From: Desulfobaccales bacterium
Lineage (GTDB): Bacteria > Desulfobacterota > Desulfobaccia > Desulfobaccales > 0-14-0-80-60-11
DNA: 64,000 nucleotides
Reading direction: 5' to 3'
Assembly: GCA_052147455.1 (NCBI GenBank)
Contig: JBKQKO010000017.1
Span: 769 to 64,768, forward strand
Part shown: one piece after another, positions 1 through 64,000 of the stretch
Numbering within the stretch: the first letter of the stretch is position 1
Layout of the letters: each line of letters opens with the position of its first letter
Program-made: the position numbers and the translations under genes
The notes under the pieces: model-generated
What the model was told of the DNA's origin: nothing
Database searches by the model: none
The model's input: the letters and a program-made list of their open reading frames with translations, nothing else

Positions 1-297
1 GGCATAATCGGCGCCGGCGTCCTGGACGTGCTGGGTAAGTTCCAGGGACTCGGCGGTGCTGTTGGAGCCGGCGCCGGCGACCACCGGAACCCGTTTTTTC
101 ACCTGGTCGATGCAGATCGAAACAACCTGCTTGTGTTCGGCATGGGTCAGGGTGGGAGATTCGCCGGTGGTGCCGCAGGGAACGAGTCCATGGATACCTG
201 CGCGGATCTGGCGCTCGATCAGGGCCCGGTAGGCCTCTTCATCGATCCGGCCATTCTTGAAGGGGGTGACGAGGGCGGTGATGGCTCCTTTGAGCAT
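1..297 (-). CDS. dapA: 4-hydroxy-tetrahydrodipicolinate synthase, 5' part (runs off the window)
   Basis: Not in the ORF track. Manual translation from ATG at 297: [23 protein letters not shown]...[19 protein letters not shown]...[11 protein letters not shown] (DHDPS motifs); GGAGG RBS upstream; follows dapF. Confidence 0.95.
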
Positions 298-309
298 GAT
301 GCAACCTCC

Positions 310-1152
310 TTACTTGAGTTCCTCTAACCAGAGTTCGCCCTGATAAACCACCAGGGCGTCGCCTTCCAGGTAGACCTCGCGGCAAGCCCCGGATTGGGGG
401 CGGAAGAACACGGTGAGGGTTTCCCCGCCCCGGGTCAGGACCTCCACCGGCGAAGACAGCCGCCCCAGGCAGGCCCCCACCAGGGCGGCGGCCACCGAGC
501 CGGTGCCGCAGGCCAGGGTTTCGTCTTCCACCCCGCGCTCGTAGGTGCGGATGGAGAGCTGCTTAGGTCCGGTGAAGCGGACGAAATTGACGTTGGCGCC
601 CGCGGGCTGAAACATCTGGTGGAAGCGGAGCAGCCGGCCCCACTCGGTCACCGCGGCTGCCTCCAGGTCGTCCACCGGCACCACCAGGTGGGGCACCCCC
701 ACCCGCACAAAATGGCCGGTGACGTTGGCCTCCTCCAGGGGGATGGTTAGATTAAGTTGGCAGTCACCCACCCCGGTCAGGGCCAGCTTGACCCGGCGGC
801 CCCGGACCTCGGCGTGGATGACTCCGGACCCGGTCTCAAAGGACAGGGTTTCCGGAGCGATGCCGGAGAGCACCGCCAAGCGCGCCGCGCAGCGCCCGCC
901 ATTGCCGCACATCTCCGGCTCGGAGCCGTCGGCGTTGTAAAAACGCCAGCGGAAGTGGGCTGCATCTGAGGCCTCAATGAGGATGAGGCCATCGGCCCCC
1001 ACCCCCACCCGGCGGTGGCAGAGCCGGCGGGCCAGGGCGGGCTGTTCCGCCTCGGGAATAAACCTGGCCCGGTGGTCGATGAGCACGAAGTCGTTGCCCC
1101 CGCCGTGCATTTTAAAAAAAGGGATTCTCGGTCTTGGGCTCGATAAATCCAT
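310..1152 (-). CDS. dapF: diaminopimelate epimerase
   Basis: KMHGGGNDF, NADGSEPEMCGNG and ERGVEDETLACGTG motifs. Confidence 0.96.
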   Translation of the reverse strand: MDLSSPRPRIPFFKMHGGGNDFVLIDHRARFIPEAEQPALARRLCHRRVGVGADGLILIEASDAAHFRWRFYNADGSEPEMCGNGGRCAARLAVLSGIAPETLSFETGSGVIHAEVRGRRVKLALTGVGDCQLNLTIPLEEANVTGHFVRVGVPHLVVPVDDLEAAAVTEWGRLLRFHQMFQPAGANVNFVRFTGPKQLSIRTYERGVEDETLACGTGSVAAALVGACLGRLSSPVEVLTRGGETLTVFFRPQSGACREVYLEGDALVVYQGELWLEELK

Positions 1153-1269
1153 CAGCTATTAGCTTCCATACGCCAGAAATATATTGAGGCAGCCCGCTTT
1201 TATTCACTAAGGCCATCATGGTGTTTCTTGTGGTTGCAGGGAAATGCCATCCCTCGATCAAAGCTCACG

Positions 1270-2535
1270 TCAGGTCTTCAGAAATTCCGGGATGGATTCG
1301 CCCCAGGTAAGCTGCCGATAAGTCTCCCGTTTCCTGATAACATAAAATTCGTCATCCCGCACCAAGATTTCCGGAACCCGGGGCCGGGCGTTGTAATTGG
1401 AACTCATGGAAAAGCCATAGGCGCCGGCGCTCATCACCGCCACCAGCTCACCCGGCCGGAAGGCCGGCAGCTTCCGGTCCTTGGCCAGGAAATCCCCGGA
1501 CTCGCAGATGGGTCCCACCAGGGAGGCGGTCACCATGGTCCTGGGAGAAGGCCCTTGCGCCACCGGGCAGACCGCATGGAAAGAGCCGTAGAGGCTGGGG
1601 CGGGCCAGGTCGTTCATGCCCGCGTCTACGATGATGAAATGCCTGGCTTCGTTCTCCTTGGTATAGAGCACCTTGGTCACCAGGATGCCGGCGTTGCCCA
1701 CCAGCACCCGGCCGGGCTCCAGGATCAGGGTGACATCCAGCCCCTTCAGCCTTTCCACCAGTTTGCCGCCATACTCGTGGGGGTGCGGGGGCTCTTCCTG
1801 GTCGTAACGGATCCCCAGGCCGCCGCCCAGGTCCAGATAACGGATGCCGATGCCCTGGGCCCTGAGGCGTCCCACCAGCTCCTTGAGTCGCTCCAGGGCC
1901 TCCACGAAGGGGGCCACCTGGGTGATCTGGGAGCCGATGTGGCAGGCCACCCCCAGCACCTCCAGATAAGGCAGCTCCATGGCCCGGCGGTAGTCCTCCA
2001 GGGCCCGCTCGATATCGATGCCGAACTTATTCTTCTTGAGCCCGGTGGAGATATAGGGATGGGTGTGGGGGTCGATGTCCGGGTTGATGCGCAGGGCCAC
2101 CGGGGCCTTCTTCTTAAGGCGGCCGGCGATCCGGTTGATCTCCTCCAGCTCCTGGGAGGATTCCATGTTGAACAGCAGGATACCGGCCTTCAGGGCTGCC
2201 CGGATCTCCTCGGGGCGTTTGCCCACCCCGGAATAGACGATGCGGTTCGGGTCCACCCCGGCCGCCAGGGCCCGGTAGAGGTCCCCCCCGGAGACGATGT
2301 CTGCCCCGCATCCCAGGTGAGCCAGCAGGCTCAGGATGGCCAGGTTGGCGTTGGCCTTCACCGCGAAGCAGACGATATGGGGAAAACCCTGGAAGGCGGC
2401 TTCGAACACCCGGAAATGGTGTCCCAGGGTGGCGGCGCTGTAAAGATAAAAGGGCGTGCCTACCCGGGCGGCGATCAAGCGCACCGGGACATTTTCACAG
2501 TAGAGTTCCCCGGCCTGGTAGTTGAAATGGTGCAT
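1270..2535 (-). CDS. lysA: diaminopimelate decarboxylase
   Basis: FAVKAN (PLP lysine), HIGSQ, DLGGG, EPGR, GPICESGD, GAYGFSMSSNYN. Confidence 0.97.
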   Translation of the reverse strand: MHHFNYQAGELYCENVPVRLIAARVGTPFYLYSAATLGHHFRVFEAAFQGFPHIVCFAVKANANLAILSLLAHLGCGADIVSGGDLYRALAAGVDPNRIVYSGVGKRPEEIRAALKAGILLFNMESSQELEEINRIAGRLKKKAPVALRINPDIDPHTHPYISTGLKKNKFGIDIERALEDYRRAMELPYLEVLGVACHIGSQITQVAPFVEALERLKELVGRLRAQGIGIRYLDLGGGLGIRYDQEEPPHPHEYGGKLVERLKGLDVTLILEPGRVLVGNAGILVTKVLYTKENEARHFIIVDAGMNDLARPSLYGSFHAVCPVAQGPSPRTMVTASLVGPICESGDFLAKDRKLPAFRPGELVAVMSAGAYGFSMSSNYNARPRVPEILVRDDEFYVIRKRETYRQLTWGESIPEFLKT

Positions 2536-2727
2536 CGGTCAGGACCCGTTAGCGGTGGCGGTTAGCGATCAGCAGCCAGCTAAAATAAAAATTGCTTCCC
2601 AGGTTATGATGAAAAAAATGAATTATTAAGGGGAGCGGAAAAGAGATTAAATTCCCCCTCACCCTCTCCCCCCGCGGGGGAGAGGGGATAAATAAGAGAC
2701 CCCATTAAGCTCCAATTGATAGCCAAA

Positions 2728-3178
2728 ACTCTTACCAAAACAGAAAACAGAAAACTGCCGTATAGGGCGGCCTAGGGCCGCCATAATTCGGCGGGCACAG
2801 CCCGCCCTATGAGTTCTAAAGCAAAATTTTACCTCTGGGGTGATGACGGAAAATTCATTATACGCAACGCCTTTTATTTTCGTTAATCTATCAAAATTAT
2901 GGACTAAGTATTTGGCAAACTCCCCCTCCCTGAGAGGGGAGGGGATTGGGGAGAGGGTGGCTCACTGGTCACCGCTGAGACTCCCAAGACGATACCCCCC
3001 CCACCCCGGTGTCGCCACCTCAAGAGGGACGGAATTTTGCTGTTTTGCAAGGTGCGAGGGATGCGCAATTATTTACTTCGTTATGTATAGTTAAGACTCT
3101 TACCAAAAACAGAAAACAGCCGTATAGGGCGGCCTAGGGCCGCCATAATTCGGCGGGCCCAGCCCGCCCTATGAGTTC
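2728..3178. repeat. direct repeat of about 85 bp (2728-2816 and 3096-3178) containing REP-like palindromes and a short CAGAAAA run
   Basis: ACTCTTACCAAAA...GCCGTATAGGGCGGCCTAGGGCCGCCATAATTCGGCGGGC(A/C)CAGCCCGCCCTATGAGTTC occurs twice. Confidence 0.9.
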
Positions 3179-3262
3179 GGACTGTTTTTGATTATCTCCA
3201 AACTGCTATACATTCTCCCAATGTTTCATTATTGCCTGCAAAGATCCAGGCCTTCATAATAA

Positions 3263-4411
3263 TTAATAAGTAATCGCCGCTTCCTCCGACGGCAGGCTTT
3301 CATTGGCCCGGGGGCTGTTGTCCACCGCAGTCACGTAATAGTAGTAAGTCTGTCCCGGCTTCACCCGGGAATCGACAAAATACGGCTTGGTCAAAAGCTC
3401 CGGGGTCAGGCGGCCGGGCTGGGCCTCCCCCGGGGAGCGGCGGTAGAGCCGGTAGCCCGCCAGGTCGGGGGCGGGGCTGGGCTGCCAGCGCAGCTCCACC
3501 CCCTGGGAGGTGGGTACCGCCAGCAGGCCCAACAGGGGGGGCGGCGGCGTCAGCTTCTCCGGCCTGGCGCTCTCCAGGGGGGAGTCGCCGCTGGCCAGCA
3601 GCTCGCCTCCCAGGCGCCGCACCGCCAGCACCTTGTAAGTATATTCCACCTGGTTCAGCGCCGCCACATCCTGGTAAGCGGTTTGGGGGAGGGGCTCGGG
3701 CGAGAGCTTGCTCCAGGCGCCGGAGCCTTCACGGCGATAGATGAGATAACCCGCCAGGTCTCTGGCCGGCGAACCGTTGGTGAGTTGGCTCACCGGGCTC
3801 CAGCGCAGCGCCACAATCCGATCTCCCGGGGCCGCCTGCAGGTCCAGGGGGGGCCGGGGCAGCCAGCCCCAGACGTGGTTCAAGGTGGGGGACCAGCCCC
3901 CCAGGTAGCCATCCTGGTCATAGGCCGCCACCCGATAGAAATAACGATGGTCCGGGGCCAACTCCCGGTCCGGAAAGATGCAGGCCTCCCCCCGCACCTC
4001 GCCCTGCTGGGGATAGGCCAGGTCGATGTCGGCCCGGAGGGCGAAATTCATGGGGCAGGGGGCCTCCGGCGACACCCCGCGGACCTCGCAGCGATAGACC
4101 CGGCAGCCCTGCACCTGGGTCAACGGCTGCCCCAGCAGGTTGACCCGGGGCAGCAGCCAGCTCAGGACCAGGGTGTCGCCTTCCTGGGAGAGCCGAAACT
4201 CCCGCACCGGCCCGGGCAAGAGCCGGTCCGGCGCTAAGGGCCGCAACTTCTTGCCGCAACCTCCGCAGAGAATAGTCAGGGCAATGAACCAGGATAACAG
4301 CAAATATCCGGCAGCCGCTCCGGTTTTCGGTTGGCGCTTGGCGCTTTCCGCCCTGGGCCTGGTAAAAAGTGGAGATTCCACCTCCGGGCGCCGGTCAGAT
4401 CTCTTGCTCAT
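3263..4411 (-). CDS. lipoprotein with fibronectin type III domains and an LptM-like N-terminus
   Basis: Hydrophobic stretch followed by GCGKKLRPLAP; three Fn3-like repeats (LSW/LRW, GYxxYR, YxYxVxAxD); start codon uncertain. Confidence 0.8.
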   Translation of the reverse strand: MSKRSDRRPEVESPLFTRPRAESAKRQPKTGAAAGYLLLSWFIALTILCGGCGKKLRPLAPDRLLPGPVREFRLSQEGDTLVLSWLLPRVNLLGQPLTQVQGCRVYRCEVRGVSPEAPCPMNFALRADIDLAYPQQGEVRGEACIFPDRELAPDHRYFYRVAAYDQDGYLGGWSPTLNHVWGWLPRPPLDLQAAPGDRIVALRWSPVSQLTNGSPARDLAGYLIYRREGSGAWSKLSPEPLPQTAYQDVAALNQVEYTYKVLAVRRLGGELLASGDSPLESARPEKLTPPPPLLGLLAVPTSQGVELRWQPSPAPDLAGYRLYRRSPGEAQPGRLTPELLTKPYFVDSRVKPGQTYYYYVTAVDNSPRANESLPSEEAAITY

Positions 4412-5795
4412 ACAGATTGATTCCCAATTCCGCTTCGGCCCGGGCCAGGGCCTCGGCCACCCGATCCGGGGCGGTGCCCCCGGGGGAGCGCCGCCGGGAC
4501 ACGGCGTGCTCGATGGTCAGCCACGCAAACAGCTCCTCCTGGGCCAGGGGGGCGAATTCCTGAATCTCCGCCAGGCTCAGCTCCCACAATTCCCGGCCCC
4601 GGCTCTCGGCGTAGCGCACCGTCCGGCCCACCTGGGCGTGGGCGGTGCGGAAGGGCACCCCCCGGGTGACCAGGTAATCCGCCATGTCGGTGGCGGTGAG
4701 GAAACCGCCCTTAAGGGCGGCGGCCATCCGCTCCGGCTGCACCTGCAATTCCGTGAGCAGGCCGGTCATCAGGGTCACCGCGGCCTTCACCGTGTCCACC
4801 GTGTCGAACAGGGGCTCCTTGTCCTCCTGGAGGTCCCGGTTGTAGGCCAGTGGCAGGCCCTTGACGGCCATCAGCAGGCCCATCAGGTGGCCGGCCACCC
4901 GGCCGCTCTTGCCCCGGATGAGCTCAGGCACGTCGGGGTTTTTCTTCTGGGGCATGATGGAGGAGCCGGTGGCGTAAGTGTCCGGCAGCGCCACGAAGCC
5001 GAACTCCGAGGAGGCCCAGAGGATAAGTTCCTCGGAGAGGCGGCTCAGGTGGATCATGATTATAGAGGCATGAGATAAAAATTCCAGGATAAAATCCCGG
5101 TCGCTCACCGCGTCCAGGCTGTTGCGGAAGATCTCCGGGAACCCCAGTTGGTCCGCGGTGAACTGGGGGTCAATGGGAAAGGTGGTGCCGGCCAGGGCTG
5201 CCGCCCCCAAGGGCGAAACCTGGATGCGGGCCTCCGCCTCGGTCAGCCGCCTCAGGTCCCGGCGCCACATCTCGTCGTAGGCCAGCAGATGATGGGCCAG
5301 GAGGATGGGCTGGGCCCGCTGCAGGTGGGTGTAACCCGGCAGAATCAATTTCAGGTGGCGGCGGGCCAGCCGTACCCCGGCCCGGCGCAGCTCGGTGAGG
5401 GCGGCGATCAGGGTCTCCACCTCTGCCGCCAGATAGAGGCGCAGGTCCAGGGCTACCTGGTCGTTGCGGCTCCTGGCGGTGTGGAGCTTGCCCCCCACCT
5501 CGCCTAGCTTGGCGATCAGCCGGGATTCGACGGCCATGTGGATATCTTCCTGGCCGGGGTCGAAAGGGAACTCCCCCGCCTCGATCTCGGCCGCGATCTC
5601 TTCCAGGCCCCGGACAATCTCCTCGGCCTCCGCCGGTGGGATGATCCCCTGGCGGCCCAGCATCCGGGCATGGGCTACCGAGCCGGCGATATCCTGGCGA
5701 TAAAGGCGCTTATCGAAGCTGAGAGAGCTGGTGAAGTCCTCCACGCTCTTCCCGGTCTCCCCGGCGAACCGCCCGCCCCAGGGTTTTTGCGCCAT
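4395..5795 (-). CDS. argH: argininosuccinate lyase
   Basis: [36 protein letters not shown]. Confidence 0.97.
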
Positions 5796-5840
5796 GGCGC
5801 CCACTCCTTTTAAAATCTGGGATGGCCGACCTCCCGGAAA

Positions 5841-6341
5841 TCAGGCGCCGCCACCCTGGGAAATGATTTCGATAATCTTCTCGCAGGCGGTCACCACCGC
5901 CCCCTGCACGGCCTGAGACAGGCCCGGCGCCACCTCCTGGGGGATGGTTTCGATCTGCGCCACGATGATCTTTACCTGGATACCGCTTTGTTCCTGGAGT
6001 TCCTGCAGCAGGTTCACCGTGGGAAACTGGTGCAGGGAGAAATCGGAAGTCTTGTGCTCCGGAATGCCAGCCACCGGGATCTCGAAGACCTCCCCGGGCC
6101 GACGCTCCGGATATTCCACCGCATCGACGATAATCAGCCTTTCCGGCTTCTTCTCGCTCAAGATGAGGTTAAACAGGATATCCCGGATGCTGGTGCCCAC
6201 GTCCAGGGCCAGGACCTCGTCCGGCAGGGGGTAGTTTTCCTTGAGGTGCTGGATCACCGCCGGGCCGAAGCCGTCATCGCCCCAGAGGATGCTGCCGCAG
6301 CCGAAGATCAGGATGGATTTATCGAAAATTGCCATGGTCAT
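5841..6341 (-). CDS. hydrogenase maturation protease (HycI/FrhD family)
   Basis: GCGSILWGDDGFG, IIVDAV and SLH motifs; directly downstream of the large subunit. Confidence 0.92.
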   Translation of the reverse strand: MTMAIFDKSILIFGCGSILWGDDGFGPAVIQHLKENYPLPDEVLALDVGTSIRDILFNLILSEKKPERLIIVDAVEYPERRPGEVFEIPVAGIPEHKTSDFSLHQFPTVNLLQELQEQSGIQVKIIVAQIETIPQEVAPGLSQAVQGAVVTACEKIIEIISQGGGA

Positions 6342-6526
6342 GTCTTTTAGCTTTCAATGGGCAGATTGCGCGCAGCTGCCGGTGGTCGCCGCAGCAGAGG
6401 GTAAGCCGTCCGCGGCCGGCGCCGGAACCGGGTAATCCCGGCCAAAAGGCGGGGCCACAGGATATGGCTATTATACCCTGTGGCCCCGAAATATCACGCT
6501 GAAAGCGCCTGCTTGATGACTGGCGT

Positions 6527-7969
6527 CTAATTTTTCAGCGTTTCGATTACCTGACCCTGCGCGTCGGTGATGGTGAGTTCCACGGCCAGACCGCCATCCA
6601 GGCGGTGAGTGGCGCAGCTCAGTCACGGGTCATAGGCGCGTATGGCCATTTCCACCCGATTCAGGGAGCCCTGGTCATACTTGCCTTCCTTGATGAAGAG
6701 CTTGGCCGCCTGGTTCACCGACAGATTGATGGCGGCGTTGTTGTGGGTGGTGCCCACGATGAGGTTGACGTTGGTGATGAGGCCCTGTTCGTCGCAGGTA
6801 TAGTCGTGGATCAGGGTGCCCCGGGGAGCCTCCACGCAACCCACGCCCCGGCCGGCCTTGGGGGTAATCGGCACCCGAATATCGGTGCTGGTAATCTCCG
6901 GGTCGTTGAGGAGCTCCACCACGGTCTCGGCGCACTGCAGCAGCTCGATGAGCCGGGCGTAATGGTAGAGCAGGGTGTAGTGGGCCGGGCGGCCGAAGGC
7001 GGCCCGGAACTCCTCCAGTTCCGCCTGGGCCAGGGGGGTGGCCATGCGGTCCACCACGTTGATGCGGGCCAGGCAGTTGGTGCGGTACACCCCGGTGGGG
7101 TTGTCCAGGGAGAGGTTGAGCTTGCCCCACTTCTTGGCGTAGGGGAATTTTTGATAGGACCAGGGCTCCACCCACTCGCCAATGTAGTCGGTGTATTGCT
7201 GGTAGGTGAAGTCGTCATAGGAGCCGTCGGGCCTCATGAGCCGGAGTTTGCCGTCATAGAAGTCGTGGGTGCCGTCCTCCCGCACCGTGCCCAGGTAACC
7301 AACTTCGATGACGCCGATGGTTTTGATGGCATCCATATATTTGGGGAAGACGTTGTCCTTGGCAAACTTCATGGAGAACTTGGAGAACTCCAGGAGCTCA
7401 TTGGCCAGGGGCAGCATCTCCTGCCGCTCGGCCTTAGTCATGGGCTTGCTAACCCCGCCGGGCAGCGAGAAGGTGGGGTGGATGGCCCGACCGGCGAAAT
7501 GCTCCAGCATGGTGGTGGCCTGCTGGCGCATCTTCACCACCTGCCTGGCGATATCCGGCGCGGCCTGGACGATGCCTACCACGTTACGCACCGAATAGTC
7601 GGCGTCCGGACCGATGACGAAGTCCGGCGCCGCCAGGAAATAAAAGTGGAGAATGCGGTCGCCCACGTAAGCGATGTTCTGCATCAGCCGGCGCAGCTTC
7701 ACCGCCGCGGGGGGCGGGGTGACTCCGAAGCAGGCGTCGCCGGCCTTGGAAGAGGCCAGGTGATGGGCCCAGGGACAGATGCCGCAGATATGGCAGACGA
7801 TGCGGGGCATCTCTTCCACCGGGCGGCCCTCGCAAAATTTCTCAAAGCCGCGCAGGGATTGAACGTGGACCTTGGTGTCGGCCACGTTGCCGGCGTCATC
7901 CAGTTGGATGGTCACCTTGGCATGGCCCTCGATTCTGGTGATGGGCTGAATGTTGATCACTTTTCCCAT
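6527..7969 (-). CDS. mvhA: [NiFeSe] hydrogenase large subunit, group 3c (MvhA/VhuA type), Sec at UGA 6623-6625
   Basis: TRIEGH and CGIC at the N-terminus. The ORF track stops at RAYDP; reading through TGA gives RAYDP-U-LSCATH-RLDGGLAVELTITDAQGQVIETLKN* (L2 motif plus cleavable tail, stop TAG 6527-6529). Confidence 0.95.
6585..6613 (-). promoter_or_regulatory. putative bacterial SECIS hairpin of mvhA
   Basis: GCCA-CUC-ACCGCC-[UGGAU]-GGCGGU-C-UGGC; loop begins 23 nt after the UGA. Confidence 0.8.
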
Positions 7970-7980
7970 ATCGTAACCCC

Positions 7981-8925
7981 CTATCTTACCGGCCGGGCCG
8001 GGATTACCGTCAGGTATCCATGACCGCCGATATAGCGGTTCATCATGGCCCGCCGGTCCATCAAGGTCTTGGGATCAAGACCCACCGAGGTGAGGGCGCC
8101 CATCATATCCACCATGGGCCTGGCCCCCTTGCGGATGGGGCCGAAGCAGCCCCGGCACGGGGTCCGGGCCTGAATGCACCGGGGCACCCCGGTCTTGCCG
8201 GCGCATCCTGCCAGGGTAACGGGACCCATGCAGAGATAACCCTGCTCGTTGATGCAGCGCATCTTCTCCAGGCCTTCTTCCGGGTTGAATTCCATGTTCT
8301 GCAGCCAGCGCTTGACCGGGCCGCCGCCGGACTTCTGTTCCCGGATCACCGGGCAGGTGTCGCAGACGCTGCGCTCCGGCAGGCTCCAGGAGGTCTTGCC
8401 GGCCAGCAAGGCCAGGATGGCGTCGGCGATCCAATCCGGGTGCGGCGGGCAGCCGGGAATGGAGATGTCCACCTTGGTCACTTCGTCCAGGGCCTGGCAG
8501 GTGGCAGTCCATTTGGGGACATCGGGATCCTCCGGATCGGCCGCCGGTTCCGTGGAGGCGCAGTGACGGAAGACCTTGTCGAAGACCTCGGCATCCTTGT
8601 ACATGTTGGCCTGGGCCGGGACGCCGCCGTAGCAGGCGCAACTGCCCAGGGAGATGAGAAACTTGACCTTCTTTCGCATTTCATCAAGAACGTGCCGGTT
8701 TTCGGCGTTGCGCACCCCCCCGGAGACGATGCCCACTACCGCTTCGGGGATTTCCAGACTCGTGCCATCTCCGAGCTGCCCGAAGTATTTGTGGTCAACT
8801 AATGCGGGGATGTGAACAAAATTAAGGTGGCCTAATAAATCCAACAGCGCCTCTCCGGTGTTGAGAATGGAAATCTCGCAACCGGAGCAGGCATTCAACC
8901 ACTCCGACGCTACATTTACCGCCAT
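7981..8925 (-). CDS. mvhG: F420-non-reducing hydrogenase small Fe-S subunit
   Basis: ACSGCEIS, GSCACYGGVP, PGCPPHP, CMGPVTLAGC, PCRGCFGP. Confidence 0.93.
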   Translation of the reverse strand: MAVNVASEWLNACSGCEISILNTGEALLDLLGHLNFVHIPALVDHKYFGQLGDGTSLEIPEAVVGIVSGGVRNAENRHVLDEMRKKVKFLISLGSCACYGGVPAQANMYKDAEVFDKVFRHCASTEPAADPEDPDVPKWTATCQALDEVTKVDISIPGCPPHPDWIADAILALLAGKTSWSLPERSVCDTCPVIREQKSGGGPVKRWLQNMEFNPEEGLEKMRCINEQGYLCMGPVTLAGCAGKTGVPRCIQARTPCRGCFGPIRKGARPMVDMMGALTSVGLDPKTLMDRRAMMNRYIGGHGYLTVIPARPVR

Positions 8926-9008
8926 CTCTTCTCCTCCTTGGTTAAGACTCGGCAGTCAGCGGTTTCCTTGCCAATAGGACTTGCTGCTGGCGAGCTGGCC
9001 CCTTGCCG

Positions 9009-9206
9009 CTATGCCGCCGGCTGTGCCCCCGCCGGCCGGCGGGAATAGATGAAATACCCGCCTTCTTCCTCAAACATTTGCACCTCGAATCCATCTTTGG
9101 CATAGCCTTCCATGACTTGCCGGGCCTCCTCGGGGCTGCGGTAATTGCCGCCGTCCCACATGAATTTCTTGCCTTCGAATTTTTTTGCCAGTGGTATGGT
9201 CATCAT
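9009..9206 (-). CDS. small hypothetical protein within the hydrogenase operon
   Basis: 65-aa ORF co-oriented between mvhD and mvhG, with plausible composition. Confidence 0.7.
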   Translation of the reverse strand: MMTIPLAKKFEGKKFMWDGGNYRSPEEARQVMEGYAKDGFEVQMFEEEGGYFIYSRRPAGAQPAA

Positions 9207-9354
9207 CCTGCCTAGATCTGTTTGGTTGCCGCAGGCTTTAGCCTGCGTTACATTTTCCCACCTACATGATGCCGATGAGAATACCTTCCAGTTCGTACCC
9301 GATTGAACCTAAAGAATTAAAAGCATAAAGGCGCCCCGACGGGTCGCCCCCAGG

Positions 9355-9774
9355 TTATCCTCTCGTGCTATACGGGCCGGGGCCCAGGGCCCGCAGGGTC
9401 TCCGTCATCTCCGTCATCACGTCCGCGAACTTCTGGGCTTCCGCCGAGGCAATCCACTCGAGCCGGAACCGCTCGGGCTCCAGGCCGAAGTCCTCCAGCA
9501 TCATCTCAATTCCTTCCGCTCTGGTTTGGGCTTTTTTATTACCTTCCAGGTAATGACATTCGCCCAGGTGTCACCCACATACCAGGACGCCATCGGCCCC
9601 CTTGGTGAGGGCGTTGATGACCAGGTTGGGGTGCACCATGCCGGAGCACATCACCCGGATGATCCGGCCGTTGGGGGGGTACTGGATGCGGGAGACCCCC
9701 GCCAGGTCCGCCCCGGCGTAAGAGCACCAGTTGCAGCAGAAGGCGATGATTAAAGGCTCGAACTGGTCTTCCAT
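9355..9774 (-). CDS. mvhD: [2Fe-2S] subunit MvhD/VhuD, Sec at UGA 9571-9573
   Basis: [21 protein letters not shown]; read-through gives [17 protein letters not shown]...[16 protein letters not shown]...GPYSTRG* (stop TAA 9355-9357), a full-length 139-aa protein. Confidence 0.95.
9538..9554 (-). promoter_or_regulatory. putative SECIS hairpin of mvhD
   Basis: AUUACC-[UGGAA]-GGUAAU; same position and nearly the same loop as the mvhA hairpin. Confidence 0.8.
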
Positions 9775-9843
9775 GGCTAAACCCCTATGCTGTCAGCTTT
9801 CAGTAGTAATTTTTTAAAGCAATCTATCTCTCATTGCTCCCGG

Positions 9844-12800
9844 TTAAATCAACCCCAGGGCGGCCTCCACCTGGGCCTCCAACTGCTCCGGAGTGAAGCC
9901 GGCCACGAAAATGCCCTGCTTGGGGCAGGTGGCCATGCAGGAGCCGCAGCCCTTGCACTGCATGGCATTGACCTCCACCGTCTTCTTGACGCCGCCTTCC
10001 TTCATGTATTCGAGGAGGGTAATGGCCTTGAAGGGGCAGGTGTCGACGCAGAAGGCGCAGCCGTCGCAATTCTCGTCGATGGGGTTGGAGATGATGGATT
10101 CCAGCTCCAGGTAATCCCGGGACAGGATGGTATTGGCCCGGGAGGCGCAGGCCAGGGACTCGGCAATGGTTTCCTGGATGGGTTTGGGGTAATGGCACAA
10201 CCCCGCCAGAAAGATGCCCTCGGTAGTGGCATCCACCGGCCTGATCTTGGGGTGGGCCTCGGTGAAGAAGCCCTCGGCATTGAGGGGAACCTTGTAGAGC
10301 TCCGCCAGGGGGGCATTATGGTGAGGGACGATGGCGGTGGCCAGGGTGAGGAGGTCCACCTGGAAGGTAACCGGCATCTGCATAATCTGGTCGGTTACCG
10401 TGATCTTGAGGCGGCCGTCAGCCTCCTCCACCTTGGGGAGATCGGCGAGGACATGGCGGATGAAGACCACCCCCAGTTCCCGGGCCCGGGTGTAGAGGAT
10501 TTCCCGTTCGCCGTAAGTGCGCATATCCCGGTAGAGGATGAAGACCTCCCTCTCCGGGTTCATCACCTTGAGCTTGATGGCGTTTTCCACCGAGTGGGCG
10601 CAGCAGACCTTGTTGCAATAGGGCCGCTCCGGGGTGCGGGAGCCGACGCACTGGATGAAGGCCACCGCCTGGGCCTGCTGGAGCCGGTCGCTGTTCTGGG
10701 CGATTTCCTTATCAAAATCCAGGGAGAGGAGGACGTTGGGGTTCTCTTTATAGAGGTACATCCCTTTTGGGCGAAAGGGCGAGGCGCCGACTGCCAGGGT
10801 GACGATGCCGTGGCGGATTTCCTCGCCGCTGCTCAGGGTGGTGGTGAAGTTACCCACCGCCCCGGAGACGCCGGTGACCATCTCCTCAAAGTGGACCGTG
10901 ATCCGGTCGTTGCCCAGCACCCGCTTGATCATGGCCTCCAGCCGGGTCCTGACCAGGCCGCCCCGCCAGGTGGTATGGAGCTTCAGGGCATTGCCTCCCA
11001 GGAAGCCCTTGCGTTCCACCAGGTGCACCTGGTAGCCCTGGTCGGCCAGGGCCAGGGCCGCGGTCATGCCGCTGACCCCGCCCCCCACCACCAGGGCGGT
11101 GGGGTTGACCCCCACGGTGAGGTACTCCAGGGGCTGAAGCAGCCGGGCCTTGGCCACCGCCATGTTCACCAGGTCCTGGCACTTCTGGGTGGCCAGCCCC
11201 GGCTCGTTCTGGTGGACCCAGGTGCACTGATTACGGATGTTGGCCATCTCGAACAGGTACTTGTTGACGCCGGCGGTTCGCATCATCTCCTGGAAGATGG
11301 GCTGGTGAGTGGTGGGGCTGCAGGCCGCCACCACCACCCGGTTCAGTTGGTGTTCCTGGATCATCTCCGCCATCTGAGCCTGGGAGTCCTGGGAGCAAGT
11401 GAACAGGTTGGCCTGGGCGTACTCCACCTGGGAAAGAGTTTTGGCGTAATCCACGATGGCCGGGACGTCGGCGATTCCGCCGATGTTGAGGCCGCAATTG
11501 CAAACGAATACCCCCACCCTGGCCGGCTCCCCCGCCACCTCTCTTTCCGGGGGGAATTCCTTCTTTCTCATCAGGGTGCCCCGGGCCGCGGCCAGGTGCC
11601 GGGTGGCAGTGGCGGCCGCGGCGCTCCCCTCCATCACCGTCTGAGGGATGTCCTTGGGCCCGGTGAAGGCGCCGCAGGCAAAGATTCCCTCCCGGAAGCT
11701 GGTGGTCGGCGCAAAACAACTGGCCTCCATGAAGTCGTTGGGGCCCAGGGGTACCTCGAGCCGCCGGGCCAGCTCTATGGTGGCCGGGGGCATCACCATG
11801 CCTACCGAGAGGACCACCATGTCGAAGATCTCGTCGACCACAGCGCCGGGCTCGGTGACGTAGCGTATCTCCAGGTCGCCCTTATCATTGGCGGGCTTGA
11901 CGGAATGGACCCGGGAGCGGATCATCCGGGCCCCCTGATCTTTAATCTTGGCGGCGTATTTTTCGAAGTCCTTGCGGGGGGTTCGCATGTCCAGGTAAAA
12001 CAGGGCCATATCCAGGTCCGGGCCGAGGTGCTCCCGGGCCACGATGGCCTGTTTCAGGGCCGCCATGCAGCAGAAATTGGAGCAATAGGGCTTGGCCCCT
12101 TCGCCGAGATTCCGGGAGCCGACGCAATGGATCCAGGCGATCTTTTTAGGCTCGCGGCCGTCGGAGCGCCGGCGCACGTGTCCCTGGAAGGGCCCGCCGG
12201 GGCTCAGGATGCGCTCGAACTCCAGGCTGGTGTGAACATTGGGATACTTGCCGTAGCCATAGAGCGCCATGGCGGTTGGGTCGAAAGGCTTGAAACCGGG
12301 GGCCAGGATGACCGAGCCGACTTCAATCTCCCTGGTTTCGGGCTTCATGCTGTGGTCAACGGCCCCGGCCTGGCAGGCAGTCACACACTGCATACATTCG
12401 GAGCAGACGCCGCAATTGAGGCAGCGCTCCGCCTCCCTTTGGGCCTGTTCCTCGCTGTAGCCCTTGGAGATCTCCTCAAAGGAGCAGCAGCTATATTCCG
12501 GCGGCAGGTTGGCCATCACTTCCCGGGGTTGGCCTTCCTCGTCCTTGGGGACCTCGCTCCAGCGCTTATGGGCCTCCTCGCCCTCGGAGCGGCCCTCCTT
12601 CATATCCAGGCCCTTGAGGTAGCGGTGGATGGACTCGGCGGCCTCGATGCCGCCGCCCACCGCCTCCACCGCAATCCAGGGTCCGGTGTGCACGTCGCCC
12701 GCCGCGAAAACCCCAGGCCGCGAGGTTTCGTAAGTCGTTTGGTCCACTTCGATGGTGCCCCCGCGGGAGAGCTTGACACCGCAGGCCTCCAGGGCGCCTT

Positions 12801-14280
12801 TGGCCGCCTCCTGGCCGATGGCCGGGACGATCATGTCCACGGGGAGTTCGAAGGTCTCGTTAGGGATGGGTACCGGCTTGCGCCGGCCCGAGGCGTCGGG
12901 CTCTCCCAACTCCATCTTCTGGCAGATGAGGCCCGCCACCTTGCCGTCGGCGCCGACCTTGGCCTCCAGGGGGGCGGCCAGATAGATCAGCTTCACGCCC
13001 TCGCACAGGGCCTGTTCCACTTCATGCTCAAAGGCCGGCATCTCTTCCCGGGAACGGCGGTAGACGATGGTCACGTCCACCCCCAGCCGGATGGCGCTGC
13101 AGGCCACGTCGATGGCCACGTTGCCGCCGCCGATGACTGCCAGCTTCTTGCCGATTTCCTGAGATTCGCCCAGGTTCTGGCGCCGCAAAAACTCCACCCC
13201 CTGGACCACGCCAGGAGCATCCTCATGGGCGATTCCCAGAGGCTTGCCCACGTGGCAGCCGATGCCCAAAAATACTGCCTTGTATCCCTGGTCAAACAGA
13301 GAATCCAGGGTGAAGTCCCGGCCCAGGGCGGCGTTGGTCTTCAGCTCCACCCCCAAACCCAGGATGTGATCGATCTCTTTATCCAGGATGGCCTTGGGCA
13401 GGCGGTAGTCGGGGATGCCCACCCGCAGCATGCCGCCGGCCTTGGGGAGAGCCTCGAAGATGGTGGGCCGGTAGCCCTTGAGGGCCAGGTGATAAGCGCA
13501 AGTGAGGCCCGCCGGCCCGGCCCCAACGATGGCGACCTTCTCAGGCTGGGCCTCCACCAGGGGCATCATCACCGCGGAGATTTCCGCCTGGTCGGCGGCG
13601 AAACGCTTCAGCGAACAGATGGCTACCGGTTGGTCCAGTTCAGCCCGGCGGCACTTGGCCTCGCAGGGATGCGGGCAGACCCGCCCCAACACCCCGGGCA
13701 GGGGCAGCCGCTCCATGATGAGCTTCAGGGCCTCCTGATATTTCCCCTGCTTGACCAGCTGCACGTAGCCCTGGACGTTGATCTCCGCCGGACAGGTGAG
13801 GGTGCAGGGGGCCCGGTCCAGCTTGATGATACTGAAAGCCGACGGAATGGCCTGAGGATAGAGGCGATAGGCCGCCTTCTGGTCTGCTAATCCCTGGTTG
13901 AACTGATCCGGTATGGTCACCGGGCAGACAGTGGCGCATTCTCCGCAGCCGGTGCATTTGGCCAGGTCGATGAAGCGGGGCTCGCTTTCCAGGGTGGCTC
14001 GGAGATGGCCCGGCTCCCCGCTGACCTCTTTCAATTCAGTGAGGGTGTGGACCTCGATGTTGCTGTGCCGGCCGACCTCGACCAGCTTGGGGGAGATAAT
14101 TCACATGGCGCAGTCGTTGCTGGGAAAGGTCTTGTCGATCTGGGCCATGGTGCCGCCGATGGCCGAGCCCTTTTCCACCAGGTAGACGTAATAGCCTGAG
14201 TTGGCCAGGTCCAGAGAGGCCTGCATACCGGCGATGCCGCCCCCCACCACCAAAACCGACCCCAAGATTTCTTCGGACAT
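9844..14280 (-). CDS. hdrA: large HdrA-family flavoprotein (HdrL type, with an inserted GltD-like NAD(P)H/FAD module), Sec at UGA 14101-14103
   Basis: True start is ATG 14280: [26 protein letters not shown]...[24 protein letters not shown], in frame with ORF 9844..14034. Contains GAGPAG/GGGNVA GltD motifs, two CVGSR...CC HdrA motifs and several ferredoxin motifs; 1478 aa. Confidence 0.93.
14067..14086 (-). promoter_or_regulatory. putative SECIS hairpin of hdrA
   Basis: GCUGGUCG-[AGGU]-CGGCCGGC (two G-U pairs); loop begins 23 nt after the UGA. Confidence 0.75.
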
Positions 14281-14370
14281 TTTTAAGCCCTCAGATCACA
14301 GCTTGCGAGAGGATTGATGAACATGTTCCTGAATCAGCTCTTTTGTTGAAAACAGCAACAATTCAACAAT

Positions 14371-14386
14371 TGCGATATTTATGCCA
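14371..14386 (-). promoter_or_regulatory. putative sigma54 -24/-12 promoter of the hdr-mvh operon
   Basis: TGGCATAAATATCGCA matches the TGGCAC-N5-TTGCW spacing; AT-rich region upstream. Confidence 0.65.
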
Positions 14387-14698
14387 TAGTACGGGTAATT
14401 TTTTTCGACAATTTATATAGAGTTTAGAGCCTCAAGGGGAATCTCCCCGGGAGTCTTTGGGAGATAATTTCCCCTGGGCGGGGTATTATGCACCAAACAC
14501 CTTTTTGAAGCACTTATGTATGGAGAGAATTTTGCCTGTGTACATATTAGCTTGCCTGGTTAGGTTATGCAAATAATTATTTTATGCAAAAATTTAGCAA
14601 GCGGTGGGCTTCCGGGGCGGGTTAACCCCACCCCCGGGTCAAGACGGCAGGGATAACCTAAGCCAGGGCGCGGGGACCAGACGCCGGGCCCGCGGCCC

Positions 14699-15346
14699 TC
14701 ACTGCACGATGACTATCCCGGTCAGGACCCCTTTGGGCATGTCCCCGGGTTGGGCGCCGCTGCCGATGGGATAGATCTCCCAGCCCTGGCGGGCCACCAG
14801 TTGGTAGACGTCGATGCCCACCGCCTCCATGGATGGCCGCGCCAGCAGGGAGAAGCGGCAGCGCTTGCCTCCCATGGCCTGACAGTCCTCCTGCTGGCCG
14901 CAAAAGGTGTGGCGGCAGGAGCCGGCCCCGAAGCCGAAGGCCAGGTAATGGCCGTCGTAAAAGGCCAGGGACTCCACTTCGCTCACCAGCTTATAGACCT
15001 TCTGGTAGGCGGCCACCCGCTCCTTGATGGTGGCCTTGTCCCGGACGACGACCTCAGGCGGCACCTCCAGGGTGAAGAGCACCGCCCACCGGTAGTTCTT
15101 CAGGATTTCCCGGAGTTCGCCGGGCTTCAGGGTATTAGGGGGGCAGTGGGCCCCGGCCCCGTAGCCGAAGCAGCGGGGGATCTGGCACTTCAAGGTCACC
15201 CGCTCATCCACCGGGATCTCCTGGGTCTCGATGACCGCCGCCCGGGTGGCCCCCAGCTCCAGGGCCTTCTCCCGGTAGCGCTCCAGGTCCTGGGGCAAGC
15301 GGGCCGCCTGCATGTCCACCGTGATTTTTTCCACCTTTCTGCCCAT
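14699..15346 (-). CDS. DUF2284-like predicted metal-binding protein
   Basis: KCQIPRCFGYG...HCPP, GAGSCRHTFC...C...C, ARPSMEAVGIDV. Confidence 0.85.
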   Translation of the reverse strand: MGRKVEKITVDMQAARLPQDLERYREKALELGATRAAVIETQEIPVDERVTLKCQIPRCFGYGAGAHCPPNTLKPGELREILKNYRWAVLFTLEVPPEVVVRDKATIKERVAAYQKVYKLVSEVESLAFYDGHYLAFGFGAGSCRHTFCGQQEDCQAMGGKRCRFSLLARPSMEAVGIDVYQLVARQGWEIYPIGSGAQPGDMPKGVLTGIVIVQ

Positions 15347-15530
15347 AAACCCTCCTTTGCCAAGACCCCCATTCCTGGGAAAATCCCGGCCCGTCCTGTT
15401 GGGGGCGGCGGCTGAACTCCCGCGCCGGGGGCATTTAATCTCTTTGCCGCTCCCTTTAATAACAGGCTTAGCAGGAGCTAAAAATATGGGGGGCGCGGCC
15501 GCGTCGATGCTGCAAGCTCATCTTAAAGTT

Positions 15531-15661
15531 GAGACTTCTGCGAAAGTCCCCACTTTTGTCATTCTGAGGGAGCGAAGCGACCGAAGAATCTCATGAATAC
15601 AAGGAAATACGAGATCCTTCACTTCGCTCAGGATGACAAAGTTGCTTTTCGCAGAGGTCTC
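15531..15661. mobile_element. MITE-like palindromic element, copy 1 (copy 2 at 45683-45812; core fragment near 16175-16235)
   Basis: Terminal IR GAGACTTCTGCGAAA/TTTCGCAGAGGTCTC around an inner IR GTCATTCTGAG...GAAGAATCTC/GAGATCCTTC...CTCAGGATGAC. Confidence 0.8.
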
Positions 15662-15666
15662 AAGTT

Positions 15667-16056
15667 TCAATCAAGCCCTTTCTCATCCCTCTCTTTAAAG
15701 ACCTCTTGGGCGGCAAAGAGGCCGTTCAGCGCGGCCGGGAATCCGGCATAAACCGCCATCTGGATAATGATCTCCACCACTTCCTGGCGTGAACATCCCA
15801 CATTGAGGGCCGCATGAATATGCACCCGCAACTGGGGGGCGGCAGTCCCCAGGGCCGTGAGGGCCGCCACGACGGCGATCTCCCTGGACTTCAGGTCGAG
15901 CCCGGGACGGCAGTAGATGTCTCCAAAGGGAAATTCGATGAGATAGCGGGCAAAATCGGGGGCAATATCCTTCAGGCTCTCTATAACCCGTTCGCCGGCC
16001 TCGCCGTCGATTTCCTTCAGTTTCTCCCACCCGCGTGCGAACCTCTCGTTGTTCAT
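15667..16056 (-). CDS. carboxymuconolactone decarboxylase family protein
   Basis: [39 protein letters not shown]; likely start at ATG 16056. Confidence 0.9.
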
Positions 16057-16338
16057 GCGGTTTTTCCCCCGAAGGCTCACCTGCAACAACCTGGACCCTA
16101 AACTTGTAAGGAAGGTCTCTTTATAGAACAAATGAACCAGGCTTAGACCTAAGGCTGTTCATTTAAGCACCAGGAGCCGAAGGCGACCGAAGAATCTCTA
16201 GATACTAGATGCTTCGTTTGGCTCAGCATGACAAAAAAATGTAGGGTGGGCTCGAGCCCACCAATTCCTTGGAAAAGAAGCGCTTAAGTGAACCATATGG
16301 GGCTTAGACATCAAATCGGTTACAAAATGCCAGGCCAA

Positions 16339-17235
16339 TCACTCGTCAGCCAAATCTTCTCCGGTTAAGGCCCGCAACGCCTGGAGGTAGCGGGCCCGGG
16401 TGTTGGCGATGACCTCCGGGGGCAGCGGCGGCGGCGGCGGCTTTTTGTTCCAGCCCAGGGATTCCAGGTAATCCCGGAGATACTGTTTGTCATAGCTCTT
16501 TTGAGGGCCGCCGGGACGGTAGTCCTCTTGCGGCCAGAAGCGGGAGGAGTCCGGGGTAAGCGCCTCGTCGATGAGGAGCAGCTCGCCGTCCGCCAGGCCG
16601 AATTCGAACTTGGTGTCGGCGATGATGATGCCCCGGGGTTCGGCCCAAGCCAGGGCCCGGCGGTAGAGGTTAAGGCTGAGGTCCTTGACCCGGGCAGCCA
16701 GCTGGGGGCCAATGGAGGCCGCCATTTGCTCCCAGGAGATGTTTTCGTCGTGGGTCCCCAGCTCGGCCTTGGTGCTTGGGGTAAAGAGCGGCTCCGGCAA
16801 CTGCTGGGACTCCACCAGGCCCGGAGGCAGGGGAAGTCCGCCGATGGCGCCGGTTTGCCGGTATTCGGCCCAGCCGGAGCCGGACAAATAACCCCGGACG
16901 ATGCATTCCACCGGCAGGGGCCGGCACTTGCGCGCCAGCATGGTGCGGCCCTGGAGCAGCTCCCGGTAGGCGCGGCAGGCCGGGGGAAAATCCTCCACTT
17001 CCAGGGAGATCAGGTGATTGGGGGTCAGGGGAGCCAGGTGCCGGAACCAGAAGGCGGAGAGCCGGGTGAGGATGCGGCCCTTGTCCGGGATGGGTTGGCT
17101 CATCACCACGTCAAAGGCGGACATGCGGTCCGAGGCCACCAGCAACAGCTGGTCCCCCAGGTCGTAGATGTCCCGCACCTTGCCCTGGCGCCGGGGAAAG
17201 CCGGGGAGATCGGTGGTCAGCACCGGGGCGCTCAT
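16339..17235 (-). CDS. purC: SAICAR synthase
   Basis: GKVRDIY, SDRMSAFD, ECIVRGYLSGS, ADTKFEFG, TPDSSRFW. Confidence 0.97.
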   Translation of the reverse strand: MSAPVLTTDLPGFPRRQGKVRDIYDLGDQLLLVASDRMSAFDVVMSQPIPDKGRILTRLSAFWFRHLAPLTPNHLISLEVEDFPPACRAYRELLQGRTMLARKCRPLPVECIVRGYLSGSGWAEYRQTGAIGGLPLPPGLVESQQLPEPLFTPSTKAELGTHDENISWEQMAASIGPQLAARVKDLSLNLYRRALAWAEPRGIIIADTKFEFGLADGELLLIDEALTPDSSRFWPQEDYRPGGPQKSYDKQYLRDYLESLGWNKKPPPPPLPPEVIANTRARYLQALRALTGEDLADE

Positions 17236-18752
17236 CTGGCCACCGTCCGGGCCGCGTTATCGTTGGAGGTCTTGGCGGTCATTTTCATAACCCTGAAAGT
17301 AGTCCTTTCCTTGGTTTGCAGGCTCCGGGCCAGGTCCTCGGCGGCCTTGGACCCGGTAACCGGTCCCACCTGGACCTGGTACCGCGCCTGGCTGCCGTGG
17401 CTCCGGGAGACCAGCCGGGCCTTAAAGCGGTCTTTTTCGAGGCGCTGCACCAGGGCCCGGGCCTGATTCTGCGAGCTAAAGGTGGCGGCCACCAGCATGA
17501 AGCGCTCTTCCCCGGCCTTGGCGGCCACCGGGGTCTCAGCCGGGGCCCGGGCGGCGGTGAGCTGCTCCGGGGCGGAGGCCGGCCCCCCGGTTTCCACTAA
17601 GGGCGGGATGCCCGCCGCCGCGAGGGGATTAGGCCGCTCCGCGGCCGCCGGGATCGCCGCGGCAGGCTGCGGAGGAGTGGCCCGGTGCAGTCTGAGCCCC
17701 CCCCAGATGAGGATGACCAGCAGCCCGGCCAGCCCCAAACCCCACAATTGCCGCCGGGGAGAGGATAGAAAGGCGCGGCCGGCCCGGAGCGCGGCTTCCT
17801 TAAACCTTTGGGCCGGGGGCCGGCCCATTTGCCAAAATCTGTGCAGGAGCGCCGGGACGCCGGCTGCCGCCGGTTGCCCCGGGGACCCGCTCCCTGCTGC
17901 CATCCAGGCTTCCCCCTGCGGCAGGCCCTCGCCTTTAAATTCCCGCAGCTGGCGCAACTGGGCCAGGAAGTCCGATATCTCGGGGAAGCGCTCTTCCGGG
18001 TCCACCGCCAGGCAACGGAGCAGCAGGTTTTGCAGGGACAGGGGGATCTCCTCCAGATCCGCCGGCAGGTCCTCCACCCGGTAGGGGAAAGGCTCATCAA
18101 AGGTGAGGGCATAGGGGAGGCTGCCGGCCACCAGCCGGAAGCCCAGGACCCCTAAGGAAAAGATGTTGCTGACAGGGGAGGGGGCATCGCCATAAATCAC
18201 TTCCGGGGCCTCATAGGCCTTGAGTTCCAGGGTGGTCACGGGGCCGCCCGCACGGAAGGGAAAGGAGAAATTGGCTATCCGGACCTCCTGGCCCTCCAGG
18301 AGGATATTGAGGGGCGAGAGGCTGCGATGGACGACACCCCGCTGGTGGGCCAGGTCCAGGACCAGACCGAGCCGCTCCAGCAGGCGCAGGGCCTGGGGCA
18401 GCCCGTAGCGCTGCCGCCCGGTAAACTGAGCCAGCAGGCTATCACCGGCGAAGGGTTCCTGCACCAGGAACAGGCCGGCGGCGGCATCCTCCAGATGATA
18501 GACGCCGAGAATATCCGGATGGCGCAACCTTAGGGCCAGGGCGGCTTCCTGTTGGTAATACCCCTGGGCCTCCGACCATTCCGGGGCCTCCCGGGGCAGT
18601 ACCTTGAGACCCACTTCCGTCCCCAGGAGACCGTCCCTGGCCAGCCACACCGCTCCCCAGGGTTCTTCCCGGAGGAGGCGGGCGATTTCATACCGGTCCC
18701 CCGGAACGGCAGCCCCGGCAAGATCCGGGCCTTCATGCTTCATCAACGCCAC
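17232..18752 (-). CDS. Ser/Thr kinase-like (pseudokinase) domain, TM helix and C-terminal SPOR domain
   Basis: Kinase subdomains VGLKVL, HPDILGVY, HRSLSPLNILL, YEAPE, IFSLGV; TM segment LWGLGLAGLLVILIWGGL; SPOR-like ATFSSQNQA...YQVQVGP. Confidence 0.85.
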   Translation of the reverse strand: MALMKHEGPDLAGAAVPGDRYEIARLLREEPWGAVWLARDGLLGTEVGLKVLPREAPEWSEAQGYYQQEAALALRLRHPDILGVYHLEDAAAGLFLVQEPFAGDSLLAQFTGRQRYGLPQALRLLERLGLVLDLAHQRGVVHRSLSPLNILLEGQEVRIANFSFPFRAGGPVTTLELKAYEAPEVIYGDAPSPVSNIFSLGVLGFRLVAGSLPYALTFDEPFPYRVEDLPADLEEIPLSLQNLLLRCLAVDPEERFPEISDFLAQLRQLREFKGEGLPQGEAWMAAGSGSPGQPAAAGVPALLHRFWQMGRPPAQRFKEAALRAGRAFLSSPRRQLWGLGLAGLLVILIWGGLRLHRATPPQPAAAIPAAAERPNPLAAAGIPPLVETGGPASAPEQLTAARAPAETPVAAKAGEERFMLVAATFSSQNQARALVQRLEKDRFKARLVSRSHGSQARYQVQVGPVTGSKAAEDLARSLQTKERTTFRVMKMTAKTSNDNAARTVAR

Positions 18753-19065
18753 AGCCTCGATTTTCAGGGAATGGGCCGTTCTCTCCGGCCAGATTCAACA
18801 TAACACAAAAACCCCGGGCAAAACAGCCTTATTGCTTTGTCCGCTGGCGTGATTATCTTAACCGAAAATCGTATCTCACCTGCGGGAAAACCGCGGCTTG
18901 CCAAGATCACCTTGAAACGTCCTGATCTATCTGATAATTTGAAGACTCTGCGAAAATCCCAACGCGGGTTTTTTGATTTTTTCGGTTTTTTGGTAAGGGC
19001 CTTCCTCGGCTGTCATACTTTAGGCAGCCACAGGCGAGGGCCACTTCTGATCCGGTAAACCCATT

Positions 19066-19680
19066 ATGGGCGCCTCCATCTCCCTGGCCAATCTCATCAC
19101 CCTGACCCGGCTGCCGCTATTGCTGCTGGCGGTGGCCTTGTTGTTCGTCGAAAGCTTCCCACTGCAGCTCGCCGGGGTGGGGCTGCTCATCGTCCTGTTC
19201 CTGATGGACTGGTTTGACGGCTACGTGGCCCGGGTCCGCCATGAGGTCACCGAGGCCGGGGCGGTGCTGGACGTGGCCCTGGACCGCGCCGTGGAAAACA
19301 TCCTGTGGCTCACCTTCACATACCTGCGCCTGGTGCCTTTATGGGTGCCCATCGTTTTTCTGATCCGCTCCTTCATCGTGGACGGGGTCCGGGGCGTGGC
19401 CCATGCCCGGGGCAAATCCGGCTTCGCCATGATGCACTCCCCCCTAGGAAAGTTCCTGGTGGCCTCCCGGTTCATGCGGGCCTTCTATGGCCTGGCTAAG
19501 GCCGTGGTCTTCTGCCTCCTTTACCTGACCCATGCCCTGGCCCTGAAATATCCCGGGGCCACGCAGACCTTGCATTCTGGCAACCAGGTTCTTATTTATC
19601 TAGTAGTGGTTCTCTGCGTGGTGCGGGGCGTCCCCGTGCTCCTGGATGGCCGCATCTATTTCGGAACCCAAAAAAGTTGA
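19066..19680 (+). CDS. CDP-alcohol phosphatidyltransferase family (PgsA-like)
   Basis: ANLITLTR and DWFDGYVAR...GAVLDVALD signature. Confidence 0.9.
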   Translation: MGASISLANLITLTRLPLLLLAVALLFVESFPLQLAGVGLLIVLFLMDWFDGYVARVRHEVTEAGAVLDVALDRAVENILWLTFTYLRLVPLWVPIVFLIRSFIVDGVRGVAHARGKSGFAMMHSPLGKFLVASRFMRAFYGLAKAVVFCLLYLTHALALKYPGATQTLHSGNQVLIYLVVVLCVVRGVPVLLDGRIYFGTQKS

Positions 19681-19717
19681 GTCCGCCAGGGAACCTCCTG
19701 GCTGTCAGGGAAATCGC

Positions 19718-20350
19718 ATGAGCCGGGTGGCCGCCATTTTCGACGTGGACCAGACCCTGGTGCAGGGGTACACGGAAAGGCTCTTTTTCCGCTACCTGAT
19801 CCGGCATGCCTTCCTCAGCCTGCCCCAGGCCCTGACCTTCCTGGGCAACCTGGCCTGCAACCCCCAGGCGCGGTTTCAGGATAAGAGCTATCTGGCCGGG
19901 CTGACGGTGTCCGAGGTCCTGGGCCTGGCCCGGCAATGTTACCGGGAGGAGATCGCTCCCCGGGTGAGCCGCCGGGGGATCTCCTGCGTCCTGGAGCACC
20001 GGGACTCCGGGCATACGGTCATCCTGCTCACCGGCTCCCTGTCCTTCCTGCTGCTGCCCCTGAAAGAGGAGCTGGGGGCCGACTGGCTGATTGCCACCGA
20101 AGTGGGCCGGGACAATGGCAGGTTCACCGGTAAGATCCAGGGCCTTCACCCTCGAGGGGAAAACAAGCTGAGCCTCCTGCTGGAGCTGGCACTGGGCCAG
20201 GGATTGGATCTGCGCCGCTCCTACGCCTATGGCGACCATATCCAGGACCAGCACCTGTTGCGCTCCATCGGCTATCCGGTGGCGGTAAATCCCTCCTGGC
20301 GGCTGAAGCGCCAGGCCCGGCGACAAAGCTGGCCGATCCGCTATTTCTAG
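19718..20350 (+). CDS. HAD subfamily IB hydrolase
   Basis: FDVDQTL, LLTGS, AYGDHIQD, AVNP. Confidence 0.9.
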   Translation: MSRVAAIFDVDQTLVQGYTERLFFRYLIRHAFLSLPQALTFLGNLACNPQARFQDKSYLAGLTVSEVLGLARQCYREEIAPRVSRRGISCVLEHRDSGHTVILLTGSLSFLLLPLKEELGADWLIATEVGRDNGRFTGKIQGLHPRGENKLSLLLELALGQGLDLRRSYAYGDHIQDQHLLRSIGYPVAVNPSWRLKRQARRQSWPIRYF

Positions 20351-20434
20351 CCGCGAGCTGCCGGGGTGGGACTAAGCTTAGGCCCCGCTTGACGGGGGCG
20401 TTCTTTTGGAGTAGCACTATCTTAAAGGTGGACC

Positions 20435-20644
20435 ATGGACGAGGCGCTCATCAAGCAGTTGAAACAGCGGGTGGAAGAGGAGCTGCACCAGCGGGAGTTG
20501 GCCCTCCTGGAGTTCTGGCTGCAAGAATTAAAAAATCTTGACGCCAAACACCATAAGGAACTGGCGGCCCTGCAAAGCGACTTGAGAAGCTTCATCAGCC
20601 GGATGGAGACCCGGCTGCGCACCCTCAAAGCAGGCCCCAGGTAG
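20435..20644 (+). CDS. small coiled-coil hypothetical protein
   Basis: 69-aa ORF with AAGGTGG RBS and genome-like codon usage. Confidence 0.7.
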   Translation: MDEALIKQLKQRVEEELHQRELALLEFWLQELKNLDAKHHKELAALQSDLRSFISRMETRLRTLKAGPR

Positions 20645-20771
20645 GTAAGGCTCAGCGCAGAGACCCTGAGGACGCGGAGAAAAAATGAGAATCTCATAAT
20701 TTTTAGCCTGCTTCTCTGCGCCCCTGCGGTGAATCTCGACTCATTGATATTCCAGGAGAAATTCATTCAAG

Positions 20772-21155
20772 ATGTATGAGCTAAAGGTCATCACCCAGTT
20801 TGCCGCGGCGCACCGCCTGGAAAACTTTTGCGGCAAATGCGAGGCCCTCCACGGCCACAATTGGAAGGTGGAGGTTTTTCTGGTGGGGGAGAAGCTGGAC
20901 GCGGCCGGCCTGCTCATGGATTTCGGCCAGATCAAGGCCAGGACCAACGCCTTGCTGGAAGAGATCGACCATAAGTATCTGAACGAACTGGAGGCCTTTC
21001 AGAGGCAGAATCCCTCCTCGGAAAACCTGGCGCGCCACCTGTACGAGCGGCTGGCGGCCGCATTGAACCGGGACGGCGTCCGGGTCTCCCGGGTCAACGT
21101 CTGGGAATCGGACACCTCCTGCGCCTCCTACTACCTGGATGAGGCAGGAGTGTGA
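20772..21155 (+). CDS. queD: 6-carboxytetrahydropterin synthase
   Basis: FAAAHRL, KCEALHGHNW, DFG, DHKYLN, NPSSENLA, WES. Confidence 0.95.
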   Translation: MYELKVITQFAAAHRLENFCGKCEALHGHNWKVEVFLVGEKLDAAGLLMDFGQIKARTNALLEEIDHKYLNELEAFQRQNPSSENLARHLYERLAAALNRDGVRVSRVNVWESDTSCASYYLDEAGV

Positions 21156-21326
21156 AGGCCGCCGCGGCTGGCCTTTATTCATCCGATTTTTTATGGTATC
21201 ATTCCACATTGGAAGAATCTGAAAAAGTGGCTGGCCGACCAGCCTCCGGGGGTCGCGGTCAAAGAGTATGTTGCCAACTTAGTCCAGACCCTGCGCCGGG
21301 AAAGGTTCTTTGGCCTGGTCCTGGCA

Positions 21327-22421
21327 GTGGTCGTCATCATTCTTCTGGGGGCCACCGGCTTCGCCCTCACCGAGGCCCGGGAGGGGACCTGGCTGGAGCA
21401 TTTCGGCCGGGGGGCCTGGTGGGCCCTGGTCACCCTGACTACCGTGGGTTATGGGGACGTGGTCCCGGTCACCACCCTGGGACGGCTGGTGGCCAGCGCC
21501 GTCATTTTGGGGGGAGTCGTGATCGTCGCCATGGTCACGGCTACCGTGGCTTCGATCTTCATCGAACGGAAGCTTCGCCAGGAGCGCGGCTTGGAACCGG
21601 TTAATACGACCCAGCACATCCTGCTTTTGGGCTGGCATGAAGACGGGGATGTCCTTCTGGACCAACTCCTCAGGCGGCTTCCCCTGGACATCCCCCTGGT
21701 CCTGGTCAACAAACAGCTTCCGGAGATGCTGGAGGGGCTGCAAGACCGTTATCCCGGCCATCCCATCGTCTATCTCCGGGGAGATTATTCCCGGGAAGAA
21801 GTCCTCCTGAAGGCCAACGTCCGCCAGGCCCTCAAGGCTATTATCCTGGCCGAGCGGCAGCCGGGAGAAACCGCCAATCAGGCGGATCAACGCACCCTGC
21901 TCACCGCCCTCACCCTCAAGGGCCTCAATCCCAAGCTCCGCATTATGGCGGAACTGCTGCGCCCGGAAAACCGCTCCTATCTGGAGCGGGCCGGCGCCGA
22001 AGATGTCCTGGTCCGGGGCCAATACGACAGTTCCCTGTTGGCCCGGGCGGTCGCCTCCCCCGGCATCTTCCGGATCTTTACTAAACTGCTGTCCGGGGAA
22101 GGCCAGAACCTGTGGTCCGTGGAAATCCCCAGCAGCTTTCAAGGCCGCCCCCTGACGGAACTGGCGGCCTACCTGCGGGACCAACACCAGAGCCTGCTGG
22201 TCGCCATCTATACCGAGGCCAGAGCCCTTAGCCTGGAGGACCTGCTGGCCGAGGAGTCCTCGCCCATTGACGACTTCATCCGGCGCAAATTCGCCGAGAC
22301 CAGGATGACCCATCTCCTGGGCCGCACCAAGGTGGAATATCAGGTCAATCCTCCCGGCGATACCATCCTGGGGCCCCAACAATTCGCGGTGGTCATCGCC
22401 TCCCAGCAGCCGGAGCTATGA
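21327..22421 (+). CDS. potassium channel with RCK/TrkA-N domain
   Basis: TLTTVGYGD selectivity filter and Rossmann-like RCK domain; the frame stays open upstream, so the start is uncertain. Confidence 0.9.
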   Translation: MVVIILLGATGFALTEAREGTWLEHFGRGAWWALVTLTTVGYGDVVPVTTLGRLVASAVILGGVVIVAMVTATVASIFIERKLRQERGLEPVNTTQHILLLGWHEDGDVLLDQLLRRLPLDIPLVLVNKQLPEMLEGLQDRYPGHPIVYLRGDYSREEVLLKANVRQALKAIILAERQPGETANQADQRTLLTALTLKGLNPKLRIMAELLRPENRSYLERAGAEDVLVRGQYDSSLLARAVASPGIFRIFTKLLSGEGQNLWSVEIPSSFQGRPLTELAAYLRDQHQSLLVAIYTEARALSLEDLLAEESSPIDDFIRRKFAETRMTHLLGRTKVEYQVNPPGDTILGPQQFAVVIASQQPEL

Positions 22422-22927
22422 TGGCGAGTGTCGAGGACGCGGTTTTTTTCAGGAAAATCTTTCTCTTCCAGGACCTGGAAGACCCGGAACTTGAACAGGT
22501 TCTAAGCATCACCCACCCCAGGGAATTCCCCGCCGGCCAGGTCATCATCCAGGAAGGCGATCCGGGAGATTCCCTCTACATCATGGTCAACGGCGAGGTG
22601 GAGATCACCAAGCTGCTCACCCTGGTGCTGGATAAAGACACCCCCAAGGAGCGGGTGATGATCCGGCTCAAGGCCGAAGACGGCGCCTATTTCGGGGAAA
22701 TGAGCCTGCTGGAAGACGATCCCCGCTCGGCCACGGTCACTACCTTGAGCGACTGCCGGGTCCTGGAACTCTACCAGAAGGATTTCCTGGAACTGGTCCG
22801 GAAGGATCCCGCCATAGGGCTGAAGCTGCTGCTGCGCCTGGCCCAGCTTTTATCCCGGCATCTGCGCAAGACCAACCAGGACGTGGTGAAGCTCACCACC
22901 GCCCTGGCCATCTCCCTGGGCGGCTAG
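22418..22927 (+). CDS. stand-alone cyclic nucleotide-binding domain protein
   Basis: EGDPGDSLYIMVNGEV and FGEMSLLEDDPRSATV; ATGA overlap with the channel gene. Confidence 0.9.
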   Translation: MMASVEDAVFFRKIFLFQDLEDPELEQVLSITHPREFPAGQVIIQEGDPGDSLYIMVNGEVEITKLLTLVLDKDTPKERVMIRLKAEDGAYFGEMSLLEDDPRSATVTTLSDCRVLELYQKDFLELVRKDPAIGLKLLLRLAQLLSRHLRKTNQDVVKLTTALAISLGG

Positions 22928-23128
22928 AGTTGTGCTTCATAAATAATATGGCATTAAATCAGATGAAAACCTAAGTTCCAAGGGTATTACAGTCCCCCTT
23001 TGGAAAAGGGGGATTTAGAGGGATTTCAGGAGGTTATTTTAAATCCCCCCTGCCCCCCTTTTGCAAAGGGGGGTTAAAAAACCATAAATAGTTTGCAATG
23101 TCATAGCAATTATGAAGAATCACACTAG
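22924..23128. mobile_element. MITE of about 205 bp with CTAG ends, copy 1 (inverted copy at 40145-40346)
   Basis: Imperfect TIRs CTAGAGTTGTGCTTCATAA/TTATGAAGAATCACACTAG; internal CCCCCTTT...AAAGGGGG palindromes; aligns with the reverse complement of 40145-40346. Confidence 0.85.
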
Positions 23129-23212
23129 ATTCACCGGCTGGAAGCCTGTGGGCCTCACCGGCTGGAAGCCGTGCCACTGCCGCGCGCCGGCACGGCCTGG
23201 GGACCAGCCTGA

Positions 23213-23241
23213 TTGACAATGGCAGTTGTTAACCTTATGTT
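23213..23241 (+). promoter_or_regulatory. putative sigma70 promoter
   Basis: TTGACA-17 nt-TATGTT upstream of the ferritin-like gene. Confidence 0.65.
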
Positions 23242-23337
23242 GAGGGAAACCCGACGGCGGCAAGGCTGTTTTAACAGCAGCCCGATTCCGGTCTGAATAC
23301 CTTGAGCCGTCTCGCATATTTCCAAGGAGAAGGCCCC

Positions 23338-23862
23338 ATGAAAATGCAGGAATACATGTTCCAGGTCCTGAAAGACGCGGTGCGGATGGAGGTGGAGGGC
23401 CGGCAGTTCTACCTGGAAGCGGCCAAAAAAGTGCAAAACCCCGGAGTGCGCCAGATACTGGAGTATCTGGCGGAATCGGAAAAGTACCATATCGAGAAGT
23501 TCAACGAAATCTACCGGGACCTGGAGAAGGACCCGGCCTGGACCGAGTCCATGGCCACCTTCCGCCCGCCCAAGCAGGAACCCTATATCTGCGTTCTGGC
23601 CATGGCCCAGGCGGACCAGGAAACCGGCGGCAAGGACGATCTCCAGGCCCTAAGCACCGGCATTCAGATGGAGGAATGCTCCATCGACTACTACACCAAG
23701 CAGGCCCGGGAGAGCAAGAACCCCCTGGTCCGGCGCTTCTTCATGAGCGTGGCCCATGAGGAGCGCGGCCATTACCTCACTCTGATGGATATGCATAACT
23801 ACCTGACCCAGCCGGAAGACTGGTTTTATGTGAAACAGATGAGCAATGTGGATGGCCAGTGA
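23338..23862 (+). CDS. ferritin-like/rubrerythrin family protein
   Basis: E..G..FY, ESEKYH, EECSIDYY, HEERGH diiron-type motifs; AAGGAG RBS. Confidence 0.88.
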   Translation: MKMQEYMFQVLKDAVRMEVEGRQFYLEAAKKVQNPGVRQILEYLAESEKYHIEKFNEIYRDLEKDPAWTESMATFRPPKQEPYICVLAMAQADQETGGKDDLQALSTGIQMEECSIDYYTKQARESKNPLVRRFFMSVAHEERGHYLTLMDMHNYLTQPEDWFYVKQMSNVDGQ

Positions 23863-23905
23863 TTAAACGGAGGGCAAGAGGCGGCAGCTTCAGGAAGACA
23901 ACCGG

Positions 23906-24685
23906 GTGGAACTGATCGTCATCGGCTCCGGCACCGGGGTGCCCTCTCTGCGGCGGGGCTCGCCGGCCCTGGCGGTGAGGGCCGCGGGCCGGGTCGTGCT
24001 CCTGGACTTGGGGGCCGGTACCCTGCGGTCCATGCTGCGGCAGGGCCTCAACTTCAACCAGATCGACATCCTGGCCCTGAGCCACCGCCACCCCGACCAC
24101 GTGGGGGACCTGGTCCCCTTTCTGTTCGCCACCCGCTACGCCATGGGATATACCCGGCGGCAGCCCTTCTGGCTGCTGGCGGCCCGGGGCTTTGCCGGGT
24201 TTCTGGAGCGGCTTCAGGCCGCCTTCGGCGAGTGGCTGGAGCCGCCGGCGGGCCTCCTGCAACTCCGGGAGCTCTCTCCTGATGGCCCTGATGTAGCGGC
24301 TTGGGAGGGTTTGCGGATTAAGAGCGCCCCCACCAACCACATTGACGGCAGCCTGGCCTTCCGCCTGGAGGCCGGGTCCCGTTCCCTGGTCTATTCCGGG
24401 GACACGGACGAAAGCGACTCCCTGGTGGCCCTGGCCCAGGGGGCCGACCTCCTGGTGCTGGAGGCGGCCAACCCCATCAAGATCCCGGGACACCTGACGC
24501 CGACGGAGGCCGGACGCCTGGCGGCCCGGGCCGGGGTCCGGCGATTGCTGCTGACCCACTTTTACCCGCCGTGCGACGAGGTGGATGTGGTGGCCCTGGC
24601 GGCCCGGGAGTTTTCCGGGGAAATCCTCCGGGCCGAGGATGGCTTAAGGGTTGATTTAAGTGGGTCCGGAAGGATATGCTTATGA
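23906..24685 (+). CDS. MBL-fold metallohydrolase (RNase Z-like)
   Basis: GSGTG, SHRHPDHVGD, YSGDT, HLT, THFYP. Confidence 0.9.
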   Translation: MELIVIGSGTGVPSLRRGSPALAVRAAGRVVLLDLGAGTLRSMLRQGLNFNQIDILALSHRHPDHVGDLVPFLFATRYAMGYTRRQPFWLLAARGFAGFLERLQAAFGEWLEPPAGLLQLRELSPDGPDVAAWEGLRIKSAPTNHIDGSLAFRLEAGSRSLVYSGDTDESDSLVALAQGADLLVLEAANPIKIPGHLTPTEAGRLAARAGVRRLLLTHFYPPCDEVDVVALAAREFSGEILRAEDGLRVDLSGSGRICL

Positions 24686-24747
24686 CCGTGTAGTTTGTCA
24701 CCGGCAGGGTGATGGCCCAGGAAATTTCCCAGCCGGCGCCTCAATAG
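24685..24747 (+). pseudogene. 3' remnant of the lipoprotein gene found intact at 25924-26241
   Basis: ACC GTG TAG TTT GTC ACC GGC AGG GTG ATG GCC CAG GAA ATT TCC CAG CCG parallels TVQFVNGKVVAKEFSQP. Confidence 0.75.
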
Positions 24748-24851
24748 TTTTCTGTTTACTGTTTTGGCTAAAATCAACCATCCGCAAAATGAACTGCCAA
24801 ATTGGCAGGAAAGTTAAATAATCATCTGCAATTGAGCCAGGAGTGAGAGAC

Positions 24852-25646
24852 GTGCCCATTATTACCATTTCCAGGGGATCTTACAGCCGCGGCAAGGAGG
24901 TTGCGGAAAAACTGTCCCAGGCCTTGGGCTATCAATGCATTTCACGGGATATCCTCCTGGAGGCCTCGGAGCGCTACAATATCCCGGAAATCAAGCTGAT
25001 CCGGGCCATCCACGATGCGCCTTCAATTCTGGGACGCTTCTCTTATGAAAATGAGACCTTCGTGTCCTACCTCCGGGCGGCCCTCTTGCGCCAGGTCGAG
25101 AAGGACAACGTGATTTACCACGGGTTGGCCGGGCATTTCCTGCTGCAAGGGGTTCCCCAGGTTCTCAAGGTGCGGATCATTGCCGACCTGGAGGATCGGG
25201 TAAAGGAGGAGATGAAGCGGGAAGAGATCTCCGCCTCGGAAGCCCGGCGGATTTTGCAGAAGGACGACCAGGAGCGTCGCAAATGGAGCAAACACCTTTA
25301 TGGGATCGACACCTGGGACCCCAGCCTCTATGACCTGGTGATCCGGGTCAAGTGCTTCCAGGTGGACGACGCGGTGGACCTCATCAAATACGCCTTGAAA
25401 GTCTCTTGCTTTCAGTCCACCCCCGAGAACCAGGAGTTGGTGAAGGCGATGTCCCTGGCAGCCCAGATAGAGGCGGCCTTGATCCAGGAAATCCCCTCGG
25501 TACAGGTGGAGGCCAGGGAGGGCGAGATCTTCATTTACCTCAAAAGGTCCGTGTGCGGAGACGAAGAACTCGTATCCCGGATCAAGCGCCTGGCCGCCAG
25601 CATCGCCGATGCTGAGATCAGGATTTTCTGCCTGGTGAAGCCCTAG
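24852..25646 (+). CDS. cytidylate kinase-like family protein, paralog 1
   Basis: IITISRGSYSRGKEVA, YHGLAGHF, DDQERRKW, YDLVI. Confidence 0.88.
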   Translation: MPIITISRGSYSRGKEVAEKLSQALGYQCISRDILLEASERYNIPEIKLIRAIHDAPSILGRFSYENETFVSYLRAALLRQVEKDNVIYHGLAGHFLLQGVPQVLKVRIIADLEDRVKEEMKREEISASEARRILQKDDQERRKWSKHLYGIDTWDPSLYDLVIRVKCFQVDDAVDLIKYALKVSCFQSTPENQELVKAMSLAAQIEAALIQEIPSVQVEAREGEIFIYLKRSVCGDEELVSRIKRLAASIADAEIRIFCLVKP

Positions 25647-25923
25647 CTGCCCTGATGAAGAGGCGGCGCCGATATCCAGCCGGTGTTGGCCGAGGTTGGG
25701 AGGCAATCATGACTTTGAAGCACCAACGCATCGTCATTAGCGCGGTACTCCCTCATGGGCCTGGCCACCGCCAGGGCCGCGGCGGCCCTGGCTTTCCGTG
25801 AAGATCCTCCGGGCCGAGGATGCCTTAAGGGTTAATTTAGAAGACCAGGGGTCGCACCCCCCAAACCAATCCTGATTCATGATGGTGAGCCGGCAATTCA
25901 GAGGCTTAATCCCTGAACGGAGG

Positions 25924-26241
25924 ATGACTGCCGTGAGAATTGGTTCGGAGTTCGTTAACCTGCGGGGGCTGGGCCGACTGCTGCTGGTGGCCCTGGTGAT
26001 CGCCGGCCTGGCCGGCTGCCATCCCAAGATCAGCAAGGAAAATTTCGACCAGATCAAGCTGGGAATGACCCAGGAAGAAGTGCAGGGTATCCTGGGACCG
26101 CCCAGCGAAGCCACCGGCCTGGAGATTCCGGTGTTTTCGGGAACCATGTCCAAATGGGCTCAGGGGGATGCGATGATCACCGTGCAGTTTGTCAATGGCA
26201 AAGTAGTGGCCAAGGAATTTTCCCAGCCGCCGCCGAAATAG
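25924..26241 (+). CDS. small lipoprotein (BamE/DUF3862-like)
   Basis: Lipobox LAGC; NFDQIKLGMTQEEVQGILGPP. Confidence 0.8.
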   Translation: MTAVRIGSEFVNLRGLGRLLLVALVIAGLAGCHPKISKENFDQIKLGMTQEEVQGILGPPSEATGLEIPVFSGTMSKWAQGDAMITVQFVNGKVVAKEFSQPPPK

Positions 26242-26344
26242 TTTTCGGTCCACTGTTTTGGCTAAAATCAACCATCCGCAAAATGAACGTCTAAATTGCC
26301 AAGGAGTTAAATAGCCATCTGCAATTGAAAAAGGAGCGAGAAAC

Positions 26345-27145
26345 GTGTCGATTATTACCATTTCCAGAGGATCTTACAGCCGCGGCAAGGAGGTTGCGGA
26401 AAAACTGGCCCAGGACTTGGGCTATCAATGCCTTTCCCGGGATATCCTCCTGGAAGCCTCGGAGCGCTTCAATATCCCGGAATTCAAGCTGGTCCGGGCC
26501 ATCCATGATGCGCCTTCACTTTTGGAACGGTTCACTTACGGCAAAGAGCCCTATGTGTCCTCCATCCGGGCGGCCCTCTTGCGCCAGGTCCAGAAAGGCA
26601 ACGTGATTTACCACGGGTTGGCCGGGCATTTCCTGCTGCAAGGGATTCCCCATGTTCTCAAGGTGCGGATCATTGCCGACCTGGAGGACCGGGTAAAAGA
26701 GGAGATGAAGCGGGAGAAGATCTCCGCCGCGGAAGCCAGGCGGATTTTGCTGAAGGACGACGAAGAGCGGCGCAAATGGAGCAAACACCTTTATGGTATC
26801 GACACCTGGGACCCCAGCCTCTATGACCTGGTGATCAATATCAAGTGCCTCACGGTGGACGGCGCGGTGGACATCATCAAATGCACCTTGAAAAACCCTT
26901 GCTTTCAGCCCACCTCCGAGACTCAAAGGTTGATAGATGAGAAGTCCCTGGCAGCCAGGGTGGAGGCGGCCCTGATCCAGGAAATCCCCTCGGTGGAGGT
27001 GGAGGTCAAGGAGGGCGAGGTCTTCATTTACCTCAAAAAGGCCCAGTACGAAAACGAAGAAGTCATGGCCCGGGTTAAGCGCCTGACCGCCAACATCGTC
27101 GGTTTTAGTGGCAAGATTACCTGCCTGATGCGGCCCTATGTCTAA
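26345..27145 (+). CDS. cytidylate kinase-like family protein, paralog 2
   Basis: Highly similar to 24852-25646, including the upstream region. Confidence 0.88.
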   Translation: MSIITISRGSYSRGKEVAEKLAQDLGYQCLSRDILLEASERFNIPEFKLVRAIHDAPSLLERFTYGKEPYVSSIRAALLRQVQKGNVIYHGLAGHFLLQGIPHVLKVRIIADLEDRVKEEMKREKISAAEARRILLKDDEERRKWSKHLYGIDTWDPSLYDLVINIKCLTVDGAVDIIKCTLKNPCFQPTSETQRLIDEKSLAARVEAALIQEIPSVEVEVKEGEVFIYLKKAQYENEEVMARVKRLTANIVGFSGKITCLMRPYV

Positions 27146-27324
27146 TATATCTTGCCCCCAAAAACTCCCTCTCCCTGAAAGGGGAGGGGGCTAGAGGGAG
27201 GCAGCTATCGGCTAAGGGAAAAGGCCAACGACCCAAAAAGAGGTGGCAATCTCCGAGGAGCAGATCATTGGCCAGGCTTTGTTTTAAGCTGATGGCTGCA
27301 AGCTGACAACTGCAGGGGAATGAT

Positions 27325-28134
27325 ATGAGAAACGGCCTGATTTTTGGATATGTTCTGCTGATGATTCTGGCCTTAACTTTAGGTTCGGAGGCGCAGGCAA
27401 AAATGGTGACCAAGAGCGTGGAATACCAACATGACGGCGCCGTCTTTAAGGGCTACCTGGCCTATGATGACGCCTTGCGGGGCCGGCGTCCCGGGGTCCT
27501 GGTGGTCCATGAGTGGTGGGGCCTCAACGATTTTGCCCGGAAAATCGCGGAGCAACTGGCCGGTTTGGGTTACGTCGCCCTGGCCGCCGACATGTACGGC
27601 CAGGGCCGGGTTACCCGGGACCCCAAGGAGGCGGGCAGGCTGGCCGGGGAACTGCGGGGAAACCCCGCCCTGCTGCGGGCCCGGGCCCAGGCGGCCTTGA
27701 AGGCCCTGGCGGAGACCCCGGAGGTGGACCCCCAGCGTCTGGCGGCCATCGGCTTCTGCTTCGGCGGCACTACGGTCCTGGAGCTGGCTTATGCGGGCGC
27801 CGGCCTGAAAGGGGTGGTGAGCTTCCACGGCGGCCTGACCGCGCCCAAGCCGGAGGAACTCAAGTCCATCAAGGCCGCCATCCTGGTGCTGCACGGGGCC
27901 GATGACCCCCACGTCACCGGGGAAGCCATCGCCGCCTTCCAGGAGGCCATGAGAAAAGGGGGACTGGACTGGCAGATGGTCTATTTCGGCGGGGCGGTGC
28001 ACGGCTTTACCAATTCCGCCAACGGGAGCGACAAGGCCACCGGGGTCGCTTACGACGCCCAGGCGGCTGGGCGTTCCTGGCAATACATGCAGGATTTCTT
28101 CAAAGAGATCTTTGCGGTTAAAGAGCGGGAATGA
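27325..28134 (+). CDS. dienelactone hydrolase family protein with signal peptide
   Basis: VHEWWGLN, GFCFGG, HGADD, HGFT. Confidence 0.92.
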   Translation: MRNGLIFGYVLLMILALTLGSEAQAKMVTKSVEYQHDGAVFKGYLAYDDALRGRRPGVLVVHEWWGLNDFARKIAEQLAGLGYVALAADMYGQGRVTRDPKEAGRLAGELRGNPALLRARAQAALKALAETPEVDPQRLAAIGFCFGGTTVLELAYAGAGLKGVVSFHGGLTAPKPEELKSIKAAILVLHGADDPHVTGEAIAAFQEAMRKGGLDWQMVYFGGAVHGFTNSANGSDKATGVAYDAQAAGRSWQYMQDFFKEIFAVKERE

Positions 28135-28334
28135 GATAAGGAAAAGTGAGGCGCGAATAGTAAATTTCCGGGTGGGGTGGCAACGCTTTTCGCTAATTTA
28201 CGGCCCTATTGTTCATTTTGCCCCCTCCTCCGGTCAAAACGCCTCGCTCAGGGGAGGGAGAGAAAATGAAAATGCACAGGCGAGACGCCTGTGCCACTCA
28301 CGGGCTGGAAGCCCGCGCCACTGTCGCCCCGGCT

Positions 28335-29024
28335 TCAGACATTAAAGCGAATCTCGATGACGTCCCCTTCGCAAATGGCGTAGTCCCGGTCCACCAGCCG
28401 CACCAGGCCCCGGGAGCGGGCCTCTTGCCAGTTGTAGACCCCCATTAAGTCCTGGTAGCTGACGATCTCGGCCTTGATGAAACCCCGGGCCAGGTCGGAA
28501 TGAATCTTCCCGGCGCAGGTGACGATGTCGGAACCTTCCTTAATCGGCCAGGCATGCACCTCTTTTTTGTCCGCGGTGTAAAAAAAGGTGATACCGGCCT
28601 TGTGCAGAACCTGCTCAATGGCGTCCTGGACCCCGGGTTGGCCTGCGACCATAACGGTGGGCTTTAGACTTAAGGGCGCCAGGGATTTGAGGAGGGCCGC
28701 TTCTTCTTCAGAAAAATCGAGGTCACAAAGTGGTATTTCCTTCTCCAAATATCCGAGACAGCGGCTCAGCAACTCCTTTTCATTATCATCCGTGGTTTTG
28801 TCCCGCCGGGTTTCCAGCTTTTCCATATCCTGGATCAGCAGATCCAGGACCTTCTCTCGGGAGACTAAAAAGGCATCGCACTGCTGACCGTCTTCTTTGA
28901 TGAATTCCGCATAGAACGGAGAGACCTTCTTGGCCTCAAATTTCTTATCCAGGGCAATCACCCGCTCATCCTGATATTTGACCTTGCCTTCCGGGAGATC
29001 CAAACCCATAAAACATATCTTCAT
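28335..29024 (-). CDS. YchF-related protein (DUF933 C-terminal domain) lacking the P-loop
   Basis: EVHAW, AGKIHSDLARGFIKAE, GDVIEIRFNV; no GxxxxGK(S/T). Confidence 0.85.
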   Translation of the reverse strand: MKICFMGLDLPEGKVKYQDERVIALDKKFEAKKVSPFYAEFIKEDGQQCDAFLVSREKVLDLLIQDMEKLETRRDKTTDDNEKELLSRCLGYLEKEIPLCDLDFSEEEAALLKSLAPLSLKPTVMVAGQPGVQDAIEQVLHKAGITFFYTADKKEVHAWPIKEGSDIVTCAGKIHSDLARGFIKAEIVSYQDLMGVYNWQEARSRGLVRLVDRDYAICEGDVIEIRFNV

Positions 29025-29370
29025 TGTCTTTAACCTCGAATTTGGCCCGGACGAGACAGCTGCCCGCGCGGGCCTTCATCATCTATTATACGGAAACCCT
29101 CCCCCCTCTCAGGGGGGAAGTAAAGACCCTTAATCCCTGAAGCCGGCGCCTCGCCAAGAAAAACCGGCAGGATCGGCGATCCTGCCGGCTACCGGGATCG
29201 TTCCTCAAATCTGGCGGACCCTGCCTGGAAGGGACCCGGGTGAGCGGCAACTTAATGGTAATGGCCTGTTTTCCGCCTCTGCTAAGGGGCTATTGACGTT
29301 GATTTGCCTTTCACAGGAAACAGAAAACAGATAACCGCATTTTAGCGACCCTGCGGGCCGCCCTTTAAGG

Positions 29371-29574
29371 TTAAATTTTACTGACGTTTTGGGCTTGGGG
29401 TCCCTTGGCGCCGTCGACCACCTCAAACTCCACTTCCTGGTTCTCTGCCAGGGACCGGAAACCGTCGCCCGTGATGGCGCTGAAATGGACAAAGACATCG
29501 GGGCCGTCTTCCCGGGAGATGAACCCAAAACCCTTGGCGTCATTAAACCATTTAACCTTCCCTCTTTCCTTCAT
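29371..29574 (-). CDS. cold-shock domain protein
   Basis: [31 protein letters not shown]. Confidence 0.97.
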
Positions 29575-29825
29575 TATGCCTTCCCTCCTGAAATGGTAAA
29601 CCTGTCCGGCCCGCAGAGCCGCACCGACTGAGAAGCTGTCAGACAAAAAAAAGGAGGGTATTTAGCATACCCTGCCGATTGGTTCCCGGGGCGCCGCGCC
29701 CCACCTTCGTCCGACATGCTAAGATACGGGGAAAATCTAACAATAGATTATCCCGCTGTCAAGAAATTTGCAACCTCCGGGAAAATTTGCAGGTAAGTTA
29801 TATCCCCTCATCCGGTTCTTCGGGA

Positions 29826-30803
29826 TCAATGAGTGCGGGCCAGCAATTCTTCGGTGATCAGCCGGAAATAAGTGGACTCGGGGCAGGGCCCGAAAATCTC
29901 CAGGTTTTCCTGGGCCTTGAGGGTATGTTGGCGGGCCAGGGAGCGGCTATGGTCCAGAGAACCGTAGCGGTCGAGCAGGCGGCGCAGTTCCGGGGCCATT
30001 TCCGGGGTCAGGCCTTGGGCCATCTCCTGGAGCCTTTTGCGGTCCCGGGGACCGGCCTGGGCCAGGGCGTAAATCAAGGGCAGGGTGACGCGGCCTTCCC
30101 GCAGGTCGGCGCCCACCTCTTTGCCTAGTTCCCCCTGGTCGCCGGTGTAGTCCAGGAGGTCGTCCACCAACTGGAAGGTGATGCCGAGATGCAAGCCTAT
30201 CTGGGCCAAGGCCTCCTCCTGGGCCGGCGGCGCCCCGGCTACGATGGCGCCGATCTGGCAGGCCGCGGCCATGAGGATCGCGGTCTTGCGGGTGATGACC
30301 TCAAAGTATTCCGCCTCGGTAATCTTGAAGTTGCCGGTGTGAATCAGCTGCAAGATCTCCCCTTCGGCCATTTCGGTGGTGGCCTGGGCCAGGACCTTGA
30401 GAATCTTCAGGTGATCGGTGGTCACCGCGATGGACAGGGCCTTGGAAAGGAGGAAATCCCCCACCAGAATTACCGCCTGGTTGCCCCAGATGGTGTTGGC
30501 GGTGGTGGCCCCGCGGCGCACCTGGGCCGCGTCGATGACGTCGTCGTGCAACAGGGTCGCGGCGTGCAAGTACTCGAAAATGGTGGAGAAGTCCACCAGG
30601 TGATTGCCGCGCTGGCCGCACATCCTGGCGGCCAGGATGAAGAGCAGGGGCCGCACCCGTTTGCCGCCGCTCAGGAGGATGTGCCGCCCCACCTCGGCGA
30701 TGAGAGGCACGTGGGTCAGGAGATTAGCGGCCAGGGCCGCATCGATGGCGGCAATGTCCGTCTCCAGGGCGGCCTTGAGCAACCGTTTGGGGGGGGCAAT
30801 CAC
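29826..30803 (-). CDS. polyprenyl diphosphate synthase (IspB-like)
   Basis: GGKRVRP, LLHDDVID, FQLVDDLLD. Confidence 0.93.
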   Translation of the reverse strand: MIAPPKRLLKAALETDIAAIDAALAANLLTHVPLIAEVGRHILLSGGKRVRPLLFILAARMCGQRGNHLVDFSTIFEYLHAATLLHDDVIDAAQVRRGATTANTIWGNQAVILVGDFLLSKALSIAVTTDHLKILKVLAQATTEMAEGEILQLIHTGNFKITEAEYFEVITRKTAILMAAACQIGAIVAGAPPAQEEALAQIGLHLGITFQLVDDLLDYTGDQGELGKEVGADLREGRVTLPLIYALAQAGPRDRKRLQEMAQGLTPEMAPELRRLLDRYGSLDHSRSLARQHTLKAQENLEIFGPCPESTYFRLITEELLARTH

Positions 30804-30947
30804 GTGAATAAATTAACTTAAATCCCTTGGGAAGTCAATTTATTAGGCGAAGACGCCAGGTGCGGAAGCGCTGCCTGGCGTAAGGCAATCCGCAGGAGCG
30901 ACCCAATCACCGGCTGGAAGCCTGTGCCACTGTCGCCCCTGCCTGCC

Positions 30948-32342
30948 CTAACTGACGATTTCTCCCAGCAGATCGTAGGGCAGGGCCCGGGTGAGCCGCA
31001 CCGCCTGGATCTCCCCGACCCGGCCCTGACCGGCGGTGAGGTACACCTGGCCATCGATTTCCGGGGCCTGGCTGATCAGACGGCCGCTGAGGAGATACTC
31101 GGACTCCGGGCTCTCCCCCTCCACCAGCACCGGCTGCACCGTGCCCACCAGGGCCTTAAGGCGCGCCTTGACGATCCCCGCCTGGAGGGCCTTCAGGATC
31201 CGGGCCCGCCGCCGAGCCAGGCGGCGGGGCACCTTTTCGGGGAGGTGGCTGGCGGCGGCGCCGTCTTCGGGACTATACAAGAAGACCCCCAGATGGTCGA
31301 AGCGCAGCTCCTCAAGGAGTTCTCTAAGGGCCTGGAAGTGGGTTTCGGTCTCTCCGGGGAAACCCACCAGCACCGTGGTGCGCAGGGTCGCCCCCGGCAG
31401 GACCTCCCGGATCAGGCGCACCAGGTCGGTAATCTGGGCCCGGGTGTAGCCCCGCCCCATGCGCCGCAAGACCTCGTCGTGGCCGTGCTGGATGGGGAGA
31501 TCCAGATAGGGGCAGATGCGGGGCTCGGCCGCCATGACTTCCAGCAATTCCCGGGTGATGCGGGTCGGATAGCCGTATAGGAGGCGGATCCAGCGGAAAT
31601 CCGGAATGGCTCCCAGCTCCCGCAGCAGCGCCGGCAGCCCGGGATGGCCCGGGAGCTCCGATCCGTAGGCGGTGGTGTCCTGAGCTACCAGGATGAGTTC
31701 TTTGACCCCGGCGGCGGCCAGTGCTCCGGCCTCCGCCACCAGGGTCTTTAGAGGGCGGCTGCGGTAGGGGCCCCGGATCCGGGGAATGACGCAAAAGCTG
31801 CAGCGGTGGCTGCAACCTTCGGCGATCTTGAGGTAGGCGAGATGTGGGGGGGTGGCGGGGTAGCGGGCCTCGGGGCCCGGGTAGGCGTAAGGCGGGGCGA
31901 GGTGGAAGAGCCGGGGGGCGTTCGCCCCCGGCCTTTGCCCCAAAATCTCTACCAGGTCAGGAAAGTCGTGGACCCCGATGAGATAATCGGCTTCCGGGAG
32001 CGCGGCGGCCAGGGCTTCCCCAAAGCGCTGCACCAGACAGCCGGCCACCACCAGGCGTTTTGAGGGATCGGCCTCTTTGTGGCGGGCCAACTCCAGGACG
32101 GTATCCACCGCCTCCTGGCAGGCGTCCTGGATAAAGGCGCAGGTGTTCACCAGCAACAACTCCGCGGCATCCGGGGCCGCGGCGACCTGCCAGCCGCCCT
32201 GGGTAAGGCGGCCCAACATGATCTCCGTGTCCACCAGGTTCTTGGCGCAGCCCAGGGAGACGGCGTAGACTGCAGGACGGTTTTCGGGTTGTGGTTTTCG
32301 GTTTTCGGTGTTCAGGACGTCTAACCCCTGCTCACTGCTCAC
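30948..32342 (-). CDS. rimO: ribosomal protein S12 methylthiotransferase
   Basis: SLGCAKNLVDTE, CSHRCSFC, APEIDG and TRAM domain; exact start uncertain. Confidence 0.93.
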   Translation of the reverse strand: MSSEQGLDVLNTENRKPQPENRPAVYAVSLGCAKNLVDTEIMLGRLTQGGWQVAAAPDAAELLLVNTCAFIQDACQEAVDTVLELARHKEADPSKRLVVAGCLVQRFGEALAAALPEADYLIGVHDFPDLVEILGQRPGANAPRLFHLAPPYAYPGPEARYPATPPHLAYLKIAEGCSHRCSFCVIPRIRGPYRSRPLKTLVAEAGALAAAGVKELILVAQDTTAYGSELPGHPGLPALLRELGAIPDFRWIRLLYGYPTRITRELLEVMAAEPRICPYLDLPIQHGHDEVLRRMGRGYTRAQITDLVRLIREVLPGATLRTTVLVGFPGETETHFQALRELLEELRFDHLGVFLYSPEDGAAASHLPEKVPRRLARRRARILKALQAGIVKARLKALVGTVQPVLVEGESPESEYLLSGRLISQAPEIDGQVYLTAGQGRVGEIQAVRLTRALPYDLLGEIVS

Positions 32343-33265
32343 TGGAACGAGATCACCGTCCAGGCGTCCATAGCCGCAAACATGATAATCCAGCAGGCCA
32401 CTTGGACCAGGCAGGCCCAGCCGCGATGCCGCGGCGTGGTGAGGACCCGTTCCTCCAGGGCCTGCATAAAATTATACATGACGGCGCACTCCAGGGCAAA
32501 GGGCAGGAACCCCAGGTAGCCCAGGACCGGCATGGCGAAGATCCTGCCGAAGTTCAAGACCGGCAGGGTATAGACCCAGCGGGCCGTGGCCGGGTAATTC
32601 CAGGCTTCCCACCAAAGGCCGGTAAGCAGGCCGGCGGTCAACAGGCAGAGGAACTCCCGCCGCTCTCCCTCGAGAAAGTCCTGAATCAGGGAGCGCCCCC
32701 CCAGCAGCCGGGAAAAAGGGTCCAGGAGGAGGAACCAGCCAAGCCACACCAGGGGGAAGGCAGAGCCGGGCCAGATCAGGGGCAGGATTAACGAGACGGT
32801 CCCGCCCAGCAGGGCTAAAGGTTCCCAGGCAAAGGGCAACTGCACGGGCCGGCCCCGGGCCCCCCGCCAGGCTCCCAGGGCCGCCAGGCCCTGGGCGGTG
32901 AGCAGGACGCCGGGCAGCACCGTGGCGAAGGCCAGGGCGTAGCCCGGCCAGCGTAACCAGGGATTGGCCACTACTCCCACATAGCCCCAGTTTCTCAAGA
33001 CCAGGTTGTAGGCCTCGAAGATGAGCCAGAAGCTCACGGACCAGAAGGCCATCTTGAAGAGCGCCCCGGGCCGGGACAGCAGCCAGGAATCGCCCCGGAG
33101 CTGAAAAAGCAGCCCATCCCAAAAAAGGATCAGGGGATACCAGGAGAAGAAGTACAGCCATTGGAGCAGCTCCCGGCGGCCCCAAACCACGGCCGCCAGC
33201 CCCACTCCCCAAAGGGCCAGGGCCAGCAAAATTTCGCCATGTGCTAATTTTCTTTTACTAACCAT
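32339..33265 (-). CDS. integral membrane protein with two internally repeated halves
   Basis: Multiple TM segments; FEAYN...NWGY repeated as WEAWN...RWVY. Confidence 0.8.
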   Translation of the reverse strand: MVSKRKLAHGEILLALALWGVGLAAVVWGRRELLQWLYFFSWYPLILFWDGLLFQLRGDSWLLSRPGALFKMAFWSVSFWLIFEAYNLVLRNWGYVGVVANPWLRWPGYALAFATVLPGVLLTAQGLAALGAWRGARGRPVQLPFAWEPLALLGGTVSLILPLIWPGSAFPLVWLGWFLLLDPFSRLLGGRSLIQDFLEGERREFLCLLTAGLLTGLWWEAWNYPATARWVYTLPVLNFGRIFAMPVLGYLGFLPFALECAVMYNFMQALEERVLTTPRHRGWACLVQVACWIIMFAAMDAWTVISFQ

Positions 33266-33466
33266 ATGTTGCCTTAGATATTAATGATAACAACATTTTA
33301 GCTATTTGAAAACCCCTCCGCGCCCGCTGCGGGCCGCTCCGAGGGCATAAATTTTTCTTGATTCCCTGGCAAAATGCTGCTATACGAGAAAAACCCACAA
33401 AATTTTGGGACCTCCTGGGGGAGGCCAAGGTACTAGACCTGAAATTCCGCAGTCTCGGAGCGGGGG

Positions 33467-35041
33467 ATGAAAAGACACCTTAGGATGTCGCGGCTGGGAT
33501 GGGTAGCTCTTTGTCTGGGGTGTCTGGCCTGGCTGGCCGGTTGCGGCGGCGGGACCAAGGCCGGCCTGATGAAGACGGAACCTCTGGCCCAGGAGCAGAT
33601 GACCCTGGCTCCGGGATCGTCCGATGAGTCCCTGACCGAGGAGCTGAGCGGTAAGCACCTGGAGGATCTTTACGCCAAGAGCGGCATCTCCGGCTGCGAC
33701 CCGGCTCTGGAAGAGGAGTTGAAGCAGTGGGAGCATCAGGTCAATTTCGATGTGCCCATCCAGATGAACAAGCAGGTGCGGGCCTACCTGATCTATTTCT
33801 CCACCGAACGTAAAGAGGTCATCAAAAATTATCTGGCCCGCTCCACCCGTTATCTTCCCATGATTAAAGAGGTCTTCGAGGAATACGGCTTGCCGGAAGA
33901 CCTGGCATATCTCGCCATGATTGAGTCCGGCTTCAACTGCAAGGCCTATTCCCCCGCGGCCGCCGCGGGTATGTGGCAGTTCGTCAAGGGCACTGGCCTG
34001 CGCTACGGGCTGACCGTCGATAGCTATGTGGACGAGCGCCGGGACCCGGAGAAATCCACCCGGGCTGCGGCCAAGTACCTCCTGGACCTTTATAAACAAT
34101 TCGGCTCCTGGTATCTGGCGGCCGCCTCCTATAACTGCGGTGAAGGAAGAGTGCAGCGGGAGTTGGACCAGAGCAACCACAAGAATTTCTGGGAACTCTC
34201 CGCCAACATGTGCCTCCCCAATGAAACCAAGAATTATGTGCCTCAGATGATCGCGGCCACCATCATTGCCAAGAATCCGGAGAAATTCGGCTTGGGCAAA
34301 ATCCCTTACCAGGCTGCCGTAAAATTTGACCGGGTCCAGGTGGACGAGCCCACCTCCTTGAAGGCCGTGGCCTTTGCGACCAACAGGCCGGAGGAAGATG
34401 TTCAAGCCCTCAACCCGGAGTTGCTGCGGGGCGTTACTCCTCCGGACAGCCCCAATTATACCTTGAACCTGCCGGCCAATAGTAAGGAGCTCTTCAACCG
34501 GAACCTCACCCTGGCCCGCATCGAGTGTCCGGCGGCGGCCTCCCGCCCGGTCCAGACCGCCAGGAACGGCAGCCGCCAATATTCCCGGAGCCGGAGCCAG
34601 GCCTCCCACCAGGCCGAGACTAAGGCTGCGCCCCCAAGGCCCTCCCGTGAGGCCGAGACTAAGGCTGCATCCCCAAAATCCAGGACTTTCGCCAAGGCCG
34701 CCCCGCATTCCCCTGCCGGGATTACTACCGCCAGGAAGAGCAATGGTCCTGGGGTCAAAGAGGCCCCAGCCACGGTGCAGGCCTCCATGTTTGGTGGGAT
34801 AGCCGCAACCTCCAAGGCGAGCGCCGCCGGCAAGGCCAAAGAAAAGACGCCGGCCAGGGTGGCCAAGACCGGGGCTAAGAAGCCGGCGCAGGCCAGGTCC
34901 AAGAAGAGTGAGGCGGCCGTCAAGGTCGCCGCCAGGACCAAAACCGCGGGGAAGAACGGCGCCCCTTCCGGGAAATCCAAAGACAGGGATAAGTATTCCA
35001 AGGCGAGTTCTCCGGCCTTGCAGATGTCCCAGGCCCGCTGA
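33467..35041 (+). CDS. MltD-like lytic transglycosylase lipoprotein with a Lys/Ala-rich tail
   Basis: Lipobox LAGC; LAMIESGF, AAGMWQF, DERRDPEKST, ASYNCGEG, ETKNYVP. Confidence 0.9.
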   Translation: MKRHLRMSRLGWVALCLGCLAWLAGCGGGTKAGLMKTEPLAQEQMTLAPGSSDESLTEELSGKHLEDLYAKSGISGCDPALEEELKQWEHQVNFDVPIQMNKQVRAYLIYFSTERKEVIKNYLARSTRYLPMIKEVFEEYGLPEDLAYLAMIESGFNCKAYSPAAAAGMWQFVKGTGLRYGLTVDSYVDERRDPEKSTRAAAKYLLDLYKQFGSWYLAAASYNCGEGRVQRELDQSNHKNFWELSANMCLPNETKNYVPQMIAATIIAKNPEKFGLGKIPYQAAVKFDRVQVDEPTSLKAVAFATNRPEEDVQALNPELLRGVTPPDSPNYTLNLPANSKELFNRNLTLARIECPAAASRPVQTARNGSRQYSRSRSQASHQAETKAAPPRPSREAETKAASPKSRTFAKAAPHSPAGITTARKSNGPGVKEAPATVQASMFGGIAATSKASAAGKAKEKTPARVAKTGAKKPAQARSKKSEAAVKVAARTKTAGKNGAPSGKSKDRDKYSKASSPALQMSQAR

Positions 35042-35152
35042 GCGCGAATTTTCCAGCCTCGCCCCGCGCCTGAGGGGCGTCCATCCGTAATTCTGCAAAA
35101 AAGTTTTCCCAGCCCCCTTGCTTTTCCAAAATTAATAGATACATTTCTAGGA

Positions 35153-35179
35153 TTAGCACTAACCGCTATAGAGTGCTAA
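35153..35179 (+). promoter_or_regulatory. CIRCE element (HrcA operator)
   Basis: TTAGCACTA-ACCGCTATA-GAGTGCTAA; one mismatch to TTAGCACTC-N9-GAGTGCTAA; upstream of groES. Confidence 0.93.
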
Positions 35180-35203
35180 CAAATTACCAGGAGGAGGTTT
35201 TGC

Positions 35204-37221
<2,018 letters not shown>

Positions 37222-37253
37222 AATAAAGGAAAGACCGCCAATCGCGTATGAAA

Positions 37254-37284
37254 AAAAGGGCGACCCAACGGGTCGCCCTTTCTT
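37254..37284. terminator. probable bidirectional intrinsic terminator
   Basis: AAAAGGGCGACCC-AAC-GGGTCGCCCTTTCTT between convergent genes. Confidence 0.85.
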
Positions 37285-37365
37285 ATGAGGGTTGGGTGGG
37301 GGGGTGAAGAGGGCAGGGCGCCTTACAAAAATGCCGGCCCACCCCCAGGATCTTTTTCCCCCTCC

Positions 37366-38202
37366 TCAACTCCCCGCGGCCTTAAGGGCCGGATCGTAGA
37401 ATTTCCGGGCGTATTCCTTCACCATGCGCCGGGCGCTGAAAGCGGGACCGCTGCTCTTCATGGCCTCCTGCATCATTTTCACCCAGTCCAGGGGGATGCC
37501 GTCCTCATCCATTTGATAGTAGAGGGGCACCACCTCTTTCTCCAAGAGATCATAGAGGGCTGCGGCATCAATGGCGTCGGCCACCGGCTCTCCGCCGAAG
37601 GCCCAGCCGTTCTTGCCGTTAAAGCCTTCCGGCCACCAGCCGTCCAGGATGCTGAGGTGCAACACCCCATTGATGGCGGCCTTCATGCCGCTGGTGCCGC
37701 AGGCCTCCAGGGGCGGGCGGGGGTTGTTGAGCCACACGTCCACCCCTTGGACCAGGTGATAGGCCAGTGGCGCGCCATAATCCTCAACGAAGGCGATGCG
37801 GCCCCCCAGTTCCCGGTTCTGGGCCAGGGAAAAGATCTGTTGCAGCACGCGCTTGCCCGGATCGTCAGCGGGATGGGCCTTGCCGGCAAAGATGAATTGC
37901 AGGAGCCGCCAGGGGTCATGGAGCAGCCGTTTCAAGCGCTCCAGATCGGTGAAGATCAGATCGGCCCGCTTGTAGGTGGCAAACCGCCTGGCAAAACCGA
38001 TGGTCAGGGCCGCCGGGTCCAGCAGCGCCCCGCCCACCACCACGTTGCTCAGGCCCCCTTGATTTTCCACCCAGCGGCGCCGGGTCTGCTCCCGGATATA
38101 ATTGATCAGCTTGAGCTTCCAGCGAAAGTGCAGGTCCCAGAATTGTGCCGCGGGAATGTTAGCCACCGCCCGCCAGGCCGCCCGGTTCGCTTGACATGGC
38201 AC
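37366..38202 (-). pseudogene. glgP: alpha-glucan phosphorylase, C-terminal fragment only
   Basis: GFARRFATYKRA, FAGKAHP, EACGTSGMKA; 278 aa versus more than 550 aa for complete enzymes; no N-terminal domain upstream. Confidence 0.8.
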
Positions 38203-38248
38203 TCAGGGAATCTATCTTAAGTGAAAAATTAGCAAGGGGAAAATCTAT

Positions 38249-38863
38249 ATGAAAGTCCTGGTGGTTTATTACTCGATGTACGGCCACGTATTGCAACTGG
38301 CCCAGTCCGTGGTGGATGGGGTCAAGTCGGTGGCGGGGGTGGAGGCGGTGCTGCGCCGGGTCCAGGAATTTGAAGATATTGAACGGGATCTTGCCCGGCA
38401 CGAGCACGCCCTGGCGGTGTGGAACCGCCAGCAGGATATCCCCGTCTGCACCCTGGACGACCTGAAAGAGGCGGACGGCATCATCTTCGGCACGCCGACC
38501 CGCTATGGCAACATGACGGCCCAGATGAAGCGGCTGTTCGATGGCACGGCCAAGTTATGGCTGGAAGGAGCCTTTGAGGGCAAGCCGGCCGGGGTGTTCA
38601 CCTCCACGGCCACCACCCACGGAGGCCAGGAGACCACCTGCCTGACCATGATGGTCCCCCTGCTGCACCTGGGCTTCATCATTGTGGGGGTCCCCTATTC
38701 GACTCCGGGGATGCTTCATACGGAAGGGCGGGGGGGCACCCCTTACGGCGCCTCCACCGTGGCCGGGCCGGGCAATGACCTGGCCCCCGCGCCGGAAGAC
38801 CTGGCCATCGCCCGGGCCTTGGGCCGGCGGGTGGCTGAGATCACCCGGAAACTGCGGGGCTGA
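38249..38863 (+). CDS. wrbA: NAD(P)H:quinone oxidoreductase WrbA
   Basis: YYSMYGH, GTPTRYGNM, THGGQETT, GGTPYGAS; TTGACA-16 nt-TATCTT promoter at 38191-38218. Confidence 0.95.
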   Translation: MKVLVVYYSMYGHVLQLAQSVVDGVKSVAGVEAVLRRVQEFEDIERDLARHEHALAVWNRQQDIPVCTLDDLKEADGIIFGTPTRYGNMTAQMKRLFDGTAKLWLEGAFEGKPAGVFTSTATTHGGQETTCLTMMVPLLHLGFIIVGVPYSTPGMLHTEGRGGTPYGASTVAGPGNDLAPAPEDLAIARALGRRVAEITRKLRG

Positions 38864-39017
38864 TAACCGGTAATGGTCAAAATAACCAGGCCAGGCAACT
38901 CTTGGACCGGTATCGAGCCGGCGGCCACCGGCCGCCCTGGAAAATCCCCTCTCCCTGCCGGCTTTTAGGGCGGACACCCGGGTCCGCCCCTGCAGCCCTC
39001 GAACTTTTTGCTCTCGA

Positions 39018-40025
39018 TCAGCCCACCAACAGCACGGCGGCGCCCTGGATCTGGCCCCGGCGCAGTTGATCCAGGGCCTCGTTGGCCTCCTCCAGGCGGA
39101 AAATCTGCACCTCGGTCTTCACCGGCACCCGGGGGGCCAGGGCCAGGAATTCCTCGCCGTCCCGGCGGGTGAGGTTGGCCACGGAGCGGAGCACCCGTTC
39201 GCCCCAGAGGATCTCATAGGGAAAGGCGGGAATCTCGCTCATGTGGATGCCGCCGCAGACCACGGTGCCGCCCCGGGCGGTGGCCCGCAGGGCCGCGGGG
39301 ATCAAGGAGCCCACCGGGGCAAAGATGATGGCGGCATCCAACTCTGCCGGGGGCAGTTTATCGGAGTCGCCGGCCCAGACGGCCCCCAGGCTCCGGGCAA
39401 ACTCCTGGGTCCGGGCATCCCCCGGCCGGGTGAAGCCGTAAACCTGTTTGCCCTGGTGCACCGCCACCTGGACGGTAATGTGGGCCGCGGCCCCGAAACC
39501 GTAAATCCCCAGGCGCTCCACCGCCTCTCCGGCCAGGCGCAAGCAGCGGTAGCCGATGAGCCCGGCGCACAACAGGGGGGCGGCCTCGGCCTCGCCGTAA
39601 TCCGGAGGCAGTTGGAAGCCGTAGCCCTGGTGCGCCACGGTGTATTGGGCATAGCCCCCGTCCAGGGTGTAGCCGGTGAAGCCGGGATGGTCGCAGAGGT
39701 TCTCCCGGCCCTGGCGGCAGTAACGGCAGCGGCCGCAGGTGTAGCCCAGCCACGGCACCCCGATGCGGTCGCCGATCCTGAACTTATCCACCCCCTGGCC
39801 CAGGGCCGCCACCGTGCCGACAATCTCATGACCGAGGATCAGGGGCAGTTTGGGTTCGGTCAAGTCCCCGTCCACGATGTGCAAATCGGTGCGGCAGACC
39901 CCGCAGGCCAGCACCCGGATGAGCACCTGCTCCGGGCCGGGCCGGGGAACCGGGATTTCCAGAAACCGGAGTGGTTGCCCCGGCGCCTCCAATACCATGG
40001 CCTTAACCTTCTCGGGGATCTGCAA
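39018..40025 (-). CDS. zinc-dependent alcohol dehydrogenase family protein
   Basis: CGVCRTDLH, GHEIVG, CGRCRYC...C, YGFGAAAH. Confidence 0.93.
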   Translation of the reverse strand: MQIPEKVKAMVLEAPGQPLRFLEIPVPRPGPEQVLIRVLACGVCRTDLHIVDGDLTEPKLPLILGHEIVGTVAALGQGVDKFRIGDRIGVPWLGYTCGRCRYCRQGRENLCDHPGFTGYTLDGGYAQYTVAHQGYGFQLPPDYGEAEAAPLLCAGLIGYRCLRLAGEAVERLGIYGFGAAAHITVQVAVHQGKQVYGFTRPGDARTQEFARSLGAVWAGDSDKLPPAELDAAIIFAPVGSLIPAALRATARGGTVVCGGIHMSEIPAFPYEILWGERVLRSVANLTRRDGEEFLALAPRVPVKTEVQIFRLEEANEALDQLRRGQIQGAAVLLVG

Positions 40026-40144
40026 GTGATTCAGCCTCCGCAGGGAGATGGATCTTTTTGTTAGGGAGCCGGGCGCCGGGTCACCAGCCCTGTGCTCCTT
40101 CTAAGGCGCCGCCGGTGGCCAAGAATCTAGCTGGCCCCGGCGCC

Positions 40145-40346
40145 TTAGTGTGATGCTGCATAATTGCTAGGATATTTCAAACTACGGTTTTTTTAACCCC
40201 TCTTTGAAAAAGGGGGACAGGGGGGATTTAAAATAACCTCCCGAAATCCCCCTAAATCCCCCTTTCCCAAAGGGGGATATTAACACCCTTGGAATTTAGG
40301 TTTTCATTTGATTTAATGCCATCATATTTATGAAGCATAACACTAG
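40145..40346. mobile_element. MITE of about 200 bp, copy 2 (inverted relative to 22924-23128)
   Basis: Reverse complement aligns end to end with 22924-23128. Confidence 0.85.
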
Positions 40347-40376
40347 CTAATCAATTCATAGAATTTACAAGCTATT

Positions 40377-40645
40377 TCCCTCTACCCCCTTGGGGGGAGA
40401 GGGAAGGGTGCGGGGGGTATGGACGGTCTTTGTAGGGCGTACCATGTGTGTGCCCCCTACGAAATGGTGGTCAGTAGGGGCGGGTTTTAAACCCGCCCCT
40501 ACGAAAAACCATGCGAAGCCACCCCTCAGCCTGTCCCTTACAAAAAATCTCCTCGCCGGTAGGTGGGGCGGGCCGCAGTAATCGCCAACCAGGGCAGGCA
40601 GGGACGCCTGCCCCACCGAAACCCCGCCCCTACGGCGGGGGGGGC
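40377..40645. repeat. cluster of GTAG-type REP palindromes
   Basis: GTAGGGCGTACCATGTGTGTGCCCCCTAC, GTAGGGGCGGGTTTTAAACCCGCCCCTAC, GGGCAGGCAGGGACGCCTGCCCC and others. Confidence 0.8.
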
Positions 40646-40987
40646 GAGGGGATTTAGTGAGCATCGGTATAATATGTGGATATCGCTGAAATTACAATGG
40701 TCTAGAGTTTAACTGCGAGATAGTGTAATCTTCTCCATGGAATTTTGTTGCCGGACACCGCCCCGCTCCTCTAAAGGCCGTCCGTTGTCGGGAGGATCAA
40801 TTTGTGCGGCATAATCGCAATTGCGGTGGCTGCCAAAAGAATTTTTCCAGGCAGCGGTCTCAAATTGGAATTGCGCCCCGGGGCCGCCTCGGTTATAATG
40901 TTTACCAAAACCAATGGCCGGGTTAGCTGCATCGGGAGGAAACGATCCTCCCGATAATTTTTGTATTTCCGGTAAGGGAAGGTAATT

Positions 40988-41662
40988 ATGGTAGTCGGGG
41001 AAAGAAAGCCGCTCGCCGAGATCAAGGAGATGGTGCGTCCCTACAAGAAGATCCTGGTGGCCGGGTGCGAAACCTGTACCGCCGAGTCCATGAGCGGTGG
41101 CCGCAAGCAGGTGGCTGAGCTGGCCGCGGCGCTGGAAATGGCCTTCCGCCTGGAAGGCAAGAAACTGGAGGTCCTGGAAATCAGCGTTGATCGCCAGTGC
41201 ATCCACGAGTTTCTGCTGGATCTCATCGACCAGGCCGAGGGGGTGGAGGCGGTGCTCTCCATCGCCTGCGGCGCCGGTATTCAGAGCATCGCCGAACGCC
41301 TGCCGGGGAAGCCGGTTTACCCGGGGTTGAATACCATGTTCATCGGGGAGACTGCGGCTAACGGCCTCTGGCAGGAACGCTGTCAGGGATGTGGCGACTG
41401 CATGCTGGGCCTCACCGGCGGCCTCTGCCCCGTGACCCGCTGCGCCAAGGGTCTCCTCAACGGCCCGTGCGGCGGCTCCCAGGGTGGCAAGTGCGAGGTG
41501 TCGTTGACCCTCAAGTGCGACGTTCCCTGCGTCTGGGCCATGATCTACGACCGCCTCAGCCAGTTGGGGAACCTGCAAAGCCTCATGGAATATCGCCCGC
41601 CCAAGGACTGGCGCCCCGGGGGCGCCATCGGCCCCCGCCAGTTGGTGCGGTGCAATGTCTGA
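40988..41662 (+). CDS. MetV-like protein (methylenetetrahydrofolate reductase C-terminal Fe-S/Zn domain)
   Basis: GCETC, RQC, ACGAG, CQGCGDC, CPVTRCAKGLLNGPCGG...CEV...CVW. Confidence 0.9.
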   Translation: MVVGERKPLAEIKEMVRPYKKILVAGCETCTAESMSGGRKQVAELAAALEMAFRLEGKKLEVLEISVDRQCIHEFLLDLIDQAEGVEAVLSIACGAGIQSIAERLPGKPVYPGLNTMFIGETAANGLWQERCQGCGDCMLGLTGGLCPVTRCAKGLLNGPCGGSQGGKCEVSLTLKCDVPCVWAMIYDRLSQLGNLQSLMEYRPPKDWRPGGAIGPRQLVRCNV

Positions 41663-41919
41663 TCACCTTTAAGATCAAGCTGCCTGAGAGGGGCCGGCAG
41701 GAGCTGCCGGCCTTTTTGTTTTTTTCGTTAGGGTCCCTCGCCGTTCCCTTTTTTCTCCCCCGTCCCATTAAATTATTGTAATTTTGTCGGAGTCGGCTAT
41801 TGTAAAATTAATGTAATGCGTCCCGGCGGCCAAATCAGGGTTTGACCAAATTTGCCGGAAAAGAGGGGCAAGGGAACGCCGCCAAAAATCGCAACCTTCC
41901 CGTTTTAACATCATGATAA

Positions 41920-43317
41920 ATGGAGGATGAGAAGATGGATGACAAAGAAAAAGCAGTCCCACCGCCTCCCAGCCAGATGGGCTGGAAAGAGCTGTACTTA
42001 AAAGAAGACTGGTGGGCGATTTATCTGGGGATCGGCCTCATGTTGCTCACCCTCATCGCCTTCTTAATGGGCAGCAACGCCATCAAATTACTGGTCATCA
42101 ACCCCGGTGGCGTCAAGTGGACAACCTTTGGCCAACTGCTGGGGCATTTTCAACAAAACTTCCACCTGTATCTGCTCCAGCTCCTGTTCTGGCTGGTGAT
42201 CTTCAGTGTCAGCACCAAGATCATGGGCATCAAACAGTCGCAGTTCATTCCAAGCTTCATAATCTTATATATCCTGTCGTTAATCATGTTCTCCATAGCC
42301 GGCTGGGCTAATGCGGCCAGGTTTAACCTCGAACCTCCCTTGGTCGCCCTGATTATCGGACTCATACTGGCCAATGTCATTCCTCTGCCTAAATTTCTGG
42401 ACTCAGCCTTCAGGGTGGAATACTACATTAAGACCGGCATTGTGCTGCTCGGCGCCACCTTCCCCATCGCCCTGATCGTATCCGCGGGCCCCATAGCCCT
42501 GTTGCAGGCCACCATCATCTCGGTTATCACCTGTGTGGTCATCTATTTCGTCGCCACCAAATACTTTGGGCTGGATAAGAGATTGGCTTCGGTCATCGGT
42601 GTCGGCGGCGCCGTCTGCGGGGTGTCGGCCTCCATGGCCATCGCCGCCTCGGTAAAGGCCAAAAAAGAATACCTCTACACCTCGGTCACCCTGGTGGTCG
42701 TCTGGGCCCTGGTGATGATCATCTTCCTGCCGTTCGTCTCCAAGCTCCTGAGCCTGGCTCCCGGTGTCGCCGGGGCCTGGATCGGCACCTCGGAATTTGC
42801 CGACGCCGCCGGTTTCGCCGCGGCCAGCGCCTACGGTAAGATGGCCGGCAATGAAAATGCCGCCATGCAGGGTTTTACCCTCATGAAGGTCATCGGCCGG
42901 GATATGTGGATCGGCATCTGGTCCTTCTTCTTTGCCATGATCGCCTGCTTGAAATGGGAAAAGGAAGAATGTGGCGTCCGGCCCAGTGCCATGGAGATCT
43001 GGTGGCGTTTTCCCAAATTCGTCATCGGGTTTTTCCTGGCTACCTTACTGATGAGCAGCATCACCGCGGGCTACTCCACTGCGGTTTTCAACAGCACGGT
43101 CAAACCCAACCTGATTGCGCCACTGGTCTCTCTACGTAGCTGGGTCTTTATTTTCTGCTTCTTGAGCATCGGCCTGACTACCCGCTTCAAAGAGCTCAAG
43201 GCCGCCGGCTGGAAACCTTTCTGCGCCTTCACTTCCGGGGTGGTGGTCAACGTCATCCTCGGTTTTATCCTGTCGGTCTTTGTGTTTGGCTCATACTGGT
43301 CGGCGTTGGGTAAGTAG
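41920..43317 (+). CDS. YeiH/putative sulfate exporter family membrane protein
   Basis: EDWWA, IKTGIVLLGA, AVCGVSA, AGAWIGTSE, PKFVIGF, LSIGLTT; more than 10 TM helices. Confidence 0.88.
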   Translation: MEDEKMDDKEKAVPPPPSQMGWKELYLKEDWWAIYLGIGLMLLTLIAFLMGSNAIKLLVINPGGVKWTTFGQLLGHFQQNFHLYLLQLLFWLVIFSVSTKIMGIKQSQFIPSFIILYILSLIMFSIAGWANAARFNLEPPLVALIIGLILANVIPLPKFLDSAFRVEYYIKTGIVLLGATFPIALIVSAGPIALLQATIISVITCVVIYFVATKYFGLDKRLASVIGVGGAVCGVSASMAIAASVKAKKEYLYTSVTLVVVWALVMIIFLPFVSKLLSLAPGVAGAWIGTSEFADAAGFAAASAYGKMAGNENAAMQGFTLMKVIGRDMWIGIWSFFFAMIACLKWEKEECGVRPSAMEIWWRFPKFVIGFFLATLLMSSITAGYSTAVFNSTVKPNLIAPLVSLRSWVFIFCFLSIGLTTRFKELKAAGWKPFCAFTSGVVVNVILGFILSVFVFGSYWSALGK

Positions 43318-43462
43318 GCTGACCCCAGGGGGGCCGGTACGTCGGCCCCCCCGGTCTTCCGGGGGCCTGGTAAGGGCATATCGTGTTGTGTCCCGAGATC
43401 TTGTGGGTGCAAAATAGCGGTAGCGCTCTGGCTCACCTTAAGGCGGGCTGGGGAGTGCAGGC

Positions 43463-43651
43463 ATGAAAAATCGCTGTCTTGACTGCCGCTTCTTTAACAA
43501 TGAGCCGGACCAGGTGGAGCAAGCCTTTCCCGGGCTCACCGCCCTGAGCTCTGCATATGCCTCGGTTCGGGCCGAGGCCGGCCTCTGCAGCCGCCACGAG
43601 ATCTTCCTCTCCCCCTGGTATCGCTGCCGGGATTTCCAGCCTCGCCTTTAG
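43463..43651 (+). CDS. small four-cysteine protein (HiPIP-like Cys pattern)
   Basis: CLDC-x33-C-x12-C; GGGGAG RBS. Confidence 0.7.
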   Translation: MKNRCLDCRFFNNEPDQVEQAFPGLTALSSAYASVRAEAGLCSRHEIFLSPWYRCRDFQPRL

Positions 43652-43687
43652 CCTCTCCGCGAGAATCTGTCTTTAGCAAAATCCAAT

Positions 43688-45589
<1,902 letters not shown>

Positions 45590-45682
45590 TTATAACTTTA
45601 AATCTAAGGATAGCTGATATTTAAATCAATGAGAGAAATTGCCTGCGGAAATCCCAGGGGAGCTTGACCCTTACAAAAAGTC

Positions 45683-45897
45683 ACCTCTGCGAAAGTCCCG
45701 CGCAACTGTCATTCTGAGGGAGCGAAGCGACCGAAGAATCTCGTAATTACGTGTAAATACGAGATCCTTCGCTTCGCTCAGGATGACAAAAAGGACTTTT
45801 TGCAGAGGTCTCAAGTCGCGGTCAATTAGACGAATCTTTTGTAGGGGCGCACCCAGGTGTGCGCCCACCTGGGGCGGACACGCGGGTCCGCCCCTAC
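45683..45897. repeat. MITE copy 2 (45683-45812) followed by a GTAG REP doublet (45841-45897)
   Basis: Matches 15531-15661; GTAGGGGCGCAC...GTGCGCCC / GGGCGGAC...GTCCGCCCCTAC. Confidence 0.8.
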
Positions 45898-46062
45898 CCA
45901 AAAAGAACCGGTGAGACAGCAACTTGGTATGAGCCGGTGGCCAAGGAAGGACCGCGGGGACGGCCGCAGACGGCCCCTCTTAGGAAAAGTGAGGTGTTCC
46001 CGGCTTTACAACGATTTTCTCCAATAGACAATTAAGATACATTTTGTCTAATATATTATTGT

Positions 46063-46770
46063 TTATGAGATAAGAATTTGCGGACTTATCTTGGTATCCC
46101 AATATTCAAATAATCGCCTTAGGAGTATTAAATCTATTCTCTCGGTTAAATAAAGCAATGCTATATTCTCAGCAATGAAAGCGACGATTTTCTTATTCCT
46201 TGTCTTAGCACTTATCGTGATTGGATTGGCAAATAATTGATTAAATCTATTTATGGGTTGGAGAAATTGAATAACGAGCCAATCGCACCAGTCATAGTCG
46301 TTTATCTCATTGATCTTGGCATGCTCTGATCCTCGAATGGCCCCATGAGGTAAGTTGTTCTTGACGCCAATATCTGGATCGAAGAAAATTAGATCACATT
46401 TTGCGAGGGAAACCATTGCTTTGGAATGCCAATCTTTACGTAGAAGTTCATAATCGCTTTGGTTTGCGTTATCCGGTAATTGTTCTATAGCCTCATATTT
46501 AAAATTATTTATCACATTATCTATCATACAATACTTCACATTTCTTTCTCCCTGCTCCACTCTGTTTTTCAATTTGTAAAAGATGTCTTGATTGTAATAT
46601 CGCCAATTTTCATTATCAAGATATCCAGTTCCTCTGCCATGTCCTTGATTACCGTGATGATCGTCTGTTAGATACCAATTTATTCCAATGGACTTATAGT
46701 TATAAGAAAGGATATCTAACAGTCCATATTTGAAATAATCTTTTTTGTCTCCATAAAATCTGTTCTTCAT
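46063..46770 (-). CDS. AT-rich hypothetical protein, possibly methyltransferase-like
   Basis: 235-aa ORF with AGGAGG RBS; YGDKKDYFKYGLL and DLIFFDPD motifs; composition foreign to the window. Confidence 0.8.
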   Translation of the reverse strand: MKNRFYGDKKDYFKYGLLDILSYNYKSIGINWYLTDDHHGNQGHGRGTGYLDNENWRYYNQDIFYKLKNRVEQGERNVKYCMIDNVINNFKYEAIEQLPDNANQSDYELLRKDWHSKAMVSLAKCDLIFFDPDIGVKNNLPHGAIRGSEHAKINEINDYDWCDWLVIQFLQPINRFNQLFANPITISAKTRNKKIVAFIAENIALLYLTERIDLILLRRLFEYWDTKISPQILIS

Positions 46771-46894
46771 TATTCCTCCTAACGATTAATTCAGCGGCGG
46801 CATCTTGCAAAAAATAATATTTTTATGCAAGACATTAGACAGTTTGCCTCTTTTTGTCCAATCATTTTTCCAACGCCTGATGGGTCAGTTACGG

Positions 46895-47707
46895 TTAGAC
46901 CCTTTTAGCCAGCACCGCGAACCAGAGGTTTTCGCTCCAGGTATCCACCACTTTGAGGGGCGAAGCCTGGAGGCGGTCGGTGAAGCGGGCCAGCTGGGTC
47001 CCCCGGAGGCCGGAGAAGATGTACCATTTCTTCTCCAGGAACTCCGGAATTTCCAGGAGGTTAAGCAGGACCTCCAGGTGGATGTTGGCCAGGACCAGGT
47101 CGGCCTGGAGGTGGGCGAAGTGGCGGGCCTCGCCCTGGATCAGCAGGACCTGCCGCGGCCCTTGCTGGTGCTTCAGGTTGCGGGCGGCGGCGCGCACCGC
47201 CAACTCGTTATACTCCACCGCCACCACCCGCTCCGCCCCCAGGGCCAGGGCCGCCAGGGCCAGGATGCCGGTGCCGGTGCCCAGGTCCAGCACCCGCCGG
47301 GGGGGCTCGGAGTCGAAAACCCGGCGCAGCAGGGTCAGGCAGCCCCGGGTGGTGGGATGGTAGCCGGAGCCGAAGGCCAGGCCCGGTTCCAGGCGGATGA
47401 CCGTCTCCCCCGGGGCCGGGGCCGGCTCCGCCCACACCGGACAGAGATGGAATCCGGCCAGGGAGGTAGGCTGCAGCGGTTTGCCCGCTTCCCACTCGTC
47501 GTAAGCCAGCACGGTCTCCGAGGAATAGCGCCCGGCGCCGCTGGCCGCCAGCCAGGCCCGCAGCCGCTCCTCCCGGGGGGCACTGAAGAAGAGGTAGGAG
47601 CAGTCCCCCTCCCGCCAGCAGCCCAGGAAGTCGGCCCCGGCCAGTTCCGGCGGCGCCTCCACCAGGCCCTCAATTTCGTAGATATATAGTTTTTCCGGCG
47701 GCGGCAT
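46895..47707 (-). CDS. prmA: ribosomal protein L11 methyltransferase-like protein
   Basis: LEPGLAFGSGYHPTT, VLDLGTGTGILA, LVLANI. Confidence 0.8.
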   Translation of the reverse strand: MPPPEKLYIYEIEGLVEAPPELAGADFLGCWREGDCSYLFFSAPREERLRAWLAASGAGRYSSETVLAYDEWEAGKPLQPTSLAGFHLCPVWAEPAPAPGETVIRLEPGLAFGSGYHPTTRGCLTLLRRVFDSEPPRRVLDLGTGTGILALAALALGAERVVAVEYNELAVRAAARNLKHQQGPRQVLLIQGEARHFAHLQADLVLANIHLEVLLNLLEIPEFLEKKWYIFSGLRGTQLARFTDRLQASPLKVVDTWSENLWFAVLAKRV

Positions 47708-47961
47708 GGTTGTTTACTTGCCTAAACTTGTCTATTTTTATCTGACCTGAACTTTTCTTTCAAAGTTTTTTAGACTTTTTATTAGCCTGTGGATCTGTAG
47801 GGGCGACTCGCTGAGTCGCCCAGGACGACCCGATCACCGGCTGGAAGCCTGTGCCACTGCCGCCCCTGAGCCTGGTTTGAGCCCCGGGCCTGGAGGTGTT
47901 GTCCTAATTTGGATAGGAAATTTCCTTTCAAAAAAAAAATAGACATCCTTCCGCTTGATTC

Positions 47962-48000
47962 TTGACATGGTTGTCATTATGGTATTGAATATGGTACCAT
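47962..48000 (+). promoter_or_regulatory. promoter/operator of the hicAB-like operon
   Basis: TTGACA overlapped by the inverted repeat TGACA-TGGT-TGTCA; palindrome ATGGTACCAT overlaps the start codon; no SD sequence (possibly leaderless). Confidence 0.6.
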
Positions 48001-48310
48001 GAATTTAAATGGGCTAAATAAACTGAAGCGCCGCCATGTCGCTTTCAGGAATGGGGCTGATATACCAAGGCGGCGTTTGGTTAATTTAGCTAAAGCTCTC
48101 GGAAGGAAGCCTTCCCCTACCGGAAAGGAACCCATGTACGTGAGTGAATTTTTCCCCATAAGGCCACTTGCCATACCCTCACATCAAATGGTGAAGGAAT
48201 ATACGGCAAAAAGTATTCTGAATCAGTTGGAGGAAGATATCTCTCACTGGGAAGAATATCTTAAGGAGGAAGCTAAGAAAAGCAAGGGGGATAAGGAGCC
48301 AAAATCATGA
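47999..48310 (+). CDS. divergent HicA-like toxin
   Basis: Basic ORF upstream of hicB with LAIPSH...YTAKSILNQL resembling the HicA C-terminal motif; canonical GSH replaced by GKE. Confidence 0.6.
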   Translation: MNLNGLNKLKRRHVAFRNGADIPRRRLVNLAKALGRKPSPTGKEPMYVSEFFPIRPLAIPSHQMVKEYTAKSILNQLEEDISHWEEYLKEEAKKSKGDKEPKS

Positions 48311-48897
48311 AGTTAACAGCCACTGAATATCTAAAAAAGCCGTATTCTCGTACCCTCATTCCAGTCGGCGATGGAACATATTTTGCTGAGATACTGGAAT
48401 TTCCAGGGTGTTTTGCAGAGGGACAAAGCCCCGATGAAGCTTATAAGAATCTTGAGGCTGTTGCTCAATCATGGATTGAAGCAGCCAAGGGCCAAGGGCA
48501 AGAAATCCCTGAGCCCTTTGCAACCCACGATTTTTCGGGCCGCATTGCTCTTCGTATGCCCAGGAGTATTCACAAGCAAGCGGCCAGGTTCGCTGAAATG
48601 GATGACACAAGCCTCAATCAGTTTTTTTTGGCTGCTATTGCTGCAAGGGTAGGCGCAGAGGATTTCGCCGAACGTCTATCTAATAGGATAGAGGCCAAAT
48701 TTGCGTCCGCTAGGCCTTCTTATACTGTCATTCTTCATAACTCACTGTGGACGACAGGCCCTGTGAATATGATGGCAGCCAAAATTCCCACCCCCGAATT
48801 ACTGGAAAAATATTTCATTACTGGCACCCATAGTGGAATGCAAATGGCAATCTCAGGAGGGCGATTTCTCGTTGATAAGGAGGCTGGAAATGGGTGA
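48307..48897 (+). CDS. hicB: HicB antitoxin (RHH type) with a long C-terminal extension
   Basis: YFAEILEFPGCFAEGQSPDEAYKNL...IPEP, then FSGRIALRMPRSIH...SLNQ; about 75 extra residues. Confidence 0.9.
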   Translation: MKLTATEYLKKPYSRTLIPVGDGTYFAEILEFPGCFAEGQSPDEAYKNLEAVAQSWIEAAKGQGQEIPEPFATHDFSGRIALRMPRSIHKQAARFAEMDDTSLNQFFLAAIAARVGAEDFAERLSNRIEAKFASARPSYTVILHNSLWTTGPVNMMAAKIPTPELLEKYFITGTHSGMQMAISGGRFLVDKEAGNG

Positions 48898-49150
48898 ACC
48901 GCAGATCATAACTTTTGAGTACGATGAAATGTTGAAGATGCTAATCAAGCACCAGAAGATTCATGAAGGCTTTTGGACTATGACTATACAAGTCGCTGTG
49001 AATGCTGGAGGTATACAAATAGGGCCTACCGAAAAGGATATGGTTCTAGGGGTAGTTATTCCATTGTTGAAGTTCGGGATTCAGAAACAGGATAAACTTG
49101 GTCCGCTTACCCTCGACGCAAAAGAAGTCAATCCGCCTTCCAAACCATAA
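48890..49150 (+). CDS. 86-aa hypothetical protein coupled to hicB
   Basis: AAGGAGG RBS; ATG 48890 lies just before the hicB stop; MGEPQIITFEYDEMLKMLIKHQKIHEGFW...LTLDAKEVNP. Confidence 0.8.
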   Translation: MGEPQIITFEYDEMLKMLIKHQKIHEGFWTMTIQVAVNAGGIQIGPTEKDMVLGVVIPLLKFGIQKQDKLGPLTLDAKEVNPPSKP

Positions 49151-49175
49151 GCGACTCCACAAATTAATAGAGAAT

Positions 49176-49210
49176 AAAAGGGCTCAGTTTTTAACTGAGC
49201 CCCTTTTTTT
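49176..49210. terminator. intrinsic terminator closing the three-gene module
   Basis: AAAAGGGCTCAGTT-TTT-AACTGAGCCCC followed by a T run. Confidence 0.85.
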
Positions 49211-49361
49211 CATACCATGATCATGAACGATGGAAGCCATGACAGCCTTCTCAGGGGAATCTATGGGCAGGGTGCCCGGATGGGCCCTTGAAATTTCCAT
49301 ATCTTTCAGGTTAATATTACTAATTACGCCCAAGGGTGGGAGCTCGCCGAGGAAGGTGGTC

Positions 49362-49859
49362 ATGGAACTTAAAGGCAGAGTGCATCGATTCGGGGCTGAC
49401 ATCAACACCGATGATATTCTTCCGGCCCGTTATCTCAGCACCTCGGACCCGCAGGAACTGGCCCGGCACGCCATGGAGGACGCCGACCCGGAGTTTGTCC
49501 GGAAGGCGCGGCCCGGGGACTTCGTCGTGGCCGGCAAGAATTTCGGCTGCGGCTCCTCCCGGGAACACGCCCCGGTGGCCCTCAAGGCGCTGGGTCTCTC
49601 GGGGGTGATCGCCGCCAGCTTCGCCCGCATCTTTTACCGCAATGCCTTCAACATGGGGTTGGCCATCTTCGAGTCCCCCGAGGCCGCCGCGGCAATCCGG
49701 GACGGGCAGGAGATCAGCGTGGACGTGGATAGCGGCATCATCACCGACCTGGGTACCGGCAAAAAATACCCCAGCCATCCCCTCCCTCCCTTCATGCAGG
49801 AACTGCTGGCGGACGGCGGGCTGATGGCTCATTTGAAAAAACATCTGGAGGAGAAGTAG
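49362..49859 (+). CDS. leuD: 3-isopropylmalate dehydratase small subunit
   Basis: DINTDDILPARYL, NFGCGSSREHAP, SFARIFYRN. Confidence 0.93.
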   Translation: MELKGRVHRFGADINTDDILPARYLSTSDPQELARHAMEDADPEFVRKARPGDFVVAGKNFGCGSSREHAPVALKALGLSGVIAASFARIFYRNAFNMGLAIFESPEAAAAIRDGQEISVDVDSGIITDLGTGKKYPSHPLPPFMQELLADGGLMAHLKKHLEEK

Positions 49860-49861
49860 TC

Positions 49862-50938
49862 ATGGGTTCTTATCGTATTGCCGTAATCCCCGGGGACGGC
49901 ACCGGTCCGGAGGTGGTGGCGGAAGGCGTCAAGGTCCTTAAGGCGGTGGCCGGTCCGGCGGGGATAAAATATGACTTCAACTATTATGACCTGGGCGGCG
50001 AGCGCTACCTGCGCACCGGCGAAACCCTGCCGGACTCCGTGATTGCGGAACTGCGCCAGTTCGACGCCATCTATTTAGGGGCCATCGGCCACCCGGGAGT
50101 GGCCCCGGGCATCCTGGAGAAAAGCATCCTGCTGCGGCTCCGCTTTGAGCTGGACCAATACATCAATCTCCGGCCGGTGATCCTCTATCCGGGGGTGGAT
50201 ACCCCCTTGAAGGACAAAGGCCCCCAGGACATCGATTTCGTGGTGGTGCGGGAGAACACCGAGGGCATGTACGTGGGCGCCGGGGGCTTTCACAAAAAGG
50301 GCAGCCCCGATGAGGTGGCGATCCAGACCTCCATCAATACCCGCAAAGGGGTGGACCGCTGCCTGAAGTTTGCCTTCGAGCTGGCCCAGAAGCGCCAGAA
50401 GGCCAGGAAGCTCACCCTGGTGGCCAAGACCAACGTCCTCACCTACGCCTCCGACCTCTGGTTCCGGGCCTTTGAGGCCATGGCGTCCCGGTATCCGGAG
50501 GTGGCCACCGACTACGCCCACGTGGACGCCACCTGCATGTGGTTCCTCAAGAACCCGGAGTGGTTCGACGTGGTAGTCACCGACAATTTGTTCGGCGACA
50601 TCATCACCGATCTGGGAGCCATGATCCAGGGGGGCATGGGGGTGGCCGCGGGCGGCAACCTCAACCCCGAGGGGGTGTCCATGTTTGAACCCATCGGCGG
50701 CTCGGCCCCCAAGTACACCGGCCTCCAGGTAGTCAACCCCATTGCCGCCATTGCCGCGGCCCAGTTGATGCTGGAACAGTTGGGGGAGGCCGGGGCCGCG
50801 GCCGCGGTGGAAAACGCCATCAAGAAGGCGGTGGTCAGGGACATGAAGAGCATGTCCGCGGGCAAAATGGGCCTCAGCACCAGCCAGGTGGGCGATCGCA
50901 TCGCCGGGTACGCCGCAGAATCAGTGAGCAGTGGTTAG
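49862..50938 (+). CDS. leuB: 3-isopropylmalate dehydrogenase
   Basis: PGDGTGPEV, NLRP, VRENTEG, NLFGDIITD, EPIGGSAP. Confidence 0.93.
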   Translation: MGSYRIAVIPGDGTGPEVVAEGVKVLKAVAGPAGIKYDFNYYDLGGERYLRTGETLPDSVIAELRQFDAIYLGAIGHPGVAPGILEKSILLRLRFELDQYINLRPVILYPGVDTPLKDKGPQDIDFVVVRENTEGMYVGAGGFHKKGSPDEVAIQTSINTRKGVDRCLKFAFELAQKRQKARKLTLVAKTNVLTYASDLWFRAFEAMASRYPEVATDYAHVDATCMWFLKNPEWFDVVVTDNLFGDIITDLGAMIQGGMGVAAGGNLNPEGVSMFEPIGGSAPKYTGLQVVNPIAAIAAAQLMLEQLGEAGAAAAVENAIKKAVVRDMKSMSAGKMGLSTSQVGDRIAGYAAESVSSG

Positions 50939-51091
50939 GGTGGGCACTGCCCACCCTAACCAGAAGCCCGTGGCCGCCGAACCTGGGCGGGCAGGCGCAG
51001 CCTGGGTCAAAGACCCTGGCCCACAACGTCAAAGAGACTGTAGAAGTTAAGCAAATGCCAACCTCGTTCAGCAAAGCTGAAAGCTGACCGC

Positions 51092-51163
51092 GTAGGGGCG
51101 ATCCGCTGGATCGCCCGGGCGACCCGATCACAGGCTGGAAGCCTGTGCCACTGTCGCCCCTAC
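51092..51163. repeat. composite REP doublet with a nested CAC(A/C)GGCTGGAAGCCTGTGCCAC unit (related copies near 23133-23177, 28299-28330, 30898-30942, 47797-47868)
   Basis: Direct sequence matches between the listed sites. Confidence 0.85.
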
Positions 51164-51188
51164 GCTATAATACCTGGAGATTTTACCA

Positions 51189-52214
51189 ATGGGTGGTACT
51201 TATAGAGTAGCAGTAGTGGGGGCCACCGGCGCCGTGGGGCGGCAGATGGTGGCCTGCCTGGAGGAGCGCCGCTTCCCGGTGGCGCGCCTCACGCCTCTGG
51301 CCTCGGAGCGCTCCCTGGGGAAGAAAGTCACCTTCATGGGCAAAGAGATTCCGGTGGAGGTGTTGAGCAAGGATTCATTTGCCGGGGTGGAGATCGCCCT
51401 GTTTTCCGCGGGGGGCAGCATCAGCAAGGAGTACGCCCCCATCGCCGCGGCGGCCGGGGCGGTGGTGGTGGATAACTCCAGCGCCTGGCGCATGGACCCG
51501 GAAATCCCCCTGGTGGTCCCGGAAGTCAATCCCCGGGACATCGGGCTCTTCTTAAACCGCGGCATCATCGCCAATCCCAACTGCTCCACCATTCAGATGG
51601 TGGTGGTGTTGAAACCCTTGCACGACGCGGCGCGCCTCCGGCGGGTGGTAGTCTCCACCTACCAGGCGGTCTCGGGCACCGGCCAGAAGGCGGTGGAGGA
51701 GCTAACGGACCAGGTGCGGGCCCTGCTGTCCTGCCAGGACCCGGTGATTAAGGTTTACCCGCATCGCATCGCCTTCAACATCCTGCCCCACATCGACGTC
51801 TTCCAGGAGAACGGTTACACCAAGGAAGAGATGAAGATGGTCAACGAGACCCAGAAAATCTTGGGGGATGAGACCATCCGGGTGACGGCCACCACGGCGC
51901 GAGTGCCGGTGTTTTATGGCCACTCCGAGGCGGTGAATGTGGAGACGGAGCGGAAACTCACTCCCTATGAGGCCCGGCAGATTCTGGCCGCGGCCCCGGG
52001 CGTGAAGGTGGTGGACGATCCCGGCAAGTTCCAGTACCCCATGCCCCTGCAGGCCGCCGGACAGGACCTCACCCTGGTGGGGCGCATCCGGGAGGACTTC
52101 AGCATCGAAAACGGCCTCAACCTTTGGGTGGTGGCGGATAATCTGCGTAAAGGCGCGGCGACCAACGCGGTGCAGATCGCCGAGATCTTGATTCGGGATT
52201 ACCTGAAGAAATAA
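51189..52214 (+). CDS. asd: aspartate-semialdehyde dehydrogenase
   Basis: GATGAVG, DNSSAWRM, ANPNCSTIQ, STYQAVSG, DNLRKGAA. Confidence 0.97.
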   Translation: MGGTYRVAVVGATGAVGRQMVACLEERRFPVARLTPLASERSLGKKVTFMGKEIPVEVLSKDSFAGVEIALFSAGGSISKEYAPIAAAAGAVVVDNSSAWRMDPEIPLVVPEVNPRDIGLFLNRGIIANPNCSTIQMVVVLKPLHDAARLRRVVVSTYQAVSGTGQKAVEELTDQVRALLSCQDPVIKVYPHRIAFNILPHIDVFQENGYTKEEMKMVNETQKILGDETIRVTATTARVPVFYGHSEAVNVETERKLTPYEARQILAAAPGVKVVDDPGKFQYPMPLQAAGQDLTLVGRIREDFSIENGLNLWVVADNLRKGAATNAVQIAEILIRDYLKK

Positions 52215-52510
52215 AGGGAGCAGTGAACAGTTTCCATTCCCGTTCCCAAGCTGAGCAGCCGATTTCATAAGCCGATGACGTATTTATTAACGGCAGGGAG
52301 CAAGTGATTAATTCCACCTCACCCGGTGTCGTCCCCCTCGAGGGGGAGAGGGGATAAAGAAGGAATTCCTGCAATACTCCCTCTCTCCCCGGCGCGGGGA
52401 GAGGGCTGGGGTGAGGGGGGGGCGACAAGAAACGTTACCGTATTTAAGAAATCATATACTGAGCTTGGGAATGAGCAGTGAACCAGGGACTACTCCAAAG
52501 GGGTAGCCGC

Positions 52511-53086
52511 ATGCGCATCATTGCCGGCGCTTTCAAGGGGCGGGTCCTGGCCCCGGTTAAGGGCCGGACCCGGCCCACCGCCGCCAAGGTCAGGGAAGCT
52601 ATTTTTGATATCCTGGGGCCCGCGGTCCTGGAAGGCGTGGTCCTGGACCTGTTCGCCGGCACCGGCGCCCTGGGAATCGAGTCTCTGAGCCGGGGCGCGG
52701 CCCAGGCGGTCTTTGTGGAGGATCAGCCGGCGGCTCTTCAGGTGCTGCGCCGCAATCTGGAGACCCTGGGCCTCCAGGACTTGAGCCTGGTGCTGCCGCT
52801 GCCGGTGGCCGCGGCCTTGAAGAAGTTGGCCGCCAAAGGGGCGCGGTTTTCCCTGGTCTTTCTGGACCCCCCTTACGGGGATGGGGCGGCGGCCACTCTG
52901 GCGGCCCTGGCCGCCTCAGGCCTGCTGAGCCCGCAGGCCCGGGTGGTGGCGGAGCACAGCCGCCGGGAGACCTTGCCGGAGACCAGCTCCGGGCTGGCCC
53001 GGCAAACCTTGCGGCGTTACGGCGATACCCAGGTGGCCATCTATCGGGCCCTGGATAACTCTGAGCCAAAGGAGCGGCCAGGCTGA
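52511..53086 (+). CDS. rsmD: 16S rRNA m2G966 methyltransferase
   Basis: MRIIAG, RPT, LDLFAGTGALGIESLSRGA, FLDPPY. Confidence 0.95.
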   Translation: MRIIAGAFKGRVLAPVKGRTRPTAAKVREAIFDILGPAVLEGVVLDLFAGTGALGIESLSRGAAQAVFVEDQPAALQVLRRNLETLGLQDLSLVLPLPVAAALKKLAAKGARFSLVFLDPPYGDGAAATLAALAASGLLSPQARVVAEHSRRETLPETSSGLARQTLRRYGDTQVAIYRALDNSEPKERPG

Positions 53087-53580
53087 TGCCTGACATCGCG
53101 GTCTACCCCGGTTCCTTCGACCCCATTACCAACGGCCACCTGGATCTGATTCAGCGGGCACTGAGGATCTTCGACCATATCATCGTGGCGGTGGCCACCA
53201 ACGCCTTCAAGCAGTCCCTGTTCACCATCGAGGAGCGCATGGAGATGATCCGGGAGTCTCTGAAGGACTATCCCCAGATCACCATCGACAGCTTCGAGGG
53301 CCTGCTGGTGAACTACGCCAGGCGCCAAAAGGCCAGGGCCGTTCTCCGGGGCCTGCGGGCGGTTACCGACTTTGAATACGAGTTTCAGTTGGCCATGATG
53401 AACCGGCGCCTGGAACCGGAGGTCGAAACGGTGTTTCTGATGACCGGGCTTCGCTGGGTTTTTCTTTCCTCCAGCATCCTGAAAGAAGCGGCGGTTCACG
53501 GCGGCAACGTCGAGGGTATGGTGCCGGAGATCGTCATCCAAAAATTGCGGGAAAAATTTATCCGGTTGCGGAAGGATTAA
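53086..53580 (+). CDS. coaD: phosphopantetheine adenylyltransferase
   Basis: YPGSFDPITNGHLD, RGLRAVTDFEYE. Confidence 0.97.
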   Translation: MPDIAVYPGSFDPITNGHLDLIQRALRIFDHIIVAVATNAFKQSLFTIEERMEMIRESLKDYPQITIDSFEGLLVNYARRQKARAVLRGLRAVTDFEYEFQLAMMNRRLEPEVETVFLMTGLRWVFLSSSILKEAAVHGGNVEGMVPEIVIQKLREKFIRLRKD

Positions 53581-53583
53581 AGG

Positions 53584-54003
53584 TTGCGAATCTGCGTGAT
53601 CGACGGCCAGGGGGGCGGCATCGGCGCCGCCCTGATTAAGCGCCTGAAAGAGGTGTACCGGGAGGAGCACGAGATCATCGCCCTGGGCACCAACGCGGTG
53701 GCCACCGCGCAGATGATGAAGGCCCGGGCCAACCGGGGCGCCAGCGGCGAAAATGCCATCGTCCGCACCGTGGCCACCGCCGACGTCATCCTGGGCTGCC
53801 TCTCCATCGTCCTGGCCAACGCCATGATGGGGGAAGTGACCCCGAAGATGGCGGCGGCCATTGCCTCGGCCCCGGCCCCTAAGATTCTGCTGCCCTTGAC
53901 CCAGGAGGCGGTGCAGATCGTCGGCCTGACGCCGGAGCCCCTGCCCCATCTGCTGGAAGAGATCGTCAGCCACAAGCTAAGGGAGATTATGGGAGATGTG
54001 TGA
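53584..54003 (+). CDS. DUF3842 family protein
   Basis: VIDGQGGGIG, ALGTNAVAT, ASGENAI, GEVTPKMA. Confidence 0.85.
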   Translation: MRICVIDGQGGGIGAALIKRLKEVYREEHEIIALGTNAVATAQMMKARANRGASGENAIVRTVATADVILGCLSIVLANAMMGEVTPKMAAAIASAPAPKILLPLTQEAVQIVGLTPEPLPHLLEEIVSHKLREIMGDV

Positions 54004-54187
54004 AGCCTCAGCCTACGTCTTGAAAGATGGCCGGGAGGAGCTGATCCTCCAGGATGTGGACCTCATTGAACCGGACGGCGACAACCTGCGCCTGGTGAAC
54101 ATCTTCGGGGAACAGAAGGTACTGAAGGCCAAAATCCTCAGCCTCAACCTGGTGAACCACAAGGTCCTCCTGGTGGAGCAGGGATAG
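53996..54187 (+). CDS. CooT family nickel-binding protein
   Basis: N-terminal MCEA, IFGEQK, LVNHKV. Confidence 0.88.
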   Translation: MCEASAYVLKDGREELILQDVDLIEPDGDNLRLVNIFGEQKVLKAKILSLNLVNHKVLLVEQG

Positions 54188-54205
54188 CCGGAAGGTTTGC
54201 AGTTT

Positions 54206-54292
54206 TCAGTTTTCGGTAAAGCCATCAGCTATCGGAGTGACTGTGAAGAAGAACGCGCCGCCAGGAACAAGGGCGCGCATATATTGCGGCAT
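54206..54292 (-). pseudogene. N-terminal remnant of a second REP-associated tyrosine transposase
   Basis: Translates as MPQYMRALVPGGAFFFTVT..., the typical RAYT start; directly follows a GTAG-type REP at 54318-54351. Confidence 0.75.
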
Positions 54293-54388
54293 ACGTTAGG
54301 CCTTGCCTAATTGCTCAAGGCGGGATGCGCTTCACTTTCCCGCCCTTACGGGCTCATAGCTAAAGGCTTTGCGGTTCGTTCAGTGATG

Positions 54389-55207
54389 TTATGCGATAGG
54401 AAGACTGTCTAATGGTCCGAATTGCTCTCCATTTATCCACACTTCGATGGACCCGGTCCGTCCCTTTTGTTTGATTAACTCATTTCGAGCCCATTCTGCC
54501 CACGAATCCCAGGGTGGGAGAAAGAAATAGCCACCTTGTTTATTTCCGACTGCAGTGTATTGGCCTGTTGCAACAGATGCTGCTGTTAGCAGACATACAA
54601 GGGCCGCCCTTTCTTCGTGATCTCGGTTCGATTGGATGGTGTCAAGGATGGCCCAAGCCTCTTCTGACCCGATGGCTTCAATGATATTCGAAAATGCTTG
54701 TACGTCACGACATTGGTCATACAGCCAATCGAACTTCTTTCCTCTTTTAAGCCTCGGCATATTATCGAAGTGAGCATTATGGATCGAAACACCAAGAAAA
54801 GCGTTGGGAAAGGCCTCCACCAAATTCTTTCCCGCCCATGCACGCGGAAACTCAAAGGATAGATTAAGTCCGGATGTTACCTCTGAAAGCTGCTTGGCAC
54901 TCTCATGGCCAGCCTCTCTGAATTGGCTTCCTGTGCCCCGGACGTGAGAAAATCCAGGCTTGCATCTCCGTTGAAATAACCCCATCGTAAAAATTTGTTC
55001 ACAAGCCCGTTTTTCAGTATTTGACTCCCTCAGGAGAGGACCGTCTATAGCTGTTACTTGCGAGGTAAAATCGCAGCCAATTAGTTCAGCCCTGCTCTCC
55101 CATGAAGAAGAAGCACGGCCGAGTACCAAACCCCTCCCACTCATTCTTGCTACAGCGGAGGTACGTCTTGTTGCGGAAAACCCGATATCAATGCCAATTA
55201 GTTCCAT
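54389..55207 (-). CDS. DUF429-like predicted RNase H-fold nuclease
   Basis: LIGIDIGFS, TAIDGPL, R.CE, LVEAFPN; lower GC; likely start at ATG 55207. Confidence 0.75.
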   Translation of the reverse strand: MELIGIDIGFSATRRTSAVARMSGRGLVLGRASSSWESRAELIGCDFTSQVTAIDGPLLRESNTEKRACEQIFTMGLFQRRCKPGFSHVRGTGSQFREAGHESAKQLSEVTSGLNLSFEFPRAWAGKNLVEAFPNAFLGVSIHNAHFDNMPRLKRGKKFDWLYDQCRDVQAFSNIIEAIGSEEAWAILDTIQSNRDHEERAALVCLLTAASVATGQYTAVGNKQGGYFFLPPWDSWAEWARNELIKQKGRTGSIEVWINGEQFGPLDSLPIA

Positions 55208-55278
55208 GTTTTTCAGACCGTAGGGCGGGAAAGCGCAGCGCATCCCGCCTTCAGCATTAATCACGAAAACCGCAAACT

Positions 55279-56418
55279 CTACTTCACCCTGACATACTTG
55301 CCGTTCTGGACCTCCAGGATATAGACCCCTTCAATGCCGGCCCGGACAAGGTCGTGGGTCTTGTCAAAGGAGAGTCTGCCGGTGACTCCGTCGAAGTCCT
55401 TCACGCTGTCCAGGAACTCCTTGATGCCCGCGGAGGTGGGGCCGTTTTTCTTCATGCCCTCCAGGATCATGGAAGTGGCGTCATAGCCGAGGGCGGCGAA
55501 CATGAGATTGTAGGGATCGTGGTTTTTCTCGGCCAGTTCCTGGTAATTCTTCTTGAAACTCTGATTTTTCGGGGTGTCGTAGCCCTCGTCATACTCGCCG
55601 CCGATGACGTGCCCTGCCGCCGCCTCTCCGGCCAGCTTGATATAGGTGAGATCATTGTCACCATAGACCCCCAGGATCTTCTGGTTCATCCCCAACTGCC
55701 GGGCCTGGGCCGCGGCGGGCGCGGTCTCGGGGGTGTAGCCGGGAATGAACAGGATATCGGGGTTGACGGCCTCGATCTTGGTGAGCTCCGCCTTGAAATC
55801 CCGGGCCCCGCGATTGAAAGACTCCCGGTCCACCACCTTGATCCCCAATTTTTCGAAGTCCTCGCTGAAGAACTTATCCGAGCCTTTGCCGTAAGGTTCG
55901 TTGGAGTAGAAGACGGCCACGTTTTTGGGCTTCCAGGTATCGGCCACGTATTTGGTCAAGACCTTGGCCTGGGTGTCGATGCGGGAGCAGCCCCGGTAGA
56001 GGTAGGTTCCCAGGCCGCTGAGCTGCGGGGTGGTGGCGGTGGGGGAGATGTCCACCACTTTGGCATCCTCCGCGGTCTTGGCCGCGGCCATCATGGCGCC
56101 GGAGGTCATGGGACCGACGATAGCCACCACCTGGTCAACATTGATGAGCTTCTGCACCGCGTTGACCGCGGCCGCGGGGGAATCTTTCTCGTCTTCCATG
56201 AAAAGTTCCACCTTCGTGCCGTTGATGCCGCCGGCCTGGTTCACCTCCGCCACCGCCATCTCCACCCCCCGGCTGCAGGGAATGCCTTGCTCGGCGCCAA
56301 TGGACAGGCGCATCACCGCGCCCATTTTGATGGTTTTTTTGGCCCGTCCACAGGCCGAAAGGGCGATCAGCAGTAGAATTGCCAGGCCAACAACCAGAAT
56401 CCCCCGAATCTTTGCCAT
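55279..56418 (-). CDS. LivK-type ABC transporter substrate-binding lipoprotein
   Basis: Lipobox LSAC; EVNQAGGING, AIVGPMTS, ALGYDA, FDGVTG. Confidence 0.92.
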   Translation of the reverse strand: MAKIRGILVVGLAILLLIALSACGRAKKTIKMGAVMRLSIGAEQGIPCSRGVEMAVAEVNQAGGINGTKVELFMEDEKDSPAAAVNAVQKLINVDQVVAIVGPMTSGAMMAAAKTAEDAKVVDISPTATTPQLSGLGTYLYRGCSRIDTQAKVLTKYVADTWKPKNVAVFYSNEPYGKGSDKFFSEDFEKLGIKVVDRESFNRGARDFKAELTKIEAVNPDILFIPGYTPETAPAAAQARQLGMNQKILGVYGDNDLTYIKLAGEAAAGHVIGGEYDEGYDTPKNQSFKKNYQELAEKNHDPYNLMFAALGYDATSMILEGMKKNGPTSAGIKEFLDSVKDFDGVTGRLSFDKTHDLVRAGIEGVYILEVQNGKYVRVK

Positions 56419-56493
56419 TTCTATCTCCTCATCGATGATTTTCTGAGTTATGCAGGATAGCGGTGCCGCCGCCAAGACGGGACCTTTCCATAC

Positions 56494-57747
56494 TTACCCC
56501 ACATCTGCCATCTCTTTCAAGGTAATTCGGGCATCGATGCCCAGGTTTTCCTGGAGGTGGCGCCGCGCCCGGCGGCACAGACCCTCCAAGGCCTTGATCT
56601 CATCGGAAAAAAAGATCTCCGCCACGCTCAGGTCGATTTCCAGGACCTCCAGCCCCTCCTCCGCCACCACCCGGCGGCGGTACTGGGGCAGAAAGCCCTC
56701 CATGACCTCTTGGAGGAGCGCCTCGATCTGGTCGGGGTGCACCTTGATGCCGCCCACCGAAAAGATGGGGTCGGTGCGCCCGGTGATCTCCCCCAGGCGC
56801 ACCAGGCTGCGGCCACAGGGGCAGGGGCCGGGGAGCAGCGAAGTCAAGTCGCCGCTGCGAAAGCGCACCAGGGGAAAGGCCACGGTGCTCAGGGTGGTGA
56901 TCACCAACTCGCCGGGAGCGCCGGCGGGAACCGGGACGCGGCTCTCCGGGTCGATGATCTCCGGGTAGAAGTGGTCCTCGGAGAAGTGGAGACCCTCCCC
57001 CTGGCCGCAACTAAAGGCCAGTCCCGGTCCCATCACTTCGGTGATGCCGTAAGCAGTGGCCACCCGGATCTGAAAGCCGGCCTCTATTTCCTGGCGCACC
57101 TCCCGGGCCAGGGGCGCGGCCACCAGCAGGGCGGCCCCCAGGCTCAATTCCGCGGCGGTGAGGTCCATGCGCTCCATCACCGTCAGCAGGTGCCGAGCCA
57201 GGGAGGGGGTGGTGACCAGGATCGAGGTCTTGTAATCCCGCATCACCATGAGCTGCTTGGCAAAGCTGAGGCTGGCCGCGGGGATCACCGAGGCCCCCAG
57301 GTGCTCCGCCCCGGCCTGCAGGTCCCGGCGCCAGTTGGCCAGACCCGGTGGCAGGACTATTTGCAAGATATCCTCTGGCGTCACCCCGCAGGCGGCGTAC
57401 AGGCGAGCCAGGAGCTCCAGCCAGAGTTTCACGTCCTGGGAGGCGTAGCCCACCACCAGGGGCCGCTGCGAAGTGCCGGGGGAGGACTGGATGCGGACGA
57501 TGTCCCGCAAGGGCACGGCGAACATGCCGTAAGGATAATTCTCCGAAAGGTCGTCCCGGGTGGTGACCGGCAGGCGGCTCAAGTCGGCGGGACTGCGAAC
57601 GGCCTCGGGGCGCACTCCCAGGCGGTCGAACTGGTGGCGGTAGAATTCTACCTGTCGGTAAGCCCGGGTCAAAGTGGACTGGAGCCGCTCCAACTGCAGC
57701 AGTTCCAGCTCTTCCCGGTCCATGGCCTCGAATTCCGGCTGGCGCAT
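56494..57747 (-). CDS. phenylacetate-CoA ligase family protein
   Basis: YPYGMFAVP, YGITEVMGPG, EDHFYPEIIDP, GELVITTL; the SSGTTG loop is degenerate (SSPGTSQ). Confidence 0.88.
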   Translation of the reverse strand: MRQPEFEAMDREELELLQLERLQSTLTRAYRQVEFYRHQFDRLGVRPEAVRSPADLSRLPVTTRDDLSENYPYGMFAVPLRDIVRIQSSPGTSQRPLVVGYASQDVKLWLELLARLYAACGVTPEDILQIVLPPGLANWRRDLQAGAEHLGASVIPAASLSFAKQLMVMRDYKTSILVTTPSLARHLLTVMERMDLTAAELSLGAALLVAAPLAREVRQEIEAGFQIRVATAYGITEVMGPGLAFSCGQGEGLHFSEDHFYPEIIDPESRVPVPAGAPGELVITTLSTVAFPLVRFRSGDLTSLLPGPCPCGRSLVRLGEITGRTDPIFSVGGIKVHPDQIEALLQEVMEGFLPQYRRRVVAEEGLEVLEIDLSVAEIFFSDEIKALEGLCRRARRHLQENLGIDARITLKEMADVG

Positions 57748-57754
57748 GTTTCCT

Positions 57755-57905
57755 CCAGTAGCCAGTAGTCAGTAGTCAGTAGCCAGTAGCCAGTAAAAAA
57801 CCCCACCTATTTTTTCATCGAAGCTAGAAGTCCATTTAAAATGCGTCCTACTTCCGAAGCCATCTCAAGTTTCCAGTAGCCAGTAGTCAGTAGCCAGTAG
57901 CCAGT
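57755..57905. repeat. two AG(C/T)CAGT heptamer arrays (57755-57794, 57873-57905) separated by a duplicated gene 3' end
   Basis: About 6 and 5 units; 57807-57870 copies 57918-57981 with two substitutions. Confidence 0.95.
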
Positions 57906-57917
57906 AAAAAACCCCAC

Positions 57918-58274
57918 CTATTTTTTCATCGAAGCTATAAGCCCATTTAAAATGCGTCCTACTTCCGAAGCCATCTCAAGTAATACTGTAGCCTCTGGTT
58001 CATCCAAATATTCAAGATTCTTGGCTATCATAATTTGGGTTTCCAGTTCTGATAATGATCCTCTGGCATTTCCCAAAAATACTCGAAATTCTCCCCGGGA
58101 TAAACGTCCCTGGCCTTCAGCAATATTACTGGGAATAGAAACCGCGGCTCGACGGAGCTGGCTGGTGAGACCAAACATCTCTTCCTTAGGCAATTTTTTG
58201 GTCAGGCGATAAATCTCCGTTACCAAATCCATAGCCTTTTGCCAGCCGATCAAATCCATATAATATCTTGTCAT
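57918..58274 (-). CDS. four-helix-bundle protein (23S rRNA IVS / bAvd-like family)
   Basis: YMDLIGWQKA, LPKEEMFGLTSQLRRAAVSIPSNIAEG, ARGSLSELETQ. Confidence 0.95.
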   Translation of the reverse strand: MTRYYMDLIGWQKAMDLVTEIYRLTKKLPKEEMFGLTSQLRRAAVSIPSNIAEGQGRLSRGEFRVFLGNARGSLSELETQIMIAKNLEYLDEPEATVLLEMASEVGRILNGLIASMKK

Positions 58275-58313
58275 AGTCTAACTTCTCTTAGTGTCTGCCT
58301 ATTATCAAAAAAA

Positions 58314-58362
58314 ACTGACTACTGGCTACTGACTACTGACTACTGGCTACTGCCTACTGACT
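58314..58362. repeat. seven ACTG(A/G/C)CT heptamers, inverted relative to 57755-57905
   Basis: Seven units counted directly; begins 2 nt after the livF stop on the minus strand. Confidence 0.95.
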
Positions 58363-58364
58363 TC

Positions 58365-59105
<741 letters not shown>

Positions 59106-59147
59106 GCCCGTTTTCCGTTTTCAGTTTTCCGTTTTCCGTCAAATTTG

Positions 59148-59417
59148 CTCCCCTTGGTAGTTCCGTTCTCGCAGCCTGTGTTGTTTTTCTCTAATAATCA
59201 TATCAAGAAAGCGCAGGCTAAAGCCTGCGGCTACAATTTAAAGGCCAGGATCAATTTTGTCCTGCACAGGCGAGACGCCTGTGCCACCAGGTCCTTTTAC
59301 AAAAAACGGTAAACGGAAAACGGTAAACGGCTCTTTACGTCTGCCAATCCGTCCCCAGATAGGCGGCGATCACCTCCGGATTCTTCTGAATGGCCCGGGG
59401 CGGGCCCTCGGCGATGA
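59148..59417. repeat. direct duplicate of 59889-60200 (livG 3' end, heptamers, two REPs and the RAYT 5' end)
   Basis: Identical except for three substitutions and 4 versus 10 AAACGG(T/A) units. Confidence 0.95.
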
Positions 59418-59425
59418 TTTTTTCT

Positions 59426-59975
59426 GTAGCCGCAGGCTTTAGCCTGCGCTTATCACTTAAACCATGGCCTGGAGGATATAGTCTAATTCGCAGCTCATGG
59501 CCCCTTTAAAGGGGTACTTCTGCCAGTTAGCAACCAAACCTTTTCTCACCGGATTATCAAGAATATACCTGGCAATGTTGACCAGACCTTCATCTTTTCT
59601 AATAATATGGTCAAAAAAATCTTTCTGCCAACTTGCACTGCTTAGATTCTGTGATAGCCAATAACCAGTTTTTTGTTTATATGCTTTAATAAAATCTAAG
59701 ACCCCCGAGTTGGAATCAGTCCCTGTAACAATTAAATGTTGATGGTCCGGCATAAAATAATAAACTGGAATAATACAAGAAGACTCTTCTACTTGGGATT
59801 TTAGAATATTTATAAAAACAGTAACCGCATAAATACTTTTAAATAATTGGACCCTGTCTGTGATACAGAGCGTAAAAGAAACAGAAACCTCCCCTTGGTA
59901 GTTCCGTTCTCGTAGCCTGTGTTGTTTTTCTCTAATAATCATATCAAGAAAGCGCAGGCTAAAGCCTGCGGCTAC
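59426..59975 (-). mobile_element. RAYT locus: transposase flanked by inverted REPs (59426-59449, 59952-59975)
   Basis: GTAGCCGCAGGCTTTAGCCTGCGC and its exact reverse complement; a dispersed copy lies at 9228-9247. Confidence 0.88.
59457..59942 (-). CDS. REP-associated tyrosine (HUH, Y1) transposase
   Basis: MPDHQHLI (HUH), WQKDFFDHIIR, YILDNPVRKGL; AT-rich. Confidence 0.92.
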   Translation of the reverse strand: MIIREKQHRLRERNYQGEVSVSFTLCITDRVQLFKSIYAVTVFINILKSQVEESSCIIPVYYFMPDHQHLIVTGTDSNSGVLDFIKAYKQKTGYWLSQNLSSASWQKDFFDHIIRKDEGLVNIARYILDNPVRKGLVANWQKYPFKGAMSCELDYILQAMV

Positions 59976-60044
59976 AATTTAAAGGGCAGGATCAATTTTG
60001 TCCTGCACAGGCGAGACGCCTGTGCCACCAGGTCCTTTTACAAA

Positions 60045-60114
60045 AAACGGTAAACGGAAAACGGTAAACGGTAAACGGAAAACGGTAAACGGTAAACGGT
60101 AAACGGTAAACGGT
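60045..60114. repeat. ten AAACGG(T/A) heptamers; inverted partner array at 59108-59139
   Basis: Counted directly; the partner reads CCGTTTT CCGTTTT CAGTTTT CCGTTTT CCGT. Confidence 0.95.
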
Positions 60115-60117
60115 TCT

Positions 60118-60903
<786 letters not shown>

Positions 60904-61055
60904 AATAACCAGGCGTCAAGCACCGGGACCCGGGGAGCCCGGAAATTTATCCGAATCCTCCCGGTCTCCGAGTGCAAGATTTCAGGAAAGGTCGCTCCCA
61001 AACTGGGCCAAGTCATCTTCATCGCTCACTTCCGCTGGTCTCCGGGTGCGGGATT

Positions 61056-62021
61056 TCAGGGAAGATAACTCCCTTTTCGTTTGTAGCGCCGGAATTCCCT
61101 CAGGTCCATAAGGCCCCGCACCAGGCCCCGGGGCAGGAAGATCATCACCACCATGAGAATGGCCCCGAAGATGACCATTTCGAAATCGTGGAACACGGTG
61201 AGCACCTCCGGCAGCACCGTCAGCACCCCGGCCCCCAGAAGCGAGCCCCAGATGCTGGCCATCCCCCCCAGCACCACCATGGCCACCAGTTTGATGGAGA
61301 ACATGAAACCGAAGGAGGCGGGGGCAATGAAATTGAGGCTGTGGGCATAGAGACTCCCCGCCAGGGAGGCGTAAAGGGCGCTCCAGATAAAGATCTTGAG
61401 CTTCAGGCGGGCGGTGTCCACCCCCAGGGAGGCGGCGGCGGCTTCGGAGTCGTGCAGGGCCCGCAGGGCCCGGCCGGACCGGGAGTCCACCAGGTTGGCG
61501 CTCAGGGCCAGGATCACCCCCACCGCCAGCCAGATCAACGGATAGAGGCGCCGGGCCGTGTTCAGGGGAAAGCCCGCCAGGGTCAGGGGCGGGATCCCCG
61601 CGAGGCCCGAGGGGCCGCCGGTGAGTGCCTGGGTTTGGTTCAGGATGATGGAGACAATGATGCCGAAGCCCAGGGTGGCCATGGCCAGGTAATAGCCCCG
61701 GAGCTTCAAGGCCGGGACGCCGATGAGAAACGCCGCGCTCCCGGAAAGTACCAGCCCGGCCAGCAGCGCCAGCCAGGGGTTGACCCCGCAGGTGGCGGTG
61801 AGGATGCCGGAAGTATAGGCGCCCAGGCCGAAGAAGGCGGCATGACCCAGGGAGATCTGTCCGGCGTACCCCAGCAGCAGGTTGAGCCCCACCACCAGCA
61901 GGGTGTGGATGCCGACGAAATTGAGCAGGGTGAAATAGTATTCGTTAGCCAGGCCGGCGGCGATGGCCAGCGCCACCAGTGCGAACAGCACCCAGCGGTT
62001 CCAGAGCCCGGCCAAGTTCAT
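61056..62021 (-). CDS. livM: ABC transporter permease
   Basis: GYAGQISLGHAAFFG, LRGYYLAMATL, TGGPSG. Confidence 0.92.
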   Translation of the reverse strand: MNLAGLWNRWVLFALVALAIAAGLANEYYFTLLNFVGIHTLLVVGLNLLLGYAGQISLGHAAFFGLGAYTSGILTATCGVNPWLALLAGLVLSGSAAFLIGVPALKLRGYYLAMATLGFGIIVSIILNQTQALTGGPSGLAGIPPLTLAGFPLNTARRLYPLIWLAVGVILALSANLVDSRSGRALRALHDSEAAAASLGVDTARLKLKIFIWSALYASLAGSLYAHSLNFIAPASFGFMFSIKLVAMVVLGGMASIWGSLLGAGVLTVLPEVLTVFHDFEMVIFGAILMVVMIFLPRGLVRGLMDLREFRRYKRKGSYLP

Positions 62022-62887
62022 TGCCGGCCTCCCAGCAGACCCCGGGGCCGCAGAAAGAGGACCACCAGGAGCAGCAGAAAGGTTACCGCGTCCCGGTAGC
62101 CCGAGGAGATCAGCCCGGTGGTGAAGGATTCGGCCAGACCCAGGAGCAGGCCCCCCAGGACTCCGCCAGAGAGGCTGCCCAGGCCGCCGATGATGGCCGC
62201 GGCAAATCCTTTGAGCCCCAGCATGGTGCCCATGTCGTAGACCCCCAGGGTGAGGGGGGCGATGAGGATGCCGGCTCCGGCCCCCAGGAGGGCGGAAAGG
62301 ACAAAGGAGAGCTGCACCATGCGGCTGGCGGCAATGCCCACCAGGCGGGCGGCCCGAAGATTATAGGAGCAGGCCCGCATGGCCTTGCCCATCAGGGTGA
62401 GGCGGAAAAAGGCCTCCAGGGCCAGCACCAGGAGCAGCGTCAGCCCCAGGACCCAGAGGTTCTGCGGGAGAATGGTGGCCGGACCCAGGTGCAGCGGGGC
62501 CTCTCCGGAAAAGGGAGGCAGGGTATAGGACTCTTTGCCCCACAGGAGCATGGCCACCCCTTTGAGGAAGACCCCGGCGCCCACGGTGATGATGATCAGG
62601 GTGAGGGGGGCGGCCTCACCCACCGGGCGCAAGGCCAGACGCTCAAAGGCCAGGCCCACCAGGGAGACGATGATAACTGCGCCCAGAAAGGCCAGGGGCA
62701 GGGAAGGGGCCAGGTGGTAAATGCTGATGGCGCACATGGCCCCCAGCATCACGAACTCGCCCTGCGCGAAGTTAATGATGGTGGTGGTATTAAAGATGAT
62801 GCCGAACCCCAGGGCAATGAGGGCGTAAATGGCGCCGTTGGTCAGGCCGGAGATGAAGTATTGCAGCAGTGGGGCAAGGATTGGCAA
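62018..62887 (-). CDS. livH: ABC transporter permease
   Basis: GAIYALIALG, INFAQGE, GKAMRA, KGFAAAIIGG. Confidence 0.92.
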   Translation of the reverse strand: MPILAPLLQYFISGLTNGAIYALIALGFGIIFNTTTIINFAQGEFVMLGAMCAISIYHLAPSLPLAFLGAVIIVSLVGLAFERLALRPVGEAAPLTLIIITVGAGVFLKGVAMLLWGKESYTLPPFSGEAPLHLGPATILPQNLWVLGLTLLLVLALEAFFRLTLMGKAMRACSYNLRAARLVGIAASRMVQLSFVLSALLGAGAGILIAPLTLGVYDMGTMLGLKGFAAAIIGGLGSLSGGVLGGLLLGLAESFTTGLISSGYRDAVTFLLLLVVLFLRPRGLLGGRQ

Positions 62888-62963
62888 GGCAGTGATCTAA
62901 TGATCCATGACCAGTGGTCAGCGGCTCGATTTTTCCCGGCCCCTGACCACTGACCACTATCCG

Positions 62964-64000
62964 TTAATCTATCAAGGTGAATTGGCCCTTCTCAATCTTC
63001 ACCATCACGAAGGCCGCCGCAGACAGACCGTTGTGGTCGTCGGGACTCATGTTGAAGACGCCGCTGACCCCCGGGAAGTTTTTGATGCCTTCCAGGGCCT
63101 CCCGGATCTTTGCCTGGTCGCGGCCCGCCTTCTCCAGGGCCTGGTCCAGCATCCTCTGGGCGTCAAAGGCATAGCCGCCGAAGCTGGATTCCGGCGCCTT
63201 GAACCTGGCCCGGTATTTTTCGGCGTATTCCTGACACACGGCCTTTTGCGGGTCGGAGTCGGGCAATTGCTGGTAGATCGCCAATTTGCCGGCGGGCATG
63301 ATGACGCCTTCCGCCCCCTCGCCGGCCAGTTCGATGAACTTTTTAGAGGCGGCGCCGTGGCTCTGGATCAGGGGCAGGGTCAGGGCCAACTGCTTCAGGT
63401 TCTTGGCCACCAGGGCCGGGGCCGGACCGGTGCCCCAACAGATCACCGCCTGGGCCGCCGTTCCCCTGATCTTGGTGAGCTGCGGGCTCATGTCCGTGTC
63501 TTTTTCCCCGAAGACCTCCTGGGCCAGCACCTCGATGCCGTATTGGGCCGCCTGGGAGAGAAGCTGCTCCTTGCCCGCCACTCCAAAGCCGGTGGACATG
63601 GTGAGGATGGCGACCCTGGCAATCCCCTGTTTCTGACAATACTGGTAAATGCGGCTCACCGCCATCTGGTCCGTCTGGGCCGTCTTGAAGACCCAGGCGC
63701 GTTCCTGGGCCGGGGAGGTGATGGAAGCCGCGGCCGCGCAAGAGATCAGGGGCACTTTGGCCTTCTGGGTAATCTCCAGCACCGCCATGGAGGTGGGGGT
63801 GAGGCTGGGTCCGATGATGGCCAGGGCCTGGTCCTTCTGCAGGAGCTTTTCCGCCGCGAGGCGGGCCTTGGTAACGTCGCCTTCGTCATCGTAAATCATC
63901 AGTTTCAGAGGGTGGCCGTTGATGCCGCCCTTGGCATTGATTTCCTCGGCCACCATCTCCATGGAATTGCGCTCCGGTTCCCCCAGGTAGGATTGGGGGC
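62964..64000 (-). CDS. LivK-type substrate-binding protein, 5' end outside the window
   Basis: EINAKGGING, AIIGPS, PLISCAA, FPGVSGVF. Confidence 0.9.
   Translation of the reverse strand, partial: PQSYLGEPERNSMEMVAEEINAKGGINGHPLKLMIYDDEGDVTKARLAAEKLLQKDQALAIIGPSLTPTSMAVLEITQKAKVPLISCAAAASITSPAQERAWVFKTAQTDQMAVSRIYQYCQKQGIARVAILTMSTGFGVAGKEQLLSQAAQYGIEVLAQEVFGEKDTDMSPQLTKIRGTAAQAVICWGTGPAPALVAKNLKQLALTLPLIQSHGAASKKFIELAGEGAEGVIMPAGKLAIYQQLPDSDPQKAVCQEYAEKYRARFKAPESSFGGYAFDAQRMLDQALEKAGRDQAKIREALEGIKNFPGVSGVFNMSPDDHNGLSAAAFVMVKIEKGQFTLID

Follow-up and report, generated by a model that had tools for sequence, protein, structure and literature searches.

The window, a 64,000-nt stretch of the genome of a Desulfobaccales bacterium, carries on its minus strand a six-gene operon, hdrL-mvhD-orf65-mvhG-mvhA-protease (Table 1). 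The host belongs to a soil or peat lineage of the Desulfobaccales, relatives of sulfate reducers. mvhD starts 69 nt past the hdrL stop codon, and 185 nt separate mvhA from the protease gene that follows it. The neighbors are argH, a DUF2284 gene, a CMD-family gene, purC, and a kinase gene; no hdrB, hdrC, or dsrC was found among the genes adjoining the operon. The relatives keep this operon layout, likewise without these three genes.

Table 1. Features of the hdrL-mvhDGA operon in the window
Feature	Position	Strand	Description
hdrL	9844..14280	-	1478-aa HdrA-like flavoprotein, from translation and Pfam, NCBIfam, and PDB matches
UGA, predicted Sec60 of HdrL	14101..14103	-	NDCAM-U-IISPK; C57-x-x-U60 motif, predicted beside FAD
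hdrL SECIS-type hairpin	14067..14086	-	GCUGGUCG-AGGU-CGGCCGGC, 8-bp stem
mvhD	9355..9774	-	139 aa, [2Fe-2S] adaptor subunit, FlpD family
UGA, predicted Sec68 of MvhD	9571..9573	-	VCG-U-HLGECHY
mvhD SECIS-type hairpin	9538..9554	-	AUUACC-UGGAA-GGUAAU
orf65	9009..9206	-	Conserved 65-aa ORF between mvhD and mvhG, absent from the initial annotation
mvhG	7981..8925	-	314-aa [NiFe]-hydrogenase small subunit; PF01058 105.9 bits, NCBIfam VhuG 182.4 bits
mvhA	6527..7969	-	480-aa single-chain [NiFeSe] large subunit, Mvh/Vhu type
UGA, predicted Sec449 of MvhA	6623..6625	-	AYDP-U-LSCATH; first residue in DP-U-xx-C-xx-H, the C-terminal motif for nickel binding
mvhA SECIS-type hairpin	6590..6606	-	ACCGCC-UGGAU-GGCGGU; formed by the H-R-L-D-G-G codons of the cleavage site and tail
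Hydrogenase maturation endopeptidase	5841..6341	-	166 aa, HycI/FrhD-type; PF01750 82.7 bits, TIGR00072 122.9 bits (cut-off 47.45)

The true start of hdrL is the ATG at 14280, and an additional TGA (14296-14298) lies in its leader, outside the gene. In HdrL, a GltD/NfnB-like module for NAD(P)H and FAD (about 152-634) interrupts the HdrA core (residues 1-151 and about 616-905). Another complete HdrA-like module occupies about 913-1478 and has a 2x[4Fe-4S] ferredoxin domain at its end. Pfam matches include Pyr_redox_2 (185 bits) and Fer4_20 (69.7 bits), and the NCBIfam matches are HdrA2 (885.8 bits in four stretches) and PRK12771 (561.8 bits). Among PDB entries, HdrA chains match with an E-value of 6e-172, and NfnA, GltD, and DPD chains match residues 155-634. 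HdrL therefore unites an HdrA FAD domain bearing CxxU with an NAD(P)H module resembling the small subunit of glutamate synthase, and mvhD is the next gene. It scored below the cut-offs of the CoB-CoM heterodisulfide reductase HdrA models of NCBIfam (NF040770, NF041778, and NF041891; 885.8 against 1100, 626.4 against 1400, and 635.4 against 1300 bits). Judged from its sequence, HdrL is predicted to work like HdrA, yet it is not classed as a heterodisulfide reductase.

MvhD matches PF02662 with 185.1 bits (cut-off 22.3) over 123 of 123 model positions, spanning the UGA, and PDB MvhD chains with an E-value of 5e-51; against the archaeal VhuD model NF045873 it reaches 130.5 bits, under the cut-off of 215. 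MvhA, which we take to be a group 3c large subunit, also matches PF00374, and its closest PDB relatives are the VhuA/MvhA chains 9sfi_g, 9sw2_F, and 5odc_F (E-values 1e-125 to 1e-128). Its translation holds RIEGH, CGIC, and DPULSCATH, comprising both the N-terminal (RxCGxC) and the C-terminal nickel motif, and 25 residues extend beyond DPUxxCxxH. A single-chain large subunit with a tail and an adjoining protease had been proposed in the initial annotation in place of a split pair, and one MvhA chain indeed covers both the VhuA model (residues 1-427, 479.5 bits, below the equivalog cut-off of 800) and the VhuU model (432-458, 39.1 bits). No in-frame TGA was found in mvhG. Of 28 loci from relatives, 20 have orf65 in the corresponding place, with 45-94% identity. 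It matched no Pfam or NCBIfam family and no PDB entry at E<=0.001, and its AF2 model (pLDDT 85.8) has a beta-beta-alpha-beta-beta fold.

Three conserved in-frame UGA codons

As the initial annotation had noted, hdrL, mvhD, and mvhA each contain one in-frame TGA at a position where homologues have cysteine, and each frame reads on to a full-length protein. In the HdrL N-terminal half, 80 of 120 database homologues have cysteine in the motif, and at least nine others begin right past the Sec site, as truncated calls would. U60 aligns without gaps with residue 197 of the HdrA chains 5odc_A and 9sfi_A, and the position of MvhD U68 is cysteine in the solved homologues 8rvu_F and 8rvv_F. We counted the codon in copies from genomes of the same genus, family, and order. 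The site is TGA in 16 of 17 copies for HdrL, 25 of 26 for MvhD, and 27 of 29 for MvhA, where the cysteine forms use TGC and TGT; the only relatives with cysteine forms are L068 and L069 (codons TGC and TGT). In the phylum sample, 28 of 33 MvhA rows at >=55% identity have the in-frame TGA, and TGA-type MvhA occurs in about a tenth of the 300-genome sample.

The genome contains selA (602.9 bits), selB (349.7), selD (371.9), and tRNA-Sec (75.7), all exceeding the curated cut-offs, so the full set whose presence the initial annotation had made its first check is in place. The selD gene is of the Sec type with its own TGA, and ARAGORN confirmed the tRNA as tRNA-SeC with the anticodon tca. Five further Sec sites with hairpins are found in the genome, in two MvhD paralogues, selD, and two Fdh genes.

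The TGAs could instead be real stops, in pseudogenes, split genes, or assembly errors, or TGA could be reassigned throughout the genome. As would be expected of such stops, gene callers break the genes up: hdrL is cut into 59 and 1396 aa (the 1396-aa fragment is the public protein for the contig, P0004), mvhD is called as 67 aa, and mvhA as 448 aa. However, dozens of independent assemblies retain each TGA, the frames downstream are open with conserved protein sequence, and a truncated MvhA would be without nickel ligands. Another sample of the same study yielded contigs without any difference from the window over 6590-9749 and 12239-14093. TGA is also the ordinary stop of 19 of the 55 ORFs in the window and is therefore not reassigned, and a dedicated tRNA-Sec and SelB exist. 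We regard real stops or reassignment as scarcely credible.

SECIS-type hairpins downstream of the UGA codons

Bacterial SECIS elements, as in the bSECISearch model, are stem-loops just 3' of the UGA, with a G in the apical loop and at a set distance, while those of archaea are located in untranslated regions. The hairpins of hdrL, mvhD, and mvhA have the bacterial features, with the loops AGGU, UGGAA, and UGGAU. Counted from the U of UGA as 1, the loop begins at nt 26 in all three, so that 22 nt separate the UGA from the loop. This common spacing had been claimed in the initial annotation and holds throughout the operon; it does not extend to the five other Sec sites of the genome, where the loop is 2-4 nt nearer the UGA (at nt 22-24 in the same count). 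The motif CC-UGGA(A/U)-GG, also pointed out there, is common to the mvhD and mvhA hairpins.

Across the phylum, the presence of the hairpin follows the UGA state. It was found in 67 of 67 UGA forms of MvhD and in 6 of 37 cysteine forms; for HdrA the counts are 38/39 and 11/29. We also compared the synonymous-codon entropy over the 11 codons past the UGA with other windows of the same gene. The mvhD value, 0.148, is the minimum among 99 windows (mean 0.788). For mvhA we obtained 0.359, where the gene averages 0.793 and 6 of 343 windows reach a value this low. The suppression is weak in hdrL, with 22 of 70 windows as low.

The hairpins might be by-products of a conserved amino acid sequence, with read-through achieved by other means. 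The stems would fit this explanation, since they are near-invariant or show wobble changes only, and compensatory covariation is almost nil. For example, 98.2% of the cells are paired in 14 sequences of the hdrL hairpin, where three pairs vary by wobble only, and five of six mvhA pairs are invariant among 22 sequences; two distinct HdrA sequences have UA in the stem where the others have CG. Single-sequence folding energies are likewise ordinary (z -1.15, -1.41, and -2.00; 26, 22, and 10 of 200 shuffles equal), and no Rfam family matches the three hairpins even at E<=10. Against it, cysteine forms with the same or similar residues use other codons, mostly without the hairpin, as in the MvhD of L069, where HYLEGN is encoded differently and no hairpin forms. 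Synonymous positions stay fixed only immediately downstream of the UGA, and the five other genomic Sec sites carry similar hairpins. We therefore consider a by-product very improbable.

The conservation of TGA and the tracking of UGA state by the hairpin make a pattern beyond chance. Together with the Sec machinery and the homology of all three Sec sites to particular Cys or Sec residues of solved relatives, they support selenocysteine decoding of the three UGAs in the HdrL-MvhDGA operon, to which we assign a probability of about 90%. SelB and tRNA-Sec would decode each UGA, directed by the hairpin within the coding sequence. The product would be a cytoplasmic Mvh-type [NiFeSe] hydrogenase joined to a large HdrA-like flavoprotein.

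Possible electron route and acceptors

MvhAG would oxidize H2 at a Ni-Fe site with U449 as a selenolate ligand. The protease would cut the MvhA tail behind His455 once the metals are placed. From the Ni-Fe site, electrons may travel via the MvhG clusters and the [2Fe-2S] cluster of MvhD and reach the FAD in the first HdrA module of HdrL, with C57 and U60 as a possible thiol-selenol relay at this site. In Methanococcus maripaludis HdrA, a Cys-Sec pair with Sec197 is described between cluster A3 and FAD (PMC13518236). Because hdrBC are missing nearby and HdrL has the GltD/NfnB-like NAD(P)-binding insert, NAD(P)+ is the probable high-potential acceptor and ferredoxin its low-potential counterpart, via the C-terminal ferredoxin domain of HdrL. 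The reverse reaction, H2 formation from NAD(P)H and reduced ferredoxin, may be possible. This functional part as a whole, from H2 oxidation to the acceptors, is put forward tentatively, at a little below an even chance.

With selenocysteine decoding retained, the high-potential acceptor could instead be DsrC or another thiol/disulfide, or an HdrBC-like partner whose genes lie in another part of the genome, and the GltD-like module would be a second electron input by NAD(P)H oxidation. HdrL of Desulfobacterium autotrophicum has been proposed, without proof, to link NADH to sulfite/DsrC (PMC2702500), and HdrABC/HdrL of S. fumaroxidans has been tied to DsrC in a similarly unproven proposal (PMC5947623). 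The genome also has more HdrA/HdrL paralogues, on C52, C9, C128, and C90. The lack of hdrB, hdrC, and dsrC around the operon, both here and in the relatives, speaks against such a route, which we consider possible but rather unlikely.

Taken at its fullest, the NAD(P)+ and ferredoxin route would make HdrL-MvhDGA an HdrBC-free, HdrA-type electron-bifurcating [NiFeSe] hydrogenase. It would deliver H2 electrons to both acceptors through a selenol relay of Cys57/Sec60 and MvhD Sec68, with the 65-aa protein perhaps as a subunit. We advance this identity as a doubtful one. The table of bifurcating enzymes in a 2018 review does not list the HdrBC-free [NiFeSe] HdrL-MvhDGA combination (PMC5861303), and the papers found in our literature searches showed no biochemical characterization of an HdrL-MvhDGA bifurcating hydrogenase.

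Relation to known selenoprotein systems

The initial annotation presented the operon as hidden, but it is neither hidden nor novel. Strittmatter et al. (2009, PMC2702500) described bacterial Sec-HdrL, Sec-MvhD, and cytoplasmic Sec-MvhADG from Desulfobacterium autotrophicum, and the operon type serves as a review example, so the operon is not new in kind. As described there, the Sec-HdrL of strain HRM2 is an HdrA/glutamate-synthase fusion with an NADH site, always followed by mvhD, and the strain has Sec-MvhDs, a cytoplasmic Sec-MvhADG clustered with Sec-HdrA, and a complete sel machinery (PMC2702500). Its MvhA2DG sits with HdrA1 and, going by that account, not with an HdrL (PMC2702500). Here HdrL joins MvhDGA and the protease directly in one operon. 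The present operon also differs from that account in the conserved 65-aa ORF and in its soil or peat Desulfobaccales lineage.

The frhA-frhD-hdrA selenoprotein operon of Deltaproteobacteria and archaea is given as typical in reviews (PMC13188914, 2026). Like our operon, it has three Sec genes, for a large subunit with UxxC, an FlpD/MvhD-family protein, and an HdrA with CxxU (PMC13188914). The deltaproteobacterial form described there has a fourth Sec gene (GlpC-like), which is absent here, and our HdrA is of the long HdrL form. The review table also gives VhuD two Sec residues, whereas this MvhD has one (PMC13188914). The M. maripaludis Hdr-Vhu complex (PDB 9sfi, Nature 2026, PMC13518236) shares the Sec at the U60 position, an adaptor of the MvhD family (VhuD), and a Sec nickel ligand in the large subunit. 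Unlike our single chain, its large subunit is divided into VhuA and VhuU, and the archaeal complex, as described there, has HdrBC and reduces CoM-S-S-CoB (PMC13518236).

Desulfovibrio and Desulfomicrobium have periplasmic [NiFeSe] hydrogenases (PDB 5jsu, 2wpn, and 1cc1) whose large subunit, too, is one chain and contains Sec in its C-terminal nickel motif. They are distant, with E-values of about 1e-29 to 1e-33 mainly over the N-terminal 220 residues, and belong to periplasmic group 1, whereas MvhA is of the cytoplasmic Mvh type.

Selenocysteine-containing Mvh/Hdr proteins are common in Thermodesulfobacteriota, and the operon adds a well-supported case to this established picture. This genome and many public relatives carry the miscalled fragments in place of the 1478-, 139-, and 480-aa proteins, so that an H2-metabolizing complex may be overlooked or mis-scored in metabolic reconstructions of soil and peat Desulfobaccales. 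The natural Sec/Cys variants recorded in this analysis are possible study material.

A further likeness is found in BamE/BamF of the class II benzoyl-CoA reductase of Geobacter metallireducens. BamE is HdrA-like with two flavins; the paired cysteines at its bifurcating FAD, Cys59 and Cys62, have nearly the same residue numbers as C57 and U60, and BamF is an MvhD-like adaptor with Sec (bioRxiv 10.64898/2026.04.10.717634). According to the same report, Bam has no hydrogenase and BamF has its Sec as residue 19, close to the [2Fe-2S] cluster, unlike U68 of MvhD (bioRxiv 10.64898/2026.04.10.717634). The two other MvhD paralogues in the genome carry a U17-type Sec, at the position of that in BamF.

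Operon layout and Sec sites

The operon is encoded on the minus strand, and its genes are listed in the table together with further Sec genes found elsewhere in the genome. Homologues assign the organism to Desulfobaccales, in the phylum Thermodesulfobacteriota. When TGA is translated as selenocysteine (Sec, U), the three interrupted frames run on to full-length HdrL, MvhD, and MvhA, in agreement with the initial annotation. Its statement that standard-code ORF calling cuts all three genes was also borne out, and the public protein from this contig is a 1396-aa fragment. The ATG of hdrL at 14280 has GAGGG ahead of it, and the TGA at 14296-14298 belongs to the leader, outside the gene. The G+C content of the window is 60%. 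TGA is the stop codon of 19 of the 55 ORFs in the window, which indicates the standard genetic code. The flanking genes are unrelated to the operon: on the downstream side argH, and on the upstream side DUF2284, a CMD-family gene, purC, and a Ser/Thr kinase.

Genes of the operon (window coordinates) and Sec genes on other contigs (C52, C9, C75, and C71) of the same genome (G000)
Feature	Location	Strand	Remarks
hdrL (HdrL)	14280-9844	minus	1478 aa; U60, TGA translated as U
mvhD (MvhD)	9774-9355	minus	139 aa; U68, TGA translated as U
65-aa ORF	9206-9009	minus	between the Sec genes
mvhG	8925-7981	minus	between the Sec genes
mvhA (MvhA)	7969-6527	minus	480 aa; U449, TGA translated as U
HycI/FrhD-type protease gene	6341-5841	minus	next after mvhA
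MvhD paralogue	G000:C52:36192-36608		outside the window; Sec at residue 17 (FCC-R/H-Y-U)
MvhD paralogue	G000:C9:25734-26129		outside the window; Sec at residue 17 (FCC-R/H-Y-U)
Formate-dehydrogenase alpha gene	G000:C75:49150-52185		in-frame TGA (RL-U-HSS); hairpin
Formate-dehydrogenase alpha gene	G000:C71:8462-9196		in-frame TGA (RL-U-HSS); hairpin

Gap-free alignments pair HdrL residues 8-149 with HdrA residues 145-286 (9sfi_A) and HdrL residues 9-149 with 146-286 (5odc_A), so that U60 corresponds to HdrA position 197. In M. maripaludis HdrA, this position is Sec197, described in PMC13518236 as forming, with a Cys, a pair that lies between cluster A3 and the bifurcating FAD. The matching place in BamE of G. 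metallireducens holds Cys59-Cys62, according to a bioRxiv preprint. U68 of MvhD aligns with a Cys of solved MvhD chains, which may bind the [2Fe-2S] cluster or be redox-active; archaeal VhuD has two Sec residues. U449 of MvhA is residue one of DP-U-xx-C-xx-H. MvhA is a single chain as first described: the VhuA model matches residues 1-427 and the VhuU model residues 432-458, there is a 25-residue tail, and the protease gene is next to it.

Conservation of the UGA codons and the Sec machinery

We searched for MvhA in 40 related genomes and found a match in 31 of 41 genomes, counting its own. The codon at each Sec site was mapped in 28 loci retrieved from relatives. TGA was present at the HdrL site in 16/17 copies, at the MvhD site in 25/26, and at the MvhA site in 27/29; this set takes in a second operon type at only 55-65% identity. 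The remaining copies have true Cys codons: TGC, TGT, and TGT occupy the three sites in L069, a locus from another family, and TGC is found in L068, a lone mvhGA pair whose genome also holds the Sec operon. Among 120 database homologues of the N-terminal half of HdrL, 80 carry Cys in the motif, and at least nine further homologues start directly past the Sec site, as expected of mis-called Sec forms. The proposal that homologues have Cys at the TGA positions holds at all three sites. A phylum survey of an even sample of 300 genomes gave an MvhA-like gene in 105 of 301. With the TGA position mapped in the retrieved rows, an in-frame TGA was seen in 28 of the 33 MvhA rows that had at least 55% identity and reached the site, and in only four of the more distant rows.

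A further sample of the same study yielded contigs that match the window exactly over 6590-9749 and 12239-14093. Among the contigs listed for the public sequencing run X3, none spans 14101-14103. RNA-library contigs of relatives (runs X18 and X20) overlap each of the three sites, and the 40 differences listed all lie outside the TGA codons. We take these contigs as evidence for neither expression nor the codon, because 748 more differences are unlisted, the data are contigs only, and DNA may be present in RNA libraries.

The genome encodes the Sec machinery: selA, selB, selD, and tRNA-Sec were all found, each above its curated cut-off. At least five further Sec sites lie in the two MvhD paralogues, the two formate-dehydrogenase genes, and selD itself (contig C118), which has its own in-frame TGA, bringing the genome to at least eight. 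The observation of three in-frame UGA codons is confirmed, and its interpretation as three selenoproteins is supported.

Both MvhD paralogues have Cys at the site-68 equivalent. The one on C52 follows a Cys-type HdrL (C52:31746-36164, 51% identity), and the one on C9 follows a Cys-type HdrA. We compared the states of HdrA site 60, MvhD site 17, and MvhD site 68 in 72 adjacent hdrA-mvhD pairs and counted 40 U,C,U, 16 C,C,C, 10 C,C,U, four U,C,C, and two C,U,C. The Sec states of HdrA and MvhD tend to match. The idea that the partner HdrA sets the Sec position of MvhD was rejected as a rule and kept as a lead, since 14 of the 72 pairs do not agree in state, TGA was used in part to pick the loci, and the relatives are not independent.

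SECIS-type hairpins

With the U of UGA numbered 1, the hairpin loop starts at nucleotide 26 in hdrL, mvhD, and mvhA, leaving the equal 22-nt spacing that had been noticed at the outset. The hdrL hairpin has an 8-bp stem and an AGGU loop, and those of mvhD and mvhA are AUUACC-UGGAA-GGUAAU and ACCGCC-UGGAU-GGCGGU. The mvhA hairpin is coded by the H-R-L-D-G-G codons, where the protein has its cleavage site and its 25-residue tail begins. The loop starts at nucleotides 22-24 at the five other Sec sites, so 22 nt was rejected as a fixed SECIS spacing of the organism; within this genome, it is common to the three sites of this operon only. In the hairpin of the two MvhD paralogues (CGGACC-UGGCA-GGUUCG), the loop lies one codon nearer the UGA. 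Four of the eight hairpins contain CC-UGG-N-(A/U)-GG, set in one common codon phase (x-Leu-x-Gly).

Taken singly, the folds are unremarkable (z of -1.15, -1.41, and -2.00). Rfam yielded no credible RNA family, SECIS or other, whether the whole window was searched at gathering thresholds or 6400-14400 at E<=10; the six weak matches were all to miRNA and sRNA models. The stems hardly vary, so the covariation tests gave no informative compensatory changes; double changes of that kind are almost absent. We therefore relied on synonymous-site suppression and on the comparison of UGA with Cys forms. Synonymous-codon entropy over the 11 codons past the UGA reaches its minimum among 99 windows in mvhD and ranks within the lowest six of 343 in mvhA; in hdrL the drop is only moderate, with 22 of 70 windows equally low. 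In the hdrL stem, 98.2% of cells are paired, and the changes seen keep the pairs via wobble. For the comparison, we added 80 extra phylum loci and scored stems of at least 5 bp with the loop starting at nucleotides 20-30. The hairpin was present in 67/67 distinct mvhD sequences of the UGA form versus 6/37 of the Cys form, and in 38/39 versus 11/29 for hdrA, a descriptive contrast without a formal test because the sequences are related to one another. In the Cys-form locus L069, the same HYLEGN is coded with other codons and without a stem. The comparative evidence for the hairpins is stronger than that from single-sequence folding.

Predicted function and related operons

Residues 1-151 and about 616-905 of HdrL make up an HdrA core that lacks the archaeal N-terminal domain. 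The segment between them (about 152-634) matches NfnA, GltD, and dihydropyrimidine-dehydrogenase chains, indicating an NAD(P)H/FAD module with two [4Fe-4S] clusters. A second HdrA-like module (about 913-1478) matches whole HdrA including its N-terminal domain and the ferredoxin domain at the C-terminus, and the Cys pair is absent from this module. Neither hdrB nor hdrC is among the genes of the operon and its flanks. The complete Mvh hydrogenase, the lack of HdrBC, and the NAD(P) module suggest, as the simplest reading of the gene content, that the complex would be a H2:NAD(P)+/ferredoxin bifurcating or confurcating enzyme, to which we give a tentative probability of about 0.4. Alternatively, it would serve DsrC or another disulfide, a role put forward for HdrL proteins in the literature.

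Parallels have been reported. In Db. autotrophicum, Sec occurs in HdrL1 and HdrL3, in four MvhD proteins, and in MvhA2DG, a cytoplasmic hydrogenase clustered with Sec-HdrA1; HdrL is described there as a fusion of heterodisulfide reductase and glutamate synthase (Strittmatter et al., 2009; PMC2702500). D. multivorans has HdrA, MvhD, and BamE in Sec forms (PMC5109826), and S. fumaroxidans carries clusters of HdrL and Mvh that include FAD/NAD subunits (PMC5947623). A 2026 review counts MvhA/VhuU (UxxC), MvhD/VhuD, and HdrA (CxxU) among verified selenoprotein families and gives frhA-frhD-hdrA as a typical selenoprotein operon, also in Deltaproteobacteria (PMC13188914). The locus thus belongs to an already described kind; it is ordinary for the field, and its worth lies mainly in annotation. 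In the literature library searched, no publication treats Desulfobacca, selenocysteine, and heterodisulfide together. Relative to the published descriptions (whose supplements may list exact gene orders), what may set this locus apart is its lineage and the direct joining of hdrL to mvhDGA and the protease gene, together with a conserved 65-aa ORF.

A stretch of 429 nt separates mvhD from mvhG and contains the 65-aa ORF, which recurs at the same position in 20 of the 28 relatives' loci (45-94% identity), with W17-D18-G19 and R56-R57 invariant. It has no Pfam or NCBIfam family and no Atlas annotation. Its AF2 model, a confident beta-beta-alpha-beta-beta fold (pLDDT 85.8), matches nothing in the PDB at E<=0.001; a SPOR-like peptidoglycan-binding domain is the nearest of the weak matches (TMq 0.57, E 0.5). 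The protein may belong to the HdrL-Mvh complex as a subunit so far overlooked, or help to assemble it. In the second operon type (locus L063; about 60% identity), HdrA is short and lacks the GltD insert, and a 372-aa gene with two CxxCxxC-type motifs (L063:5352-6470) replaces the 65-aa ORF in the gap. By eye, its product looks FrhB/FdhB-like. In a same-genus genome, the whole operon occurs twice in tandem, about 10.4 kb apart (L042, G008:C22:351400-371300), and a third mvhGA pair, the Cys-type L068, lies elsewhere. The N-terminal part of HdrL is more than 5.4 kb upstream of mvhD in several relatives, so the HdrL insert is larger there than here.

Directly past the mvhD stop, a G+C-rich hairpin is followed by a T-rich run (about 9318-9350, minus strand), and a second hairpin, CGCAGGC-UAAA-GCCUGCG, lies at 9230-9247 ahead of the 65-aa ORF. 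These are a candidate internal attenuator or processing site, which may set the ratio of HdrL/MvhD to the hydrogenase subunits. A strong hairpin (GGGGCCACAGGG ... CCUGUGGCCCC) at 6451-6487 on the minus strand, ~40 nt past the mvhA stop and ahead of the protease gene, overlaps a promoter-like match at 6497-6470.

What the first reader, a model, noticed from the sequence alone, without database searches (positions are those of the whole stretch)
57755..58362. Four-helix-bundle gene bracketed by inverted 7-nt repeat arrays inside an operon: candidate repeat-delimited cassette, possibly looped out at RNA level
Seen: an AT-richer four-helix-bundle ORF sits between livF and the paaK-like gene. On the coding strand, seven AG(T/C/G)CAGT units start 2 nt after the livF stop. 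Complementary ACTG(G/A)CT arrays follow the gene, and the last one abuts the RBS of the paaK-like gene. No transposase, integrase or target-site duplication is evident. Known: this family includes the proteins encoded in 23S rRNA intervening sequences (excised as stems by RNase III) and is structurally related to the DGR accessory protein bAvd; most members have no known function. Inference: in the polycistronic mRNA the arrays could pair into a duplex of about 33-40 bp that loops out the ORF, making this an mRNA analogue of an IVS or a repeat-delimited mobile unit.
Basis: partly seen in the sequence, partly recalled or inferred. Interest (0 to 1): 0.8.

Follow-up and report, generated by a model that had tools for sequence, protein, structure and literature searches.

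The report
IVS-like gene cassette inside an operon
A small gene of the family otherwise known from ribosomal-RNA intervening sequences sits between two operon genes, bracketed by inverted arrays of 7-base repeats, and the same gene-plus-arrays layout recurs around its relatives in many bacterial phyla, including inside 23S rRNA.

Summary
A 118-aa PF05635 gene lies between the livF-like stop and the paaK-like RBS. It is flanked by seven AGNCAGT units upstream and two complementary arrays downstream (39-40 nt arms, 93-97% complementary).

The unit is an insertion. It fills this junction in 8 genomes of the genus. The junction is 4-9 nt in 9 relatives and holds 67 or 142 nt without arrays in 2.

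The layout is general. Of 160 homologues in two samples, 146 have a period-7 array within 200 nt, 97 on both sides. Units read NNNN-AGT upstream and ACT-NNNN downstream, and the variable bases covary between arms. True 23S rRNA intervening sequences carrying this gene family have heptamer-array stems too.

Best reading: an intervening-sequence-type selfish cassette sitting in an mRNA. Its arms probably form an RNase III-cleavable stem. That RNA step is inferred, not shown, and a wobble-pair test gave no support for sense-RNA selection. Across 151 genomes, such arrays and the gene family co-occur (odds ratio 23.6).

The parts
58314..58362 (-). 5' arm: seven AG(T/G/C)CAGT heptamers, starting 2 nt after the livF-like stop codon (58365-58367)
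   Evidence: TRF 7.0 copies, score 77; sequence read; pairs with both downstream arrays
58301..58328 (-). Promoter-like match (TAGCCA-16 nt-GATAAT) that overlaps the end of the 5' arm and the T-run after it; function not shown
   Evidence: Consensus scan: 4 sites found against 0.7 expected in shuffles
57918..58274 (-). Cargo gene: 118-aa four-helix-bundle protein of the 23S_rRNA_IVP family (PF05635 / TIGR02436)
   Evidence: Pfam E 4.5e-40; NCBIfam TIGR02436 131 bits and NF008911 142 bits; PDB relatives 2GSC and 2RLD, each deposited with 5 chains
57873..57906 (-). Inner 3' arm: ACTG(G/A)CT heptamers, 4.9 copies
   Evidence: TRF; 33 nt, 97% complementary to the 5' arm (pair I4)
57753..57974 (-). 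Two tandem 111-bp copies (57753-57863 and 57864-57974) holding the last ~70 nt of the gene, its stop and a 3' array; a secondary duplication
   Evidence: TRF period 111, 2.0 copies, 97% matches; the repeat finder D1, 95%. A DNA contig of run X5 skips 57762->57888, so a form without the duplication exists. G007 has three copies of a longer 3' segment
57755..57795 (-). Outer 3' arm: ACTG(G/A)CT heptamers, 5.9 copies; the last unit overlaps the paaK-like RBS GGAGGA (57751-57756), ATG at 57745-57747
   Evidence: TRF; 39 nt at 97% and 40 nt at 93% complementary to the 5' arm (pairs I1 and I2); sequence read

Best explanation
This is an intervening-sequence-type selfish cassette. The small PF05635 gene sits in the loop, and inverted arrays of heptamers (5' arm NNNN-AGT, 3' arm ACT-NNNN) form the stem. 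Here the cassette sits in a protein-coding operon instead of 23S rRNA.

It was inserted between the livF-like stop codon and the paaK-like ribosome-binding site in an ancestor of part of this Desulfobacca-like genus. Since then it has been inherited, lost or replaced, and reshaped by slippage in the arrays.

Proposed working, inferred by analogy: the operon promoter reads through the cassette. Once the 3' arm is transcribed it pairs with the 5' arm into a 33-40 bp duplex. RNase III cuts that duplex. The cassette RNA is thereby released, and the livF and paaK parts of the message are separated with little harm to either. That would explain why such insertions are tolerated at stop/RBS junctions, between tRNAs and in rRNA helices.

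Shown: the anatomy, the insertion, the generality of gene plus arrays, covariation of the arms, and the same build in true 23S intervening sequences. Inferred: transcription through the cassette, pairing in vivo and RNase III cleavage. Unknown: how the unit moves and what the protein does.
For: Anatomy. The predicted fold pairs the 5' arm with both 3' arrays (MFE -214.8 kcal/mol, z -5.1 against 20 shuffles).

Insertion: the livF-paaK gap is 476-891 nt and holds gene plus arrays in 8 genomes of the genus (G000, G007, G010, G009, G014, G012, G004, G011). It is 9 nt in G013 (same genus) and 4-7 nt in 8 of 8 genomes of other genera. G008 has 67 nt and G003 142 nt, neither with arrays. A DNA contig of run X5 joins 57746 to 58367, skipping the whole unit. 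The insert's limits coincide with the arrays.

Generality: in sample A (80 closest homologues, mostly Acidobacteriota) 77 of 80 loci have a period-7 array within 200 nt, 55 of 80 on both sides. That is 145 arrays in the near zones (400 nt per locus) against 47 in the far zones (up to 2,600 nt per locus). Of 39 distinct genomic contexts, 38 carry arrays. In sample B (80 homologues of the paralogue on contig C85, spread over a dozen or more phylum-level groups by record title) the figures are 69 of 80 and 42 of 80, with 115 near and 50 far.

Covariation: of the 55 sample-A loci with both arms, the consensus units are identical in 24 and differ at 1 position in 23. Stems have a median of 28 bp, and 51 of 55 are at least 20 bp.

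Co-inheritance: the unit's variable triplet changes 23 times on the protein tree; the ten shuffles I printed gave 49-54.

Link to true intervening sequences: G050 has the gene inside both 23S copies (LSU match 3,466 nt for a 2,925-position model), flanked by inverted heptamer arrays. Of 25 relatives of that protein, 12 have 23S sequence on both sides of the gene and a 13th lies next to 23S sequence. Stems of 21-38 bp were found in 10 of the 10 examined.

Published (PMC4990558, passages read): in one helix-45 intervening sequence, RNase III cleavage was mapped in the middle of a 28-bp stem, at the start of tandem heptameric repeats whose number varies between strains.

Other: RNase III is encoded in G000 (226.7 bits, cut-off 166). 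Homologues are mostly co-oriented with both neighbours, 82 loci against 17 anti-oriented to both, by a crude open-frame call.
Against: No RNA evidence from this organism. Only assembled contigs of public runs were available. One 151-nt contig from an RNA library covers the gene interior at about 95% identity, and DNA carry-over cannot be excluded.

Mismatches in 55 stems show no excess of G-U over A-C on the sense strand (40 against 55). In 10 rRNA stems the counts are 13 against 8. So selection for pairing in the sense RNA specifically is not shown.

The rRNA intervening sequences have the opposite arm polarity: ACT-type 5' and AGT-type 3' in 8 of 9 typed pairs. The non-rRNA cassettes have AGT-type 5' and ACT-type 3' in 91 loci, with none reversed. 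I cannot explain this, so the two classes may not work identically.

The conserved A-G/C-T core across phyla is not needed for a mere RNase III stem. It points to sequence-specific recognition by some protein.
Confidence: 0.6

Rival explanations
1. The arrays act on DNA, not RNA. They are the terminal inverted repeats, or single-strand hairpin arms, that a recombinase or the cargo protein recognises in order to move or excise the cassette. Any RNA stem is a by-product.
For: The insert's limits equal the arrays, and clean empty sites exist. Gene and unit are co-inherited across at least 39 contexts; the same variable triplet is found in up to 11 contexts. An A-G/C-T core is conserved across phyla, and arm polarity is fixed in 91 of 91 typed non-rRNA loci. 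There is no sense-strand G-U excess. At the neighbouring livG-livF junction the arms are non-complementary and chimeric in G007 and G009, which suggests cassette turnover at the DNA level.
Against: The 620-bp unit holds no recombinase, and there is no target-site duplication. A 118-aa helical bundle has no known catalytic motif. Three of 8 orthologous copies carry stops or a frameshift while their arrays stay intact. I saw no near-identical copies at different sites within one genome, apart from the two rRNA operons of G050.
Confidence: 0.2
2. The protein is a heptamer-array-binding factor that acts in trans on the many arrays of the genome. Its gene simply sits between two of its own binding sites, as an autoregulated or 'global regulator' arrangement.
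For: Arrays and gene family co-occur in 151 genomes of the phylum: both present in 61, arrays only in 5, gene only in 29, neither in 56 (odds ratio 23.6, Spearman 0.66). Of 32 genomes with 10 or more array hits, 31 have the gene. G000 has 3 gene copies but 158 period-7 TRF rows. Array length peaks at 4.3-4.95 units (interquartile range of 243 arrays). Solved relatives are deposited with 5 chains and are described as a toroidal homopentamer in PMC4990558. Papers on other bacteria proposed an unknown binding protein for such repeats (PMC4679880, PMC2700814, passages read).
Against: G151 has 58 array hits at 96% completeness but no PF05635, TIGR02436 or PF22296 match. Gene copies decay while their arrays persist. 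The published rRNA case argues that its protein is probably not translated (PMC4990558). Related genomes are not independent, so the co-occurrence statistics are overstated. Co-occurrence is also expected if arrays are simply carried in by the cassettes.
Confidence: 0.15
3. The arrays are ordinary intergenic simple-sequence repeats of this lineage. The gene is an unrelated passenger that happens to lie between two of them.
For: G000 is rich in period-7 arrays of several unit families, and most are not next to this gene family. Other cargo also lies between inverted arrays: a REP-associated tyrosine transposase, an Mrr_N-domain ORF, and two ORFs without a family.
Against: Array density is 15- to 20-fold higher next to the gene than in the rest of the same loci, in two independent samples. 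The arms match each other and track the protein tree. Empty junctions in relatives have no arrays at all. All three copies in G000 have flanking arrays, one with a degenerate 5' arm.
Confidence: 0.05

Closest known systems
23S rRNA intervening sequences that carry an S23p / 23S_rRNA_IVP ORF (helix 45; PMC4990558, PMC11270868, passages read)
   Same: Same protein family in the loop. Terminal inverted repeats form a stem of about 28-40 bp. Direct heptameric repeats lie in the arm and vary in number. Distribution is sporadic. The ORF tends to decay. I found the same build inside 23S genes in record titles naming Gamma-, Beta- and Alphaproteobacteria, Desulfotignum, a Bacteroidota genus, Dehalococcoidia, Actinomycetes and Planctomycetaceae.
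   Different: The host here is an mRNA operon junction (stop codon / RBS), not an rRNA helix. Arm polarity is the reverse of the rRNA elements. RNase III excision is not shown here.
Intergenic heptamer repeat arrays of bacteria: cyanobacterial STRR (recalled from memory; units CCCCAGT and CAACAGT), TAACTGA repeats of Beggiatoaceae, cyanobacteria and Bacteroidetes (PMC4679880), long heptanucleotide simple-sequence repeats (Mrazek 2007, as cited there)
   Same: Tandem 7-mers in intergenic DNA, often directly upstream of start codons. The units fit the same NNNN-AGT / ACT-NNNN form (TAACTGA contains ACTGATA). Function is unknown.
   Different: Those reports describe direct repeats, with one inverted case in PMC4679880. 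In the text I read they do not link the repeats to PF05635 genes or to inverted pairs that bracket a gene.
Paired tandem repeats on opposite strands in Geobacter metallireducens, annotated as 'global regulator binding sites' (PMC2700814, passages read; supplement not seen)
   Same: Pairs of 3-5 tandem 7-9-mers on opposite strands at variable distance, some inside operons (between proB and proA).
   Different: They were interpreted as protein-binding sites.
REP / BIME elements and REP-associated tyrosine transposases
   Same: Intergenic palindromic repeats inside operons. One such transposase with 27-nt perfect inverted REPs sits in the neighbouring livG-livF junction, itself inside inverted heptamer arrays.
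   Different: The arms of the cassette studied here are tandem heptamers, not single REP hairpins, and it has no Y1 transposase.
Avd, the accessory protein of diversity-generating retroelements
   Same: Same four-helix-bundle fold family; Avd is a pentameric nucleic-acid-binding partner of a reverse transcriptase.
   Different: No reverse transcriptase or template/variable repeat lies next to this gene. The scores fall below the Avd cut-offs: PF22296 35 against 40 bits, NF033474 35.7 against 80 bits.

Membership tests
PF05635 / TIGR02436 four-helix-bundle (23S_rRNA_IVP) proteins | Profile match above the curated cut-off | tested here: met
   PF05635 136.6 bits (cut-off 33.8); TIGR02436 131.4 bits (cut-off 24); PDB 2GSC E 1e-24
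IVP-bearing rRNA intervening sequence | ORF of the family enclosed by terminal inverted repeats that can form a stem of about 20 bp or more | tested here: met
   Arms of 39-40 nt, 93-97% complementary; predicted fold
IVP-bearing rRNA intervening sequence | Direct heptameric repeats in the arm, variable in number | tested here: met
   7.0 / 4.9 / 5.9 copies; the arm sequences and their length differ among the 8 orthologous cassettes. The published case has 2-3 units (PMC4990558)
IVP-bearing rRNA intervening sequence | Located in a 23S rRNA helix (25 or 45) | tested here: not met
   It lies between an ABC ATPase gene and an AMP-binding enzyme gene. None of the 160 sampled homologue loci matched 23S either
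IVP-bearing rRNA intervening sequence | Excised from the precursor RNA by RNase III | not testable with these tools
   Only contigs of public runs were available. The RNase III gene is present in G000
IVP-bearing rRNA intervening sequence | Sporadic presence, with uninterrupted sites in relatives | tested here: met
   8 filled junctions, 9 of 4-9 nt, 2 with other content
Insertion sequence or transposon | Encodes a transposase and leaves a target-site duplication | tested here: not met
   The only ORF family hit is PF05635. Filled against empty site shows no duplication beyond 1 ambiguous nt
Diversity-generating retroelement (Avd) | Avd-specific profile above cut-off and an adjacent reverse transcriptase | tested here: not met
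   NF033474 35.7 bits against cut-off 80; PF22296 35 against 40. The neighbours are transport and ligase genes
STRR-like intergenic heptamer arrays | Tandem 7-mers in intergenic DNA, many per genome | tested here: met
   158 of 805 TRF rows in G000 have period 7. That these units resemble STRR is recalled from memory, not tested
Integron gene cassette | attC site and an IntI integrase with attI nearby | not tested
   No integrase search was made. The arms are tandem heptamers on both sides, unlike a single attC

The most novel reading that the evidence does not exclude
PF05635 proteins and heptamer arrays form one system. The toroidal pentamer reads about five NNNN-A(G/C)T heptamers, one per subunit, on the cassette's own arms. 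These cassettes are the source that seeds heptamer arrays (STRR, TAACTGA and the like) through bacterial genomes. The arrays are then reused as RNA processing stems, terminators and spacers around tRNAs, rRNA domains, phage genes and operon junctions. On this reading rRNA intervening sequences are only the best-known landing site of a much larger family of mobile 'stem cassettes'.
Probability: 0.15. Interest if true: 0.9.

Novelty: new variant of a known kind. Interest (0 to 1): 0.8.

Why it matters
Two old puzzles would become one testable question. The first is what the 23S_rRNA_IVP / S23p proteins do, unknown since rRNA intervening sequences were described. The second is why some bacterial genomes are full of tandem heptamer arrays.

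If operon-borne cassettes are cut out of mRNA as intervening sequences are cut out of rRNA, they are a widespread class of selfish insert that splits polycistronic messages at defined points. That bears on operon annotation, on mRNA stability and on how foreign genes settle inside essential operons.

The rule also gives a simple sequence signature: gene plus inverted NNNN-AGT / ACT-NNNN arrays of about 4-5 units. With it such cassettes and their remnants can be found.

Tried and rejected
The corrected call was answered 'closed'. No earlier findings were seen.
- RNA evidence: the look-up of sequencing runs and read laying gave only assembled contigs, and RNA runs held 4-8% of the sampled words. 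Contigs stop at the arrays, as any assembler would make them do. There is no verdict on transcription ends or processing.
- 23S rRNA of the window's genome is not in the assembly. The 23S genes of G009, G010, G008, G004 and G021 are about 3,010 nt and have no insert. So the genus offers no rRNA copy for direct comparison.
- The wobble test (G-U against A-C) gave no bias. It neither supports sense-RNA selection nor excludes it, because the arms may be homogenised at the DNA level.
- The built-in control of the pattern search (the pattern read backwards, TGA at period 7) is confounded, because units such as ACTGACT contain TGA. I did not use it.
- Seven other Y1-transposase hits in G000 were compared by eye with the array list. 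None is bracketed by arrays the way the window's copy is.
- Literature: searches found no paper that links PF05635 genes in general to inverted heptamer arrays. The nearest is PMC4990558, on one rRNA element. Subscription journals and supplementary tables were not searchable. The supplement of PMC2700814 may list the genes that lie between Geobacter repeat pairs.
- Considered and dropped: integron cassette (no attC-like single site), ordinary terminator (the scan found none), and recoding of the stops in decayed copies (the stops are a mix of TGA and TAA).
Full report
**What is in the window.** All genes of the region lie on the minus strand. They are two permease genes, a livG-like ATPase (60903..60118), a livF-like ATPase (59105..58365), a 118-aa ORF (58274..57918), a paaK-like AMP-binding enzyme (57747..56494) and a periplasmic binding protein.

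The 118-aa ORF matches PF05635 (23S_rRNA_IVP, E 4.5e-40), TIGR02436 'four helix bundle protein' and NF008911. It scores below the cut-offs of the Avd models. Its solved relatives 2GSC and 2RLD are each deposited with five chains.

On the coding strand the livF stop is followed by GA and then seven AG(T/G/C)CAGT units (58362..58314). After the ORF come two arrays of the complementary ACTG(G/A)CT unit (57906..57873 and 57795..57755). The last unit runs into the GGAGGA of the paaK-like gene.

The arms are 39-40 nt long and 93-97% complementary. GC is 0.42-0.43 in the unit and 0.65-0.72 around it.

What it did not say is why there are two downstream arrays. A 111-bp piece, holding the last ~70 nt of the gene, the stop codon and an array, is tandemly duplicated at 95% identity.

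**It is an insertion.** By record titles of close relatives the genome is a Desulfobacca / Desulfobaccales-type MAG. I located the paaK-like orthologue in 30 related genomes and read the livF-paaK junction in the 19 loci that held both genes.

- Eight genomes of the genus, including the window's, hold the gene plus both arrays there (gaps of 476-891 nt).
- G013, of the same genus, has a 9-nt gap.
- Eight of 8 genomes of other genera have gaps of 4-7 nt.
- G008, the closest relative by paaK identity, has 67 nt and G003 has 142 nt, neither with arrays.

Filled and empty sites differ by exactly 'arrays + gene'...GGTGAG | AAGTCAGT...CTACTG | GAGGAA... against ...GGTGAGGAGGAA.... There is no duplication beyond one ambiguous G.

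A DNA contig of a peat metagenome run (X5) also joins 57746 to 58367. Another skips the 111-bp duplication.

Of the eight orthologous copies, five are intact. Three carry stops or a frameshift, yet their arrays are kept. G007 has the gene's 3' part plus array in three tandem copies. The arrays therefore drive slippage.

**The junction next door.** The livG-livF junction holds a second insert in this genome. It carries a REP-associated tyrosine transposase (NF047646, 80.5 bits against cut-off 80) between perfect 27-nt inverted REP hairpins. This in turn lies inside inverted arrays of a different heptamer (ACCGTTT x10 upstream, GGAAAAC x4.6 downstream). A duplication of about 270 bp includes the last ~90 nt of livG.

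In relatives the same junction holds other things:
- a diverged PF05635 gene between CCCAGTT / AACTGGG arrays (G008, G013);
- a PF05635 pseudogene between AGYCAGT / ACTGRCT arrays (G018);
- the transposase (G004);
- chimeric remnants whose left and right arrays do not match (G007, G009);
- or almost nothing (G014, 52 nt; G029, 29 nt).

Operon junctions here are turnover sites for array-bracketed cassettes.

**The genome as a whole.** G000 is 3.30 Mb with 58.7% GC. It gives 158 period-7 rows out of 805 TRF rows at score 40 or more. They fall into a few unit families (ACTGGCT/ACTACTG, AAAACGG, AAAACCG, AAACTCG and others).

Many arrays are neighbours in inverted orientation, with gaps of 15-50, 85-200, 385-520 or about 715 nt. 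I read about 30 such pairs off the list; they were not counted by script.

All three PF05635 genes of the genome are flanked by arrays:
- the window copy;
- C85, with AGTTTCG / AAACTCA arms, 25 of 26 positions complementary;
- C66, a pseudogene with a degenerate 5' arm and four AAAGCTG units at 3'.

One short-loop pair, on C62, encloses a truncated remnant of such a gene.

Other cargo between inverted arrays is an Mrr_N-domain ORF, two ORFs without a family and a REP doublet. An inverted pair also sits between two tRNA-Ser genes.

**Is the layout general? Sample A.** I fetched the 80 closest homologue loci from species-representative genomes. They are 56-97% identical to the window protein. 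Most are Acidobacteriota; record titles also name Planctomycetota, Lentisphaeria, Puniceicoccaceae, Nevskia soli and Heliomicrobium. This is not a random sample.

- 77 of 80 loci have a period-7 array within 200 nt of the gene on at least one side, 55 of 80 on both, and none inside the gene.
- 145 arrays lie in the near zones (400 nt per locus) against 47 in the far zones (up to 2,600 nt per locus), a 15- to 20-fold enrichment.
- By shared neighbours the 80 loci fall into 39 genomic contexts. Of these, 38 have arrays and 32 have them on both sides.

**Sample B.** I repeated the test with the C85 paralogue as query. That gave 80 loci spread much more widely. Record titles name Bacteroidota, Planctomycetota, Chloroflexota, cyanobacteria, Armatimonadota, Omnitrophota, Nitrospirales, Leptonemataceae, Brocadia, Entotheonella and others. 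Here 69 of 80 loci have an array on at least one side and 42 of 80 on both, with 115 near and 50 far.

**The units.** Put in register, the upstream unit reads NNN-CAGT in sample A. The core is exact in 94 of 132 arrays, and all but 2 of the rest differ from it at one position. In sample B it reads NNN-(T/G/C)AGT: TAGT 53, GAGT 31, CAGT 17 of 111. The downstream unit is the reverse complement.

The variable bases agree between the two arms. Of the 55 loci with both arms, 24 have identical consensus units and 23 differ at one position.

Stems have a median of 28 bp, and 51 of 55 reach 20 bp. Array length is narrowly distributed: median 4.6 units, interquartile range 4.3-4.95, for 243 arrays.

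On a tree of 75 of the 80 proteins (five rows with in-frame stops were dropped) the variable triplet needs 23 changes. The ten shuffles I printed needed 49-54. One triplet occurs in up to 11 different contexts. Gene and arms therefore travel together.

Polarity is fixed. The 5' arm is AGT-type and the 3' arm ACT-type in 47 (A) plus 44 (B) loci, and none is reversed. This layout reads the same on both strands, so it says nothing about which strand matters.

By a crude open-frame call, the gene is co-oriented with both neighbours in 82 loci and anti-oriented to both in 17.

**The link to real intervening sequences.** In a sample of 151 genomes of the phylum, one complete genome (G050) showed two identical PF05635 hits. 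They lie in its two rRNA operons, which share 6.4 kb at 99.8% identity. Rfam places the gene inside the 23S gene: the LSU match spans 3,466 nt for a 2,925-position model.

The insert sits about 1,265 nt into the gene. From memory of the flanking rRNA sequence, this is the helix-45 site. It consists of an ACTAGAG-type array, the gene and an NTCTAGT-type array. Similar arrays abut both spacer tRNAs.

Using that protein as query gave 25 loci. Twelve have 23S sequence on both sides of the gene, and a 13th (L227) lies next to 23S sequence. Their record titles name Gamma-, Beta- and Alphaproteobacteria, Desulfotignum, a Bacteroidota genus, Dehalococcoidia, Actinomycetes and Planctomycetaceae. The ten stems I examined are 21-38 bp.

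So the classical rRNA intervening sequence with this ORF is itself built on inverted heptamer arrays. Its polarity, however, is the reverse of the non-rRNA cassettes: ACT-type 5' and AGT-type 3' in 8 of 9 typed pairs. I cannot explain this.

**What is in print.** These are papers I searched and read in passages.

- PMC4990558 describes one helix-45 intervening sequence. It has a 28-bp terminal stem. RNase III cleavage was mapped by RACE in the middle of that stem, at the start of tandem heptameric repeats whose number differs between strains. The ORF is decaying and probably untranslated. The family's solved structure is a toroidal homopentamer.
- PMC11270868 (introduction) restates that such sequences are cut by RNase III without ligation and spread horizontally.
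[quoted passage not shown] It speculates that a repeat-binding protein could be the mobile element.
- PMC2700814 annotates paired tandem 7-9-mers on opposite strands in Geobacter as binding sites of unknown regulators.
- None of the seven searches found a paper that ties PF05635 genes in general to inverted heptamer arrays or describes such cassettes in mRNA operons. Subscription journals and supplements were out of reach.

**How it most likely works.** The cassette shares cargo family, stem-and-loop build, heptameric arms, variable repeat number, ORF decay and patchy distribution with elements whose stems are known RNase III substrates. The transcript folds as expected, and RNase III is encoded in the genome.

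I therefore think the arms pair in the read-through operon RNA and are cut. The cassette RNA is released and the message is split between livF and paaK. That would make insertion at a stop/RBS junction nearly harmless.

This step is inferred, and two results temper it. First, stem mismatches show no excess of G-U over A-C on the sense strand: 40 against 55 in 55 stems, and 13 against 8 in rRNA stems. Second, the A-(G/C)-T core is conserved across phyla, which a plain double-stranded RNA substrate does not require. The core, the fixed polarity and the narrow 4-5-unit length point to recognition by a protein, possibly the pentameric cargo protein itself.

In line with that, heptamer arrays and the gene family co-occur across the 151 genomes. 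Both are present in 61, arrays only in 5, gene only in 29 and neither in 56 (odds ratio 23.6, Spearman 0.66; related genomes are not independent). One exception is clear: G151 has 58 array hits and no detectable gene.

How the unit moves remains unknown. It has no recombinase and leaves no target duplication.

The window's feature is one member of a large class that, as far as I could search, is undescribed as a class: PF05635 genes bracketed by inverted NNNN-AGT / ACT-NNNN heptamer arrays, in operons of many phyla and in 23S rRNA. The RNA-processing step and the protein's role need experiments.

Noticed in passing
window 59108-60114 (minus strand), between the livG-like and livF-like genes: A second array-bracketed insert. 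It holds a REP-associated tyrosine transposase gene (59942..59457) between perfect 27-nt inverted REP hairpins (59425-59451 / 59950-59976). Around it lie ACCGTTT x10 (60045-60114) and x3.9 (59304-59330) arrays and the inverted GGAAAAC x4.6 array (59108-59139). A duplication of about 270 bp includes the last ~90 nt of livG and the first 54 nt of the transposase gene.
   Followed up: partly
L212 (G050:C1:553000-562000) 2883-3353 and 4739-5203; loci L217-L233: rRNA intervening sequences with this gene family have the opposite arm polarity (ACT-type 5', AGT-type 3') to all 91 typed non-rRNA cassettes. In G050, heptamer arrays also abut both spacer tRNAs and precede the 23S 5' end. Some short hairpins there pair only through G-U.
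   Followed up: partly
G151 (handle; same phylum, 96% complete): 58 hits of the AGT-N4 x5 pattern but no PF05635, TIGR02436 or PF22296 match. Arrays can persist, or arise, without a detectable copy of the gene.
   Followed up: partly
G000:C127:22036-22139: 14.9 tandem copies of AAACCCT, the reverse complement of the plant-type telomere repeat TTTAGGG (the resemblance is recalled from memory). It may be another heptamer array or a contaminant contig.
   Followed up: no
G000:C123:14800-31600: A prophage-like stretch (247-aa capsid-like ORF and others) in which heptamer arrays, often inverted pairs of the CAGTAGY unit, lie between many of the ORFs.
   Followed up: no
G000:C15:5458-6132 (L126): An inverted heptamer pair fills the spacer between tRNA-Ser(tga) and tRNA-Ser(gct), with a third array after the second tRNA.
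   Followed up: partly
L122 (G000:C66) about 1840-1865, and L004 (G010) inside the 5' arm of the livF-paaK cassette: The same GC-rich palindrome GGGGCGACCCGCTGGGTCGCCC is inserted within heptamer arrays in two unrelated cassettes. It may be a tiny mobile hairpin that targets the arrays.
   Followed up: no
G000:C8:1086-1542, C52:10893-11331, C113:3320-4124: Other cargo between strong inverted arrays: a 95-aa ORF and a 228-aa ORF without any Pfam hit, and a 94-aa Mrr_N-domain ORF. These may be further cassette families.
   Followed up: partly
window 32278-32313, 2737-2755, 29313-29335, 54195-54214: Further short period-7 arrays (CGGTTTT x5.1, AAAACAG x2.7, ACAGAAA x3.3, GTTTTCA x2.9) elsewhere in the window. 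Their context was not examined.
   Followed up: no
PMC10910872, figure legend: [quoted passage not shown] Heptamer arrays next to these genes might contribute to such repeat-association scores. This is a guess only.
   Followed up: no
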